A stretch of DNA of 63,974 bases, filler included, from Methanobacteriota archaeon (lineage in GTDB: Archaea > JACRDV01): assembly GCA_024860865.1 (NCBI GenBank). It is 6 parts of 6 records of this genome, joined end to end, with 100 filler letters (N's around TTAATTAATTAA, not from the genome) between each part and the next. Parts side by side here need not be neighbours in the genome. Positions count along the whole stretch, not along the records: positions 1 to 20,428 come from JACRDV010000071.1; 5 more parts are not named here. One strand, written 5' to 3'. Of the stretch, positions 1-63,974 are shown one piece after another. Position 1 is the first letter of the stretch; each line of letters starts with the position of its first letter. A program made the position numbers and the translations under genes. A model generated the notes under the pieces. That model saw only the letters and a list, made by a program, of their open reading frames with translations. It did no database searches and had not been told where the DNA came from.

Positions 1-1345
1 GATAAAGTATTTGAGCAAACATCAAATGTTGCGTGTTTGCCCGGCATTCAAAAGTTTTCTATTGCAATGCCCGATGCCCACTGGGGATTTTGATTAAGTT
101 TCTGCTTAATCGACTCCAAATGGTTTTCCAATAGGCGGCATTGCGGCATTTGACCCAAATGAAAACGGAATTATTAGTGTTGGGGGAGTGGGATTCGACG
201 TAAATTGTGGCGTCAGAGCTCTTAAGACTAATCTCGCATTATCTCAAGTGAGGCCAAAGATAAAAGAACTTGTTGACACTTTGTTTCAAATAGTACCAGC
301 TGGTTTAGGGTCAAGAGGAGAGATAATACTCAAAGGTAATCAGATTAATGATGTCCTCATTGATGGCGCTCAGTGGGCAGTTAAGCAAGGCTATGGTACA
401 GAGGATGATCTCGAACATACAGAGGAAAAAGGGAAAGTTCCAAAAGCTGATCCCGCAAACGTTAGCCAAACCGCAATAAAAAGAGAACAAGGCCAAGTAG
501 GAACATTAGGTTCTGGTAATCATTATTTAGAAATTCAATATGTTGATGAAGTTTATGATGAGGCAATTGCTAAACAATTTGGCTTATCTAAAGACCAAAT
601 TTTAGTTTCAATCCATTGTGGTTCAAGAGCTTTAGGCCATCAAATTGGAACTGATTATTTGAGAATTCTTGCAGATGCCGTGAGAAAATATAACATAAAA
701 ATAAAAGACAGAGAACTAGTTTGCGCGCCATTCAGTTCTGAGGAAGGACAAAGATATTTTTCTGCAACTAACTGCGCAATAAATTATGCATTTGCCAATA
801 GGCAAGTGATTGCGCATCTTGTTAGGAGGGGACTTAGCAAGGTATTTCCAGATGCTGAGGTAAAAACGCTCTATGATGTTGGGCATAATACAGCTAAATT
901 AGAAAAGCACGAGATAGATGGTAAATTAAAAGAAGTTATTGTGCATAGGAAAGGAGCTACTAGAGCGTTTGGTCCCGATAGGGAAGAAGTGCCTAAAGAT
1001 TACAAAAATGCTGGTCAACCAGTGCTCATTGGTGGCTCGATGGGGACGTATTCTTACATTTTAGCAGGAACTGCTGAAGGCGTGAAAAAAGCCTTTGGGA
1101 GCTCGTGCCATGGCGCCGGGCGGACAATGAGCAGAATTGCTGCCAAGAAAAAATATTGGGGAAGCACTTTAGTTAAAGAGTTAGAATCAAAGGGAATTTA
1201 CATAAGAGGCCACTCTATGTCGGGATTGGCTGAAGAAGCTCCAGATGCATATAAAGATGTTTCAGTTGTTGTAGATGCAACTCATGATGCAGGGGTAGCG
1301 AAAAAAGTCGCGCGGCTCAAACCTATGGGAAATGTTAAAGGTTAA
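1..1345 (+). CDS. rtcB: RtcB tRNA-splicing/RNA repair ligase, 5'-truncated; two exons join(<1..88,120..1345)
   Basis: Frame 1 from base 1 reads [29 protein letters not shown]. After removal of 89-119 it continues [12 protein letters not shown]...[27 protein letters not shown], so all RtcB motifs are intact. Confidence 0.96.
89..119 (+). other. Putative archaeal BHB-type mRNA intron (31 nt) in rtcB
   Basis: Helix GGGG(83-86)/CTCC(114-117), bulges AT^T(87-89) and AA^A(118-120), inner stem TTGATTAAG/CTTAATCGA. Splicing gives T|AT=Tyr and restores the frame; the unspliced frame hits TGA at 91-93. Confidence 0.85.
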
Positions 1346-1494
1346 ATTTTAGAATAGTGAAGTTTTATTTTTGTTTTTTTACTGTTTCAATGACTTTTTC
1401 CAGTGACTTTCTAAGATAAGTGGTACCATTCTATATCTCTTAATTTTGATGGATTAAGCTGTTTAAAGAGGCAAGAAAAAGAGGTGAGAATGTA

Positions 1495-1827
1495 ATGAAC
1501 AGAATAGATAGAATGGTTAGCAGAATGATAGATTTTGCATTAGAAAGACCAGGGTTAGCTCCAAGCAGGATTTTGATTGTTAGCTTAAGCAAGCGAACTT
1601 TAGAGAAAGTTTTAACTCCAAGCAGGATGGATTTGATAAGAATGATAAGAGAAAAGAGGCCAAAGTCTGTAGGAGAATTAGCCAAGCTAGTGAAAAGGCC
1701 AGTAGAGTCTGTATCAAGAGATTTAAGATTTTTGGAGAGTTATGGATTACTCTCTTTAGTTCAAGTAGGCAAAATTAAAAAACCAGAAATAGAAAAGGAC
1801 GTGTTAATGATTCCGTTAACTGCCTAG
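1495..1827 (+). CDS. HVO_A0114-like wHTH DNA-binding protein (antitoxin-like)
   Basis: LTPSRMDLIRMIREKRPKSVGELAKLVKRPVESVSRDLRFLE motif; GAGGTG SD upstream. Confidence 0.75.
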   Translation: MNRIDRMVSRMIDFALERPGLAPSRILIVSLSKRTLEKVLTPSRMDLIRMIREKRPKSVGELAKLVKRPVESVSRDLRFLESYGLLSLVQVGKIKKPEIEKDVLMIPLTA

Positions 1828-2038
1828 TGAGGGTATTGGAGAAATTAGGTTTCTAAAGAATTTGTCAAAAAGGCCACGTAAAATATACTTCCATACCTGG
1901 CGATGAAGAATTAAGTATTAGCATTAGTTTGCTTAGAGAAATTTACAAAAACTGATAAGACTGCAATGGAACTAGTTTTATCTATATCTAGAATTATATA
2001 TTTGTTACATACCTCCACCTGGCGATACACTAACGTTA

Positions 2039-2311
2039 ATGTATGTATGGAAAAAGAGAAATAAAAAACAAGAAGACCTTCTTGCTGCGCAAAGTATTAT
2101 ACGAATTATGTTTTTAGAAAGGGAAAAAGAGAAATTTCCTTCTAAGCGTTTGAGGTTTCCACATTTAGAAGAAGAAATAAAATTAATTGAGTTTGTGAGA
2201 AAGTTGAGCTATAAAGATTGTGAAAAAATTTTTGACCAGGTAAAGAATCTTGATAGAGAAGAACAGTTATCAATAGCTAAAAATTCTTTTGAAAACGAAA
2301 ATACGAATTAA
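2039..2311 (+). CDS. Hypothetical protein
   Basis: 90-aa ORF with no recognised motif. Confidence 0.4.
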   Translation: MYVWKKRNKKQEDLLAAQSIIRIMFLEREKEKFPSKRLRFPHLEEEIKLIEFVRKLSYKDCEKIFDQVKNLDREEQLSIAKNSFENENTN

Positions 2312-2332
2312 TAGGGCTTATTTTGGCAAAAT

Positions 2333-2725
2333 CTAGACCCTGCGCCCTCTTTTCCCCCCCTTCCTCCGTACACCATCATGGGGCACCGGTGTTGCGTCTT
2401 CAATCCTTCCGATTTTCAATCCGGCTCTAGCAAGAGCTCTGATCGCAGCTTGAGCACCAGGTCCAGGTGTCCTTGCCCCACTTCCGCCCGGGGCCCTAAC
2501 TTTTATGTGAACTCCAATCACTCCTTTTTCTTTTGCCTCGTGCGCAGCGCGACCTGCTGCTTGCATCGCAGCATATGGTGAAGATTCCTCTCTATCAGCT
2601 CTAACTACCATTCCGCCTGAACACCGAGCTATAGTTTCAGCGCCAGTTACATCGGTAATTGTGATCAGCGTATTGTTAAATGAAGAAAAGATGTTTGCAA
2701 TAGCCCACTTGCCTTTTTCAACCAT
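2333..2725 (-). CDS. rps11: 30S ribosomal protein S11
   Basis: [38 protein letters not shown]. Confidence 0.98.
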
Positions 2726-3291
2726 TACTCTTGTCCCTCACTTAATTCAGTTTCTTTAGCCTCTTCTACTGCTATGACTTTTGGCCTTTCCGGATGTTCT
2801 AAATTCTTTGATAATGGCGAATCAGAATGATAATTAATTTTTCCTTCCTCCTCGCGCAATACTAAATAACTTGGAACAGTTACTCCGTGGTCGCCAATAG
2901 AAATATGTCCGTGAACGATTAGTTGGCGAGCTTGGTTAATTGTTTTACACAAACCTTTTGCATAAACTAATGATTGCAATCTTCGGTTCAATATATTTTC
3001 ATTTTTTAATGCCAGAACATCATCAAGCATTGCTCCTTCCTCAAGAAGTCCAAGTCTAATTAACCTGCTCAAAAGTTGTTTAGTTTCAGTTTCTACTTCA
3101 GCGCCTGTCGCAGTGAGCAATCGTCTGGCATTTCTGCGGATTCTCCTCAGCATAGTTTCTAATCGCCAAATCTCCCTCTTACTCCTCAAGCCAAACTTCT
3201 GCATTAACCTTCGTTCTTCAGTTAAACGATCAGCTTGCCATGGGTGATGTGGTACTTCAAATTTTTTCTTAAGTTTTCTCGGGTCCCCCAA
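2725..3291 (-). CDS. rps4: 30S ribosomal protein S4
   Basis: [24 protein letters not shown]. Confidence 0.98.
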
Positions 3292-3919
3292 TCTTTTGTC
3301 CTCCTACTTTTTTCTCAGGTTCTGCCTTTTTTTCAGCTTTTTTTTCAGCGGGCGTGGGTGCTGTAGGTGCAGGTGTTGGTTTTTTCTCCGGTATTTTTCC
3401 TTTCTTTTCAACAGGCGCGGCGGCAGGCGGTGGAGCTGGGCCCTCTTTAGCTTTTCTTTTAACTCCAACTGTCATACCAGTGCGACCAGTTGATCTTGTT
3501 CTTTGGCCACGAACCTTCAAACCAAGCTCATGGCGAATTCCTTTATAACTTCGAGTCTTTCTCATAAAATCTATATCGCCGCGAACCGATACTAACCAGT
3601 CAGAACCAATCAAGTGCAAATGTTTTCCTTCTAAAATGCTCTTCTGATGGTCAAGCAACCATGGAGGAATTTTATATTCAGCAAAATTTGCAATAACTTT
3701 ATCAAGCTTTTCAATATTTTTCTCAGAGAGGTTTCCCAATTTTTCATCGGGATTAACCTCAGCAAGAAGTGCTGCAATTCTTCCAGTTCTAAACCCAATG
3801 CCCTTTATCTTGCTCAGAGCAAGCCACACTTTTTTATTACCATCTAAGTCTGTGCCTGCAATTCTCACTATGTACTTAAATTCTTCACCGACTTTTGTTT
3901 CAGCCTTAGTTTCTTCCAA
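3269..3919 (-). CDS. rps13: 30S ribosomal protein S13 with a Pro/Lys/Ala-rich C-terminal tail
   Basis: IVRIAGTDLDG, SYKGIRHELGLKVRGQRTRSTGR. Confidence 0.97.
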   Translation of the reverse strand: MEETKAETKVGEEFKYIVRIAGTDLDGNKKVWLALSKIKGIGFRTGRIAALLAEVNPDEKLGNLSEKNIEKLDKVIANFAEYKIPPWLLDHQKSILEGKHLHLIGSDWLVSVRGDIDFMRKTRSYKGIRHELGLKVRGQRTRSTGRTGMTVGVKRKAKEGPAPPPAAAPVEKKGKIPEKKPTPAPTAPTPAEKKAEKKAEPEKKVGGQKIGGPEKT

Positions 3920-4238
3920 ATTTATACCTCAAATCAAGACCCCAGTTAGAATTAGAACTCTGGATTTCCAAAGTCCAGCAAATCCCTCTTTTTATCCTTT
4001 TCTCCAGTATATTAAAGATTTCGCTAATTAAGCGTTTTGGAGCCTACTAGAAACAAAAGTGGCAATAAAGCCGTATGTTCGCAGTTCCAAAAGCTAGCGC
4101 TGCACTGGGGTTTAAGTTCGCCCAGCGTTCATTATCAACAGTGATTCAGCATCTTTTAGAATTTTCCTAGAACGGCTTTAGTCCTTGAGAACCCTTAAAA
4201 ATTTCTCCGACCTTAAACTAAATTTTGGCCAACAAAGG

Positions 4239-4338
4239 CGCCGGGGTTGGGATTTGAACCCAAGAGTCCCATAAGGGACACGGGATCTCTGTATTCATCA
4301 TGCTCCAATCCCGCGCATTTCCACTCTGCCACCCCGGC
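4239..4338 (-). tRNA. tRNA-Ser(GGA) with a 16-nt intron at 37/38 (4287-4302)
   Basis: GCCGGGG/CCCCGGC acceptor, G discriminator, long variable arm, GTTCAAATC T-loop; anticodon loop TTGGAG|A. Confidence 0.9.
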
Positions 4339-4557
4339 ACAAATTTTTACGATAACATTTGTTTTATCCGTTCTTAATATTTCCGGTTTAGACAAAATAT
4401 CCTTCTTTTAGCTAAATTAGAACTTGATTAAAAAAATTTTCTAAAAACTATAAAATAGACTAAAGTTGATTTGAATAAATGTTAAAACTTTTTTGGGGTT
4501 GAAATGCAAAAAATAAAAAAAGCTAGTGGGCTGGCAACAGAGCAATAAGCGACACTT

Positions 4558-5568
4558 CTACTTCCCCCACATTCGCGGATAGGTTCCTGGCAACATAATA
4601 ACTCTTTCAGTCCTAATCGCAATCCCTTTATTTAACTCAATAATCTGGTCGGTTGTTAACTCACTTCGACCCAATGATATTAATTCATTCTTTAAGGTGA
4701 ATACGGCAACAAAATCATCTCTTTTTATTCCAGTTTCAGCTTGCAAAATTCCGGGTACTGCTAGATGGGCACCATGGCAAATGGCATCAACAGCTGAGTC
4801 TCTAACTGTGACTCGTGGCAGATGTTGAACAGTTTTTTCAAGCGGCTGAATAATTTTTTTCAAAAATTTTTCTTCGCCATCTTCTTTCCAAAAATGATAC
4901 GAGTCCATTAACTCATGAAGTTTAGTTAAAGTTTCATCCTCTTTAAATGGACCTGTTTGAGTCCTTCTAAGCTCTGCCATATGTGCGCTAACGCCAAGTG
5001 CTTCTCCCACATCATGTGTAAGCTTTCGGAGGTATGTTCCTGCCTCACAGCCAACTCTAAGCAAAACATCTTTTTCAATTATTTCGAGCACATCAATATA
5101 GTATATCTTTCTTGGCCGAATTTGTCTTTTAACAGCAGCTCTGATGGGGGGCTTCTGAAGAATAGTCCCAGTAAATTCTCTGCAAACTTCTTTGATGCTA
5201 GCTTCGCTTGCATGTTCGTGTAAGTGCATTACACAAATGTATTCTTTCCCTGCTGATAACAAAGTTTGAATGACTTTTGTAGCATCCTCAAGGGCAGTCG
5301 GTAGAACTCCGCTAACATTTGGGTCTAAGGTGCCGCCATGGCCCGCTTTCTTTAAGCTTAAAATTCTTTTAACCCAAGCAACTACTTCATGTGAAGTTGG
5401 GCCACGGGGTTTGTCAAGGTTGATAACCCCTTTTTTAATGTGCTCTTCAATTGCTCTATTCTCTGGGGGGCAGCCGTACTTTGGGTCGGTGCTTTCTTCG
5501 GCTTTTATTAGAATTTCTCTTCCTTTCTTTTCAAATGGCAATTGGTTGGTCATAAAATCTCCGTTCAC
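4558..5568 (-). CDS. cbf5: H/ACA pseudouridine synthase Cbf5 (TruB family)
   Basis: LDKPRGPTSHEV, GHGGTLDP, C-terminal PUA domain. Confidence 0.97.
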   Translation of the reverse strand: MNGDFMTNQLPFEKKGREILIKAEESTDPKYGCPPENRAIEEHIKKGVINLDKPRGPTSHEVVAWVKRILSLKKAGHGGTLDPNVSGVLPTALEDATKVIQTLLSAGKEYICVMHLHEHASEASIKEVCREFTGTILQKPPIRAAVKRQIRPRKIYYIDVLEIIEKDVLLRVGCEAGTYLRKLTHDVGEALGVSAHMAELRRTQTGPFKEDETLTKLHELMDSYHFWKEDGEEKFLKKIIQPLEKTVQHLPRVTVRDSAVDAICHGAHLAVPGILQAETGIKRDDFVAVFTLKNELISLGRSELTTDQIIELNKGIAIRTERVIMLPGTYPRMWGK

Positions 5569-5594
5569 GTCGAGTTAGCTTTAATGAAAAAACA

Positions 5595-5981
5595 TCAGTT
5601 GACTTGTAGCTCACCTTCGATTATCTTTAAAATCCGAAAGATATCGATAAACTCATGCTTAAAAACGCCTTTGGTATCATGCATATGGTAGGGAAAGGTG
5701 GGAAGCTCTCGGTGATGCGGTGCGTTATCCCATCTCTTTTTTAATTTTCCATTTATATCCTGCCAGTGGAACCTGTACTTCTGAACCTGAAGCTCTTTGT
5801 CAAAAGTTGCGTACACAAATATTTCGAGGATATCGCCGTTTAACAGAACAGCTCTTACTCGAAGGAATCCTTCGAATTCCTTTACCAACTCATCCTCTAC
5901 AGAATAAGACTTCACGGCAGGAGATAGAATTAGTGCACTTTTAATTTCTGAAAAGTATTCGGCGATGGACACGCTATGCAC
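5595..5981 (-). CDS. DUF6516/TumE-like putative toxin
   Basis: YRFHWQD...RWDNAPHH..LPTFPYHMH signature. Confidence 0.75.
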   Translation of the reverse strand: MHSVSIAEYFSEIKSALILSPAVKSYSVEDELVKEFEGFLRVRAVLLNGDILEIFVYATFDKELQVQKYRFHWQDINGKLKKRWDNAPHHRELPTFPYHMHDTKGVFKHEFIDIFRILKIIEGELQVN

Positions 5982-6282
5982 TCTTTATTGCCTTCAGCCT
6001 GCCTTCGACTCTCTCTGCCATATCCAAAAGGGAAGCCCACTGAACAAAGTTAACTTCGTCGCCAAGCTCTCCGGCATTGTATTTTTTCAAAAAATCCTTG
6101 GAGGATATTTTATATTTTTTTTCAAATTCCTTCAATTTGCTCTTTATATCCTTCAGATCCCTTTCGAGACTTTCTATTTTATATAATGCAAGCTTCTCAA
6201 TGGTTTTAATTACTACTTTATCCTCTAAGCCCAGTTTCGCCAGTTCCTCTAACAATTTTATTTTTGAAAGAGCATCCGCCAA
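5974..6282 (-). CDS. Putative antitoxin partner of the DUF6516 protein
   Basis: LKEFEKKYKISSKDFLKKYNAGELGD..FVQW motif; overlaps the downstream gene. Confidence 0.65.
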   Translation of the reverse strand: MADALSKIKLLEELAKLGLEDKVVIKTIEKLALYKIESLERDLKDIKSKLKEFEKKYKISSKDFLKKYNAGELGDEVNFVQWASLLDMAERVEGRLKAIKSA

Positions 6283-6529
6283 TGTAACCCACCTAAGAAG
6301 CTGTATTTAACACATTATATAAATTTGTTCGCTTCAGTAGCATTAAGTTTAGGCCATGTGAAATATTTTAGATATCACAATGATTTGAACATTTCAATAT
6401 TGTTTTTCAAATGATAATCTCTCTGCCTTTGTGTTAAGAGTGTGTATCAGTAGTACAGAAAGCCTTCGGCGTATTAAGGTATATTGCATCTCAATATAAC
6501 TGACTAGGCTAAAAAAGTCCTCCAGTGAA

Positions 6530-6787
6530 TCATTTTTCTTCTAATAATCCAATCTTTTTAAGAGCCTTAACAACCTCCTCATCCGAGGCTCCCACTTTAA
6601 TATCGATTTTTTGAGGTGTCGGCTCTAAGTGCCTAATATTAACTTTCCTCCGTTTAACTCCACTCACATCCTTTGGTCCCGTTACTAAGACAAAGTTTTC
6701 ATTAACAAAATCAACTAAAACGCATTGCTTTCCAGCTTCATGCCCGGATGTTTTTACGCAAATTCTGCCTATTTCAATTGCCGCCAT
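6530..6787 (-). CDS. rpl14e: 50S ribosomal protein L14e
   Basis: IEIGRICVK.GHEAGK, VTGPK..SGVKRR.VNIRHLEPT. Confidence 0.96.
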   Translation of the reverse strand: MAAIEIGRICVKTSGHEAGKQCVLVDFVNENFVLVTGPKDVSGVKRRKVNIRHLEPTPQKIDIKVGASDEEVVKALKKIGLLEEK

Positions 6788-6811
6788 ATCTTCTCCCTTT
6801 AAGTTGAGTGG

Positions 6812-7363
6812 TTATTCAGGTAATGTGCGCTCTATTGCAAATTTTATTGGAACGCTTAGGATCTCAGCTATTTGGTTAGAATTCCACCTCACCGTATCTA
6901 TCACCAAGTCATAAATATTTAAGTTATCAACTTCAACTCCATAGATTTCTTTATACCGCTTTGCTTCGCTTTTATCTCTAATTTTTGTTTCATTAAGCAC
7001 TTCTTCATAACTCCTCTTTTCGCGCTGAGCAATTCTTTTTGCCCTAACTTCGAGGGGGGCCTTTAGGCAAACTCGCAAATGTGCAATATCGCGCACCATC
7101 CATCCTGATAATCGGCCCTCTAATACAACATTTCCTTTTTTCGCAAGCTCGATTTGCCGTCTGTCAATTTCTCTATCGATATTTGGTTCATTTTCAGCAA
7201 GTTCGCTAAACTTAAGTAGTGAAAGGTTTTGCCCACTTGCCATTTGGCGAAAAATTTCGCCTGCTGATACGTACTGAAGTTTAAATTTCTCAGCAATTGT
7301 TTTTGCAACCGTAGTTTTTCCACTACCTGCTGGACCACTAATAGCAATAATTACTCCGCCCAT
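6812..7363 (-). CDS. cmk: Cytidylate kinase
   Basis: GPAGSGKTT P-loop, LEGRLSGW; conserved position in the cluster. Confidence 0.95.
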   Translation of the reverse strand: MGGVIIAISGPAGSGKTTVAKTIAEKFKLQYVSAGEIFRQMASGQNLSLLKFSELAENEPNIDREIDRRQIELAKKGNVVLEGRLSGWMVRDIAHLRVCLKAPLEVRAKRIAQREKRSYEEVLNETKIRDKSEAKRYKEIYGVEVDNLNIYDLVIDTVRWNSNQIAEILSVPIKFAIERTLPE

Positions 7364-7365
7364 GA

Positions 7366-7650
7366 TCAGGGCCCCATTACAATAGAACGCACTTTTTGTT
7401 TAATCATACGCCGCATGCAAATAGGGCAGAGATTTCCACCGTAAGGCCTGTTTGGTCTTCGATTACTTTTTGAAAATTTTAAAACTTCATCACTCCTTGG
7501 AACCGCACTCAGTGGGCGACCACAGACCCCGCATATGGGCGCCCCTACCTTTTTTGCTTTATAATGAGTAACGGTTTTTCCACCTGGAGTCTTTCGTTGA
7601 ACTTTTTTCATAGTTCTAGATCGATAGCGCGGAGCAGGAATTTTAACCAC
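7366..7650 (-). CDS. rpl34e: 50S ribosomal protein L34e
   Basis: RKTPGG, CGVCG, RPNRPYGGNLC. Confidence 0.96.
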   Translation of the reverse strand: MVKIPAPRYRSRTMKKVQRKTPGGKTVTHYKAKKVGAPICGVCGRPLSAVPRSDEVLKFSKSNRRPNRPYGGNLCPICMRRMIKQKVRSIVMGP

Positions 7651-8148
7651 CTACTGCACTTTAAGTACTTTCCTAAAAATTGTAACAGGAGCTGCTGAAC
7701 AAACGATATACCAGCCTAGCCAGCCAAGGCTACCTCCAAGCCAAGGTAAAGTGAAAGGCAGTTGGACAACAATTGGCAGGCCTCCATACTTATAACCCAG
7801 ATAAAAGAAAATGACTGGGAATAATAAAAAAGTAACCATCCAAACTTTCATCATTTCCTTAAAGTATTTTTTTTGCAATTGCATCATTCTTTGGCTATCT
7901 TTATCTGCTTTTTTCACTGCACTAAAATCCTTAGCCTTTCTTGCTTCTCGCATTTTTTTGTAGAAACTTTGTTGCTGTTTTTTAAATTCAGCCACTAGAG
8001 TTTGGTCAATTAGCACTTTGTTGAGAAGCATAAGAATAAAGGATGCGGCTAATGCAACTACGAGAATAGTATATACTGGCGGAATACTTGGCAATGGCGA
8101 GATTATAGTATCGATTAACCGGAAAATAGGCTCAAGCATTTTTATCAC
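7651..8148 (-). CDS. DUF106 / EMC3-TMCO1 (Oxa1 superfamily) membrane protein
   Basis: TM, coiled coil, TM, GWLGWYIVCS; lies between adk and rpl34e. Confidence 0.88.
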   Translation of the reverse strand: MIKMLEPIFRLIDTIISPLPSIPPVYTILVVALAASFILMLLNKVLIDQTLVAEFKKQQQSFYKKMREARKAKDFSAVKKADKDSQRMMQLQKKYFKEMMKVWMVTFLLFPVIFFYLGYKYGGLPIVVQLPFTLPWLGGSLGWLGWYIVCSAAPVTIFRKVLKVQ

Positions 8149-8738
8149 TATCGCAGAGCCATTAACATTTGTTGAATAGCCTCATCAATTTTTCCATCGT
8201 TGTTTTTAATTATTTTTACAGTTGCACCACACAAAGCAGCATACGCCATGGCAGCCGCTCTGCTTGCAACAATATGTTCTTGAATCGACTCAAGTGATTC
8301 CGCATCTCTAAACCTAGTTTGATCTTTCGCACGCCGCCGTGCAATCTCTTCCGGATCTGCTTCGATTAAAACGATTACATTTGGTTGAAGTTCATCTAAA
8401 ACCCACTTAGGTAAACCAGGTAAAAAACCTTCGGGTGTTTTAATGACGCTGTGGGTATCAACTATAATTGGATTTGTTTCAGCCATAATTGCAATACTTT
8501 TCCCGGCCATCCTTTGCACATCGCGCTGAACCTTTGCTGGCAATTTACGTAAGCCATCTCTATGTTCAACAAGTTTTCGTTCTTTTGCTACGTTTAACAT
8601 TACATCCCCATAATTTACAACTTGGTATTGAATGCCTTCTTGCCTAACTTGTTCAATAGACCCTTTCATTACTGTGCTTTTACCAACACCTGGCAACCCT
8701 GTAACAACGACAACTTTAAAGCGATTGTGAGCTGCCAA
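8148..8738 (-). CDS. adkA: Archaeal adenylate kinase
   Basis: GLPGVGKST, IVDTH, GFLPGLP. Confidence 0.96.
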   Translation of the reverse strand: MAAHNRFKVVVVTGLPGVGKSTVMKGSIEQVRQEGIQYQVVNYGDVMLNVAKERKLVEHRDGLRKLPAKVQRDVQRMAGKSIAIMAETNPIIVDTHSVIKTPEGFLPGLPKWVLDELQPNVIVLIEADPEEIARRRAKDQTRFRDAESLESIQEHIVASRAAAMAYAALCGATVKIIKNNDGKIDEAIQQMLMALR

Positions 8739-8746
8739 ATTACCAC

Positions 8747-10126
8747 CTATTCAAAGAACCTTCGAATGGCAGGTTGCATTTCCATAACATAGTGTGAAGC
8801 CATGTCTTCATAAAGCCTGTACAAAATACCAACTGTTAAAAGAATACCTGTCCCGCCACCGAGTGCTCCTAAGAAATCAGCTCCAGCTGCTAAGAGCCCA
8901 ATAGCAGCACCGCCGATTATAGTGACAGTCGGAATATATCTCTCAAGCACGCGTTCTATTACTCGAGGATCCCTTCGAAATCCAGGTATTTGCAAACCAG
9001 TTTGCTGGAGTTGTTTGGCTACAGCCTTTGGTCCCATGTTGGTTGTTTCAACCCAGAAAATAGCAAACATAGCTGCAAAAGCAACCATTGCTATGAGATA
9101 ACACATGGCTCTTATAGGATCTCCGAAAACCATGTCTACGCCATGGACTGGGTAAAGATAATATACCACGCCACTGAGCGGCCTATTTCCTCCTATATCA
9201 AATCCTCCAAGTATTGGATAGCCCGTTCTTTGGAAGACCATACCCCAGAGTTGAATATTCCAAAGTAATGCTGACCCTAATATCACAGGAATATTGCTTG
9301 TGTAGAGAAGTTTGATTGGATATCTCCCTCGAATTCCATATTGTGTATAGGCGAGCGGAACTTCAACGCGAACGCTCTCAAAATAAACTACTATACAAAA
9401 TACAATTAACACGCCTAGTAATGGGTAAACAACAACACTTGGATTAACTGCTTCTCCAGTAACAATAGAATTGATTAGCTGATATATACGACCCGGTGCT
9501 GGAGCCCCTGGGGTCTCTGGAACTGGATTAAATGCTCCAACCATTATATTCTGTGCAACTCCAGCTACTATGAACAATCCTACACCCGATCCAATTCCCC
9601 ACTTTGAAACAACTTCATCCATATAGATAATCAAAATGCCGCCCATTGCTACTTGAAGCAAAATTATAGACTGCAGCATGCTCAGACTAATTCCGAGGGT
9701 TGGCTCGGGTTGAAACATCCCTAAATAAACTTGCGGCATTGCTTCTACTACGCAAAATACCATTGCTAAAAGCTTTTGAGTGCTCTGAAAGATTGCTCTA
9801 TCTTTTGGATTAGAGAGATCCAAGCCAATTAATTTTGCACCAACAAAAAGTTGCATAACAATTGATGATGTGACTATTGGGCCAATACCTAAAGAGACGA
9901 TGGAGTCCCCTCTACCACCTAATATAGCGCGAACATGTTCAAAATAATCAACAGCACCTTTCTGTAACCCAAAAATACGAGTTTGCATCAAGATAAAATA
10001 AATAAATAAAATTAATGCGGTCCATTTCATTCTCTCATAAAAGGATACTCGAGCAACTGGACGAGAAACGCCAGGGATGAGCTTCAAAAGCGGTTCAAGC
10101 TTTCTCAGAACTGACATTAGATTCAC
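8747..10126 (-). CDS. secY: Preprotein translocase SecY
   Basis: [42 protein letters not shown]. Confidence 0.98.
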
Positions 10127-10562
10127 CTAGGACTATTGCTTTACCCCCGCCCTTCTCTAATTTTTCTATGGCTAGCTTTGAGAACTCTGGTGCCTTAACC
10201 ACCAATGGCTTAGTTATTTTGCCGCTGCCCAATACTTTCGTCAAGTTGAGCACAGTTATATCAACTATAATTTCATCATTTTCTTTTTGAGCAAGTCCTT
10301 GTTGAACTAAAATTTCAGCAATTTGATCAAGTTGACTTAGATTAACTGCCATTGGAACTTTTATTAGCTCCAAGGGTCTTTGGAAACCGTGTTTCCCAAA
10401 GTGGTTTGGGATGTTTTTTATGATCCAACTCCACTTATGTTTGTGTCCACCAGCCATTCCGCGGCCGCCTCGACTTCCACCACCGCGATGCTTTTTATGG
10501 GAACCATATCCCATTGTTCGGTGGCCGCGCATCTTTCGTATTTTTCTTGTTTTGCGGATCAT
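10095..10562 (-). CDS. rpl15: 50S ribosomal protein L15
   Basis: [25 protein letters not shown]. Confidence 0.97.
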
Positions 10563-10563
10563 T

Positions 10564-11043
10564 TTAGCTCATTCTCTCAAGAAGTTTTGAAATTTCTTTG
10601 CCGCGATAACCTAAGGCTCCCCCTTCTTTAAAAGTGCGTTTGATTCCTTCGTATCCGCCTCGAGGCGGTTTGAGCCTGAAAACAAGCTTAAGGCTCGGGA
10701 AATCTTTTAAATTTGCTTTTGAGTTTGCAACAGCTTTGGCAAATTCTTCAATAGAAGTAAATTTTGTGCATTTCTTTATTTCATCATCAGTTAATGATGC
10801 GCCGCCAACCAGTTCTCCGCGCTCTTTCAGAAGCATAGCAATTGTTTGTGCATCGACTTCACCCCAAGTCACGTAGTCTTTCACTTTTCGCAACATTCCT
10901 CTATAGGTTGGGTCATCCCCAATTATAATAGCATGATTGACTTGGGTTAATCTGAGTATTTTTAGCGCATCGCAAATCTGTTGTGGCACCTTTACACTTC
11001 CTCGAACTCTGACCACTGCAATTTTAATTGACATCGTAATCAC
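10564..11043 (-). CDS. rpl30: 50S ribosomal protein L30
   Basis: [25 protein letters not shown]. Confidence 0.97.
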
Positions 11044-11052
11044 TAAGTAAAA

Positions 11053-11681
11053 CTATTTTTTGAATTTTAAAATTGGAACTCGAGTTAGCCTCAATTTTTG
11101 AAGGGCATTAAAAGTTGCTTTTGCATAGTTTATTCGGGTGCATGTCATCCCCTCAGACTTAGACCAAACGTCTTTAATCCCAGCAAGTTTTAAAACAGAT
11201 TTTCCAGTATCCCCTATAGCAAGTCCTAAACCACGCGGAGCGGGCAAAAGGGTGACTTTTATACTTCCAGCCTTTCCAATTGCTTCTGCAATGATACTGT
11301 GGGATTGACCGCAACCGCATTCCCAAGATCCACAGCCACGTCGAACATCGATTAAATTTAACTTGGCATTTTCAATTGCTTTCGGATAGCGGGTCCAACT
11401 TCTTTTGCTTTACCCTGTCCGAGTCCAATATACCCATCTTCATTGCCAATTACAACAGTCGCTCTAAATTTGCTTCGGCGACCTGAAGCATGCATTTTTT
11501 GAACTAAACCGATATCAATAACTTCTTCTCTCAAATTTGGAACTAATACATCGACAATTTGAGGCTCTAAAATTGGCAAACCTTTGCGCAAAATTTCTTC
11601 TAAGCTAGCAATTTTCCCCTCCTTTACCGTCCTGCCTAATTTTGTTTTTGGTTGCCAAGCTTCTAAATCAACTTCTGGCAA
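11053..11681 (-). CDS. rps5: 30S ribosomal protein S5 with an apparent 1-nt frameshift at ~11381
   Basis: WQPKTKLG...EVGPAIRK, then in the shifted frame [23 protein letters not shown]...PAPRGLGL. Confidence 0.93.
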
Positions 11682-11685
11682 ATTA

Positions 11686-12282
11686 TTAACCTCCGATTTT
11701 CTCTGCAATAGCTTGTTTAACCTGTTCAAAATGTTCTGTAAGTTTTTCAGGCATAAGTCCGCTCTTTATATAAACCGAAAAGTGTTTTTCGTATTTTGCA
11801 ACATCTCTTTCTTTCAAAGTTTTTGCATAATTTGCGATATGCTCTCCTTTGATCCGGGAATTATCAGGAAGTATATCCTCACTGCATGGAACACTCATAC
11901 CTGCATCTATGGTGCCTTTAACTGCCGCATATGCGCGAGATCCTTTAACAGAGGATTGAAGTCCAGTGTCGAGAACCCCCTCTTTAATTCCAGCTTTGAT
12001 GGCTTTGATGCCACAGAGATATCCGGTTAAGTATGCTGAGGGAATATTTCCACAGCTGCCTAACCATTTAAAATCGCGTTTAAGTTCATTTGTATGAGCA
12101 GAAATCAAAGTCTCATCGCCTTTTGGTATGGACCTAATAAGCTGAACTATTGTATGATTAAGGGTTTTTCGGATAACTATCCGTGGCTTCCTAGAAAGGA
12201 GTAATTTTAAGCGTTGTCGATAATCAGTTAATCCTTTGCGCTTTCTGCGAAATTGTACACGATATCTCGGACCAATTGCCAT
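11686..12282 (-). CDS. rpl18: 50S ribosomal protein L18
   Basis: [25 protein letters not shown]; start trimmed from the longer ORF. Confidence 0.97.
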
Positions 12283-12286
12283 TTTA

Positions 12287-12736
12287 TTACCTCGTGAGCA
12301 AACCTTTTTCTTTAATATAAACATCCAAGTGAGCTTTACTGCGAAAAGCTCCACCTTTTGCCATTTTGTAGAGCCTGCGGTAGGTTTTTGTTTCAATTAA
12401 TTTTTTATGGCGCAATTCTTTTAATCGATCTCGAAGTGCTCTGATCAAGTTCATCCAAGTTTCTTTAGTTGGGGCTTTAGCTCCCTTTTTCCCTTTTCTA
12501 CTTCCAATTCCTCTCCTTCTTCCTAACTTTTTCTTCCTATGCCTTTCCCTAGCTCTAACTCGGCTGATTCCTTTTTCAGGCTGAACTTTAATTGAACCAT
12601 CAAGAATTAATTTGCGGACATCTTCTCTGGTTATAGCAGCGGCTATTTCGCTAGTTCGAGTTGGATTGATCCAAATGCGGGATGCCCCAACTTTTAATAT
12701 TTCGGTGGCTAATCTTCGTTGAACTGTTAATGGCAC
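12287..12736 (-). CDS. rpl19e: 50S ribosomal protein L19e
   Basis: [28 protein letters not shown]. Confidence 0.97.
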
Positions 12737-12745
12737 AATGTCACC

Positions 12746-13126
12746 TCATAAGTTAAGGACTTTTATTTTCATTTCAATAGCTTTTTGGGCAATAAGCTGT
12801 CGTTTTCGTTTTCCGACTGATGCTGCAATTCTAACGGCTTGTACTCTTGGATCAACTTTTTCAAGCTCTTTAGGAGTCTGAACTAAGATTTCTTTATACC
12901 CGGATGGGTGAAGTCCTCGCACAGATTTTGGTGCTCGATACCCTGGCTCTGGAATTACACCTTTACTTTTCTGGTGTAGCCGAACTTTGCTGCTAATACC
13001 TCTTGGCCGCCGCCAACCCTCTTTTAAAGGCCTGTGTTTAAACCATTCACGTCTTCTAAAGGTCGGATGTCTTTTTTTCATTTTTTCACGTAATTTCAAT
13101 AATCTCTTTTCAACCAATTTTTTCAC
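12746..13126 (-). CDS. rpl32e: 50S ribosomal protein L32e
   Basis: WRRPRG, RGLHPSG. Confidence 0.97.
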   Translation of the reverse strand: MKKLVEKRLLKLREKMKKRHPTFRRREWFKHRPLKEGWRRPRGISSKVRLHQKSKGVIPEPGYRAPKSVRGLHPSGYKEILVQTPKELEKVDPRVQAVRIAASVGKRKRQLIAQKAIEMKIKVLNL

Positions 13127-13675
13127 CTATACTGGAACTCCATCTCTTTCCACAAGAAAAACGCCATCCTGAAAAACTCTTGGGTCTCGGCGACGAATTC
13201 GAGTAGCCTGCTCGATATTAGCCGATGTTTGACCTACAGTCTCTTTATCTATTCCTCGAACAGAAACAATGTTTCCACTCACTTTAACTTCAGTTTTTCC
13301 CACTATCTCAGCGAATCTTGTGCGTTTTTCACCTAAAAAATTCTCAATAGTGATTTTATTGCCACTAACTTTAACGGAAATTGGAAAATGAGCATAAACT
13401 ATCTTTAGTTTATATTCAAATCCTTTTGTTACACCCTTAATCATATTTTGGATATGAGCTTTAATTGTCCTAAGCAGAGCTCTTTGAGGCCGGCGAGGAT
13501 TAACGCATCTAAACAAGATTTTTTTATTTTGTTTCTCGAGGGTGATCCCAGCTATTGGCAGTTCGCGCTCAAGTTGGCCTTTGGGACCATTCACAAATAC
13601 TTTGTTTCTCTCTATTTTGACTTCTACACCATCCGGAATATCGACAATCTCTTCAATTATTTCAGCAGTTGCCAA
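13127..13675 (-). CDS. rpl6: 50S ribosomal protein L6
   Basis: YAHFPI, NFLGEK, RDPRVFQDG. Confidence 0.97.
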   Translation of the reverse strand: MATAEIIEEIVDIPDGVEVKIERNKVFVNGPKGQLERELPIAGITLEKQNKKILFRCVNPRRPQRALLRTIKAHIQNMIKGVTKGFEYKLKIVYAHFPISVKVSGNKITIENFLGEKRTRFAEIVGKTEVKVSGNIVSVRGIDKETVGQTSANIEQATRIRRRDPRVFQDGVFLVERDGVPV

Positions 13676-13758
13676 AATTGATACCCCAATATCTTTATCT
13701 TGTGAGTTTATTAGAATTATAAACTATCATGAAAAGAATTTATGTAAATCATTAAAAC

Positions 13759-14148
13759 TCAGTACACATAGCAGAGCAGCCTTCCACCTAGATTCGATTC
13801 CCTTGCTTTTATATGAGTAAGAATGCCTTGCGGTGTTGAAAGAATTAACATTCCCATTCCTTTAGCAGGAAGATATCTTTTCTCCCATTTTTCAAACTCA
13901 GTTTTTTTTATAGCTGACCGTGGTCGAATAGGCCCACATCTATTTATTTTTCCTAGTAGTTGAACTTTAAATTTTCCAGCTTTTCCATCATCTATGAACT
14001 CAAATTCTCCTATGTATCCTTCTTCTTGCATTACTCGTAAAACTTTGCCAATCAATTTTGAAGCCGGGTGTATTACACATTCTTGTCTTCCAAGAACCTC
14101 ATGATTTTTTATTGTGATCATTGCATTAGAAAGAGTATCCATTAGCAC
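13759..14148 (-). CDS. rps8: 30S ribosomal protein S8
   Basis: [30 protein letters not shown]. Confidence 0.97.
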
Positions 14149-14159
14149 AGTAATCTCCC

Positions 14160-14306
14160 TCAACCATATTTCTCAAATCCTAATTCCCTTGCAGCCTCAC
14201 GAAAACATTTTCTACAGATCATTAATCCATATTTTCTTACTAAACCAGTAAATGTACCACATCGCCAACATTTGTTTGCTCCGCGACCAAATTTTTTTCG
14301 GGCCAA
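14160..14306 (-). CDS. rps14: 30S ribosomal protein S14 (Zn type; absent from the ORF track)
   Basis: Manual translation: [48 protein letters not shown]. Confidence 0.95.
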
Positions 14307-14308
14307 AA

Positions 14309-14854
14309 TTACTCCTCTACAATGTTAAGTTTGGAGAAACTCTCCTTAAGAAATGCCTTTGTTTCTTCAGGTGTTAGCATATGTTTTGGCGGAATTTTTC
14401 TTTTTTCATGTCGACGTTCTTTAACCCTAAAACCTGCCCGGTTAAATGTTATACAAACATCCATCCCAAAAATACCAAGTGATGGATCATACTTGATGCC
14501 GGGGATATCGATGTGCTCTTTTATACCAAATGATAAATTACCAAATTTATCAAATTGTGAACGTTTTAGTTTGTTTCCTACGGCTTCAAATGCTTTCTCT
14601 AAAAATTGTTTAGCACGTTCTCGGCGTAAAGTGGCTTTGCAGCCAATGGGCATCCCACGTTTAATTCCAAAATCGGGATTAGTGACCTTTGCTTGAGTTC
14701 TAACTGGTTTTTGTTTAGCAAGTTTTTCAAGGATGGTTTCAGCTTTTGCTAAACGCTCTCCAGCTTCGCCAACACCGATATTGATAGTGACTTTTTCAAT
14801 TTTTGGCTGTAACATTGGATGTTCTTGCCATTTTTTTGTAAAATCTTCTGGCAT
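14309..14854 (-). CDS. rpl5: 50S ribosomal protein L5
   Basis: [27 protein letters not shown]. Confidence 0.97.
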
Positions 14855-15600
14855 TAGACAACCTCTGGCAGTGAAATCGTTGGCTCTTCTTTGCCAATAA
14901 CAAAGACATAGTCTTTAATAGTTTGGAATACGCTCCCCGCGCTATCTTTTATCGAGACAACAGTTGGATAGGGGCCACGCTTTATAATTGTGTCTTGAAT
15001 CTCCCCAAATTTTCCCGCGCGAACTCCATCAATAATTAGAGCTAAACTTCCGTTTTCAAATTTTAAATGAGACAAAATTTGTTGTTGAGGCAAACTTATT
15101 TTTAAGACATCACCGGTGTTGTAAACATCCTCCATACGAGCTTTTGGATCTTTAACTTTGATTAGAATATTTTTTCCATCGTGCAAATTAAGTTGGATAT
15201 TTCCATTTTTTAGCGTCGTTTTATTTTCGATTCTACATAGTTTAAAATCAGCTTTATCTTCTATTTTGTTGAGCATGATTTCTCCTTTTGCATTAAGAAT
15301 AACACGATATTTTTCATTTGTGGGAATAATCTCAACGACATCCATTAATCCTACTGGGAACTTATAATCCCGGCGAATTTTTCCATCAACTTTTACTTTC
15401 CCTTCATTCAAGATGGTTTTAACTTCTCGCGCATTATCTGCATACTTGAGTATATCTCTGAGAACTATGGCCAGTGGTAGACAGCGGTGAGCTGGGTGAG
15501 GTCCAGCCATCGGTTTTACTGTCCATTTTGCTATTTTTTTAGGCACTGGCCAAACAGCCAAAAATCTTTTCATATGTTTACTGCTACCGATTCTTCCCAT
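14854..15600 (-). CDS. rps4e: 30S ribosomal protein S4e
   Basis: [29 protein letters not shown]. Confidence 0.97.
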
Positions 15601-15968
15601 TAACCACCAACTCGCTCAATGATTTTCTTGCGCATAGGATCTTTAAGTTCAGCCTCTAATATCTGAACATTTGATGGATGAATTGGATATTGTACTTCTC
15701 TCCCGCCTGTTTTTGCTGAAGTAACTCCTTCAACATAAATGCGCATTTTTTTCAAATCAACTTCAGTTATTTTTCCAATGTGGCCCCTAAAGTCGCCCCG
15801 TAAAATTTTTATTTTATCACCTTTTCGAACGGGTAAACTCCTTCGTTTAAATTTTTCACGGAGCTCAGGTGAAAGATTAGTGCTCATAATTTTTCGGCGG
15901 CGATGCATTGGAGCTTGGAATAAAGCTTTCCTTTGTTTTCTTGGTTGTTGAGCTTTCAAATAGTTCAC
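15600..15968 (-). CDS. rpl24: 50S ribosomal protein L24
   Basis: QPRKQRK, LPVRKGD, PIHPSNV. Confidence 0.97.
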
Positions 15969-15969
15969 C

Positions 15970-16434
15970 TTAAATTATAATGCTCGCAGCACCAGCTATG
16001 CTTGGCCAGCGCTCAGCAGCTTCCTTTGCAACAGGTCCTTTTATATCTGAACCTCGAGGGTCACCTTCTGGAGTAACTAAAACAGCAGCATTATCTTCAA
16101 ATTTCACGTGAATCCCTTCCGGCCGGCGGTATTCCTTCTTTTGTCGAATAACAACAGCGTGGACTATCTCTTTTTTAAATTCTGATGTGCATCTCTTCAC
16201 TGAGGCAACAACCATATCTCCCACACCGGCGCTCGGAAGTCGCCCTCGAACCCCCTTATATCTAAGAACTGAAATAATTTGTATAATTCTGGCCCCAGTA
16301 TTGTCGCTAATTCCAATATTTGCGCCAACTGGTAATGCACGAACAACACCAAGAGGTTTCATTTTTGGAAGCTTGGCTTTTTTTCCAATTGATACTTTCC
16401 TTTTTTTTGCTTCAACCTTTGGGTATTTAACCAA
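15970..16434 (-). CDS. rpl14: 50S ribosomal protein L14
   Basis: [28 protein letters not shown]. Confidence 0.96.
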
Positions 16435-16435
16435 C

Positions 16436-16765
16436 TTACTTTCCCTCCATTTTTTCAACCACAACAAAACTTTTTGTTTTGCTCAATGGTTTACACTCAG
16501 CAATCCTAACACTATCCCCAACCTTTGCACTAATACATGGGGGGTTGTGGGCAGAAATTTTAGAGTGCCGTCGCTCATATCTTTCAAATTTACTGGTATA
16601 TTTTGAATATTCACGTTTGACTACTACAGTTCTGCTCATTTTATCGCTCACTACAATTCCTTCAAGAATTTGTCCTCTCACAGCTAACTTACCGTGCCAA
16701 CAACAATTTGGATCCTCGCACGTTTTTTCTGGAGGTTTTGCATCAAGGCCAATATCCCTTGCCAT
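16436..16765 (-). CDS. rps17: 30S ribosomal protein S17
   Basis: [23 protein letters not shown]. Confidence 0.97.
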
Positions 16766-17046
16766 TATTTTACCTCTATTCTCTTTTTTATACGGTCTTC
16801 AGGTCGACCCACTAACAGCTTTCCATAAACTTCGACAATAGTGTCTTCGGGAAGTGTAAAGTGGAGGGTTACTTCCGCTTTAGGAATTGTTTTTTCCTTT
16901 CCATTTTGGTCAATGATTAGAGTGTTTTTTGTTTCGTCTATAACCTTTCCTTTAATCCCAATATAATTGGGATGGGTACTCTTTACAACTTCGGCAAGCA
17001 ACCCAATCAATTCATGTCTGATCAAGTTCTTTGGCGTGATTGACAT
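16765..17046 (-). CDS. rnp1: RNase P protein component 1 (Rpp29)
   Basis: [23 protein letters not shown]. Confidence 0.96.
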
Positions 17047-17122
17047 TTAAATGGCCTCTTCTAACTAGAAAGTGCTAAATAAAATTTTCTTAACTTAAAG
17101 GCTTTAAAAATGTGCTACAATT

Positions 17123-17428
17123 CTAGCGCATGTCAACCATGTCTTCAGAAAAGCCTGAATCCATTAAGACCTTTTTAGCCTTTTCTCTTTGGTCGCCTTG
17201 GAGTTCAATTCGGCCGCCTTTAGCTGTGCCGCCGCAAGCACATTTTGTCTTTAAAGCCTTTGCTAATTCCCAAAGATTAACATCGCGCTCATTTATGCCT
17301 TCAATAAGGGTAACAACCTTGCCGAATCTTCTCTTCATGGTGTAAACTTTGATCTTCTGGATCTCTCTAGCAATTCCCTCGCAAACGCATAGCTCCTTTG
17401 GCAACCCGCAAACTTTGCAAACATCCAT
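17123..17428 (-). CDS. sui1: Translation initiation factor aIF1 (SUI1)
   Basis: CGLPKELCVC, LKTKCACGGT, IELQGD. Confidence 0.96.
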   Translation of the reverse strand: MDVCKVCGLPKELCVCEGIAREIQKIKVYTMKRRFGKVVTLIEGINERDVNLWELAKALKTKCACGGTAKGGRIELQGDQREKAKKVLMDSGFSEDMVDMR

Positions 17429-17438
17429 TTTTTTTAAT

Positions 17439-17657
17439 TCACTCCTTAGGTTTTTGGATCTCCTTTTTTATGGTTAATAACCGAGCAATTGTTTTTCTTA
17501 ATGCTCGGATCCTTCCGGGATTTTCAGGAGGACCACCAGCTGCAATACTAGCTCTAATTCTAGCTAGATCGGTCCTGAGTTCCTTAATTTTCTCATCGAT
17601 TTCCTCAGGGGACATCTCTCGAATTTTACCCTTCCTTAGTATCGCCACTCTTTTCAC
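17439..17657 (-). CDS. rpl29: 50S ribosomal protein L29
   Basis: IREMS, ENPGRIRALRKTIARLLT. Confidence 0.96.
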   Translation of the reverse strand: MKRVAILRKGKIREMSPEEIDEKIKELRTDLARIRASIAAGGPPENPGRIRALRKTIARLLTIKKEIQKPKE

Positions 17658-18327
17658 TCTCAGCTACAGCCTCTACTTGAGCTTCTTCTGGTTTCGATAC
17701 TGGAGTAATTTGAGCAACTTTCTGTTCCTGTTCCTTTAGCTTAATTTCATCGGGAAAAACAGCATAAGGTGGCATAATTCTGACTACTACACCAACTATG
17801 CCCGGTTTCAGATTAGCTTGAACATCGGCTTCTAGCACGAAGTTTTCGGCAGCTTCACCGCATTTTCTGATATGTCCCTCTCTAAATTTTTCATATCTAG
17901 CTCGTTCACCGCTTATTTTTCCAGAAATTATAATCTCAGCACCTTTTGCACCTGCATCCATAATTCTTTTTAAAGCAGTATAAGAAACTCGTCTGAAATG
18001 CATGCCTCTTTCCAATGCAGAGGCAATCCTTTGGGCCATTATCATAGCATTGAGTTCAGGAACTTCAACTTCTCTAACTTCAAGCTGTGGATTTTCAATC
18101 TTGAATTCTTCTTCTAGGACTTTAGTAAGACGTTTTATTTGTTTACCACGGCCACCGATTACCATACCTGGGCGTTCAGCATAAATTGCAATTCTAGTTC
18201 CCAATGGTGTGCGTTGAATTTCCATTCCACCATAGCCTGAGCGCCTAAGTTCAGAAAGTAAGAATTCGTTGATGCGCAGGCGCTTAATGTTTTCAGAGAT
18301 GAAATGCAATTCAGCTGGCAGGTTCAT
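17626..18327 (-). CDS. rps3: 30S ribosomal protein S3
   Basis: RTPLGT, PGMVIG, ALERGMHFRR. Confidence 0.97.
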   Translation of the reverse strand: MNLPAELHFISENIKRLRINEFLLSELRRSGYGGMEIQRTPLGTRIAIYAERPGMVIGGRGKQIKRLTKVLEEEFKIENPQLEVREVEVPELNAMIMAQRIASALERGMHFRRVSYTALKRIMDAGAKGAEIIISGKISGERARYEKFREGHIRKCGEAAENFVLEADVQANLKPGIVGVVVRIMPPYAVFPDEIKLKEQEQKVAQITPVSKPEEAQVEAVAESEKSGDTKEG

Positions 18328-18333
18328 ACGCCC

Positions 18334-18792
18334 CTATTGTTCTTCAAGAATAGCTTCAATGTGTGTGCGTTGAGTTTCAAATGGTGTAACACGGCCAAAC
18401 GCTCTTGGGGTCCAACCTGGAAGTGGAGTAGTTTTTTTTGCAGAAATATGCTTAATGTAAAGTCTTTCCACATCAAGTCCTTTGTAAACAGCATTTGACT
18501 CAGCATTCTCTAAAATTTCTAAGATTTGCTTTGCAGCCTTTACTGGATATCTTCCAGCATCCCAATTGACTCCTCTTTTATGGCCAACCTTACTTCGGTA
18601 ACGTTTGTAGGGGATAGGTGTCTTCTTCTTAGAAACTTTTTCCAACAAATCCTTTGCTTTAATTAATCTCATTCCTCTTAGTACTCGACAAATCTCAACG
18701 GAATCTTTCGGCGAAATTTGAAGAGCTCTACCCATGACCTTTGCAGTCTTTTCTACATTCACTGCTTTTAGAGAGTAGCCAAGCTTTGCCAT
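18334..18792 (-). CDS. rpl22: 50S ribosomal protein L22
   Basis: ISPKDSVEIC, GRYPVKAA, PRAFGR. Confidence 0.97.
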   Translation of the reverse strand: MAKLGYSLKAVNVEKTAKVMGRALQISPKDSVEICRVLRGMRLIKAKDLLEKVSKKKTPIPYKRYRSKVGHKRGVNWDAGRYPVKAAKQILEILENAESNAVYKGLDVERLYIKHISAKKTTPLPGWTPRAFGRVTPFETQRTHIEAILEEQ

Positions 18793-19241
18793 TTGTTCTC
18801 ACTTTGATATTTAGAGAGTCTCCTCACTTTTAATATAGCTATCTAATAAACGTTTGGTCAAAAGGGCGATTGTTCGAGTTTCTTTACTTACACGCAAGAA
18901 TTCTAGCTCCTAAATTGTATAAGTAACAGAGTATTTTTAAATTTTTTGCGGCATTAACGGGTTTTAGGCTAAAATAAGCTTGTTTTTATCCATATGTTTC
19001 GACATCCAGGGATATTCCTTTATAATAATTTCGCGAGAATACCATTTGCTTTTAGCTGGGGGATGAATGCTTTATTTAGCGTTGGGAGGAGGTCACCTGA
19101 TGCTTCTATGATTTTCCACAAATTTTGGAGGTCTTTTTTCTCATCGAAACTTTCTAAAAAATAATATGAGAGAGGCAACTTCTCAGAAGGTTAAATTTTT
19201 ATTGAAGAAAAAGACTTCTACTGATTAAATGCTAAGCATTA

Positions 19242-19583
19242 CTATTTAAGCGGGACGTATATGCTGGATTTCGTTGCGCCCATCCCTGGTGCACCGTGAA
19301 GTACTCTTTTTCTGGTTAGAATAAATTCACCAAGATAGTGACCAACCATTTCAGGGAGGATAATCATATCTCTATTATGAGTTCGGAGGATAGGAACCTT
19401 GCTTCCCCGCCTCAGCAATCTCTTAGCTCGTTTAACTCTTTCCAAAAACTTCTTCTGACGAGATGAAAAACCTCGAAGCATAGACCTGCGCTGACGTGAG
19501 GGTAGGAGTTTTATAAATTCATCCATTGGCATTTTTTCCAATTGTTCAAAGGTGAGCCCGCGATAAGTAAACTCTTTTGGCAA
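19242..19583 (-). CDS. rps19: 30S ribosomal protein S19, apparently missing an internal segment
   Basis: [42 protein letters not shown] start just after the rpl2 stop. Confidence 0.93.
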
Positions 19584-19584
19584 A

Positions 19585-20310
19585 TTATCTCCTCCTTCCA
19601 GTTCTGCGCGCTGCAATGTGCCCAACTTTTCTTCCAGGCGGGGCATTTCTCGAAATAGTCGTCGGCCTGCCAGCATGTTGGTGCCTTCCACCGCCAAATG
19701 GATGGTTTACAACATTCATTGCAACACCTCGAACTACAGGCCACTTCCAAGATTTTGCTTTAGAGAGATAATGTACCTTTCCAGCTTTAACAAAAGGCTT
19801 TTCAATTCTTCCTCCACCTGAAACTATGCCAATTGTTGCTCGGCAGTTTGGATCAAGAAATTTCATCTCACCTGAAGGAAGTTGCACAGCGGCTTTATCA
19901 ACTTCATGAGCAACTAAGAGCGCATGAGTTCCAGAGGCACGAGCAAATTTCCCTCCATCACCAGGTTTAGCTTCAACATTAAATATTTGTGCGCCTTCAG
20001 GAATTTCAGCTAAAGGTAAAATGTTGCCAGGCTTTGCTGGAGCTGAAACTCCACAATAGATTTTAGATCCAACTAAAATTCCTTCTGGAGCTAATACTAA
20101 TCTTTCTTCTCCAGTTTCAAATCTAACTCGTGCAACTGGAGCTGTTCTAGCCGGATCATGGAGGATCTCCATTACTTCGCCCCAAAGAGAACCTTCAAGT
20201 TCGCTTTCCTCAAGAGGGCGATAAGTCACTTCGCCTAAATATCTATGGCTAGGGGCCCTATACGTTGGCCCTCCTTTGCCTCTTCTCTGCGATTTTAAAC
20301 GCTTGCCCAT
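19585..20310 (-). CDS. rpl2: 50S ribosomal protein L2
   Basis: [29 protein letters not shown]. Confidence 0.98.
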
Positions 20311-20319
20311 GTTATTCCC

Positions 20320-20428
20320 TCAAATCACTCCAATTTTAGTTGCGATATCACTTGCTTTATATTCTGTTTTAAGCTTTACATATGCTTTTTTAAGGCCTTT
20401 AGATGTAATTTCAGTATTTATGTCAGCA
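20320..20428 (-). CDS. rpl23: 50S ribosomal protein L23, C-terminal fragment at contig end
   Basis: [35 protein letters not shown]. Confidence 0.92.
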
Positions 20429-20528
20429 NNNNNNNNNNNNNNNNNNNNNNNNNNNNNNNNNNNNNNNNNNNNTTAATTAATTAANNNNNNNNNNNNNNNN
20501 NNNNNNNNNNNNNNNNNNNNNNNNNNNN
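20429..20528. other. Artificial contig linker (N-TTAATTAATTAA-N); same linker at 41840-41939, 46116-46215, 57615-57714, 61581-61680
   Basis: Identical 100-nt spacer with stops in all six frames. Confidence 0.98.
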
Positions 20529-20544
20529 GAAAAAAGGTATCAAA

Positions 20545-20967
20545 TTGCCACCTGAAGTTGTTGATAAAGCTATCACAAATATTTCTAAAACTTATCACAG
20601 CTTAGGCGAATACTATGAAGAGACAAAAAAAGAATTCAATTATATATTAGACCAACTTAACGAAGTTCATTCCTCTCTAAAATCCTTAAAAGAAGAACTT
20701 TCAAATAAAAAGGAAGAGGAAATGGAAAGAGCTTTCCTTTTAAAAGCTAATAAGATTTATAGCGATGCTGTTTTTGCTTATTCTCTATATATCCAAATCT
20801 GTGCTAAGCTAGATAACACTCTCCATGATTTCGCAGGTGTTATTGGACAAGTTAAGGGGATAATAGAGATAACCAAGGGTTTTCAAAGCGAAAAAATAAT
20901 TTCAATGGAAGAAATTGAAAAGATCCAACGCTCGGTAGGAGAGTTTACTTGGAGGTATATCTGGTAA
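20545..20967 (+). CDS. Hypothetical coiled-coil protein, likely 5'-truncated
   Basis: Helical ORF at the contig start. Confidence 0.5.
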   Translation: MPPEVVDKAITNISKTYHSLGEYYEETKKEFNYILDQLNEVHSSLKSLKEELSNKKEEEMERAFLLKANKIYSDAVFAYSLYIQICAKLDNTLHDFAGVIGQVKGIIEITKGFQSEKIISMEEIEKIQRSVGEFTWRYIW

Positions 20968-21088
20968 ACAATCGATTGTAAGAAATCTAATTCTTGAAGT
21001 AATTTACTTATTTAGAATGTGCAGTCTTTCTTTAGCTCATGAGTTTTACTGTGTAAATTACCAAAGAAAGATCTTTTAGATAAAAAAG

Positions 21089-22429
21089 GTGTTTAAATTT
21101 AAAATTCCATGTGTTCTAACTATAGCCGGCTCTGATAGCAGCGGAGGAGCTGGAATTCAAAATGACTTGAAAACTTTCGCTAGTTTAAACGTCCATGGCC
21201 TCTGTGCAATCACATCTATTACTGCTCAAAACACAGTTGGAGTTCATGCAATATTTGATCTTCCACTTAAAATGATTGAAAAACAAATTGATGTAGTGGT
21301 CAATGATATAGGAGTCGATGCCGCAAAAACTGGGATGCTAAATCGAAAAGAGACAATCAAAATTATATCAAAAAAAATTAAACAGTATAGTATCCCAACT
21401 GTTGTTGATCCAGTGATGATAGCTGCTTCAGGAGCACCCTTGCTCAGGCCAGATGCGGTAGATTTCTTAAAAAATGACCTTTTTCCAGTTGCAAAAATTG
21501 TAACTCCTAATTTGTTTGAGGCTGAAAAACTCAGCAATATCAAAATTTTAAACTTAAATAACGCAAAGCAAGCAGCTAAAAAAATTGCACAGTTTGGGCC
21601 AGAAGCAGTTTTGATAAAAGGCGGTCATGCCGGATTCAAAGAAGCTATCGATGTTTTATACTTTGGTAAGAAATTTTATACATTTAAAAGTGAAAGAATT
21701 GAAACAAAAAATCTACATGGTGCTGGCTGTACTTATTCAGCTGCAATTGCTGCTGAGCTTGCAAAAGGTAAAAATATAGTTGAATCAATCGCTTCTGCTA
21801 AAGGATTCATAACAAACGCTATTAAGTTTGGCCTAGAAATTGGCCATGGGCCTGGGCCAGTGAATCCGACTGCCTTCCTCCATAATGAAGCTGAAAAATA
21901 TAAAATCATTCGAAATCTTAAAGAAGCCATTATAATCCTACAAGATTGTAAAAATTTTGTTAAGCTAATTCCAGAAGTTGGAACAAACATAGCTATGGCT
22001 TTGCCCTACGCAAAAAATTTGAGCGATGTAGCTGCTATTCCAGGCAGGATTGTGCGATTTAAGGACCACATTAAAATTGTTGGCGATCCTGAGCTTGGTG
22101 GCTCGAAGCATGTTGCAACAATAGTGCTAACTGCTATGAAATTTGACCCTCTAGTTAGAGCTGCAATTAATATCCGCTACTCAGAATCAATTCTCAAAAC
22201 TTGCCAACGGATGAAGCTATACATCTCAACCTTTGACAGAACAAAAGAGCCAAAGGGAGTAGAAACTATGGAGTGGGGGACACAAGAAGCTATTAAAAAT
22301 TTTAGAGGTATTCCAAGTGTAATTTACGACCTTGGAGCAGTTGGAAAGGAACCTATGATCAGAATTCTGGGGAAGTCAGCAGTTGAAGTTGCCGGAGTTG
22401 CTGCAAAAATCGCTGAGGCTCTCAAATGA
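21089..22429 (+). CDS. thiDN: Bifunctional HMP/HMP-P kinase and thiamine-phosphate synthase ThiDN
   Basis: IAGSDSSGGAGIQ, HGAGCT; C-terminal IPEVGTN...GAVGKEPM (ThiN). Confidence 0.93.
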   Translation: MFKFKIPCVLTIAGSDSSGGAGIQNDLKTFASLNVHGLCAITSITAQNTVGVHAIFDLPLKMIEKQIDVVVNDIGVDAAKTGMLNRKETIKIISKKIKQYSIPTVVDPVMIAASGAPLLRPDAVDFLKNDLFPVAKIVTPNLFEAEKLSNIKILNLNNAKQAAKKIAQFGPEAVLIKGGHAGFKEAIDVLYFGKKFYTFKSERIETKNLHGAGCTYSAAIAAELAKGKNIVESIASAKGFITNAIKFGLEIGHGPGPVNPTAFLHNEAEKYKIIRNLKEAIIILQDCKNFVKLIPEVGTNIAMALPYAKNLSDVAAIPGRIVRFKDHIKIVGDPELGGSKHVATIVLTAMKFDPLVRAAINIRYSESILKTCQRMKLYISTFDRTKEPKGVETMEWGTQEAIKNFRGIPSVIYDLGAVGKEPMIRILGKSAVEVAGVAAKIAEALK

Positions 22430-23286
22430 TCTTCAAGCCGAAAAAAGTGCCTCTTTTAACCTCATATGAAGCAAATCAAATTTTAAAAACAATTGAAGAA
22501 GCCCCGACTAAACTCTCGATTTCTTTAAATCTTGGTTTAAGCCAAAGCGAAGTTTACCTTGAAAGGGAAAAAGTTGTATTACCAAGCAGACAAACAATTG
22601 ATATTTCTTCTCTTAAAAAGATGGCAAAAGAAACAAGAACTATTTTTTTTCTAGAGGATAACCAAATTTTTAAAGCTGCAGTTGCTCGCGAGCATTTTTA
22701 TAAACTAGTCCCTACACAAATAGGTCACCCACCAACTCTTGAAATTGATGGAATTCACATGCATAGAGTTAAAGATATTTTACCAGATAGGGATGCCCAA
22801 ATGAAAATTGATACTATAAACCCTAGACCAGGATCAATTGGATTGGATATAGGCACGGGTTTAGGCTATACAGCTGCTCATGCAATAAAGTCCGGAGCGG
22901 CCAAAGTTATTACAATAGAAAAGGACCTCAACATACTAGAAATCGCTCAATTAAATCCATGGTCATACGATCTTGCAAGTGAAAAAATCAAAATCATTGT
23001 TTGCGATGCAACAGTTGAAGTTGGTAAATTTGATGATGATTTTTTCGATTTTATAATCCATGATCCTCCTAGGTTTGCATTGGCAGGTGAGCTTTATAGT
23101 GAAGAGTTCTACCAAAAACTGCATAGAGTTCTAAAAGCAAATTGCAAACTTTTTCATTATGTTGGATCTCCAGGAGCTAAATATAGAAGAAAGGATATTG
23201 TTGCTGGGGTGATGAAAAGGCTTAAAGCTGTTGGGTTTAAAGTAGAACGCAAACCTAGAGTCCTAGGAGTCTTAGCCACAAAATAG
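22426..23286 (+). CDS. Archaeal SAM-dependent methyltransferase
   Basis: PTLEIDGIHMH, LDIGTGLGYTA, HDPPRF. Confidence 0.88.
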   Translation: MIFKPKKVPLLTSYEANQILKTIEEAPTKLSISLNLGLSQSEVYLEREKVVLPSRQTIDISSLKKMAKETRTIFFLEDNQIFKAAVAREHFYKLVPTQIGHPPTLEIDGIHMHRVKDILPDRDAQMKIDTINPRPGSIGLDIGTGLGYTAAHAIKSGAAKVITIEKDLNILEIAQLNPWSYDLASEKIKIIVCDATVEVGKFDDDFFDFIIHDPPRFALAGELYSEEFYQKLHRVLKANCKLFHYVGSPGAKYRRKDIVAGVMKRLKAVGFKVERKPRVLGVLATK

Positions 23287-23330
23287 GCCGTATTATTTAT
23301 ACCGATAATAATACTACAGGAGGTCTTCAA

Positions 23331-24212
23331 ATGCGAGTAAGTGGTGTAATACCTGCCTTAATAACTCCTTTCACTAAGAATTTTGAAATTGATGAGGAAG
23401 GCTTTCGCTCAAATATTGATTTCGTAATTAGGGGTGGAGTAAGCGCAATTGTCCCAGTTGGAACAACTGGTGAAGCTGCTACCCTTTCCCATGAAGAACA
23501 CAAAAAAGTTATTGATATAGCTATTGCTGCTGCTGGAAAAGTTCCAGTATTTGCAGGCACTGGCTCAAACAATACAGCTGAAGCGATTGAGCTGACAAAA
23601 TATGCTGAAGATGCTGGCTCAGATGCCGCCCTTATGATTACTCCATATTACAATAAGCCAAATGATAGCGGTATAGTTAAACATTTTAAAGCAGTTGCTG
23701 AAGCCGTTAATATCCCAATTATTTTATATAACATTCCAGGACGCACCGGACAAAATGTAAGGCCTGAAATTATCGCAAAGCTTGCAGAGATAGACAACAT
23801 CATTGCTATTAAAGAAGCCAGCGGCGATTTACGCCAAGTTATGAAAATCATCGAGCTATGTGGCGACAAGCTACAAGTTATATCTGGTGATGATGAACTA
23901 ACTTACCCAATTATGGCATTAGGTGGAACCGGCGTTATTTCTGTTGCTGCAAATATCATCCCCAAACAGATGTGCAAACTAGTTGATGCAATGACAAAAG
24001 GAAATTTAAAACAAGCTAAACAGCTTCATTACAAGTATCTAAAGCTTTTTAAGACTCTTTTTTTAGAAACAAATCCTGTACCAGTCAAAGAAGCTATGAA
24101 TATGATGGGTTTGGCAGCAGGCCCAACTAGACTTCCTCTTGGTCCGATGTCAGAGGAGAACAGAAAAACCTTGAAAGCTGTTTTAGAGAGCTATGGCTTG
24201 CTAAAAAGGTGA
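23331..24212 (+). CDS. dapA: 4-hydroxy-tetrahydrodipicolinate synthase
   Basis: GTTGE, YNIPGRTG, IKEASG, ETNPVPVK. Confidence 0.96.
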   Translation: MRVSGVIPALITPFTKNFEIDEEGFRSNIDFVIRGGVSAIVPVGTTGEAATLSHEEHKKVIDIAIAAAGKVPVFAGTGSNNTAEAIELTKYAEDAGSDAALMITPYYNKPNDSGIVKHFKAVAEAVNIPIILYNIPGRTGQNVRPEIIAKLAEIDNIIAIKEASGDLRQVMKIIELCGDKLQVISGDDELTYPIMALGGTGVISVAANIIPKQMCKLVDAMTKGNLKQAKQLHYKYLKLFKTLFLETNPVPVKEAMNMMGLAAGPTRLPLGPMSEENRKTLKAVLESYGLLKR

Positions 24213-24216
24213 AATT

Positions 24217-25038
24217 TTGATTAATGTCGCAGTTGGTGGAGCCCACGGCAGAATGGGCGGCCAAGTTGTTTCACTCGTAACTCAACAGCCAGATATGAAA
24301 TTGGTTGGGGCAATTGAATCGCCAAACAGCCCGAAGCTTAGACTTGATATTGGAGAGGTCATCGGTGTTGGAAAAATTGGAGTCCCTATATCTAGTGCTG
24401 AAAAAATTCATGATATTTTAGTCAATTCCAATGCCGACGTATATGTCGACTTTACAACTGCTGCAGCTGCAACTAAAAATGCAAAGGCTGCTGCCGAAGC
24501 CAGAACCGATTTGGTGATCGGCACAACCGGTTTTTCGCCTGAGCAATTGAAAGAAATTGAGGAAGCAATTAAAAAAAATCAAATTTCTGCCGTAATTTCA
24601 CCAAACATGGCAGTAGGGGTTAATGTATTCTTTAAAATTGTTGAAGAAGCTGCGAAGATATTGAGAGATTATGATATTGAAATAATTGAAGTCCATCATA
24701 AATATAAGACCGATGCTCCAAGTGGCACTGCAAAGAAAGTTGGTGAAATAATTACGAAAGCGCTTGGGTATGATTTAAACAAAGTTAGCACTTATGGTAG
24801 AAAAGGAATCACCGGCGAAAGAAAACCAGAAGAAATTGGATTTCATGCGATTAGAGCGGGTGATATAGTGGGGGATCACACTGTTTTGTTCGCTGGTCCA
24901 GGAGAACGTATTGAAATAATCCATCGCGCCCATAGTCGCCTTGCATTTGCCCATGGAACAATGAAAGCAATCCGTTTTGTATATGGACAAGCTGAGCCAG
25001 GTAAAATTTATAGCTCACGCGAAGTACTTAATCTTTAA
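24217..25038 (+). CDS. dapB: 4-hydroxy-tetrahydrodipicolinate reductase
   Basis: GAHGRMG, IGTTG, EVHHKYKTDAPSGTA. Confidence 0.96.
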   Translation: MINVAVGGAHGRMGGQVVSLVTQQPDMKLVGAIESPNSPKLRLDIGEVIGVGKIGVPISSAEKIHDILVNSNADVYVDFTTAAAATKNAKAAAEARTDLVIGTTGFSPEQLKEIEEAIKKNQISAVISPNMAVGVNVFFKIVEEAAKILRDYDIEIIEVHHKYKTDAPSGTAKKVGEIITKALGYDLNKVSTYGRKGITGERKPEEIGFHAIRAGDIVGDHTVLFAGPGERIEIIHRAHSRLAFAHGTMKAIRFVYGQAEPGKIYSSREVLNL

Positions 25039-25081
25039 TCAACAAAAAGTATCACAGCAATATCTCAATAAGGCAAAGCTA

Positions 25082-25264
25082 ATGGCGACAATAAAAATCG
25101 ATGTGGCCAAATGCGATAGATGTAAAACTTGTGTGGAAATATGCCCGGCTAGCATTTTTGAGCTTCATAATAAAGAATTAAATGTAGTTAATTCTCAAGA
25201 TTGCATAGAATGCTATGCATGTGAGGAAGAATGCCCTCAAAGTGCAATTCAAGTCATTATATAA
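25082..25264 (+). CDS. 2[4Fe-4S] ferredoxin
   Basis: CDRCKTCVEICP and CIECYACEEECP. Confidence 0.92.
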   Translation: MATIKIDVAKCDRCKTCVEICPASIFELHNKELNVVNSQDCIECYACEEECPQSAIQVII

Positions 25265-25293
25265 ATATCTCGACAGCCAGAGGTTAAATTTTC

Positions 25294-26376
25294 ATGAAAA
25301 AAATTAAAGTTGGAGTTTTAGGCGCCACAGGTATGGTTGGCCAACGTTTTATTCAGCTGTTAAGCAATCATCCTTGGTTTGATTTATCAGTTTTAACAGC
25401 TTCAGCACGCTCTGCTGGCAAAAAGTATCGCGAAGTTGCAAAGTGGTACTTAGAAACTCCAATGCCTGAAGAAGTTGCTGAGATGACAGTTGTTGATACA
25501 GCTCCAGATGCAGTAAAAAAGGCAGGAGGTACTGAAATAGCATTTTCAGCACTGCCGGCAGAAATAGCAGATGTTGCAGAACCAGAATTTGCAAAAGCTG
25601 GTTATATTGTTGCTAGCAATGCAAGCAGTTTTAGAATGGAAAAAGATGTGCCGCTTATAATTCCAGAAGTAAATCATGATCATTTAGAGCTAATTAAAGT
25701 CCAACAGAAAAATAGAGGTTGGAGTGGTTTTATCATTACCAATCCCAACTGCTCGACTATCAATCTAGTAATATCACTGAAGCCTTTGTTTGACGAGTTT
25801 GGCATAAAAGCTGTTATAGTTTCGACTATGCAAGCACTTTCTGGAGCAGGTTATGAAGGAGTTCCTTCAATGGCTATCCTTGATAATATACTCCCATACA
25901 TCTCTCATGAAGAAGAAAAAATCCAAACTGAAACTCTAAAGCTTTTGGGAACCTATAGAGAGGGGCAAATACAGCCTGCTAATATCAAAATTAGCGCAAG
26001 TTGTAACAGAGTCTTTGTGTTGGATGGACATCTTGAGACAGTGTTCGTTGAGCTTAAAAGACCTGCAAAAATTGATGAAGTTAAAAAAGCCTTTCAAAAC
26101 TTCAATGCATTGCCTCAAAAACTTAAACTTCCTACTGCCCCAATACCTCCAATTGTTGTTAGAGAAGAAATTGACCGCCCTCAGCCAAGGTTAGACAGAG
26201 ATGCTGGAAAAGGGATGGCTGTTGTAGTTGGTAGAATTAGAAAAGATGCCGTTTTTGATGAGGGAATTAAATATTTAGCACTAGGGCATAATACCATAAG
26301 GGGTGCTGCAGGAGCATCTGTCCTAAATGCCGAGCTTTTGGTCAAACAATATTGGAAGGCAGCGCAAACTATATGA
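25294..26376 (+). CDS. asd: Aspartate-semialdehyde dehydrogenase (archaeal type)
   Basis: [23 protein letters not shown]. Confidence 0.96.
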
Positions 26377-26436
26377 ATATGGTAGCTCTTGTCCTATTTG
26401 GAGCAAAATCTTTCAGTGAACCTTGGAGGTGCTTAA

Positions 26437-26721
26437 ATGGCTGAAATGGCTGACGAAAATGTCGTCTACGTTGGAAGCAAAGCTGTTATGAACTATGTGC
26501 TCGCGGTTGTGACGCAATTTAACAACAACGCGAAAGATGTCGTATTAAAAGCCCGCGGCCGCGCGATTTCTCGAGCTGTTGATGTGGCAGAAATAGTACG
26601 CAACCGCTTTATGCCAGATATTGACGTCAAAAACATCGGCATTAGCACAGAAGAGATTGCGACTGAAGAAGGAAACAAAATAAACGTTTCAGCGATTGAA
26701 ATTAGCTTAGCAAAGAAGTAG
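26437..26721 (+). CDS. albA: Chromatin protein Alba
   Basis: [21 protein letters not shown]. Confidence 0.97.
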
Positions 26722-26778
26722 CCCATTTTTGGGTTTCTTCCTAAAATTTTTTATTTTTATTAGTTTCTATTAGGTTAT

Positions 26779-27786
26779 ATGCTAACTATTGGTATCGAGC
26801 ACGGAACTACTAAGATTGCTTTTGCTGTTCTTAAGGATAGCAAGTTGCATAACTTTTTCTCTTTAGATAGAAAGCTGCTCGCCCAAAAGCAAGTTTCAGT
26901 CATAGACACGCTCAAGCGCGTGTTGCCCCAAAAACTTTCTGAGGTAAAGATGATCGGAATTAGTTATTCCATGGGTGATGCTCTAACTGAAATTACTCCA
27001 ATTCAAAAAGTCAAAAATCGAGGAATCTTATCAACTGGTGGTACAGGAGAATTTATTGGCGGAGGAACTCAAGTTTTCGATGAAATAAGTAGTTCCGGAT
27101 TGCCAGCTGTTGTGATTCCAGGCATTCACCGCAATTTACCATGTCTAGATCCTAGATTTAGAGCAGCTTATTCCCACCATGGCGGCGCAGATAAAGTTGG
27201 AACAGCATATGAAGGATATCTCTACTCTCAATCTATTCTCAAAAAACAAGTTCAAAATTTGATTATTTCGGACATTAGTTCTGGCACTGTAACAATCCTA
27301 ATTAAAGATGGAAAAATTCATGGCGCAATAGATGCTTGCTTAGGCGCAATGGGGCTTTACTACGGTCCACTTGATTTAGAAATGATTAGAAAAATTGACA
27401 ACAGAGAGTTAACTGCAAATGAAGCTTTTACTTTTAGTGGAGCTAGAAAAGTTGCTTGCATAAAAGAAAAAGAAGAAATAATTCAAGCTGCAATTAATGG
27501 CGACCCTAAAGCCCAACTAGCCTTTGAAACATTAATTATGGCTGTTACAATGGAAATTGCTGGAATTTCCTCACTAGTAGATAAGCTCGATTGTATTATA
27601 ATAACTGGGTCAATTGGGGCTATGGAATCGCCAATAAATATTTTCGAAAAAATAAAACAACAGACTTCAAAACTTGGTCCAGTATTAAAAATGGATGAAA
27701 CTTCAACAGCAATCGGCTGTGCGAAAATTGCGCAAGCTGTAGTTGAGGGAGCAAAAGAAATTCTTGGAATTAAAGTTACCCTCTAA
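26779..27786 (+). CDS. UPF0285 / methanogenesis marker 12-like ASKHA-fold protein
   Basis: GIEHGTT, SYSMGD, VVIPGIHRNLPCLDPRFRAAYSH, GAIDACLGAMG..GPLDLEMIR. Confidence 0.8.
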   Translation: MLTIGIEHGTTKIAFAVLKDSKLHNFFSLDRKLLAQKQVSVIDTLKRVLPQKLSEVKMIGISYSMGDALTEITPIQKVKNRGILSTGGTGEFIGGGTQVFDEISSSGLPAVVIPGIHRNLPCLDPRFRAAYSHHGGADKVGTAYEGYLYSQSILKKQVQNLIISDISSGTVTILIKDGKIHGAIDACLGAMGLYYGPLDLEMIRKIDNRELTANEAFTFSGARKVACIKEKEEIIQAAINGDPKAQLAFETLIMAVTMEIAGISSLVDKLDCIIITGSIGAMESPINIFEKIKQQTSKLGPVLKMDETSTAIGCAKIAQAVVEGAKEILGIKVTL

Positions 27787-27834
27787 AACACGCTAAAAAA
27801 ATAGATAAAACTAAATAAAATTAAAGGATCTCTT

Positions 27835-28623
27835 ATGCCTTACCTGTCTATAAAAGATGCCCGAATATACTATCAATCTAAAGGTGAAGGCAACCCAATA
27901 GTATTTTTGCACTGCTGGACTTGCAATCGATTATTTTGGAAATACCAAATTGAAAAATTTTCCTCACAATATAAATGCATTGCATTAGATTTTCCAGGAC
28001 ATGGTAAATCTGAGCCTGCTAAAAAGTATGCGCCTGAGTTCTTATCGGAGATAGTTTACGAACTAATTGCAAAAATTATCAGTAAAAATCAAAAAATCAT
28101 TCTCGTGGGCCACAGCCTTGGAGGAGTTGTGGCATTGCAACATGTCCTAGATCACAAAGATAATGTAAAAGGGTTGATTCTTGTTGATACCACCGCCCGA
28201 CTAAATCAACCCACATTGCGAACTTTATCCTCTCTTTTCGCACTAACCGACTACAGCACGTTTATTCCGAATAGAAGGATGGTGGCACATGTCACAACTC
28301 ACCCGCTCTCGGATGTAAAAATTAAAGACTTTATTAAAGACCAAATTGCTAAAGTTCCAAGTTTTGTTATAGCCCAAGTATGGAAAGATATGATAAATTT
28401 TGATGTTGCTCATAAACTACGTGAAATTAAAGTTCCTACCTTGATTATTGTGGGCGATTTAGATGTGATTACAGGAATAAAGGATGCTGTCTTTTTGCAC
28501 TTATCAATTAAAAACTCAAAACTACGAATCGTACCAAGATCAGGCCATATGACGATTCTTGAGCAACCAGAAAAATTTAACAGTTATATGTTGGAATTTT
28601 TGCAAAAAATTAATGAACTTTAG
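27835..28623 (+). CDS. Alpha/beta hydrolase (candidate PHA depolymerase or esterase)
   Basis: DFPGHG, GHSLGG nucleophile elbow, Asp and His of the triad; convergent with phaC. Confidence 0.85.
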   Translation: MPYLSIKDARIYYQSKGEGNPIVFLHCWTCNRLFWKYQIEKFSSQYKCIALDFPGHGKSEPAKKYAPEFLSEIVYELIAKIISKNQKIILVGHSLGGVVALQHVLDHKDNVKGLILVDTTARLNQPTLRTLSSLFALTDYSTFIPNRRMVAHVTTHPLSDVKIKDFIKDQIAKVPSFVIAQVWKDMINFDVAHKLREIKVPTLIIVGDLDVITGIKDAVFLHLSIKNSKLRIVPRSGHMTILEQPEKFNSYMLEFLQKINEL

Positions 28624-28680
28624 AGAAATTTAGTTTACCAAGGTAAACCTTCTGTTGCAATTTTTTCGTAAAGTTCAACT

Positions 28681-29850
28681 TTAATATTTCAATTTAAAAT
28701 TAGAGGGTTGAAGTTTCTCTGGAAGGAATTTGGCTATTTTAAGCATTTTGTTAGTAAAACTCCTTTGGATTGGTCTTGCAGTGTTTTTCTCATGCATTTT
28801 AATTGTTGTTTTAGGTAGCTGGCTGGTGAAACTGCTTTCCCCATTTATATTTGACCTGAGTCTCAGCCATTCTCCAACCTTAGACCACACCTCTTTTTGA
28901 AACTTGGAGCTGACGAAAAGCCCTATGTGTTTTGTTGGGAAAATCAACGTCTTTTTGTCCTTGCTAGAGACAGCTTCCTCCAGGGGCTTACAAGCATCCG
29001 CAGGCACTATGTGGTCTAATTCCGCAACGATATTTAGCACTGGCATATTTATCTTTCGCAAATCAATGCGCTTTCCATCTATCCTCATCTCATTTTTTAT
29101 TAATAAGTTTTTTTGATAGCAATCCTTCAAGAATTGCCTAAAAGCCTCTCCAGCTTGGTCAGGGCTATCAAATATCCATTTTTCCATTCTAAGAAAGTTC
29201 TTAGTAAATTCTACATTATCAACATGTTCCAAGAAAGTAACGTACTTATCTATTATAAGTCGGAATGGATTCAACAACAGAAAGATGTTATTTAAGAAAT
29301 CCCCAGGGACATTACCTAAGGTATCTACAATTTTGTCCACATCAAAGTATTTCACCCATATGTGCAAAAGGCCTGCTTGTGTGCTAAAGTCAATAGGAGC
29401 CACTACAGCAATTAGATTCTTCACTTTGTCAGGATGTAGTGCAGCATACATAACTGAAAGAGTTCCACCTTGGCAAACTCCTAAAAGAGAAATCTTATTT
29501 ATGCCAGACCTTTTTTTAATGATCTCTACTGCTCTATCAATATAGCCATTGATATAATCATCAAGAGTTAGAAATTTATCTGCTCTGCTCGGATATCCCC
29601 AATCGATAAGATAAATATCCATACCCTGCTCTAATAGCCTCCGAATCATGCTCCTATCTGGTTGGAGGTCGAGCATATAAAATCGATTTACCAAGGCATA
29701 TACTATTAATAGAGGTACTGGGTGGATTTTCTCTGCCATTGGATAATAATGGAGTAGCTTAAATTTGTCCTCCTCATAAACCACTTCAGAGGGCGTAGTG
29801 CCAACATCTATGTCAAAATTTTTAAACATATTAAACTTCCTTACACTCAA
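28681..29850 (-). CDS. phaC: Class III poly(R)-hydroxyalkanoate synthase PhaC
   Basis: VGTTP, LIVYALVNR..LDLQPDRS, GVCQGG (catalytic Cys), MEKWIFDSPDQAGEAF, DHIVP, HIG. Confidence 0.95.
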   Translation of the reverse strand: MSVRKFNMFKNFDIDVGTTPSEVVYEEDKFKLLHYYPMAEKIHPVPLLIVYALVNRFYMLDLQPDRSMIRRLLEQGMDIYLIDWGYPSRADKFLTLDDYINGYIDRAVEIIKKRSGINKISLLGVCQGGTLSVMYAALHPDKVKNLIAVVAPIDFSTQAGLLHIWVKYFDVDKIVDTLGNVPGDFLNNIFLLLNPFRLIIDKYVTFLEHVDNVEFTKNFLRMEKWIFDSPDQAGEAFRQFLKDCYQKNLLIKNEMRIDGKRIDLRKINMPVLNIVAELDHIVPADACKPLEEAVSSKDKKTLIFPTKHIGLFVSSKFQKEVWSKVGEWLRLRSNINGESSFTSQLPKTTIKMHEKNTARPIQRSFTNKMLKIAKFLPEKLQPSNFKLKY

Positions 29851-30021
29851 TTTTTATTATTGAATTATTTTATAGAGTTATAAAACTTAAAGATTGTTAA
29901 ATTATTCTCCCTTTGTACGACAAACAGTAGTATAAAGTCAGACAAAAATTAGAAGATAATTAAAAGAGTACTATTCACTCGATTAAAAAAATTAAAATAA
30001 ATTTTTTTCTTATTTCATTTT

Positions 30022-30600
30022 TCAAGAAAGGGCTTTAACTTGGCCAGATAGTTCTCTCACTTGTTTTTTTAGAAGATGTATCTCTCTATTAATTTCATCT
30101 ATATCGCTTTTAGTTGGAAGGGACATTGTTTTTAGGTACCCTTGTGAAACATCCTCATAATATTTTCTAAAATCTAAAAAACTATTAATAAACGCCCCAA
30201 AATCTGAAGCAAATTCGTCTGATCTTAAAAATTTGTCAAAAGTCTCTTCATACGTGCTTATCCAAGCATTGTAAGATTCTTTATAACTTTCAATGGTTAT
30301 TTCTCCCTTCATCATTTTTGATGTCACATCGCGCATCTTCCCCATAGCTTCGGTCCAAGGCCTATAAAACTTAAAGTAGAAGTTCATCCAAGCCTTATAG
30401 AATTTTGTAAAAACCTCAAAGCCTTTAAAAAATTTTTCAGTAATTTCTTTCGCTGGTCCTAAGAGCGTCATTCCTAGAAACTTGCCAAAGGTTTCTTCAT
30501 AGGTTTTCGTCCATAAATTGTAGAACTCTTTGTAGGCCTCAGGGCTTGCAGCCCCTCTTGTAATTTCTGCCATTTTTTTTAGTTGCTCTTCGGTCATCAT
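30022..30600 (-). CDS. phaE: PHA synthase subunit PhaE
   Basis: C-terminal LPTKSDIDEINREIHLLKKQVREL signature; directly upstream of phaC. Confidence 0.85.
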   Translation of the reverse strand: MMTEEQLKKMAEITRGAASPEAYKEFYNLWTKTYEETFGKFLGMTLLGPAKEITEKFFKGFEVFTKFYKAWMNFYFKFYRPWTEAMGKMRDVTSKMMKGEITIESYKESYNAWISTYEETFDKFLRSDEFASDFGAFINSFLDFRKYYEDVSQGYLKTMSLPTKSDIDEINREIHLLKKQVRELSGQVKALS

Positions 30601-30607
30601 TCAGCCA

Positions 30608-31477
30608 TCATATCCATAGTTTATAAAGTTTAAAGTAGAAATCCATTCCCATTTTATAAAATTTCATAAGAGTGGTAGCATAGGTTTCTGAAATTTCCCA
30701 AAAGGGGTCAAACGCTCCTTTAACAGATTCGAACATTGGTACTCCTAGAAACTTGCCAAAGGTTTCTTCATAGGTTTTCATCCATAAATTGTAGAACTCT
30801 TTGTAGGCCTCAGGGCTTGCAGTCCCTCTTGTAATTTCTGTTGCTTTATCTGACATATTTTTCATTGCATCGATCCATGGACTATAAAGTTTAAAGTAGG
30901 AATCCATCCACATCCTCATAATATTAATCAAAGAATCAGAGTATATTCTTAACACTCCGGTCCAATGTCCAAATAATTCTCTCGTAGATTCAATAGCAGC
31001 TGGTCCCAGAAGATCATCAAAAATATCCTCATAAGTCTCTACCCACCTATCGTACAGCTCTTTATATTCCCTTGGATCAGTCTCTCCCTCCAGCATTTCT
31101 GTTGTTTTCTTCGATAAATCCTCCAGTGCGGCTATCCATAACTTATAACGCCCTACAGAGTCATCAGCACCTTTTAACAATTTCTCAAATGTTTCCTTAG
31201 TTGGCGCAAGGAGAGGCGTTCCTATAAACTTGCCAATGGTTTCTTCATAGGTTTTCGTCCATAAATTGTAGAACTCTTTGTAGGCCTCAGGGCTTGCAGT
31301 CCCTCTTGTAATTTCTGTTGCTTTATCTGACATATTTTTCATCGCATCGATCCATGGACTATAAAGTTTAAAGTAGGAATCCAACCACATTTTGGTTATA
31401 TTGCTATATCCGTCGGACCAAATTTTAAAAAAATTTCTTTCTCCTCCAATCATTATATTCCCCCAAGTTAATTTCAT
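30608..31477 (-). CDS. PhaE-like repeat protein
   Basis: Two copies of WMDSYFKLYSPWIDAMKNMSDKATEITRGTASPEAYKEFYNLW. Confidence 0.75.
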   Translation of the reverse strand: MKLTWGNIMIGGERNFFKIWSDGYSNITKMWLDSYFKLYSPWIDAMKNMSDKATEITRGTASPEAYKEFYNLWTKTYEETIGKFIGTPLLAPTKETFEKLLKGADDSVGRYKLWIAALEDLSKKTTEMLEGETDPREYKELYDRWVETYEDIFDDLLGPAAIESTRELFGHWTGVLRIYSDSLINIMRMWMDSYFKLYSPWIDAMKNMSDKATEITRGTASPEAYKEFYNLWMKTYEETFGKFLGVPMFESVKGAFDPFWEISETYATTLMKFYKMGMDFYFKLYKLWI

Positions 31478-31599
31478 TAATCATGTATTTAAAATTCATT
31501 TCATAGTCTAACTAGATATATAAAAAATAATAATAAATCAAACAACAATAATTACTCTTTGTATTTATTTTTTGTGTTTGAACAAAAAACAGGAGGCAT

Positions 31600-32451
31600 G
31601 TGTTAGTGGGTGAAAGATTAAAAGGTAAAACAGCTTTGGTTACAGGGGCTTCAAGAGGAATTGGAAAAGCGATTGCACTAGCTTTAGCAGAAGAGGGAGC
31701 TAGTGTGGCAATTAATTACCAACATAGAGAAGATGAAGCAAGAGAAGTTGCAAAATTAGCGGAGCAAATAGCAAAAACTGAGCAATTATACACTGCTGCT
31801 CTATTAATAGATCACCTAGAAACTAGAGAGCATGCACAGGAAGTAGCAAAAGTAGTGGAAGAACTAGGCGGGTCAGCAATGATTTGCCAAGCAAACGTCA
31901 GCAAGATTGAAGAAGTATATCGAATGAGAGATGAAGTGCTAAAAGAGTTTGGCAAAATAGATATTTTAGTCAATAATGCCGGAATTACTAGAGACAAAAC
32001 GCTAGTTAAAATGACGCCAGAAATGTGGAGAGAAGTCCTATCTGTAAACTTAGATGGAGTTTTTTATTGCACTAAAGCAGTTGTGGAAGGAATGATAGAA
32101 AGAAGATGGGGAAGAATAATCAATACATCATCGGTGGTAGGTGAAATGGGGAATATTGGGCAAACAAATTATGCCGCGTCTAAAGCAGGATTGATTGGCT
32201 TTACAAAGGCTTTGGCAAGAGAATTAGCCGGAAAAGGAATAACTGTAAATGCAATTGCTCCAGGTTTTACAGAAACAGAAATGGTAGCTTCGGTGCCAAA
32301 GAATGTACTGGAAAAAATTGTGGCTCAAATACCGCTAGGTAGGCTTGGAAGACCAAGAGAAATAGCAAGAGCTGTAATTTTTTTGGCTTCAGAAGATGGA
32401 GATTATATAACCGGCCAAGTTTTAGATGTAAATGGCGGACTATATATGTAA
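31600..32451 (+). CDS. phaB: Acetoacetyl-CoA reductase PhaB/FabG-type SDR with an internal insertion
   Basis: TGASRGIG, NNAGITRD, GNIGQTNYAASK; located in the PHA cluster. Confidence 0.85.
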   Translation: MLVGERLKGKTALVTGASRGIGKAIALALAEEGASVAINYQHREDEAREVAKLAEQIAKTEQLYTAALLIDHLETREHAQEVAKVVEELGGSAMICQANVSKIEEVYRMRDEVLKEFGKIDILVNNAGITRDKTLVKMTPEMWREVLSVNLDGVFYCTKAVVEGMIERRWGRIINTSSVVGEMGNIGQTNYAASKAGLIGFTKALARELAGKGITVNAIAPGFTETEMVASVPKNVLEKIVAQIPLGRLGRPREIARAVIFLASEDGDYITGQVLDVNGGLYM

Positions 32452-32653
32452 TGTACCGCTACACCATCCAACATTAAATATTTCAATCTTATTTTTCTAA
32501 ATTATTTTCTGCAATCTTTGCAAATTCCACAAAACTAAATTATTGGATATTTCAATGGACTATGTTTTGTGAGGGACAAGTAATCGATATTTTTTCGAGT
32601 TTAAATATCATTTAATAACTTATAACATTAGTTAATCTTACAAGAGTGCGTTT

Positions 32654-33832
32654 TCACCTTTCAACTATCGTGGCTATCCCTTGCCCACCTCCTATGCAAA
32701 GAGAAGCAAGACCGTATGTTCCTTCTCTTCTCTGCAACTCATATAATAGAGTAATTAGAATTCTCGCCCCACTAGCCCCTATAGGATGACCAAGAGCTAT
32801 AGCACCGCCGTTTACATTTACTTTTTCCATATCCCAACCCATCATCTTACTTACTGCAACGCTTTGAGCTGCGAAGGCTTCATTAACTTCTATTAAGTCT
32901 AAGTCTTCCAATTTTAATCCTGCCCTGTTCAAAGCTTTTTTACTAGCATTCAATGGACCTATTCCCATTATTTCAGGCGGGACTCCAGCAGATGCATAGC
33001 TCTTAATAACGGCCATCGGTTCAATCCCCTTTTCCTCCGCTTTTTTCTCTGACATCAAGACTACAACAGCTGCCCCATCATTTATTCCACAAGAATTCCC
33101 CGCCGTCACACTTCCATCTTTTTTAAAAGCTGGTTTTAACTTACAAAGAGCTTCGAGAGTAGTTCCAAAGCGCGGAAATTCATCAGTATCAAAAACAATA
33201 GGCTCTCCTTTTTGTTGTGGAACCGTTACTGGAACTATCTCTTCCTTAAACTTCCCTCCTTTTACTGCTGCCTCTGCCCTTTTTTGGCTTTTTAATGCAA
33301 ATTCATCTTGCTCTTCTCTAGTAATTTTAAACCTTTCAGCGATATTTTCAGCAGTAATCCCCATATGACAATTATTAAAAACATCCATAAGCCCATCGTG
33401 AACCATTAAATCTATGAGCTCATCGTTACCCATTTTAATTCCCCATCTAGCTCTTTTAATAGCATAAGGCGCGGTTGACATTGATTCGACTCCGCCTGCC
33501 AAAATTATATCTGCATCTTTAAGCATTATCGCTTGGGCACCTAAAATTATAGATTTTAATCCTGATCCGCAAACCTTATTAACGCAATAAGACGGGACTT
33601 CAACTGGAATTCCTGCTCTAATAGCTGCTTCTCTAGCAATGTTCTGGCCATTGCCTGCTGAAAGAACATTTCCTAAAATTACCTCATCAACTTCCTTTGG
33701 GTCAACATTTGCCCTTTTTAAAGCTTCTTTTAAAACTATCTCTCCAAGCTGAGGTGGAGTAAAATCTTTTAAACTTCCTCCAAATTTTCCTACTGGAGTT
33801 CGAACTCCTGTAACAATAACTGGCTTTTCCAT
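32654..33832 (-). CDS. phaA: Acetyl-CoA acetyltransferase (biosynthetic thiolase, bacterial PhaA/AtoB type)
   Basis: [30 protein letters not shown]. Confidence 0.93.
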
Positions 33833-33897
33833 TCTAGATTACCAATAAATTATTAGATACTTCACAGACCCCAATATTGATGCTGTTCTCTTTCCCG

Positions 33898-34944
33898 TTA
33901 AGTTGGCTTGTAGCGATAAACAAAATCGACCCACATCTTTGAGAATCTTAAAGAAGTATCCATATAAACTTTTAGCATGCTTGTCATTGGAGCAAACATT
34001 TCTTTCATTGGCTTGAGCATTGGAATCTCAAGAATGTCAGTAACAGCTTTTTCGTACAACTTTACCCATAGGGTGAGAAATTCCTTTTGAACTTCTGGAG
34101 CCGTATCTACTTTGACCATATCACTCGCTTTCTCTGACATTTTTTCTAAAGCAGGCATCCAGGACTTAAAGAGCCTTAAATACACATTAAAGCTTTCTAA
34201 AAAGCTTTCGAGCATTAGCTTTGTTGGTAACTCTCTTTCTGCTCCAAAAATCTTACTGAAAGTCTCTTTATAAGTGTCCATCCATAAGTTGTAAAATTCT
34301 TCATATGCTGTTGGAGAAGCCTTGCCTTCAGCAATTTCTGCTGTTTTTTCAGCAATTTTTCCAGTTACATCTATCCATGGTTTAAAAAGTTTTTCAAAAG
34401 ATTCTTTCCAAACATTTGAAGCTTTTGCGAGAAAACCTATAAACATTTCCGGCACGCCAAAGTAATATCCAAAGGCCCCCTTCAACGGTTCGGATACCGG
34501 CGGCTTAAAGGAATAATCTAAAATTTTTTTATAATTTTCCAACCATAGAGCATAAAATTCTCTAAGCTTTTCAGGAGTTGTTGGCCCTGTCAATGCTTCA
34601 GAAGTTTTCTTTGAAATGTCCTCTAATGTTGAAATCCAAGATTTATAGGCTGCAATATTATCTTCACTAGTTTTTAAAAACTTTTCAAAAATTTCTTTAT
34701 CTAGTGAAGGCGTTACTAACTTGCTGAAGGTATCTTTATACGTGGTAATCCACAACTCATAAAACTCTTTGTAGGCCTCTGGGCTTGCAGCCCCTCTTGT
34801 AATTTCTGTTGCTTTATCTGACATATTTTGCATTGCATCGCTCCATTGTTTAAAAAGCGCCCCATAAGATTCTTCCCAATTTTTTAAAAAGTCATCATAA
34901 AAATTTATCCATTTCTCAGTGCTGGTTTTCTTTTCTTCTTCCAT
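33898..34944 (-). CDS. PhaE-like repeat protein (likely start MEEEKK)
   Basis: Four degenerate PEAYKEFYELW-type modules; GAGGGTG SD before the ATG at 34944. Confidence 0.75.
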   Translation of the reverse strand: MEEEKKTSTEKWINFYDDFLKNWEESYGALFKQWSDAMQNMSDKATEITRGAASPEAYKEFYELWITTYKDTFSKLVTPSLDKEIFEKFLKTSEDNIAAYKSWISTLEDISKKTSEALTGPTTPEKLREFYALWLENYKKILDYSFKPPVSEPLKGAFGYYFGVPEMFIGFLAKASNVWKESFEKLFKPWIDVTGKIAEKTAEIAEGKASPTAYEEFYNLWMDTYKETFSKIFGAERELPTKLMLESFLESFNVYLRLFKSWMPALEKMSEKASDMVKVDTAPEVQKEFLTLWVKLYEKAVTDILEIPMLKPMKEMFAPMTSMLKVYMDTSLRFSKMWVDFVYRYKPT

Positions 34945-35139
34945 AGTTTCACCCTCTTTGTGTTTTATTGAAAAACTTTCGTTTCTTGAATGTTGCCGGT
35001 AACAATACAAAAACAAAAAACCTAAGCTAAGTTTTTGCTCTAGCTGAGAAAGCTAGAGAGGTTTTATTTTCATTTGATTTCAAATAAATGGCCTTTTATG
35101 TTGGTTGGATTTTAATATATAAACCTTATTAATATGAAG

Positions 35140-35340
35140 GCTTTGGGACATAATTAGGCATTCATCCTCGATAGCGGATATCCCATCTATATGTTTCAAA
35201 TAGCAAAGCCGCTTAAGATTATAATCGCACGCCCTCGTAAATGCCTCCTGCTTTCTTCGCAAATTAATTCTCTTTCGCAGCGGAATAGAAAAATTCCTTT
35301 TGTAATATCAAAGTGCTATGATAGGAAAACTTCTAACGAA
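35140..35340 (-). pseudogene. Transposase C-terminal remnant
   Basis: Broken frames ending RRKQEAFTRACDYNLKRLCYL, resembling the end of a DDE transposase. Confidence 0.4.
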
Positions 35341-35763
35341 GCAATCGATTTTTAGAGGAAGTTAGAAAAGAGACAAAAGAAAAGATCTATTTAATTCTGA
35401 TAACTGGTCTGTTCATAGATCAAAAGCTTTTAAAGAATTTGTTGAAAAGGATGGGAAAATCGAGCTTGTTTATCTTTCAACAAATACTTGGTCGAATAGA
35501 ATTGAGTAATTTTTTCTCGACACTTAAAGGAGATGTAATTAACAATTAACAACAACAGCAACAAAGCAAAGAAGAGCTTAAAAAAAGCAATAGTTAGATA
35601 TGTCGAGTGTTCTATCAAAAAAATAATTTTAAATTTATAAAACTCGACTTTTTTATATTTAGATTATCTAACTATTTTTGTCAAAATAATTAAATTCTAT
35701 AATTTTTGGTATACAACAGTAAACATTATTAATTAATTATAGTTATTAAAGAAATAGAAAAAC

Positions 35764-35994
35764 ATGACTGACAAACAAACTCCTAAACAACTACCGGATA
35801 ACTTCTATGCTTATATGATTTACTTCCCAACAATGCAACTTTTCTACTGGAATTTGCTTCAGTACTTTTTGTTCGTTACTACGCTGACACATATGGCAAA
35901 TAAGCTCCTATTGCCCTATAGACAACCCACCACTGACAAGATTACTAACAAAACCTCCAAAGTAGACCTTAGACCAGATCCAAGTTTTGCGTAA
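35764..35994 (+). CDS. Small aromatic-rich protein similar to the N-terminal extension of the second PhaB
   Basis: MTDKQ...YFPTMQLFYW versus MSEKQ...YFPSMYLFYL at 37994. Confidence 0.55.
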   Translation: MTDKQTPKQLPDNFYAYMIYFPTMQLFYWNLLQYFLFVTTLTHMANKLLLPYRQPTTDKITNKTSKVDLRPDPSFA

Positions 35995-36018
35995 GAAACT
36001 AAAAACAGGAATTTATAG

Positions 36019-36795
36019 CTAAGCGGATAATGGCGCTTTAGTATAACAATATATTCCGTATCCTATTTCATTTGAGTTAATAAATAGCCTTGATATTTCC
36101 TTTAACTTTAACCTTTGAGAAGGATCAATCTTTAGATATCTTAGAAGAATATTAAACGATTCGAAGCCTTCTGTGATAAATATATCAAAAGAATGATCAC
36201 TTTCCTCAATGAAAATTCCTGCACTTAGTTCTTTAAACCCAAAATTTTCGAAAAGGCTTCTCCATTCATTGAAAGTGAATGTTTCAAATTTTATTCCAGT
36301 TAATCTAGAAATCTTATTTGCCAGCTTTTCTGATGGTTTTTCAAGCCACGTATATTCTATCACACCGAGACGACCGCGATATTTTAAAATGCGCTTGATT
36401 TCAGATAGAGCTCTCTTTAAATCCAGATATATAAGAACAGATTGGGCTATAATAACATCAAAACACTCATTTTTTAAGGGAAGGTCATTCGAATCACAGC
36501 GGATGAAATCACAGATTTTCGCTCTATCCTTAAGTTTTTCCTTTGATCTAGCTATCATTAATGGATTTATATCTGCTCCAATTGCTCTACATCCATACTC
36601 TTCAGCAATATTAAGTACAGTTCTTCCGATGCCTGCACCTATCTCTAGCACACTACTATCGCTAGAAATTCCGCAATTTTTAACGAGTTTCTTTGTAGCC
36701 CAATATCCACCTGGATGAAGCCAAGGTAAACCTATGTACGCAAGAAGCTCAAAATAAGATAATTTTGTTAATTCTTCAGGCTTAAAAAGCTTCAT
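36019..36795 (-). CDS. Class I SAM-dependent methyltransferase
   Basis: LHPGG, VLEIGAGIG, FDVIIAQSVL. Confidence 0.88.
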   Translation of the reverse strand: MKLFKPEELTKLSYFELLAYIGLPWLHPGGYWATKKLVKNCGISSDSSVLEIGAGIGRTVLNIAEEYGCRAIGADINPLMIARSKEKLKDRAKICDFIRCDSNDLPLKNECFDVIIAQSVLIYLDLKRALSEIKRILKYRGRLGVIEYTWLEKPSEKLANKISRLTGIKFETFTFNEWRSLFENFGFKELSAGIFIEESDHSFDIFITEGFESFNILLRYLKIDPSQRLKLKEISRLFINSNEIGYGIYCYTKAPLSA

Positions 36796-36865
36796 ATTTT
36801 AACAAATATGCTAATAATTTCATAAAAATTTAATAAAAAGATTTTGTTATTCTTTTGGTCAGTTT

Positions 36866-37273
36866 TTACTTTTTGAAGAAGGTATCAAAAGTGTTTGACC
36901 AAAGAGAGACCCAGTTTTTATACATGTCAGTGGGTGCCTTGTGCCATTCACCTGTGAACACATTTGCCAGTTTAAAAGCCTCTTTTGTTGCGTCTATCCC
37001 GGAAACCGAGAGCCTAAGACATGTATCGAGACTTTGGATTGATAACTTTGTCATATCTGCAAAGGGAGCGAAAAAAACTCGCGATGGTCCTGTGACTAAA
37101 GCTTCGAACATTGATTTTTGTAGTGATATGTTATAATCAACCAAACGTTTTAAATTCTCTACATACTCTTTTTGTACAGCTATGGTTACTTCGAACAGCT
37201 TGGCAGAACTTTCTCTTAAAGCATCAAAGATATCCTTTCCTGCCCTTTCAGGTTTTTCTTCCATAAATTTCAC
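36866..37273 (-). CDS. Putative phasin (PHA granule protein)
   Basis: Small amphipathic helical protein within the PHA cluster; function inferred from context. Confidence 0.5.
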   Translation of the reverse strand: MKFMEEKPERAGKDIFDALRESSAKLFEVTIAVQKEYVENLKRLVDYNISLQKSMFEALVTGPSRVFFAPFADMTKLSIQSLDTCLRLSVSGIDATKEAFKLANVFTGEWHKAPTDMYKNWVSLWSNTFDTFFKK

Positions 37274-37993
37274 CTTCTTTTAATCTTTAGCTATTTAAAT
37301 ATAAAACCTTCGAATTCTTTCTCTTAAAATATCATGCTTCTATTGTTGCTAACGTCAGATAGCGGATAGATACAGAATTCTTCAAAATTAACATATAATT
37401 ATATATTTCTAAAATATAAAAATTCTGTAAATTTTGTTTGCTAATATTCTTTTAAAATTGAAACAACATTTTGAATAAAACAGAGTGCTTTTAAACTACT
37501 AGCTCCAAAACCTAAAGAAGTCTACCTGAAAAACTGTTATCAAAATTTTTTGGAGCATTCCTGAGCTTGCTTTGCATTCTTTTCACTTTGAATTTTTTCT
37601 TCGCTCGAATTGCAGTATGGTTCTCTGTTTACTGGCAAATAGATTATTTTAAAAGTTCTTGCAATAGCTAGATCGCAACATTGTGGTTTTTCTATTTTTT
37701 AATTTTAAAGTAATTACTGGAGCTTTACTTAAGAGCATTGAACTAGGTTCTAGCTACTTGTGACTTGCTGCAAGCGAACTATTTCTCAAAGATTTCACTT
37801 AAGATTTTGTCATTGCAGAATAATAGTAATTTTTGGAATTGTTATTTACCAGCAAAGTTCTTATTGACAAGAAGGATGCTTATAGTCTGACGAAAGGAGA
37901 GAAATTTCTAGAACAAAATTCCAATTACTGATAAAGTCGTCGGACGTTAGTCTTAACCAAGTTTAAGTATTTTATTTTAATAAGTATACCTAC

Positions 37994-38917
37994 ATGTCTG
38001 AAAAACAAATGCTAAGCTTCACGCACTATTTTCCCAGCATGTATCTTTTTTACTTGTACTCATTCTACTATTATCAGTTTATCAACATTCTAAAACTTAC
38101 CACTCAAGCACTTATAAAGCAGCATACGCAACGTGCAAGCCCGGAAGTAAAAAAATTAAGGATACTGGAAGTAAAAAAATTAAGGCTAGAAAACAAGGTT
38201 GCAATTATTACAGGTTCAGCAAAAGGAATTGGAAGAGAGGCTGCACTGTTATTTGCTGAAGAAGGAGCTAAAGTTGTTGTAATCGACGTTGACGAGGGTG
38301 GTAGTGAAACAGCTGAAGAGATCAAAAATATGGGCCATGAATCTCTTTTTGTAAAAACAGATGTATGTAACAAAGAACAGGTACAAGATATGGTAAAAAA
38401 GGTAGTGGAAAGATTCGGCAAAATAGATGTACTGATTAATAATGCTGGGATTATCCGAGATTCTACTCTATTGAAAATGACTGAAGAGCAATGGGATAAA
38501 GTTATTGATACAAACCTTAAAGGAGTTTTTAATTGCACTCAAGCTGTAGCTGAAGTTATGGTTAAACAAGGTTATGGAAAGATAATAAACACTTCTTCTA
38601 TAGTAGCCCTTTACGGTAATTTTGGGCAAGCAAATTATGCAGCTTCAAAAGCAGGATTAATTGGATTTACGAAGACGCTAGCAAAAGAACTCGGGAGAAA
38701 AGGGATTCGGGTTAATGCAGTTGCACCTGGATTTGTTCTTACCGATATGGTTCGCAGTGTTCCGGAGAAAGTTCTTGAAATGGTCAAAGAAAAAACACCA
38801 ATAGGTAGATTGGGTCAACCAAAAGATATTGCCAATGTATATCTATTTTTAGCTTCAGATGAATCAGATTATATTAATGGGGCTGTACTTTCTGTTGATG
38901 GTGGATTAACCCTGTAA
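37994..38917 (+). CDS. phaB: Second PhaB/FabG-type SDR with a ~60-aa N-terminal extension
   Basis: TGSAKGIG, NNAGIIRD, GNFGQANYAASK. Confidence 0.85.
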   Translation: MSEKQMLSFTHYFPSMYLFYLYSFYYYQFINILKLTTQALIKQHTQRASPEVKKLRILEVKKLRLENKVAIITGSAKGIGREAALLFAEEGAKVVVIDVDEGGSETAEEIKNMGHESLFVKTDVCNKEQVQDMVKKVVERFGKIDVLINNAGIIRDSTLLKMTEEQWDKVIDTNLKGVFNCTQAVAEVMVKQGYGKIINTSSIVALYGNFGQANYAASKAGLIGFTKTLAKELGRKGIRVNAVAPGFVLTDMVRSVPEKVLEMVKEKTPIGRLGQPKDIANVYLFLASDESDYINGAVLSVDGGLTL

Positions 38918-39354
38918 ATGATTTTTAAATTTTTTAATTAATTACTACTTCTCATTTGTTTTTATTTTTTTAAAAAGACAAATTAAGTTTTTTTAGAAAT
39001 AGTTTATGAATTGCTTATCAAAAATTATTTTTTCATATGATTTATTGGATTAACTTTTAATTCAAGATTATGTTAGCTCAATTTATGAAAAAAATAAAAG
39101 CCAGAAAAAGAAAACGCTGCTGCAGTCAGAAAAAGCAATTTGAAGAAAGCATAGCTCTTAAAGACGAATACGATCAAATTTTGCCTATATAACTACATTC
39201 ATACGTTGTTAAAATCTCTGAGAGAAACAATACGCGTAGTTTAAATTTTATGCATTCAATTTTTTAGAGTTATATATGTTCGTGAGAGGCAAAATTTTGT
39301 TGATTTTCGAAGGGCGTTCAATTTTTAAAAGATGTGTATATCCCTTAAGGATAG

Positions 39355-39395
39355 CGGGCTCGCTGGGATTTGAACCCGGACTATACCACGGACCC
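39355..39395 (-). pseudogene. Internally deleted, degenerate copy of tRNA-Arg(TCG)
   Basis: GGGTCCGTGGTATAGT-CCGG-GTTCAAATCCCAGCGAGCCCG equals the 5' and 3' ends of the tRNA at 40365-40480 fused at CCGG. Confidence 0.8.
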
Positions 39396-39517
39396 ACATT
39401 ATGAGCTTATACAGCTTCTGTTTAAAGAGCATCAAAAGAGTCCATACAAAATTTCATGTTTTTTACAATTGTAGCTTAGATAATAGCTCAAACAATATCT
39501 GGGTAACCAGAAAAGTG

Positions 39518-39928
39518 TCAATACCGTTGAATATCTATTTTTATGACTTCTTTTATTAGCTCGAAGTGTTTTATATTTCTTGTAACAACAGTGCTGTAGC
39601 CGTTGTTTAAAGCTACTGCAGCTGTTATCGCGTCTGCGCCGACTTCCCTTCCACTTCTCAACAGAGTGCCGCCTATTTCTGAAGCCTTTAGAGCATCTCT
39701 ATATTTAAAATCTAAAATTTCCACCCTGTTGAAAGCTTTATCTAATTTTTCTTTAATCTTCTTGCGAGTTTTATCATCCTTAACGGCAAATGCCCCGATA
39801 TAAGCTTCAAAAACATTGAGCACGGTTGTAGCTGCACCCCCCTCCTCATCTATTTTTTGAGTTATATCGCGAATTGCATCTGGATTTTTAATCAAGTCCA
39901 CAAAATAAGTTGTGTCAAGGCAAATCAT
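39518..39928 (-). CDS. vapC: VapC PIN-domain toxin
   Basis: CLDTTYFVD, ADAITAA, VTRNIKHF. Confidence 0.9.
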   Translation of the reverse strand: MICLDTTYFVDLIKNPDAIRDITQKIDEEGGAATTVLNVFEAYIGAFAVKDDKTRKKIKEKLDKAFNRVEILDFKYRDALKASEIGGTLLRSGREVGADAITAAVALNNGYSTVVTRNIKHFELIKEVIKIDIQRY

Positions 39929-40155
39929 AGTGCAAAGCCTTGTTTAAATTCTTCATCTAGCTTAGCTCTTATCTTCTTCACTGAGTTTTCATATTCAGAT
40001 ACTTCTCTAAGCTCAGAATGCAAATCCAGAATCTCGCTAAGCGTGGCTTTTTTCTTGGTTAACCTTTTTATCACGTCAGAGAAACTCTCGTCCTTAAGCT
40101 TCATGTTGCGTAAAAGCTTATAGGCATCATCAGAAAGCGAAATAGTTTTTGTCAT
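39925..40155 (-). CDS. vapB: VapB (DUF217) antitoxin
   Basis: MTKTISLSDDAYKLL..K...ESFSDVIKRL. Confidence 0.9.
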   Translation of the reverse strand: MTKTISLSDDAYKLLRNMKLKDESFSDVIKRLTKKKATLSEILDLHSELREVSEYENSVKKIRAKLDEEFKQGFAL

Positions 40156-40364
40156 GTATGTGTATGTGCGCACATATATATTTAAAAGTTTTGAGTTTGC
40201 CTAAATGGCGCTTTTTAAGTTTGCTATCCGCGTTGTTGTCCACGACCTACTCAGACGACCCGTTAGTCATCTCTCTTGATGTCTAATACCTGATCACCTA
40301 AGAGTGCTGCACTTCTTTATGAAAAATATGCTCTATAACTGCTCAATTCATAGATTTAGTATAG

Positions 40365-40480
40365 CGGGCCCGCCGGGATTTGAACCCGGGTCACGGGGTA
40401 TCTCCCGAAGACCGAATTCAGGCAGTAGAAATTTTTTCTAACTGTGCCCCGTATGCTAGTCCGGACTATACCACGGGCCC
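40365..40480 (-). tRNA. tRNA-Arg(TCG) with two introns: 32/33 (40417-40445) and 37/38 (40400-40411)
   Basis: GGGCCCG acceptor, G73, D-loop GGA. BHB1: helix CGGG/CCTG, bulges GC^A and AA^T. BHB2: helix CTTC/GGAG. Mature anticodon loop CT-TCG-GA. Confidence 0.85.
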
Positions 40481-40724
40481 AGCAAGATTTTTCCTAACTT
40501 AACTTATGTTAGCCTTCCTAAAAATCCTATGCCTAGCCAAGGGATGAATTTTGGAGCTCTTAAATATTTTCAATGTTGATTGCTGGGCTTAGTTCCATTC
40601 TCAATCTGGCCTAATTTAACTTAAATTAAGCAATCTTTACCTCTTTTGTTTTTTCATTTACAGTTACTAGATTTCTTTGTCCTTATGCCACATTTGCCAA
40701 TTTTGGTTTTTAACTTCATTTTCT

Positions 40725-41045
40725 CTATTTATAAATTTTCGAATCATAATTATTATAATCTGGATTCGAATAATTCAATTTCATAAGCTCTTTATTTCGG
40801 TAAAAGGGAATGGAGGGAATGGAAGAAGCTTTATCTACTAAGTTAGATGCAAGCTCGAAAGTTAAAGGATTGCTCAGAATTTCATTTGTAGATATAATTT
40901 TTTTATCCAAGGCTAATGTAGCAGCAGCATAGTGAGAATCAAAAAAAGAAAGACCATAATGTTGGCGCAAATAAACGCTGCTAATAACGATATTCGGAGT
41001 CAATGGAAGAAATTCGATATTAGGAATTGCAGCTAAACTTATCAA
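40725..41045 (-). pseudogene. PIN-domain (VapC) C-terminal fragment
   Basis: YGLSFFDSHYAA..L..DKKIIST; no N-terminal D motif. Confidence 0.6.
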
Positions 41046-41449
41046 ATCCTTTGGAAGATTTTTTTCAAATCCTTCACTTTTATATATTATTTAAATTTAA
41101 AATTCAAATGAAATACTAATTTTGGTTTCATCACATTATGTCATAGACCATAGTTTAATAACTAGAGAAGTTGAAGGTGTATCTCCTGATGAGAAAGAAT
41201 CTGAAGACTGAAAACAGTAGCAAAATCTTTTTCATTCTTCTTCTAACCTTACAAGCAGCTCATTAAAAAAATGAAAAATATTTTTCAAAGTAACGCCTAT
41301 CCGATATATGATTTCTTGTTCTTCAAAGAAAGTAGCAAAGAAAAAGTGCCTCTTCATTTTCAATATGAAGTTATAAAAAAAGGAAAGAGCGTTTTTTCAA
41401 AGGAAGTCAAAGATAAGGTTATATAGTATTTTAGTAACAAATCCCTTTA

Positions 41450-41719
41450 GTGATAAAATTGGCTCAAATAAAAATAGTCGCTCCAGAACATTTGGTCAAT
41501 AAATTTAAGCAAATCGTTGTCATAAAACACGGAAAATTGGAACTCGGTGCAGAGGGTGAAGAAGCCATTAGGCTTTACGTTCAAAAACACGAACAACTGC
41601 TCAAGGGGCCCTGCCCTCCAGAAGCTGATCCTCTAAATAAGATAATTGGAATCGCCAAGTCTAAATTAAAAACAAATGTACTCAAGGATTTAAAAAAGTT
41701 AGATAGTGGCGAACTTTGA
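41450..41719 (+). CDS. Putative antitoxin
   Basis: Small ORF with DPLNKIIGIA, overlapping a downstream PIN gene start. Confidence 0.6.
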   Translation: MIKLAQIKIVAPEHLVNKFKQIVVIKHGKLELGAEGEEAIRLYVQKHEQLLKGPCPPEADPLNKIIGIAKSKLKTNVLKDLKKLDSGEL

Positions 41720-41839
41720 TATTCATTGACACAACTGTTTGGGCAAGCGATAAACAGAAATGATGAACTTTATTCATCTAGTAAAGCAATTATAGAATCA
41801 ATTTTAAAGGGAAAGCTTCCTCTGGCTTTGACCACAGAC
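41716..41839 (+). pseudogene. VapC N-terminus, frameshifted, at contig end
   Basis: LIFIDTTVWA, then a shifted frame INRNDELY...LALTTD. Confidence 0.6.
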
Positions 41840-41939
41840 NNNNNNNNNNNNNNNNNNNNNNNNNNNNNNNNNNNNNNNNNNNNTTAATTAATTAANNNNN
41901 NNNNNNNNNNNNNNNNNNNNNNNNNNNNNNNNNNNNNNN

Positions 41940-42695
41940 ATCGCAGTTAGTATAATTGCTATGAACGTGGACATCCCCAGCATTCCAATAATTAGCTGGT
42001 ATAATTGCCGAAGCTGTTGTTGGAGCTGTTTCAGTGCTTGCGCGAAAAAAGCTACTTGTTTTTGTGATGTTAGAGCTATTGAATGATCCTGTGGTGTTTG
42101 ATTTTGATTCTGTGATATTTGATTTTTTAATTTCCCCAATTGGAGACGGAGGCAGTGGCAAAGGGTGCATTATTTTTATACTAAACGTTTTCTTGGTGCT
42201 CTTCTCTATAGCGCCTTGTAAATAAATTACCTCGATAGTAATAGGAATTTTTCTTCCTGGCTTGAATTCTATGTTTTCCAAGCGAAAGGGCGTAAAATTT
42301 ATCGGTATCACATGAACGAATGAAGCTAGTTTTTGCTTATTGAATAGTGCAATGATTTCAGTGATTTCAGTTTTATTTAATTTGCTTATATTGTTCCACT
42401 TGGTGAGCATTTGATACTCATTCGGGGTTATTGCTATCAAAATCTTGGTTAAATTTTCGATGTATACGACTTTTCCATTGGGGGTTTTAACAATAATACT
42501 TTTAACAGTAATATTCTGCAATAAAGGATCAACGTTTGTTACAGTTACTGCCGCATAGGTTAAGTTTCCAGGATTTCTCATTATAGTAGACTTGAGGTCT
42601 GAATCTATTTCTACCAAAGCATAAGCTAACGCACTGAAGTACAAGGCAGTCAAAACAAAAATGGCCAAGGTTATTTTAGCTTTAAAATCTCGCAC
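41940..42695 (-). CDS. Secreted protein with the start of a PHP-type metallohydrolase domain, truncated by contig end
   Basis: Signal peptide; ends WNAGDVHVHSNY. Confidence 0.7.
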
Positions 42696-42704
42696 CTCCT
42701 ATTG

Positions 42705-43082
42705 TTAAAGACGCCAAATCAATAAAGATATTATAAAAGCTCCCATTGTTATACCAATAAACGCGCCTATAAAGCCTAGAATAAAACTTAACGAAGTACG
42801 CCTAAATTGATAAATATTCAAACCGCTAATAAAAGAAATCAAAACATAAATAATGATGAAAGCATAACTTTCGAATCCTAAAAGAATTGCAATTTTAAAT
42901 ATTGGGATAAATCCCACCAAGCTTAAAACAAATCCACTCAATATTCCGAAACTAAATATGCCTAAATTCGTTTTCGTTACCTTTTCTATCCAAAGTTTAA
43001 TCGATAATAATAAGTCTACAATGGGCAAACGAGCTGGCGTGGGGGTTGAACCTTGTGTTTTTTGATTCAATTCATCAGCCAA
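42705..43082 (-). CDS. Membrane protein (~3 TM)
   Basis: Hydrophobic segments. Confidence 0.6.
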   Translation of the reverse strand: MADELNQKTQGSTPTPARLPIVDLLLSIKLWIEKVTKTNLGIFSFGILSGFVLSLVGFIPIFKIAILLGFESYAFIIIYVLISFISGLNIYQFRRTSLSFILGFIGAFIGITMGAFIISLLIWRL

Positions 43083-43277
43083 ATTACTTCTAGGTAAGCA
43101 ATTGTTGTATTTATTTTTTTTGCAACTAACAAAAAAAGCTGAGTTGAATTTCTATTAAAATGATTTATATAAAATTATTTCGTGGTTCAATTTGTTTAAA
43201 AAAAAGTTGACTGCAATTTTCTCAGTAAAAACTGCAATTTTTGCAAGTTGAAACATCTTTTTCATAATTACTCAGAT

Positions 43278-43478
43278 CTACTCGAAGTTAAAAATTGAAG
43301 TCTGGCGACTTTCAGCCAGTTTTTTCTCTTCAATTATTTCTGGCTTAACTTCTTCTCCCAGTTGTTTTTTGATTCTTAAAGCAATTCCTGGCCCAATTGT
43401 TGGTACTTTTGCAAGCTCTTCTATCTTTGCTTCCTTTAACTGGTCTAAAGTACTATGGCCAACACGATATAATTCTTT
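43278..43478 (-). pseudogene. C-terminal HhH fragment resembling the Hel308/Hjm helicase tail
   Basis: ELYRVGHSTLDQLKEAKIEELAKVPTIGPGIALRIKKQLGEE...QTSIFNFE*. Confidence 0.55.
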
Positions 43479-43709
43479 GATGGAATGTCAAGCTAAAGTT
43501 TTTGTTTTATAATTCAATAATTAAGTTCGATCATACTGGAAAGGTTCCTTGGAGAAATTAAAAAATTTTGGGAACAAATAGTTAAAAATCCATCAAAAGG
43601 TAGTTATGCAACAAAGCACAGTAACTTGAAGAAAAATTCACAAGATGTGAGGAAAATTTCACATGAAATGTTTATAAGGTTACGAAGCTGAGTAAGAACT
43701 GGTGCGTAC

Positions 43710-44147
43710 ATGCTATCAAAAGCGAAGCAAGCGACCGTAGTGCTTTCTGGAGAAGTGCAGTACGTTGGATTGCGAGCAGAGATGGAAGAGCTTTTAGCAA
43801 GGCATGGCTTTCCTGGCTTCGTATACAACGACACGAAAGACGGCACGCTGAAGGTGGTGTGCGAAGGAGATGAGGCTGAGATAAGGCAGTTAATTGCTGA
43901 AATAAGCGCAGGGCGTCCCGAGGTCAGGGTATCGCTGAAGGAAGGAGTGGTGCTGCCCAAGCCTGCGGGTAGAGTCGTTATCGGTGTGGAGAGGGAAATT
44001 TTCGAGAGGCTTGATTTGGGAGTTGAAAGACTGGGCTCGATGGATGCCAAGCTTAATAGGCTTGAATCGATGGACACTAAACTCGAATCAATGGATGGGA
44101 CGCTGAAGGACATTAAGGGGCTACTCAAAAAACTCGCTGAGAAATAG
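43710..44147 (+). CDS. Acylphosphatase-fold protein with a coiled-coil tail
   Basis: SGEVQYVGLR, GFVYN..DGTLKVVCEG; heptad tail SMDAKL/SMDTKL/SMDGTL. Confidence 0.8.
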   Translation: MLSKAKQATVVLSGEVQYVGLRAEMEELLARHGFPGFVYNDTKDGTLKVVCEGDEAEIRQLIAEISAGRPEVRVSLKEGVVLPKPAGRVVIGVEREIFERLDLGVERLGSMDAKLNRLESMDTKLESMDGTLKDIKGLLKKLAEK

Positions 44148-44148
44148 G

Positions 44149-44463
44149 TCATATCCTCGACTCCTTTGGTACGTCTTCTTGCCCACTCTCATCGTCGAAA
44201 TCATCAATCGCAGCCCAGCTCGGAGCAGGCGGCGTCGGCGGCTCAGGTGGTCTTATATCAACGATAATATCTACCGTATTGCTCCACCCGCCAGCGTTTC
44301 CCGCGTTGTCTATAGCTCTGACGCGGTAGTAGTACGTCCCGCTCGCCTTTCCAGTAATCAAATACTCAGAGGGTGTTGTCCTGTAAGACGTAGAAGGTGA
44401 AAAGCTCGGATAAACGCTCTCGAACAGCTCGTACTCCTTCAGACCGGACTCATTATCAACCAC
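44149..44463 (-). pseudogene. Fibronectin type III domain fragment
   Basis: DNESGLKEYEL...GTYYYRVRAIDNAGNAGGWS. Confidence 0.6.
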
Positions 44464-44723
44464 GTCGCTTCAGCTCTTTTATCTCAATTTTAAGTGCAAC
44501 ATTTTCCTCTTCCAGTGCGGCATTTTCCTCTTTCAGCGCTAGGTTCTCCTTCCTTAACAAGAGGTTCTCATTGGCTAGCTGGTCAAGCTTTTTTTCCAAA
44601 TTTTTCAAAAATTCCAGAGAGTGAATTTTCCGCTCGGCTTTATTTTCCATGCCTAAAAGAATTGACACTGTTCCATTTTATTGGGTTGTCTGACTAATGG
44701 CAGACTAGCGTCAGCTCAATTAC
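44456..44723 (-). mobile_element. Possible IS66-like left-end remnant with a leucine-zipper N-terminal ORF
   Basis: Minus strand begins GTAATTGAGC at 44723 (IS66 ends start GTAA); ORF with repeated ENxxL heptads. Confidence 0.35.
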
Positions 44724-44764
44724 AATTTTTGGGATTGAATCTCTAATTTTACTTTATGAAGGCC

Positions 44765-45085
44765 TTTCAAGTAGATCTTGGGCCAGGAGGCGTTGAGGCA
44801 TTTGTTGCAGTACAGCCTGCAGAAATAAAATGGTAGAGTAGGAAGAGGAACCAGTCCTCTGTCCCCTCATCAAACAGTACATTGGCTTGCGCCATTAGAA
44901 GAAAATGAAAAAGATTTTGCTGCTGTTTCTCAGCTTCTATTAGTGTGCAGAGAAAGGCCGCTGCACGGTTTGGGACTTGATCCCCAAAATCAAACATGGC
45001 CTTGCCTTTCGCTTAGATGAATGGGCCTAGAGCCCGTATACCAACTTGATTCTAAACAAAGGTTTCTCTGCACGCAAATTAAAAG
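44765..45085 (+). ncRNA. Candidate IS110 bridge/seek RNA in the upstream non-coding end
   Basis: 13-bp stem 44943-44955/45063-45075 enclosing smaller hairpins, directly 5' of the IS110 ORF. Confidence 0.5.
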
Positions 45086-45093
45086 GTGGTTTA

Positions 45094-46115
45094 ATGGGCA
45101 ATAAATTTTGTGGCATAGATGTGCACAAAGACTTTTTTGTAGCCACTTTGCTCAGCAGTGGAAAGGAGACAAGAAGGTTTGAAAACACTGTAGAAGGCAT
45201 ACTAGCTCTAAAAGAGTGGTTGAAAGAAAACAAATGCAAAAAAGTTGCAATGGAAAGCTCAGGAGTTTACTGGGTTCCTTTATACGTTGCCTTAGAAGAG
45301 GATTTTAAAGTTGTAATTGCAAATTCATACCAAATAAAAAGCATTCCTGGGAGAAAAACAGATGCCATAGACTCAGAGTGGATTGCTCAGCTGCTGAAAA
45401 GCAATTTGATTAAGCCCTCTTACATTCCAAAGAAAAAGATCAGAGAGCTTAGAGAATTAACAAGGCTCAGAACTAAATTAGTTCAAAATAGGACTTCATT
45501 CAAAAACAGAATTCACAAAGTATTGGAAAGGACAAACATTCGTTTGGCAAGCGTTTTAAAAGATATTTTTGGAAAATCTGGCCTAGATATACTGCAGGGG
45601 ATCATGAAAGGAGAGAAAATAGAGGAAATAGTTGAAAGGAATGGCAGGATAAAAAAGAAGAAAGAGGAGATAATAAAGGCAATAAGGGGAGAGCTGAGCA
45701 AAGTTGATGTTTTTATCTTAAAAGAATGCATTGAAATGATAAAGGCTATCGATGAAAAAATAAAAGAGATAGAAGCTGCGATTGCAAAGCTAGTTTGCAA
45801 GAAACAATTGAAAATTATTTGCAAGGTTCCAGGGATAGGAAAAAATTCAGCTCCTTCAATAATAGCTGAAATTGGAGACCACGAAAGGTTTCAGACCCAA
45901 AAGAAATTGGTCAGCTGGTCTGGCTTAGCTCCAGGCGTTTATCAATCGGGCGGAAAGAACCTAACCGGATCTATAACAAGAAAGGGCTCAAGGTGGCTAA
46001 GAAGAATAATGGTCGAAGTTGCCCAAGCAGCTTCTAAAAGCAATTCTTCTCTGAGAGCATTCTTCCTAAGGATAGTCGCTAGAAAAGGGAAAAATGTTGC
46101 AATAGTTGCGCTTGC
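45094..46115 (+). mobile_element. IS110-family transposase/recombinase, 3'-truncated
   Basis: DEDD residues in GIDVHK, MESSG and KTDAIDS; C-terminal WSGLAPGVYQSG. Confidence 0.94.
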
Positions 46116-46215
46116 NNNNNNNNNNNNNNNNNNNNNNNNNNNNNNNNNNNNNNNNNNNNTTAATTAATTAANNNNNNNNNNNNNNNNNNNNNNNNNNNNN
46201 NNNNNNNNNNNNNNN

Positions 46216-46380
46216 GCCGAGATTCTCACGGTGACGTTCCGGTCGGCAAAGCTGTGGCTCTTTTAAAGGAACGTTGTGGATTCCTTTAAAGGATTGCTCT
46301 CGGGTAGTCCTTTGTTAGGAATATTCTGATATTCCCTCTTAAAAGAGGTCGGCTGGGATAAGCCGGATATTCGGTGCGGG
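46216..46380. other. GC-rich multi-hairpin non-coding segment at contig start (possible stable-RNA flank)
   Basis: Several consecutive inverted repeats followed by a T-rich tract. Confidence 0.4.
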
Positions 46381-46494
46381 AGATTTTATTTTTATGTCCT
46401 CTTCTTGAGAAAAGCAAAATATTTTGATATTTATTTTTATAAAAACTTACAATTAAGTAATTTCTTTTTTTATGCTAAAAGATTTTTGGAGAGT

Positions 46495-47751
46495 TTACAG
46501 CTTCCTAGTAACCAAATTTCCCTTCAGCTCGCAGTATTCATCTTTTTTTGCTATACACTTTGTTTCAATAAACTTCCATTCCTTGCCTGTAACAAAGCTA
46601 AATATGCCTGCCATTGCGCCGTCTAAAATAAAGCATACTTCTCGACTTAAATCAACTAATGGACTGCAGAAAGAGCAGTGATGATCTCTAATAAAAGCCT
46701 CGCCTCTTTCAAGGTCAAGGTGCACCACCTCAAACTTCCCCCAGCCTCGAACGGTTAGGCTCTCAAGATACGTTTTTATAAGCTCAGTTCCTTTTAATTT
46801 CATGCTTCCAGACATAAATTTTGCAAAGTTGTAGGAGTCTGTGAAACCAACATTATACATTAGTTCATTAACTCTCGCTAAACCAAAACTCTCGCAACTT
46901 TTTCTATAGAATACGCTCAATAAATCAGCTGGAGTTATCAGCACTTTAGTGTTAAAAAGGGTTAAAGTTCCATCTATACCTAGGGTAAGATGTTCTTTCA
47001 TAAATTGAAAGTCTTGGGCAATCATTTTGCCTAGAGCAATTCCAGCTTCGGTAACTTCATATGGCACTTCTTCAGTAGAATGAATTGCTCCACTTAATTT
47101 TCGCACTCTAAGTGTTCTTTGAAGTTTACCCCCAATCTCCTTTGAGCGCAAATCAACTACTCCATCAAGTATATGCTCATTTGTAGTTTCTATTTCATGT
47201 GGGAACATTCCATGGGCAAATATGCTTATTCCGGTGTGCTTAACCTCATGGATTCTGCCGAGCAAACTACGCCCAAGCATTATAGCGCCTGTAGAATTGT
47301 CAGAAATTAGCATTAAGGTTGTAAAAGAATCAAAGACCCATCTAATATTTTTATAGCCTTTATCGATTAACTCATCAATAAGACTATTGACCTGCAATGA
47401 TATCCTTGTAAGGTCCCTTGGTTTCTCAATAAAGAATTTTTCATTAGAAGGTTTCATATGTTCAGGGCGAAAACTCGGAGTATAAGCATCAACTATTATA
47501 AAATTTTCATATTTTTCAAGGTCAGGGGTAAATCTTTTAATTTCATTTTTGATCCAACTTGGGGGATGGTCATATGTTACATAAACACAAGCATCGCCTT
47601 CTTTTAAACCTTGAACAAGATACTGCATCGCAAGCAAATAGGCATAAGCACCAGGGTCTTGGTTAAACATAATAACCGAGCCCTTTGGAATTCCCCCTCC
47701 ACATAAAACATCAAACTCAGCATTTCCGGTCCTAACAAGCTCTATATTCAT
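46495..47751 (-). CDS. KaiC/RAD55-like domain fused to a V4R domain
   Basis: RTGNAEFDVLCGGGIPKG, VFDSFT, RTLRVRKLSG; C-terminal RGWG...ETKCIAKKDEYCE. Confidence 0.88.
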   Translation of the reverse strand: MNIELVRTGNAEFDVLCGGGIPKGSVIMFNQDPGAYAYLLAMQYLVQGLKEGDACVYVTYDHPPSWIKNEIKRFTPDLEKYENFIIVDAYTPSFRPEHMKPSNEKFFIEKPRDLTRISLQVNSLIDELIDKGYKNIRWVFDSFTTLMLISDNSTGAIMLGRSLLGRIHEVKHTGISIFAHGMFPHEIETTNEHILDGVVDLRSKEIGGKLQRTLRVRKLSGAIHSTEEVPYEVTEAGIALGKMIAQDFQFMKEHLTLGIDGTLTLFNTKVLITPADLLSVFYRKSCESFGLARVNELMYNVGFTDSYNFAKFMSGSMKLKGTELIKTYLESLTVRGWGKFEVVHLDLERGEAFIRDHHCSFCSPLVDLSREVCFILDGAMAGIFSFVTGKEWKFIETKCIAKKDEYCELKGNLVTRKL

Positions 47752-47929
47752 GATAATCGATACTATTTTGAGGTTTTTGAACTTTTAAAAATTGCTTTTT
47801 GACATTGATATTGCTGTCACTTGATAACTCAATTTAGGTAAATTGGCAGCAACTTTGAACCGATTAAAAAGTCAAAGTTTGAGGTTTTCAAGAATTATTT
47901 ATATAATCACTTGAATAAGCTTAGATTCT

Positions 47930-48259
47930 ATGGAACGAGCTGTAAAGTATACACTAACAGCAAAAGTAGAAGATGAAATTGAGCTGTTAAAGAGGCATAT
48001 GCTCATCTTAAAATTAGTTTTAGATAACCAACCAATTGGGATTATTAAACTCTCTGAATTGACGAAACTCCCCCAACATCGCGTTAGATACTCTTTAAGA
48101 GTTCTAGAACATGAAGGATTGATCAGACCATCCCCTCAAGGGGCTATACTGACTGAAAAAGCGAGCGAATTTATAAAAACTTCATCTGAAACGCTCGAAC
48201 ACCTCTCAGAAACTTTATCAGAGCTGAAATTGCTAGCAAGCAATCTAAAGAAAAAGTAA
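47930..48259 (+). CDS. Conserved archaeal wHTH protein
   Basis: QPIGIIKLS...HRVRYSLRVLEHEGLIRPSPQGA. Confidence 0.85.
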   Translation: MERAVKYTLTAKVEDEIELLKRHMLILKLVLDNQPIGIIKLSELTKLPQHRVRYSLRVLEHEGLIRPSPQGAILTEKASEFIKTSSETLEHLSETLSELKLLASNLKKK

Positions 48260-48293
48260 ATTTATAATAACAAATTTTCTCTAATTTTAATTT

Positions 48294-48391
48294 GGGCCCG
48301 TGGTCCAGCGGCTAAGAAAAAATTGGCAAACGTCACCCTCACAAGAATACTGAGAGAGGTGAAGATCGGGGTTCGACTCCCCGCGGGCCCA
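48294..48391 (+). tRNA. tRNA-Val(CAC) with two 13-nt introns: D-arm (48317-48329) and 37/38 (48344-48356)
   Basis: BHB1: helix GCTA/TGGC, bulges AG^A and AA^A. BHB2: helix CTCA/TGAG, bulges CA^A and AG^A. Mature GGGCCCG...CT-CAC-AA...CGGGCCCA. Confidence 0.9.
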
Positions 48392-48683
48392 CTATTCCGC
48401 CGTTAAATACTAAAGTTTGTGTTTCTGAGTTATTAATTCTGTCGCTATACAGCACAGGTTTTAGCCATAGAAACGCCTTTTGTCACTTTTGTCATCTTTG
48501 TCACTATTTAGAGTTTATGATTTAAAAATTAATTGAGAGAGAACTTGGATCAATAAATGGGCTATAAAAGGAAATCTATCTTTTGTGAAAAAGCTAACGG
48601 GCGAGACATTACGACCTCTAGAAAAATAAAAATGTTAATTTTATAGAAAGCAGCAAATCAAGACTAGCTAAAAAATCTTGAGG

Positions 48684-48930
48684 TTATCGATATGCTTGAC
48701 GTCTATGCCTAACTACTGGATTTCCACGATATCTTTACTTTTGATTTTGTATATTATCCTATAATCTCCAGCACGTAATTTCCAATATCCTTCCCAATCG
48801 CATGAAGCTTGTCACCGGCCCTAGCGTCATCAAATAATTCGTCTATTGCTAAATCTATTTGCCGTTGCGCATCTTTAGGAAGTTTCTTAATATCGCGTAC
48901 GGCTCTTCTAGTAAAAGTGATTTCAGGCAT
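48684..48930 (-). pseudogene. relE: RelE/ParE toxin pseudogene with two 1-nt deletions
   Basis: MPEITFTRRAVRDIKKL...KLH|DWEGYWKLRAGDYRIIY...IQ|VRHRRQAYR*. Confidence 0.8.
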
Positions 48931-48931
48931 T

Positions 48932-49219
48932 TTATCTTTTCTGCCTTGCTAAGCGAAGAGGTGGATGCCCAAAAACTTCTTCATATGTGTAGATTCCACC
49001 TTTTCTAGAATCTTCTTGAGCTTCTCGAAGTATTCGCAGAGCATGAGGATCTGCCATTTCCTCTAATGTTGCCATTATGCTGTTATATTGTTTAGCTCCC
49101 ATCATAACAGCAATTGGTTTTCCCTTTCTGCTGACCACGATTTGTTTTCCGAGCTCAGCATCTCTAAGAAGTCGTGTTAATCTTTTATGTACTTCCTTCA
49201 CACCAACTACTTCTGCCAA
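48932..49219 (-). CDS. Phd/YefM antitoxin
   Basis: IVVSRKGKPIAVMM...YNSIMATLE. Confidence 0.88.
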   Translation of the reverse strand: MAEVVGVKEVHKRLTRLLRDAELGKQIVVSRKGKPIAVMMGAKQYNSIMATLEEMADPHALRILREAQEDSRKGGIYTYEEVFGHPPLRLARQKR

Positions 49220-49299
49220 AATTTATCACCACATAAATTTTATTTCTTAATTTTTAAATTTGGAAATTCTAAAAATTTTCTTCCTTCTTGAGTTGCAAT

Positions 49300-49480
49300 T
49301 TGATCTCATAAAGTTTTTCTAATGATCCACACTAATTCATCCCAACTAAGAGAAGCGTAGCGGCCTCTAGAGAACCTCCTGCTATTTTGATTAGCACATT
49401 TTTTGCTAATGAAGCTTCCTTTCAATTCGCTCATCATAAATAACGGGGTAAATAAAAACATTCGCATCAATGTATTCTAT
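49300..49480 (-). pseudogene. VapC PIN toxin remnant
   Basis: YIDANVFIY, then several frameshifts (..SWDELVWIIRK). Confidence 0.65.
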
Positions 49481-49718
49481 ATTCTTCCTCAATTTGTTTT
49501 TCTCTGATCTTTTCTATGTCTATTTTTTTCGTTAATTTCTTAGGAACAGTGCAAAATTCTTCCACAAATTGTTTAGGATCTTTGAAAGGTCTCAAGATAA
49601 CTTCTTTTTCTTTAACCTCAAAAATTATTTTTGTCCCCGGTTTAATTCCAAGATGCTCTCGTATATCTTTAGGCACAACTATTTGCCCTTTTTCACCGAT
49701 AACTCTCCTTATTTTCAT
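49467..49718 (-). CDS. AbrB/MazE-family antitoxin
   Basis: GEKGQIVVPKDIREHLGIKPG. Confidence 0.9.
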   Translation of the reverse strand: MKIRRVIGEKGQIVVPKDIREHLGIKPGTKIIFEVKEKEVILRPFKDPKQFVEEFCTVPKKLTKKIDIEKIREKQIEEEYRIH

Positions 49719-49781
49719 TCATACCACGAAGTAAAGAATTAGTAGGAATTGTTATTTAAAATTTTATCAAAACGTGTTGTT

Positions 49782-51485
49782 TCAAAATGCTTCGCGGGGG
49801 ACCAGTAGGTAGTTCACTATGTAAATTTTTACAAATCCATTATCAAATATTTTTTTGAGGTACTCAAGATTTTTATCATCCCGCATTAAACGTGCAAGAA
49901 TGATTTGATTCGTATTTTGAACTTTAGAAATAGACATCATTTGTGCAAAGTCTATTTTTTCAGAATAAGGGCTAACTAAAACATAATTTACCCCAAGCCT
50001 TTTTGCTAATGTAATAGCTTCTTTTTCATCGGATGCACAATAAAAATTTGAGATTAGCGTGAGCGTATCAAAGGTTCCTCGTCCTCCGTCAATGAGTGCT
50101 TTTCTTTCAGCAATTGCTTCAATCCAGTAACCATACCACCACCAAGCCATAACCACTGAATCATTTGGAGTATTTTTATTGAGCCAAATTAGGGCATCAT
50201 ACCACTCGGTATTCATAAGTGGTTCAATCTGGTTGCCTAGCGATACGGCAGCATGCGAACCAATTATCATAACCAAACTAGCTAGGGTAATATTAAAAAT
50301 TTTTACAATTTTGCCCTTTAATGACAATAAAGTTGCAATCACTAACCCGCTTAAAACACTTGCTGGAATTGCTAAAATAAAGAAAAACCGAACCATTTCT
50401 TGAGCCAAGAAAAGAGAAACAAGAAATAATACTAAAAGAAAAACTCCAAAATCAGAAAGTTTTTTGAGAGCTATGTATAACCCGAATGGCAATAGAAAAA
50501 GTTCAAAATTGATAAGTGACAAATAAGTATAGATATCTGGAGATAAACTCTCTGCAGATAACCACGGTCGAAATTTTATGGATTGAAGAATTGAAAATAA
50601 AGAAATTTTATAAAGGGTAAGAAAAACAAGACTAATTAGAACGAAAATTATGACCGCACCAATTAATTTCCAGTTATCATTTACTTTAAAGTAGTAAATA
50701 AATGTGATAAAGAAAAAAACTCCAATCAAGAAGATTTTAATAACAAGTTGCAAAAAGCGATAATGCGGGTGAAGGAGCGCCAAAAAAGTAACCAATATAA
50801 TAACTGCAAAAAATAATATAAGCTCCTTTGAAATTTTCTTTCTAAAACTTTGAACTAAAGCAAAAAAAGCAAAAGCAATTGGCAAAAATACAAATGTGCC
50901 CCATGACATCGCACTTAATAGAAGAAAGATTCCGGCCATGGACAAATTCAATATGGATTCTTTTTTTAAAAATCTAATCGAGAAAAAAAGAGTTAGTATA
51001 ATGAATACAATAGCTAAAGATTCATCATCAGAAAATCCAGCCACTGTTCTGGTGAGAAAAGCAGGGCTAATGGCTAAAAAAATAGAACTAAAAATCCCAA
51101 CTTGTGGATTATACAACTCCTTCGCAAAAAGATAGAAAAGTACCGCTGAAAAAGCTCCAAGAACAGCTGGAAAATACCTACAAAAATCCAAAAGCGTTAT
51201 GTTAATCCTAAAACAAGTGAGTATATTATAAAAAATAGCAAATGTCCAATCTAATATTGGCAGTTGTGTAATCTCAATGCCCTGAGGCCAGAGCAATATA
51301 TCAAATGTCGGCCTAGCTCCACTTTCTACGATATTTTTTATCATTCGATAATGGAAATATGGATCTGCTTCGATTAAATATGGATATCTTGCTGGAATTA
51401 ATCTAATTGCTAAAGCTAAGAGAAAAATCAAAAATAAGATAATAAGGATATAATTCCTTTTCAGCATAAACAAAATTTTGTTCAT
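49782..51485 (-). CDS. STT3/AglB-like oligosaccharyltransferase homolog
   Basis: EADPYFHYR, RTVAGFSDDE, multiple TMs, WLNKNTP..SVVMAWWWYGYWI. Confidence 0.8.
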   Translation of the reverse strand: MNKILFMLKRNYILIILFLIFLLALAIRLIPARYPYLIEADPYFHYRMIKNIVESGARPTFDILLWPQGIEITQLPILDWTFAIFYNILTCFRINITLLDFCRYFPAVLGAFSAVLFYLFAKELYNPQVGIFSSIFLAISPAFLTRTVAGFSDDESLAIVFIILTLFFSIRFLKKESILNLSMAGIFLLLSAMSWGTFVFLPIAFAFFALVQSFRKKISKELILFFAVIILVTFLALLHPHYRFLQLVIKIFLIGVFFFITFIYYFKVNDNWKLIGAVIIFVLISLVFLTLYKISLFSILQSIKFRPWLSAESLSPDIYTYLSLINFELFLLPFGLYIALKKLSDFGVFLLVLFLVSLFLAQEMVRFFFILAIPASVLSGLVIATLLSLKGKIVKIFNITLASLVMIIGSHAAVSLGNQIEPLMNTEWYDALIWLNKNTPNDSVVMAWWWYGYWIEAIAERKALIDGGRGTFDTLTLISNFYCASDEKEAITLAKRLGVNYVLVSPYSEKIDFAQMMSISKVQNTNQIILARLMRDDKNLEYLKKIFDNGFVKIYIVNYLLVPREAF

Positions 51486-51943
51486 AGATACTCCCCCAAA
51501 GAGATGAGAATGTTTAATATACCGATCGATAAACCTGTTGTAATTCCGATTACCAATCCTGTTTTACCAAGCCAACCACAAATTGAAATTACAAAGTATT
51601 GCAAATTTCTGAATGTTTTGATTGAAAAATATATACTTACAAATATCAACATAGCTGGTAGAAAAATAAACAATAGCACAGATGTAGACCAAAACTTGCT
51701 GAAGATAAAATAGTCCAAACAAAGTGCAAAAAGCGCTCCAGAGCACAAGTAAAGGACAATTGTGGTGTACATTTCATTTTTTATTAGAAATATCGCAAAA
51801 CATAATGCTGATAATAAACTGAAAAAACAAAAGCCAGATGCGTTAAATGTATTGGTTATATACCAGCCTATTTTTATAAAGATAGCTACGGTTAAAAGCC
51901 CAAGTGTGGCAATTCCAATTAGAATTTTCTGCCAAGTTTTCAT
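51482..51943 (-). CDS. Membrane protein
   Basis: ~5 hydrophobic segments; overlaps the aglB-like start. Confidence 0.65.
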   Translation of the reverse strand: MKTWQKILIGIATLGLLTVAIFIKIGWYITNTFNASGFCFFSLLSALCFAIFLIKNEMYTTIVLYLCSGALFALCLDYFIFSKFWSTSVLLFIFLPAMLIFVSIYFSIKTFRNLQYFVISICGWLGKTGLVIGITTGLSIGILNILISLGEYL

Positions 51944-52419
51944 AGTATTATAAACACCTTATGGTGCTTAGGTGAAATTATTAATAATTTCGCTCTTCTC
52001 ATGAAGATTGTGATTTGGATTTGAGTCATTTGGTGAAAAAGAGAGAAGTTATTTGCTCCACTATTATGAGATATCGCGGCGAAGAAGTTCGTGAATGGAG
52101 CTCTAAAATTAAAAACACTAGAAGAATTTTGGACTTCAAAGATAGAGAACCTAAAATAAGGGCAACCTCATCTTCACGAAGGGGAAAATAAAATTGTAAT
52201 CTTTGAATTATTGACTGAGCAGTATTTTCATTAAATAGCAAATATTTTGAAACTCCGAAAAGGGATTTAGTTCCATTATAGAAACAACCCAAAATTGAGA
52301 GCAATTAAGGAATTAATGGACTATACTTTTCGTCGGAATCTGAGGAGAATATACCTATCACAAAAGAAGAAAAGCTTTCTCAATAAGCATAAATATCGTT
52401 AAGTATAAAATATTTTAAG

Positions 52420-52659
52420 GTGAAAAAAATGAGAACAGTAATTCAAGTTTATAAGGAAGATAAATATTTCGTAGCAGTTGATCTTGTAACAAATGTGGCA
52501 GACCAAGGATTAACTGAAGAAGAAGCTGTTGCAAATCTAAAAAAAGGACTCGAAGAACATTACCAAATTCTCATGGAATTATCTCCAAAGGATCGTAAAA
52601 TTTCTTTCTTAGATATTGAGGTAGAAAAATACGTCCAAGCTTCCCATCCTGTCAGCTAA
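52420..52659 (+). CDS. hicB: HicB-like antitoxin
   Basis: VADQGLTEEEAVANLKKGLE. Confidence 0.85.
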   Translation: MKKMRTVIQVYKEDKYFVAVDLVTNVADQGLTEEEAVANLKKGLEEHYQILMELSPKDRKISFLDIEVEKYVQASHPVS

Positions 52660-52855
52660 GGATGTTATTAAAGTTTTAGGGAAGTTTGGATTTAAAATCT
52701 ATCGACAAACTGGAAGTCATATTCACTTATGGAATGAAGAGCGGAAACTTCTTGTAACTGTTCCAAATCATCCAGAATTGGCAAAAGGAACCCTAATTTC
52801 GATTATAAAACAAGCAAAAATAGAACGTGATGAATTTCTTTCAAAATTGAAATAA
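52631..52855 (+). CDS. hicA: HicA toxin with ACG in place of the start codon
   Basis: (T)SKLPILSAKDVIKVL.KFGF..YRQTGSH...TVPNHPELAKGTL; SD GAGGT 8 nt upstream. Confidence 0.8.
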   Translation, partial: TSKLPILSAKDVIKVLGKFGFKIYRQTGSHIHLWNEERKLLVTVPNHPELAKGTLISIIKQAKIERDEFLSKLK

Positions 52856-52940
52856 GCACTTACCTATGCTTAATAACAAGATTAACTCCAGAAGACATTA
52901 TGATAATCGTAAGCCCGTGAGTAGTTCACGATAAGACGAA

Positions 52941-53867
52941 TTAAGTTTTAATTTTTTCGCGCAATCGGCGATAGGCTAACCACATGGATAATGACATCGC
53001 CGTTAAAGACAAAGCTCCTGCAGCCACCATCGAATATGGAGCTAATTTTACATAAACTGGAATAATTTGTTTCGGGATATGGTGCATCACAACTTTCATC
53101 TCTAGTGGTAAGATACCAATTAAGGATGGATAATCGGTTGGTTTAAAAATTGTTTGTGTAGTATAATTTATGTAAATGGTTTGCCCAGCTTCTAACGACA
53201 ATTTCCATGTCAATGGTGTAGTTTCACGCGGATAAGCTTCTACAATAATTTTGCTCTCTGATGGCAAAGTATCTCTAAGTGTAAACTCGGTAGTTGCAGC
53301 ACCTTCATTTTTAATTATCAAAATAATTTTCCAAAGATCCTCAGCTAGCCGAAAAACGTTTTTAGTTATTCTTACTTTTGGGGGTGGTAGAGCAGGTGCC
53401 CGTGGGGAAGGCAATAGCGTTGGTGGAGGCATTGGCTTAGGTTTAATAGTTAATCGCGCCGTTTTGGAATACCATGTGTAGTTTTTCCAAGAGGCTTCTG
53501 CTGCGGATAAAGTATACGCACCGACTGTGCTAGAAGATACCCAATAACTGAACTCTTTCGTTTCATCAATATTGATCGAAAACGTCCAAGTTAAAGCGCG
53601 ACGGCCTTGTATTGTTTTTGCTCCAGTGCTGTTAAATTCCTCAGGAAGATAATCGTACAATACAACGTCAGTTAAATTCATTGTACCATAGTTACTGACT
53701 AATACTGTAATTCTAGTGCTCTTTTCAGCTTCGATTTCAGATTCTAAAACAGATTTAGTAAGCAGCAGTTTAGGAACAGGGGTTGGTGGGATATAGATAT
53801 AAGAAACAGATGGCCCTGGAACCGGTGGAACATTGTACAGCGCAAAACAAAGGCCAACTAATAACAA
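52941..53867 (-). CDS. Surface protein with DUF11/BatD-like Ig domains and a C-terminal TM anchor
   Basis: LTKSV...VSNYG...DYLP repeats; Pro-rich linkers. Confidence 0.7.
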   Translation of the reverse strand: MLLVGLCFALYNVPPVPGPSVSYIYIPPTPVPKLLLTKSVLESEIEAEKSTRITVLVSNYGTMNLTDVVLYDYLPEEFNSTGAKTIQGRRALTWTFSINIDETKEFSYWVSSSTVGAYTLSAAEASWKNYTWYSKTARLTIKPKPMPPPTLLPSPRAPALPPPKVRITKNVFRLAEDLWKIILIIKNEGAATTEFTLRDTLPSESKIIVEAYPRETTPLTWKLSLEAGQTIYINYTTQTIFKPTDYPSLIGILPLEMKVVMHHIPKQIIPVYVKLAPYSMVAAGALSLTAMSLSMWLAYRRLREKIKT

Positions 53868-54247
53868 TGAACTGCAAATGAAGCAAATTAAGAATAAAAA
53901 CTGTCTTATTTTAAAACCCTCTTCCTTAGTTTTTATAAAAAATTAATATTGTGCTTTAAAAGGATTATCAAATGTATTAATTTCATTTTGAGACCGGGAT
54001 TACACAACAGATAGTAATGGTAATTAACTCTAAGAAATTGTTGAATTTCTGTTAGCCATTCTAATTTAATAAGTAGTGAAAATCCAAACTAAACGAAAAG
54101 CAGTTAGCGGTAAAAATTTTTTATCCTTTAAATCTTTATTGTAAAGTATACTTTTTAGTTCGAATTTCAAAGTATCAAATTTTAAATATTAAATTTTTTA
54201 TTATCAAAGTTAGAGTCAGAATCTAAAATAATTTCTAAGTTGATTAA

Positions 54248-55282
54248 ATGAAAATTTGGTTAGATATCACAACCCCATTTTTATCTAATTTTTTGAGTAT
54301 CTTAATGGATAAAACGAAAAAATTGGACAGTAAATTTGAATATTTAGTTACGTGCCGGGAGCATGAAATCACAACACAAATCCTGGATAAAAAGGGAATC
54401 TCATACCATTGCATAGGCAAACACGGCGGTAAAACTAAAGAAGGAAAGCTTCGAGCTTATTCTAAAAGAATTGCTGGTTTACTTCCAATTATTGAACGCG
54501 AAAAACCAGATCTGCTAATTTGTGAGAGAGAGCCGAGTTCAGTGAGAGTGGCGGCAGGATTGGGAGTTCCATCCTTTACTATTTTCAATGATGACCGTGA
54601 GGATTGGGTCAACCGTATGGTTTTTCCGCTTGCAACTAAAGTTTTTGCACCTGCTTTTTATACTGACCAAGATTTGATAAAATATGGTATAACTCCTGAT
54701 CGTGTAATTAAGTTTAATGGATTTCTAATGTGCTATCTAAAAGATTTGCAAGCTAGAAAAATTCACCAGGAGAACTGGAAAATCAATGTACTTATTCGCC
54801 CAGAGCCGGAACTTGCGAGTTTTTTTCCAACTTATAAGCCAATTCTAGAAGAGATTGCTCAAAAACTGTGCACTGACAATCGAACTAATGTAAGCGTGCT
54901 GCCTAGAACTGAACGCCAGAGAGAGCTCTTCTCAAAATATCCAGTTGATGTTGCAGATAGCGTGAGCGATGAAAGTCCTTTGCTCCAAACAGATATAGCC
55001 TTGGTCAGCGGGGAGAGCATGATTGCTGAAGCCTTGGTGTTAGGTATTCCAGTGATTGGTTGTTGTTATTGGCCCCCTTCCAAAGCAGTTTTGGAATTAC
55101 TAAAGTTTGTTAAACATTCTAATAGTGCAGATGAGGCAGTTAGTATGGTTAAATTTTACTATGAATTAAAAAATAGGATAGAATTTGCAGAGAAATCTAG
55201 AAAAGTAGTAGAACAAATGGATAATCCAATTTCTATCATAGCCAGCGAAGTGAATAAATTCAAAAACTTAGTGTATCATTAA
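54248..55282 (+). CDS. DUF354-family GT-B glycosyltransferase-like protein
   Basis: MKIWLDITTP, IGKHGG, LIRPEP. Confidence 0.8.
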   Translation: MKIWLDITTPFLSNFLSILMDKTKKLDSKFEYLVTCREHEITTQILDKKGISYHCIGKHGGKTKEGKLRAYSKRIAGLLPIIEREKPDLLICEREPSSVRVAAGLGVPSFTIFNDDREDWVNRMVFPLATKVFAPAFYTDQDLIKYGITPDRVIKFNGFLMCYLKDLQARKIHQENWKINVLIRPEPELASFFPTYKPILEEIAQKLCTDNRTNVSVLPRTERQRELFSKYPVDVADSVSDESPLLQTDIALVSGESMIAEALVLGIPVIGCCYWPPSKAVLELLKFVKHSNSADEAVSMVKFYYELKNRIEFAEKSRKVVEQMDNPISIIASEVNKFKNLVYH

Positions 55283-55326
55283 ATTAAATTTTACCTGAGG
55301 AAAAAGATATTAAGTTGCCGAACTTT

Positions 55327-55974
55327 CTAGTGCTTTGCATTAATTTCAACTGCTACATTGGGTTTTGAACTGATTTCAATTGCTGCCTTCTTACCGTTTT
55401 CAAAATCAAGAATTTTTGTTTTTAATTGGTGTAATCGCTTGCCTAAATGATTTATATCTCCAAGAATTCCCATATCGCCTATTTGACTCAATAAATTAGT
55501 TTGAGCAAGTAATAGATCATATATTTCATGAAGTATTGTAAACAATTCTGCAGACTTCTGGGCTTCTTTTAATTCCATAGTTTTTTCGTGGAAAGTTTCC
55601 AAATTTTTAGCAAATTTTTCATTGAGATCGTAAACCAAGGCTTGCACTCTATTTTGCTCCTCTTCTGCAGATTTGAGTTTTATCTCTAAATCTGCAATTT
55701 TTGCTAGCGCTTCGCTTGAGAAATTTTTAGAGTTTAGATTATGTGCTAAATTTAATCCTTTCACTTCTTTTTCCAATTGCTCAGAGAGCGTTGCTAGATT
55801 TTCAACCGACCTTACAACCAACCCATGGTTTGAACAACCCGTGGGGGAACAAGAAGGGGAAATTTCTCCTTTTTTTGGTTCTCTGAGGGAAATGACTAGC
55901 AAAACCAACACCAAAATTATACTGCCTATCGTAATTAGAGATATGGGGTACAGTATGTCTAATCCTTCGAACAT
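55327..55974 (-). CDS. Membrane-anchored coiled-coil protein
   Basis: N-terminal TM followed by a heptad-rich region. Confidence 0.65.
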   Translation of the reverse strand: MFEGLDILYPISLITIGSIILVLVLLVISLREPKKGEISPSCSPTGCSNHGLVVRSVENLATLSEQLEKEVKGLNLAHNLNSKNFSSEALAKIADLEIKLKSAEEEQNRVQALVYDLNEKFAKNLETFHEKTMELKEAQKSAELFTILHEIYDLLLAQTNLLSQIGDMGILGDINHLGKRLHQLKTKILDFENGKKAAIEISSKPNVAVEINAKH

Positions 55975-56194
55975 AGAAATCCTTCTTTATTCTTCAATAG
56001 TTAGTTTTAATAAGTAACATTATTAAAAAATTTTCATTTTGTCAGACGATGTACTTTTTTGTTCAATTACTTAGGTAGATTTTCTAATTTTTTCTCTTGA
56101 TATTTTAAGCAATTGCGATTTCTTACTTTTAGATTTTTTGATGTTTTCTTTTCATCATCGGTATCGGAAAAATTGAAAGCCTAATTGGGACGTC

Positions 56195-56363
56195 GCCTAA
56201 CAGCGGATAAAATGGAAATCAAAATTTTCCCCAAACCCAGCACTAATTTTTTGAGGGTGCGGGGTGGGTTGGTGGTTTGAACAATTATCGAACTTGAGCT
56301 GAGGTAGTTCTCAATTACTTGGGAAAATTAGTGCTGGGCTTCTTTTATCCGCCTCCGTTATAC
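56195..56363 (+). mobile_element. Integron attC-like site
   Basis: GCCTAAC...GTTATAC ends; arms GCGGATAAAA/TTTTATCCGC and CCCAGCACTAATTTT/AAAATTAGTGCTGGG; followed by an SD and an ORF. Confidence 0.6.
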
Positions 56364-56394
56364 GCCATGTGCCAAATAAAAAGGAGGAGTAAAA

Positions 56395-56682
56395 ATGGTT
56401 AACCCAAAAGATACAAACAAATGTTGTCCAGTTGATATTAAGAAATGCGATACTTTTGATTTTATGGCTAATGTCATTGGATTGCCTGTCCTTCATCCGG
56501 GTGGTTTTAAGGCAACCGAGAAGATGGCTAACCTATGCAATATCAATAAAGACACAAGGGTTCTGGATATCGCTTGCGGGAAAGGAACAAATAACTGCTA
56601 TTTAACCGAAAAATTTGGATGTTCAATAACAGGAATTGACTTTGACGAAAATTTAATCAAACAAGCAAAGCGGTTAAAGCTA
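56395..56682 (+). pseudogene. Truncated SAM-dependent methyltransferase (cassette-like)
   Basis: LHPGG, VLDIACGKG; ends just after motif II. Confidence 0.75.
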
Positions 56683-57132
56683 TTTTTCCACAATTTTATT
56701 TAAAATACTTTTTATATCTACTAAAGTTGTTTGGATCCCATCCAGTTTATCCAACTTATCCAACTTACCCAACTTATTATCCATGCTTCGTAGTATTTTT
56801 ATTCCTTCGTCTAATCGCTCCTTGATATCTTTTAACTCGACTGTCGGTTCTTTGAAAAAAGTCGGTGGAAGTGGTATTTTTATCGGAATTTCTTCTTCCT
56901 TTATCGATTCGATTCTTGCACCTATATCAACGGAGCCGATTTCTATTAGATGAATTAAAGTCTTTACTTTATCTTCATTTCCTTCGCAAAGTATCTTTAC
57001 ACTTCCATCCTTATCGTTAAATACAATTCCGCCGAGACCTAAACTAAGTGCATTAGCTTCAATGAAACTTCTAAATCCCGTCATCTGTATTTTCCCTTTG
57101 ATATCTATCGCATACTGCTTTTCGCTATTCAT
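56680..57132 (-). CDS. Acylphosphatase-fold protein with a coiled-coil tail (paralog of 43710)
   Basis: KGKIQMTGFR, GIVFNDKDGSVKILCEG; SMDNKLGKLDKLDKLD tail. Confidence 0.8.
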   Translation of the reverse strand: MNSEKQYAIDIKGKIQMTGFRSFIEANALSLGLGGIVFNDKDGSVKILCEGNEDKVKTLIHLIEIGSVDIGARIESIKEEEIPIKIPLPPTFFKEPTVELKDIKERLDEGIKILRSMDNKLGKLDKLDKLDGIQTTLVDIKSILNKIVEK

Positions 57133-57714
57133 GCAATTTCCTCGTTTTCTGTGATATTTAAATCTAACCCCGCAGTGAAAGTGCAAAGCAAGTAAAGCTA
57201 GCCTTCTGGGTCCTGTGGAGAAAAGTGGGCATCATGGTTTAGTAAAGGCAGTAACCACGAAAGCAAGCTGTAAAAACGTTCAATCAGTACCTCATTAAAA
57301 ATGTTTTTCCAAATGCTATTTACCAACTCTGCCATTTCCATTTCATGCAGCTTTTAAACAAGCAGGTTTAAGATTTTAAAAAACAAAAGAAAATAGGAAT
57401 AGCGAAAAAGAAAAAATTGTAATTAAGTTGCTGAAAAAGCACAAAGTAATAATTTTAGAACAGTTCGTTTTTTGGTAGTTTTTACATTCTACAAAATTAG
57501 TAGAATGATTTATCAAAATACCATTTAAGTTTAGAAAATCTAACCAGAACTTAGAAAGCATAATTATTATCTTGTAACCTCTTTGTATCAGACTCTATCT
57601 CAGAGAATAAAAAANNNNNNNNNNNNNNNNNNNNNNNNNNNNNNNNNNNNNNNNNNNNTTAATTAATTAANNNNNNNNNNNNNNNNNNNNNNNNNNNNNN
57701 NNNNNNNNNNNNNN

Positions 57715-59271
57715 GAAAATTTGTTAAAAGAAAAAGATTTTAATGTTGCTAGAGCGCCCTTTGGTTATTATAAGACTTTTGAAATAAAGTGTAAAGGCCA
57801 TCCTCTCTCTGAATTATCCAGAACAATTTTGCCCGAGGAAGTCGCTGAAAAAGAAGAAGAGGAAAAGGCTCCGAGTGAGTACTTGGTTCTAGCACATGAG
57901 GGCGAGGAACATTTTCTAAAGTTAGACAAAATTGAAGATTGCAAAATCTTGGATAAATATCCGCTCCTTAAACAGTTTATCTTAAGTGAAGAGCTAGGAA
58001 TAAGACCTGGGGAAGAACCATCTCACATAAAACTGATGAGAAAACTAGAATTAGTTGATTACGAACCCGCAAGCGATGTTGGTCATTTTAGATTTTATCC
58101 GAATGGAACCTTAATAAAGACCCTTTTAGAAGAACTTGCTTTAGAAATAGCCGCTAGTCTCGGAGCATCTAGAATCGAGACTCCATTGTTATACCGATTT
58201 GATGAACCAGACATTCGAGAACAAGCTTTAAAATTTCATCAAAAAGATTACAAGTTAAAATTGCCCAATCGAACTCTTCTTTTGAGATTTGCGGGTGATT
58301 TTGGCTTATTCAGAATGATGAAAGATGTTGTAATGAGCTATAAGCAAATGCCGGTTAGAATTTTTGAAATATCACCATCTTTTAGGTTAGAGCAAAGCGG
58401 CGAGTGCGTTGGGTTAAAACGATTGAGAGCATTTACAATGCCTGATGTTCATTGCTTCTGTAAAGACCTAAATGAAGCATTGAAGGAATATGAAATCCTC
58501 TTTTTAAGTTATAATAAAATTGTAAATGCGATGCAAATAGAGTATGTTGTTGCTTTTAGATTAGTCAAAGAATTCTACCAAAAAAATAAACATTATATAC
58601 TGAAGCTGCTTGGGGAAATCAAAAAACCAGCTTTAATCGAATTGTTGCCAAAAGCTAAACATTATTGGATTATGAAACATGAGTTTCAAGAAGTGGATTC
58701 AGTTGGGGGCAATGCTCAGTTATCAACAGTTCAACTTGATATAGAGGACTCTGAGCGTTATGGAATTTTGTATGTTGATGAAAATGGTGAGAAGAAGGGT
58801 TGTATTATTTTACATTCATCTATGGGTTCAATTGAAAGATGGATCTATGCTATGCTTGAAGAAGCGACGAAGAAAGCCAAAAAAGGAGTTGCACCTATGC
58901 TTCCGCTATGGTTAGCGCCAACTCAGGTCAGATTGATTCCTGTGAAAGATGAATATTTAGAGTATTGCCAAAAGATTTCTGACAAAATAGATAGAGAAAA
59001 TATTCGAGTTGATATCGATGACAGAAATCAAACTGTAGCAAAAAAAATTAGAGATGCTGAGCGTCATTGGGTACCTTTGATAGTAGTTATAGGCGAAAAA
59101 GAAATTAATACAAATCAACTTCCAGTGCGGATTAGAGAGACCAGAGAATTAAAAACATTTGGAATCGAAGAATTGATTAGTGAAATAAAAAGAAAAACTG
59201 AAAATATGCCATTTCGCGCATTAGCGTTGCCAAAGCTATTGTCAAAACGGCCGATATTCATTAGCAGTTGA
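57715..59271 (+). CDS. thrS: Archaeal threonyl-tRNA synthetase, 5'-truncated
   Basis: RAPFGYYK.F.IKCKGHPLSELSR, RAFTMPDVH, HSSMGSIER. Confidence 0.96.
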   Translation, partial: ENLLKEKDFNVARAPFGYYKTFEIKCKGHPLSELSRTILPEEVAEKEEEEKAPSEYLVLAHEGEEHFLKLDKIEDCKILDKYPLLKQFILSEELGIRPGEEPSHIKLMRKLELVDYEPASDVGHFRFYPNGTLIKTLLEELALEIAASLGASRIETPLLYRFDEPDIREQALKFHQKDYKLKLPNRTLLLRFAGDFGLFRMMKDVVMSYKQMPVRIFEISPSFRLEQSGECVGLKRLRAFTMPDVHCFCKDLNEALKEYEILFLSYNKIVNAMQIEYVVAFRLVKEFYQKNKHYILKLLGEIKKPALIELLPKAKHYWIMKHEFQEVDSVGGNAQLSTVQLDIEDSERYGILYVDENGEKKGCIILHSSMGSIERWIYAMLEEATKKAKKGVAPMLPLWLAPTQVRLIPVKDEYLEYCQKISDKIDRENIRVDIDDRNQTVAKKIRDAERHWVPLIVVIGEKEINTNQLPVRIRETRELKTFGIEELISEIKRKTENMPFRALALPKLLSKRPIFISS

Positions 59272-59292
59272 TGGTTATTTCTTATAGACTTG

Positions 59293-60156
59293 TCAGTTTT
59301 TTGGTTTGAAGGCTACAAATTTTGAACTCGCTACTTTTGGGACTTTTCCAGTTTTTAGAATATCGCCAATTATTTTAATGAAATCATCTCCTCCCACTGA
59401 TTCAGCAATGCTCTTCGCCTCCTCAAGAGTATAAATGTGTCTTTCCTTTACCTCTATGCCCACAAAACCAGCCTTTTTGATCTTGTCGATGTATTCTTTT
59501 TCTTCAATAGCACCCGCGATGCAACCTGCCCAGTTGTCTAAGTTATCGCGAATTTCTTTTGGCAATTCACCCAGTGCAACCACATCAGAAACTGCAAGCT
59601 TTCCACCCGGTTTCAGCACACGAAAAGCCTCTTTGAATACCTTATCTTTCTCAGGGCTGAGGTTAATTACACAATTGCTGATAACCACATCCACGCTTTC
59701 GCTCTCCACAGGAAGACATTCCATCTCACCCAACCTAAATTCTGCGTTCTGATATCCCTCTTTTCTTGCAACTTCTCTCGCTCGCCATACCATCTCCGGT
59801 GTAGCGTCTATACCGATTGCCTTCCCTTTTTTTCCAACTTTTTGGGCAACTAGAAAAACATCCATCCCACCACCGCTACCTAAATCAAGTACAACGTCGC
59901 CCTCTCTTAGTTCTATAAGCGCAGTTGGATTGCCACAGCCAGCACTTACTTCTTTTACACGTTCCGGAAGCGATTTGAGTTGTTCATCTGTGTAACCTGC
60001 TAAATATTTTGCAAGCTCCAGTTCTTTGTCAATAGAAGATGCGGAACTGCCACAACATGATACACTTTGTCTCTTTCCTCTCCCACTTTTTGCTAGCTGT
60101 CCATATCTTTCTCTCACGGCCTTTCTGATTTCCAATTCATTTTCTTCATTTGCCAT
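59293..60156 (-). CDS. arsM: Arsenite methyltransferase
   Basis: GCGNP, LDLGSGGG, ISNCVINL, WAGCIAGA. Confidence 0.92.
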   Translation of the reverse strand: MANEENELEIRKAVRERYGQLAKSGRGKRQSVSCCGSSASSIDKELELAKYLAGYTDEQLKSLPERVKEVSAGCGNPTALIELREGDVVLDLGSGGGMDVFLVAQKVGKKGKAIGIDATPEMVWRAREVARKEGYQNAEFRLGEMECLPVESESVDVVISNCVINLSPEKDKVFKEAFRVLKPGGKLAVSDVVALGELPKEIRDNLDNWAGCIAGAIEEKEYIDKIKKAGFVGIEVKERHIYTLEEAKSIAESVGGDDFIKIIGDILKTGKVPKVASSKFVAFKPKN

Positions 60157-60174
60157 ATTCTCACTCCTTTTTCA

Positions 60175-60447
60175 TTAAGGTGGTTTCTGATATTGCTTCA
60201 ATTCAGCAACCAAAGCTTCTTCTTTGAAAGCACCTAAGACTGAAAATGACTTGCCATTGATGACGACGATAGGCATATTCATAAGCTGTATGCCGTATTT
60301 GATCCTTTTCCAAATCGAGTGTTCTACTCGCAAATCTATCTTTTCTTGTACAGAAATTCTCTGAACTTTAGAAAGCTCTTTCTTACATTTTTTACAAAGT
60401 GGTGTAGCATAGTAGACAGCTATTCTACTTTCATTCATCGCAATCAC
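60175..60447 (-). CDS. Small thioredoxin/glutaredoxin-like protein
   Basis: PLCKKC CxxC and MPIVVING. Confidence 0.65.
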   Translation of the reverse strand: MIAMNESRIAVYYATPLCKKCKKELSKVQRISVQEKIDLRVEHSIWKRIKYGIQLMNMPIVVINGKSFSVLGAFKEEALVAELKQYQKPP

Positions 60448-60527
60448 TATTATCGTACGTCCAATATCTTACATCCAATATTTCTAAATAGGAAATATTT
60501 AAGCTTTATTAAGTACTTGTAATAATT

Positions 60528-60854
60528 ATGGAAGAAAAACGGCGCTTTGTATGCTGCGATATGCGAGGGTTATTGTCATTTCTTATTTTATGGCTTTTAT
60601 CTAGAAAGCCTATGTACGGACAAGAAATAGCTATGGAAATAGCGAAACGAAAGGGCGAAAAACCTACACCAGGAACGCTCTATCCAGCATTAAAAGACTT
60701 AAAAAAGCGCGGCTTAATCAAAGTTGAAAGAAAGAACCGAAAGACGGTTTATAAGCTGACGGATAAGGGAAAACATGGCATTGGAAAGGCTTGTGAATAT
60801 TTCTGTACGGCCTTTGGAGAAATTTTTGAAGAATGGCGTAAGCAATTTAAGTAA
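60528..60854 (+). CDS. PadR-family regulator
   Basis: PMYGQEI, PGTLYPALK, YKLTDKG; N-terminal CC. Confidence 0.9.
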   Translation: MEEKRRFVCCDMRGLLSFLILWLLSRKPMYGQEIAMEIAKRKGEKPTPGTLYPALKDLKKRGLIKVERKNRKTVYKLTDKGKHGIGKACEYFCTAFGEIFEEWRKQFK

Positions 60855-60952
60855 ATTCTACTGCTAAACGGCTTTGAGAAACTATAAAATTAGCGGTACT
60901 TAGGAAACAATACTCTAGTAAAGTTGTGATAGACAAAAATAGGTAATTATAT

Positions 60953-61243
60953 TCAAATTAACCTCTCCAACGCCTCTCTTCCGCTTATGCCTTCAATAAT
61001 TCCTAATTTTTTCGCTTCACTTGAGGCAGATTTGATCTGGGCTTCTAGAACATCCTCAAAATTTAAAACACCAGTAACTAGTGCCGCTGCGATTTCAAAT
61101 TTTTCTGCAGTTTGTATATTCAAATAGCCACACATTACAAAACCTTTTTTACCAAAAATTAAAATTAGTGGAGCTTTTGGAAGGTCGATTTTGATTCCTG
61201 TGACAACTCCATTTTTTAATTCGATTGGTTTTACTTCGATCAT
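60953..61243 (-). CDS. YunC/DUF1805 family protein
   Basis: KGFVMCGYLN, AAALVTGV, GISGREAL. Confidence 0.88.
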   Translation of the reverse strand: MIEVKPIELKNGVVTGIKIDLPKAPLILIFGKKGFVMCGYLNIQTAEKFEIAAALVTGVLNFEDVLEAQIKSASSEAKKLGIIEGISGREALERLI

Positions 61244-61397
61244 ATCCCTACCAAAAAAGTCACTAATATTTCTGACTTTGCCAATATTTTAATTAAATTT
61301 AAGTCCGCGTAGAAATTCTCTAGTTATTTTTATAAAAATAAAAAAATAGAATAGTAAAAAGTTTATATGAGAGAATTATAATTTATAATGATTAATC

Positions 61398-61580
61398 ATG
61401 AAAATTAAAGAAATGATGCACAAACCCACTTTTGTTGATCCTAATGCCCCAATTGCAGATGCTGTTAAAACAATGATCGAAAAAAACATTAGTTCTGTTA
61501 TAGTTGGCAGTAATGATAAAGAAATTATTGGAATGTTTACTGAAAGAGATGTGTTGAGAGAGGTAGTGGCTAAAGGACTC
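61398..61580 (+). CDS. CBS-domain protein, truncated by contig end
   Basis: IADAVKTM...IGMFTERDVL. Confidence 0.85.
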
Positions 61581-61680
61581 NNNNNNNNNNNNNNNNNNNN
61601 NNNNNNNNNNNNNNNNNNNNNNNNTTAATTAATTAANNNNNNNNNNNNNNNNNNNNNNNNNNNNNNNNNNNNNNNNNNNN

Positions 61681-63503
61681 AAGTTGCTGAGAAAGTTGGA
61701 TTGACAGTTGAAGAACTTGAAAAGTTAGTAAAGCCATTTGAGGCCATTTATACTATTGCTGACCACTCTCGTTGCTTAGCCTTTATGTTTGGTGACGGAA
61801 TTGTTCCATCAAATGTTCGAGAAGGATATCTTGCAAGGCTAGTTTTGAGAAGGACTTTAAAATTTATGCGAGAAATTGGATTGGAAATCCCACTTTCTGA
61901 AATCGTAAAGATACACATAGATGACATTGGCAATGATTTTCCTGAGCTTAAAGAAAATGAGCGCTATATTTTAGAAATAGTTGGTATTGAGGAAAAGAGA
62001 TATAGGGAGACTTTAGCTCGAGGCAGAAGATTAGTTGAGAAAACAAGCGATTATCTTGCTCGTGAAAATAAAACAGAAATGCCAGTTGATATGTTAGTCG
62101 ATTTATACGATACCCATGGCTTGCCTCCAGAAATTGTTAAAGAAGTAGCTGAATCTCAGGGAATTAAAGTTACAATTCCAGATGATTTTTACATAAAAGT
62201 TGGAACACGGCATGCTGAAACTAGATTAGAAACACTTATTGAGCCTAAAAAGTTTGAAGGAAAAATCAAAGCTTTGCCTGAGACAAAACTCCTTTTCTAT
62301 GATAGCCCATACTTGATTGAATTCAGTGCAAAGGTTTTGGATGTGTTTGATGGAAAATTTGTTGTGCTCGATCAAACTTGTTTTTACCCCGAGGGTGGAG
62401 GACAGCCATCCGATAAAGGGACTCTAGATGGCAATGAAGTAGTAGATGTCCAAAAAGTTGGGGAGATAGTAGTCCATGAGATAAAAGGTAAACTTAACAA
62501 AGGCGATATTGTTCAAGGGAAAATAGATTGGGATGGAAGGCTTGCATTGATGAGGCACCATACATCAACTCACCTTCTTCTTGGAGCTGCGAGAAGAGTT
62601 TTGGGCGACCATGTATGGCAACATGGCGCACAGAAAGGTATCGATAGGTCGAGATTGGATATCAGTCATTTTGAGCAAATTAAACCAGAAGACTTGAAGA
62701 AAATTGAGCAGTTAGCTAACAGCGTGATTATGGCAAATAAACCGGTTAAAATAGAGTGGATGGACCGAAATGAAGCTGAGAAAAAATATGGATTTAGACT
62801 TTATCAAGGAGGCGTAGTTTCAGGCAAGAAAATTAGAGTAGTTAGAGTAGAGGAATGGGATGTTGAAGCATGTGCTGGGACTCATTGTTTGAAAACTGGG
62901 GAAATTGGACCCTTTAAAATAATCAGGACTGAAAGAATTCAAGATGGAGTTGAGCGGATAGAGTTTGTATCTGGGGAAGCAGCAATTAAATATTTCCAAC
63001 AACGGGATGACCTTCTTCAAAAAATTGCTGATGTTTTTAGAGTAGCTCCAGAAAAAGCTCTATTTGCAGCTGAAAGATTTTTTGATGAATGGAAAAAGAT
63101 GCGCAAAGAAGTAGAGCGCTTAAGAGAACAAGTTGCGGAGTTAAGGATTTATAATCTAGTTTCAAAGGCAAGGCAATTGAAAGGAATCAAATTAATTGTT
63201 GAAACAATTCCAGAGGCGGATATGGACGAACTCATTCGAACTGGCGCAACTTTAACAAAGCATGATCCAAGCATTGTTGCGATTTTATTTAGCAAAAGGG
63301 ATGGGGTAAAAATCTGCGGATTAGCAGGCGAAACGGCGCTAAAATCAGGAGCTAGTGTGCAAGAAGCAGTTATAATGGCGGCAGAAATTGTCGGTGGGAA
63401 AGGTGGCGGTAGAGCGGATATGGCACAAGGCGGCGGCCCTAGGGTTGAAAAATTAAATGAAGCGATTCAAAGCACAATAAAATACTTTCGTGAAAAGCAG
63501 TGA
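61681..63503 (+). CDS. alaS: Alanyl-tRNA synthetase, 5'-truncated
   Basis: IADHSR, FYPEGGGQ, HHTSTH, EACAGTH, GKGGG...AQGGG. Confidence 0.97.
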
Positions 63504-63573
63504 ACCTTGCAAAAAAGATTTCATTCACCCACAATAACACATCACCTCCTTTCAATCTGCCAAGTAAAATGTC

Positions 63574-63666
63574 GCCTAACGTTTTCAGCATATACGACGT
63601 TGCGACCCGAAGGGAGCAATGTCCCGAAGGGCAAGGGCGTAAGCTCGCGTATATGCTGTGTTGTCC
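63574..63666 (-). mobile_element. Integron attC-like site downstream of a minus-strand ORF
   Basis: Minus strand GGACAAC-A-CAGCATATACG...CGTATATGCTG-AAAAC-GTTAGGC, 9 nt after the ORF stop. Confidence 0.65.
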
Positions 63667-63675
63667 GAAGTCGCA

Positions 63676-63974
63676 CTAATTATTCCCACCTCTTATTTGG
63701 TTTTTCAAATTATCTCCTATTTCTTTTACCAACTGCTCATATCTCTGTTTCCCTTCGCTATTCTGTTCGACTAACTGTTGTATTTCATAGCGATCCACTT
63801 GTTGTATAGAGCTTCTCCTCATATATAGTTGAACTAACCTTTTCTTCCCAATCTCATAATTTTTAAAGTCATTAAGTAATCTTGATAGTTCTTGGTAATG
63901 ATTTTCTTCAATAAACAAATAACTTTTTTCTACTTCATCTATTGTCTTTTTTAATTGCTGAGAAAAACTCCTCA
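63676..63974 (-). CDS. Hypothetical protein (cassette ORF), probably 5'-truncated by window end
   Basis: Open frame ending GGNN* just before the attC-like site. Confidence 0.5.
   Translation of the reverse strand, partial: RSFSQQLKKTIDEVEKSYLFIEENHYQELSRLLNDFKNYEIGKKRLVQLYMRRSSIQQVDRYEIQQLVEQNSEGKQRYEQLVKEIGDNLKNQIRGGNN

Follow-up and report, generated by a model that had tools for sequence, protein, structure and literature searches.

A probable relaxed BHB intron in the archaeal RNA ligase gene rtcB

The RNA ligase gene rtcB at the start of the window (the whole 63,974-nt stretch of DNA analyzed here, from the archaeal genome G000) was interrupted by a 31-nt insert at positions 89–119 of the plus strand (TTTGATTAAGTTTCTGCTTAATCGACTCCAA), which is very likely a genuine relaxed BHB intron of the rtcB pre-mRNA that EndA would cut and RtcB rejoin. 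Direct reading of the sequence placed the insert within the Tyr codon of the motif HWG-Y-GFPIGG. Frame 1 of positions 1–93 ended at a TGA inside the insert, and the reading frame from 122 continued to the TAA stop. The Pfam profile PF01139 (RtcB) was matched by an upstream piece at positions 1–24 and a downstream piece at positions 26–426 (522 bits), and the sole profile position lost between the two pieces was the split codon. An insert of this size splitting the motif, with an in-frame TGA and a frame shift, had been claimed in an initial annotation of this DNA and was borne out by the sequence, by both frames, and by the Pfam split. No contiguous Tyr codon was present in the window DNA; the codon arises only by joining T88 to A120.

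Exon 1 was 83% identical to the N-terminal region of protein P0007. The window opens within rtcB because contig C15 begins there, and ~39 N-terminal codons are absent from the assembly at this contig edge. In a full-length alignment to P. horikoshii RtcB (1uc2, residues 71–481), equivalents of Asp95, Cys98, His203, His234, His329, and His404 were all present, in agreement with the earlier description of the downstream catalytic motifs as intact, and the gene as assembled, without its first ~39 codons, combined a full-length PF01139 match with all six catalytic residues. According to the text available of PMC10630183, Asp95, Cys98, and His203 are ligands for one Mn, and Cys98, His234, and His329 for the other. 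Gene callers begin the protein at the GTG at 188, as had been anticipated, and the database proteins P0003 and P0004, each 385 aa long and nearly identical to one another, had the corresponding N-terminus MGFDVNCG. The initial annotation took the Asp of the MPD motif for a metal ligand, and our analysis did not support this role: Asp95 is the Asp of GFDVNCG (PMC10630183, in the part available), lies downstream of the intron, and is retained in the 385-aa gene call. The interpretation given there is strongly supported for the intron, by the same-codon inserts, conserved BHB, and covariation described below, and is not supported for the metal-binding Asp.

Table 1 Features of the interrupted rtcB gene and of its predicted fold, in window coordinates.
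Feature	Coordinates	Strand	Remarks
rtcB exon 1	1–88	+	Partial; T88, its last base, begins the split Tyr codon; Pfam positions 1–24
Intron, 31 nt	89–119	+	Removal gives back HWG-Y-GFPIGG; release expected, circle probable
In-frame TGA	91–93	+	Terminates translation if the mRNA is unspliced
rtcB exon 2	120–1345	+	A120-T121 completes the Tyr codon; TAA stop at 1343–1345; Pfam positions 26–426
GTG chosen as start by gene callers	188–190	+	385-aa product without the first ~91 residues (P. horikoshii numbering)
Central 4-bp helix, 5' strand GGGG	83–86	+	Pairs with 114–117; derived from the Trp-Gly codons
5' bulge A-U-U	87–89	+	Left unpaired by the MFE fold; EndA predicted to cut after T88
Inner stem 90–99/104–113, 10 bp with two G-U; loop UUCU at 100–103	90–113	+	RNAfold
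Central 4-bp helix, 3' strand CUCC	114–117	+	Pairs with 83–86
3' bulge A-A-A	118–120	+	Predicted cut after A119

RNAfold predicted a structure of −33.9 kcal/mol for positions 60–150 (z = −3.86), and 0/200 shuffles were equally stable. The fold reproduced the GGGG/CTCC helix, 3-nt bulges, and inner stem of the earlier proposal, with an inner stem of 10 bp, and placed the two bulges on opposite strands with the 4-bp helix between them. In this MFE fold A118 paired with U82, so two bases of the 3' bulge stay unpaired. Excision restored the product in silico: when each bulge was cut behind its second base, T88 joined A120-T121 as TAT (Tyr) in the correct frame, as had been predicted, and the available part of PMC2738675 places the cut between bulge residues two and three. 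The outer CCA/TGG stem of the earlier proposal did not hold, as C81-U82 intervenes before the 4-bp helix and relatives do not keep the stem. No outer helix appeared in the RNAalifold consensus of relatives, and none adjoined the bulges in the window. A long exon–exon helix at 66–78/137–150, predicted in the fold of the window, was rejected as an outer helix (55% paired in relatives, no real covariation). The strict hBHBh' form has helices flanking both sides and only the inner one was found; without an adjacent outer helix, the insert fits only the relaxed BHB form.

Pattern scans of genome and metagenome collections recovered at least 42 other loci with an insert at the same rtcB codon, a lower bound taken from the 239 pattern-matched loci listed; these loci read ..D.HWG, an insert of 28–33 nt, then GFPIGGVAAF. 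The collection pattern was loose: the majority of its 70-nt matches came from uninterrupted genes in which TGGGG occurred by chance 41 nt upstream, a spacing seen in 177/239 listed matches. Taxon labels of the insert-bearing records included Woesearchaeota, Aenigmatarchaeota, and Nanoarchaeota. Together with the window, the insert loci formed 38 unique segments, all of which (38/38) had the layout GGGG, N-T-N bulge, stem, 4 nt, N-N-A bulge. All four central pairs were formed in 33/38 segments and only 2–3/4 in the other five, scored in a fixed register.

Compensatory change among relatives has kept this structure. Across 39 sequences, the GGGG columns were invariant, the central helix was 94% paired, and 92.5% of cells were paired vs 69.7% in shuffles. 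Changes occurred on both sides at 9/9 aligned inner-stem pairs, giving the covarying same-site inserts for which the initial annotation had proposed a search. The covariation score was 0.645 vs 0.203 for shuffled alignments, a value reached in 0/500 shuffles, and sliding the partner by 1–3 columns lowered it to 0.07–0.16; RNAalifold independently recovered the same inner stem. A splice rule based on the fold only gave back HWGYGFPIGG in 35/39 sequences, the window among them. Insert lengths modulo three were spread 14/14/11 across the 39 sequences, with no coding constraint, and 37 of the inserts carried an in-frame stop while the remaining two shifted the frame.

Splicing machinery. G000 had one rtcB locus, which answers the earlier question of a second, intact copy as far as this 92% complete genome goes; its incompleteness means that a second rtcB might be unassembled. 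A single EndA gene (182 aa, contig C51, region 11876–12130) carried the catalytic-triad motifs FRVY, AHS, and VRK, identified by eye from alignments (triad as given in the text available of PMC5829648). It aligned to the M. jannaschii homotetrameric enzyme near-gaplessly and with no insert. Among the EndA proteins of G000 and five intron-bearing relatives, the only insert was one of six residues in relative G042. As far as the accessible portion of PMC5829648 goes, enzymes without a specific loop were thought to cut only canonical motifs, a point against the intron reading, and homotetramer-type enzymes with an extra loop occur in DPANN lineages rich in disrupted tRNA genes. Aragorn predicted introns in 20/25 G000 tRNAs, and 13/23 Rfam tRNA matches above the cut-off spanned 89–119 nt. 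G000 also encoded a Pab1020-type ATP-dependent RNA ligase (426 bits), and archease was not detected in this genome (E = 0.035). With most of its detectable tRNA genes interrupted, the interrupted rtcB adds to the signs of very heavy splicing-endonuclease use in G000.

In the transcript, GGGG of the Trp-Gly codons would pair with CUCC at the 3' end of the intron, and the single EndA would cut after T88 and after A119. RtcB would then ligate the exon ends, one a 2',3'-cyclic phosphate and the other a 5'-OH, regaining the Tyr codon (T/AT) and the HWG-Y-GFPIGG frame. The spliced junction would be expected to read GGGGAT joined to ATGGTTTT (GGGGAT/ATGG), and the 31-nt intron would be released, probably as a circle. 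We infer EndA cleavage, ligation, circularization, and any regulatory use from the DNA sequence. Unspliced mRNA would halt translation at the TGA and yield no full-length ligase, and RtcB synthesis would therefore depend on EndA plus pre-existing RtcB. New RtcB thus probably needs existing RtcB, although with a Pab1020-type ligase also encoded the dependence may not be strict. The initial annotation proposed a feedback loop that ties ligase level to splicing load; as a matter of logic, the arrangement would be a positive dependence, with ligase needed for ligase, and not obviously a homeostatic loop.

A selected role for the intron is a speculative extension of this logic, and one that we consider rather unlikely. 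The intron would then be a self-referential control element in which EndA feed-forward and a positive RtcB loop license ligase synthesis, with competence inherited via protein and not DNA alone, as an archaeal counterpart of the eukaryotic RtcB-dependent unconventional mRNA splicing. If true, RtcB lineages of only ~50–58% identity would have kept such an element at a single codon. We give about even weight to a real intron without a regulatory role, a near-neutral or selfish insertion that persists since Trp-Gly-Tyr codons (TGG GGN TAY) happen to supply half of the cleavage motif and precise loss is rare. Its patchy and rare distribution fits such an origin, with the intron found in 10/401 sampled genomes of one DPANN phylum and in 0/150 other sampled archaeal genomes. 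So do the at least 4–5 gains or losses required on the RtcB tree, the absence of the intron from the nearest homologues of the window RtcB (69–70% identity), and an exon half of the motif set by coding sequence, as in the invariant GGGG. Against neutrality, the intron is kept in a main intron-bearing clade whose exon-2 identity falls as low as 55%, with one intron-less row nested within, and the same codon was hit in RtcB lineages 50–58% identical to that of the window. An in-frame stop also occurred in 14/14 inserts with a length divisible by three, which hints at selection against read-through, although this count overstates independence because the sequences are related.

G000 was the sole member of its phylum among the genomes compared, and its RtcB was 65% identical to P0079. 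RtcB was split at profile position 25 in none of the 40 relatives sampled. Three of five intron-bearing relatives (G041, G044, and G045) had one rtcB locus each, with stops within the match, and G042 had one rtcB locus, split at profile position 25, with an intein-like insert and no stops listed. Blastn found no further copies of the intron in G000, and a covariance model built from 38 introns gave only one other match in that genome, at E = 5. A Pfam scan of 123 stop-to-stop frames found no further protein-gene introns in the window, where cbf5 (4561–5574, minus strand) was uninterrupted. The gene for ribosomal protein S5, the only other split gene, was rejected as an intron case (1-nt frameshift, no insert), as was a ~30-residue extra stretch in a short-chain dehydrogenase (31582–32448), whose predicted fold was not significant (z = 0.63).

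It is very improbable that the insert arose as an error of sequencing or assembly, or that the gene is a decaying pseudogene. In favour of such a reading, the insert lies 89 nt from a contig end, depth is low (~7–10x), and the S5 gene of the same window has an apparent frameshift. However, contigs of two runs from different studies carried the insert. The contig of run X1 (1943 nt) had three differences and that of run X2 (2988 nt) had 29 over 1400 nt, with none of those listed falling ahead of position 196; each covered positions 1–1400 with 0 gaps. No contig lacking the insert was found among the run contigs compared. Good rtcB coding sequence flanks the insert on both sides, and a structured insert occupies the same codon in the at least 42 other loci. 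A pseudogene is further opposed by the intact catalytic residues and by the position of this gene as the sole rtcB locus of a genome rich in interrupted tRNA genes. For runs X3 and X4, the contigs are broken near 71–118, and no conclusion is drawn from the parts left uncovered. Among the listed runs that contain the locus, none is recorded as RNA.

It is similarly improbable that the mRNA keeps the insert and that ribosomes pass over it through translational bypass, as in phage T4 gene 60, or programmed frameshifting. The stop and stable hairpin soon after a Gly codon lend the locus a superficial likeness to a bypass site, but the take-off and landing codons do not match and the Tyr codon is not contiguous in the DNA of the window. 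Inserts of 28–33 nt in all three phases with 3-4-3 BHB spacing suit an EndA substrate, not a ribosome. Least probable of all is a split gene whose N-terminal fragment, ending at the TGA, and C-terminal polypeptide assemble into an active ligase: gene callers do report the 385-aa C-terminal product, and small archaeal genomes are known to have split genes (PMC3491384, in the portion available), but the break falls within a codon, the junction has no start codon, the first available start (GTG 188) comes 22 codons into conserved sequence, and 122–187 is conserved in frame at the protein level and is therefore translated in continuity with the upstream frame.

The relaxed BHB intron proposed for rtcB has its closest likeness in the cbf5 pre-mRNA BHB intron of Crenarchaeota (Watanabe 2002; Yokobori 2009, PMC2738675). 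In both, the predicted cuts separate the second bulge residue from the third, and, in the available text of PMC2738675, the cbf5 intron likewise shows patchy gain and loss and mis-annotation of its host gene by gene callers. The rtcB intron differs in occupying another host gene in uncultivated small-genome archaea, in being known from DNA alone where cbf5 splicing has cDNA support, and in its predicted enzyme, as the crenarchaeal endonuclease is a heterotetramer and G000 EndA looks to be of the homotetramer type. Its dependence would also be self-referential, unlike that of cbf5, because the host gene encodes the ligase that finishes the reaction. Archaeal tRNA and rRNA BHB introns share the predicted enzymes (EndA and RtcB), the 3-4-3 geometry, and a similar size, whereas the rtcB intron lies in an mRNA without a tRNA body or an adjacent outer helix to aid recognition. 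Haloferax volcanii HVO_1309 also offers an EndA substrate within an mRNA, although there, as described in the part of PMC7714728 available, it is a BHB intron in the 5' UTR and the cut has been shown in vivo and in vitro, whereas the rtcB intron interrupts coding sequence and its cleavage is predicted.

RtcB inteins likewise interrupt this gene and lie close to the active site, and the RtcB match was broken at profile positions 47–50 in 6/40 sampled relatives with open frames of 817–1472 aa. An intein is in frame and removed at the protein level, whereas the rtcB intron contains a stop and must leave the RNA; the rtcB of G042 carries both the intron and an intein-like insert. In eukaryotic HAC1/XBP1 splicing, the stress-activated kinase-endonuclease IRE1 cuts at stem-loops, a tRNA ligase or RTCB joins the ends, and the spliced message encodes a transcription factor, with a regulatory role that has been shown. 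That unconventional splicing resembles the rtcB case as a non-spliceosomal cutting and joining of mRNA that alters the frame, with joining by an RtcB homologue in animals; it differs in having no EndA, no BHB, and a product that is not the ligase, and for the rtcB intron a regulatory role is only guessed. PMC8718801 and PMC13247085 name this type of splicing.

Our literature search, which the initial annotation had called for, found no description of an rtcB intron, and the text available of PMC7714728 gives cbf5 as the one coding sequence of archaea in which an endonuclease-type intron has been reported. Within the literature consulted, rtcB would be the second archaeal protein-coding host after cbf5, and its lineages are quite different; it would also be the sole host to encode the enzyme that completes splicing. 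Gene callers shorten the protein to 385 aa, so that the RNA ligase in genomes of such archaea may be taken for damaged or odd. The rtcB intron would be a concrete case of archaeal mRNA splicing with a built-in dependence loop, in parallel with XBP1/HAC1.

The window joins six contigs of one metagenome-assembled genome, with N spacers between them. The first contig (1-20428; C15 in a genome of 1.54 Mb, 160 contigs, 36.5% G+C and an estimated completeness of 92%) starts within rtcB, the only locus for this RNA ligase in the genome. Frame 1 of window 1-93, the translation of exon 1, is closed by a TGA, and the frame from 122, in exon 2, runs for 407 residues to a stop at 1343-1345. The upstream piece matched positions 1-24 of the Pfam RtcB profile and the downstream piece positions 26-426, and the gap between them is exactly one profile residue plus 31 extra bases (89-119). 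The frames and profile pieces bear out the 31-nt insert with an in-frame TGA proposed in the initial annotation. Alignment to P. horikoshii RtcB identified the split residue as Tyr70; Asp95, Cys98, His203, His234, His329 and His404 are all kept downstream of it, in agreement with the catalytic motifs having been called intact. The first ~39 codons were absent when we searched the whole genome, which is an assembly gap and no biological feature.

RNAfold of positions 60-150 gave -33.9 kcal/mol (z = -3.86), a stability reached by 0/200 shuffles. CUCC at 114-117 pairs with GGGG at 83-86 as a central helix, AUU at 87-89 is unpaired, and a 10-bp stem (90-99 with 104-113) carries a 4-nt loop on top; with A118-A120 taken as the second bulge, the layout is a 3-4-3 bulge-helix-bulge (BHB). 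According to PMC2738675, cbf5 introns are cut between the second and third bases of both bulges, and the same rule applied here joins T88 to A120-T121 to give TAT (Tyr). Both the BHB fold and the in-frame restoration of the Tyr codon, as first suggested, were thus reproduced, and we consider positions 89-119 very probably a BHB intron in the rtcB mRNA.

The insert is supported as real DNA by Logan contigs of two runs, each from a different study, which carry the 31 nt and cover window 1-1400 gap-free. The contig from the first run (X1, which may be the source sample of this assembly) is 1943 nt long with 3 differences from the window, and that from the second (X2, a strain ~98% identical to the window) is 2988 nt long and shows 29 differences, all of those listed lying at position 196 or beyond. 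The two contigs extend upstream of the window start by 470 and 960 nt, respectively, and no insert-free contig was found at rtcB among the Logan contigs examined. Two 385-aa database proteins (P0003 and P0004) begin at the GTG at 188, where gene callers had been predicted to start; they match the X1 and X2 contigs, and independent gene calls were therefore shortened alike.

Same-site inserts with covarying BHBs had been suggested as a search target in relatives, and such inserts were found. The database RtcB homologue P0079 (65% identity to the window protein) has the N-terminus MPTGDIELSNFVIFSTR-YGFPIGG, in which the first five residues are the DAHWG codons read in the +1 frame, pointing to read-through of a same-site insert with an inferred length of 37 nt. 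Genome and metagenome collections were searched with a pattern of TGGGG followed, after a gap, by GFPIGG(V/I)(A/G)AF codons. Most matches were uninterrupted rtcB genes with a chance TGGGG, and at least 42 other loci had an upstream ..D.HWG frame, an insert of 28-33 nt and then GFPIGGVAAF. Among the matches listed, species-representative genomes account for 20 of these loci; 18 of the 20 were titled, with Woesearchaeota, Aenigmatarchaeota and Nanoarchaeota/Nanoarchaeia labels, two as Methanosarcinales and one as 'archaeon'. The RtcB of the two Methanosarcinales-labelled records groups with Woesearchaeota-labelled RtcB.

With positions set by exon anchors alone, all 38 unique segments (window included) had the order GGGG, N-T-N bulge, 3-11 bp stem, 4 nt and N-N-A bulge, and a splice product of Gly-(T|AY)-Gly. 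The inner stems comprised many different sequences, and the 4 nt after the stem were mostly CCCT, CTCC or CTCT. The central helix formed 4/4 pairs in 33/38 segments, 3/4 in one and 2/4 in four 'ACCA AAA'-type segments (three Aenigmatarchaeota-labelled and one metagenome contig). In a MAFFT alignment of 39 sequences, 92.5% of cells were paired vs 69.7% in shuffles, and changes on both sides occurred at 9/9 inner-stem pairs. The covariation score was 0.645 vs 0.203, was reached by 0/500 shuffles and fell to 0.07-0.16 when partners were slid by 1-3 columns. RNAalifold recovered the same inner stem and three central-helix pairs with the register off by one base, a shift made possible by the GGGG of the 5' strand. 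A rule based on folding alone (in each sequence's own MFE fold, 4 nt of helix and 2 nt of bulge are counted from the base paired to the first inner-stem position) restored HWGYGFPIGG in 35/39 sequences, and the four misses were mis-folds.

Insert lengths among the 39 introns fell into the three phases (mod 3) as 14/14/11. An in-frame stop was present in 37/39, within a few codons of the 5' splice site and often as GGA TTY TGA, including 14/14 introns of multiple-of-three length; the two introns without one shift the frame. Read-through of any of the 39 inserts cannot yield a normal RtcB. Shared descent could account for the stops, as could selection against products of read-through.

The distribution of the rtcB intron was patchy. 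A strict pattern matched 10/401 sampled genomes in the phylum of one Woesearchaeota-labelled genome (0 for a reversed-pattern control). A covariance model from 38 introns scored the window site at 46.8 bits and had no match in a sample of 150 other archaeal genomes taken as relatives of the source genome, the sole member of its phylum among those compared; the split at RtcB profile position 25 occurred in 0/40 relatives. A quick FastTree phylogeny covered 229 exon-2 proteins from loci whose downstream frame was complete and requires a minimum of 4-5 changes in the intron label. Twenty intron-bearing loci entered before identical sequences were merged, and 17 rows were counted as intron-bearing. 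The one main group of carriers comprised 11 plus 3 rows, among which a single intron-less row was nested, and RtcB identity inside this group went down to 55%. The window, P0079 and the intron-bearing locus L087 were each isolated among intron-less rows. Identity of the window RtcB is 69-70% to the closest intron-less homologues and only 50-58% to intron-bearing Woesearchaeota- and Aenigmatarchaeota-labelled RtcBs. Its intron resembles the common YTGAKTAAG...CTTAWTCR type and shares its first 12 bases with that of L087. The patchy tree and the similar introns in distant RtcBs suggest that the intron is either old and often lost, or mobile between rtcB genes.

Full-length RtcB is not encodable by the unspliced mRNA. 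By the established EndA/RtcB pathway, the splicing endonuclease EndA would cut at 88/89 and 119/120, RtcB would join the exons and circularise the intron, and the mature mRNA would code for the complete ligase. Such splicing would create a dependence loop, as new RtcB would need EndA and old RtcB handed down at division. The control logic is a positive loop with EndA feed-forward, unlike the load-sensing negative feedback implied by the initial annotation. The intron may have an autoregulatory use; a near-neutral element, with which its rarity and patchiness agree, fits equally well. Other explanations of the insert fared worse than a BHB intron. A split gene is rejected because the junction has no start and conserved in-frame sequence precedes the first start, and ribosomal bypass because there is no take-off/landing pair and the Tyr codon is present only once the exons are joined. 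Assembly error or a pseudogene is rejected in view of the two assemblies, the at least 42 other loci, the intact catalytic residues and the sole copy.

One EndA gene (182 aa) was detectable in the genome. The protein aligned near-gaplessly to the homotetrameric EndA of M. jannaschii (1a79); its best match was a fused M. kandleri construct, and it carried no insert when compared with the enzymes of five intron-bearing relatives, which have a single EndA each (about 195-227 aa). PMC7714728 describes the same endA-trpS arrangement in Haloferax volcanii. Aragorn found 25 tRNA genes only, 20 with predicted introns, and Rfam gave 23 tRNA matches over cut-off, 13 spanning 89-119 nt; the remaining tRNA genes probably escape the tools used, being broken up by several introns or existing as split or permuted genes. 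Without its intron option, aragorn found zero tRNAs in the whole window, and the 116-nt tRNA was missed when the window was scanned with Rfam at the gathering threshold. According to PMC5829648, a homotetramer-type EndA, though thought strict, accompanies many disrupted tRNA genes in DPANN lineages. The rtcB motif, which lacks an outer helix, may be accepted by the EndA found here. The Pab1020-type enzyme is a second RNA ligase of this genome with different end chemistry, and archease was not detectable in the genome. The classical crenarchaeal pre-mRNA intron host, cbf5, is uninterrupted in the window.

Among the five intron-bearing relatives, G041, G044 and G045 had a single rtcB locus with stops within the match, G043 had two loci, both interrupted, and the single locus of G042 was split at profile position 25 and had an intein-like insert, with no stops listed. 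RtcB was broken at profile positions 47-50 in the sampled relatives G022, G029, G030, G032, G034 and G037 and in G042 by intein-like inserts beside the Cys98 motif (open frames of 817-1472 aa). The Aenigmatarchaeota-labelled G042 had both BHB intron and intein-like insert in one rtcB.

Features of the window and of contigs C16, C51 and C98 of the same genome
Feature	Position	Strand	Evidence or content
tRNA-Ser(GGA), ~16-nt insert at/near anticodon loop	4239-4338	minus	Rfam 47.2 bits; aragorn intron (35,16)
cbf5	4561-5574	minus	DKCLD, TruB_N, TruB_C_2 and PUA in one 338-aa frame
Toxin-antitoxin-type genes	5598-5984, 39521-40200, 48935-49222, 49470-49718, 52625-52852		TumE, PIN with VapB-like antitoxin, Phd/YefM, MazE, HicA
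Ribosomal protein S5	11056-11765	minus	N-domain 11361-11765, C-domain 11056-11409
Ribosomal protein S19	19245-19706	minus	two Pfam S19 stretches
Polyhydroxyalkanoate cluster	28684-35052		PhaC-like hydrolase, PhaE-like subunits, thiolase, short-chain reductase, phasin-like protein
Short-chain dehydrogenase	31582-32448	plus	~30 extra residues
Interrupted tRNA, 116 nt	~40365-40480 (C16:19837-19952)	minus	RF00005 37.3 bits; aragorn Arg(TCG), 29-nt intron
endA, directly upstream of trpS (373 aa)	C51, locus L034 287-2022	minus	
Pab1020-family ATP-dependent RNA ligase	C98:6805-7875	plus	TIGR01209, 426 bits

The S5 domains lie in overlapping frames with a break near 11385, and S5 reads on with one base added in cgaaag|caatt, which indicates an apparent 1-nt frameshift and no intron; sequencing error, real frameshift or recoding are its possible sources. 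The best S19 stretch covered profile positions 1-45 of 81, and a central piece is seemingly missing, which could be due to repeated motifs having collapsed onto each other or to a genuine deletion. The dehydrogenase has its extra residues and a repeated ...EVAK... motif past the NAD-binding turn, and the stretch had no significant RNA fold (z = 0.63), making in-frame duplication likelier than an intron.

We found no description of an intron in archaeal rtcB in the mostly open-access full-text literature searched, and the relevant passages of PMC4090602, PMC12397907, bioRxiv 10.64898/2026.10.13.758758 and PMC11291895 do not mention one. PMC7714728 (2020) names the cbf5 mRNA intron as the only additional archaeal BHB intron reported besides its authors' own 5'-UTR case, and, according to PMC2738675, predictions of introns in protein genes other than cbf5 had been confined to a Sulfolobus virus and Sulfolobus genomes. 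The rtcB intron is of high interest for RNA-processing specialists and offers an easy bench test. With this window, the intron is now seen in an RtcB lineage remote from the main clade of carriers, and the archaeon concerned has no phylum-mate among the genomes compared.
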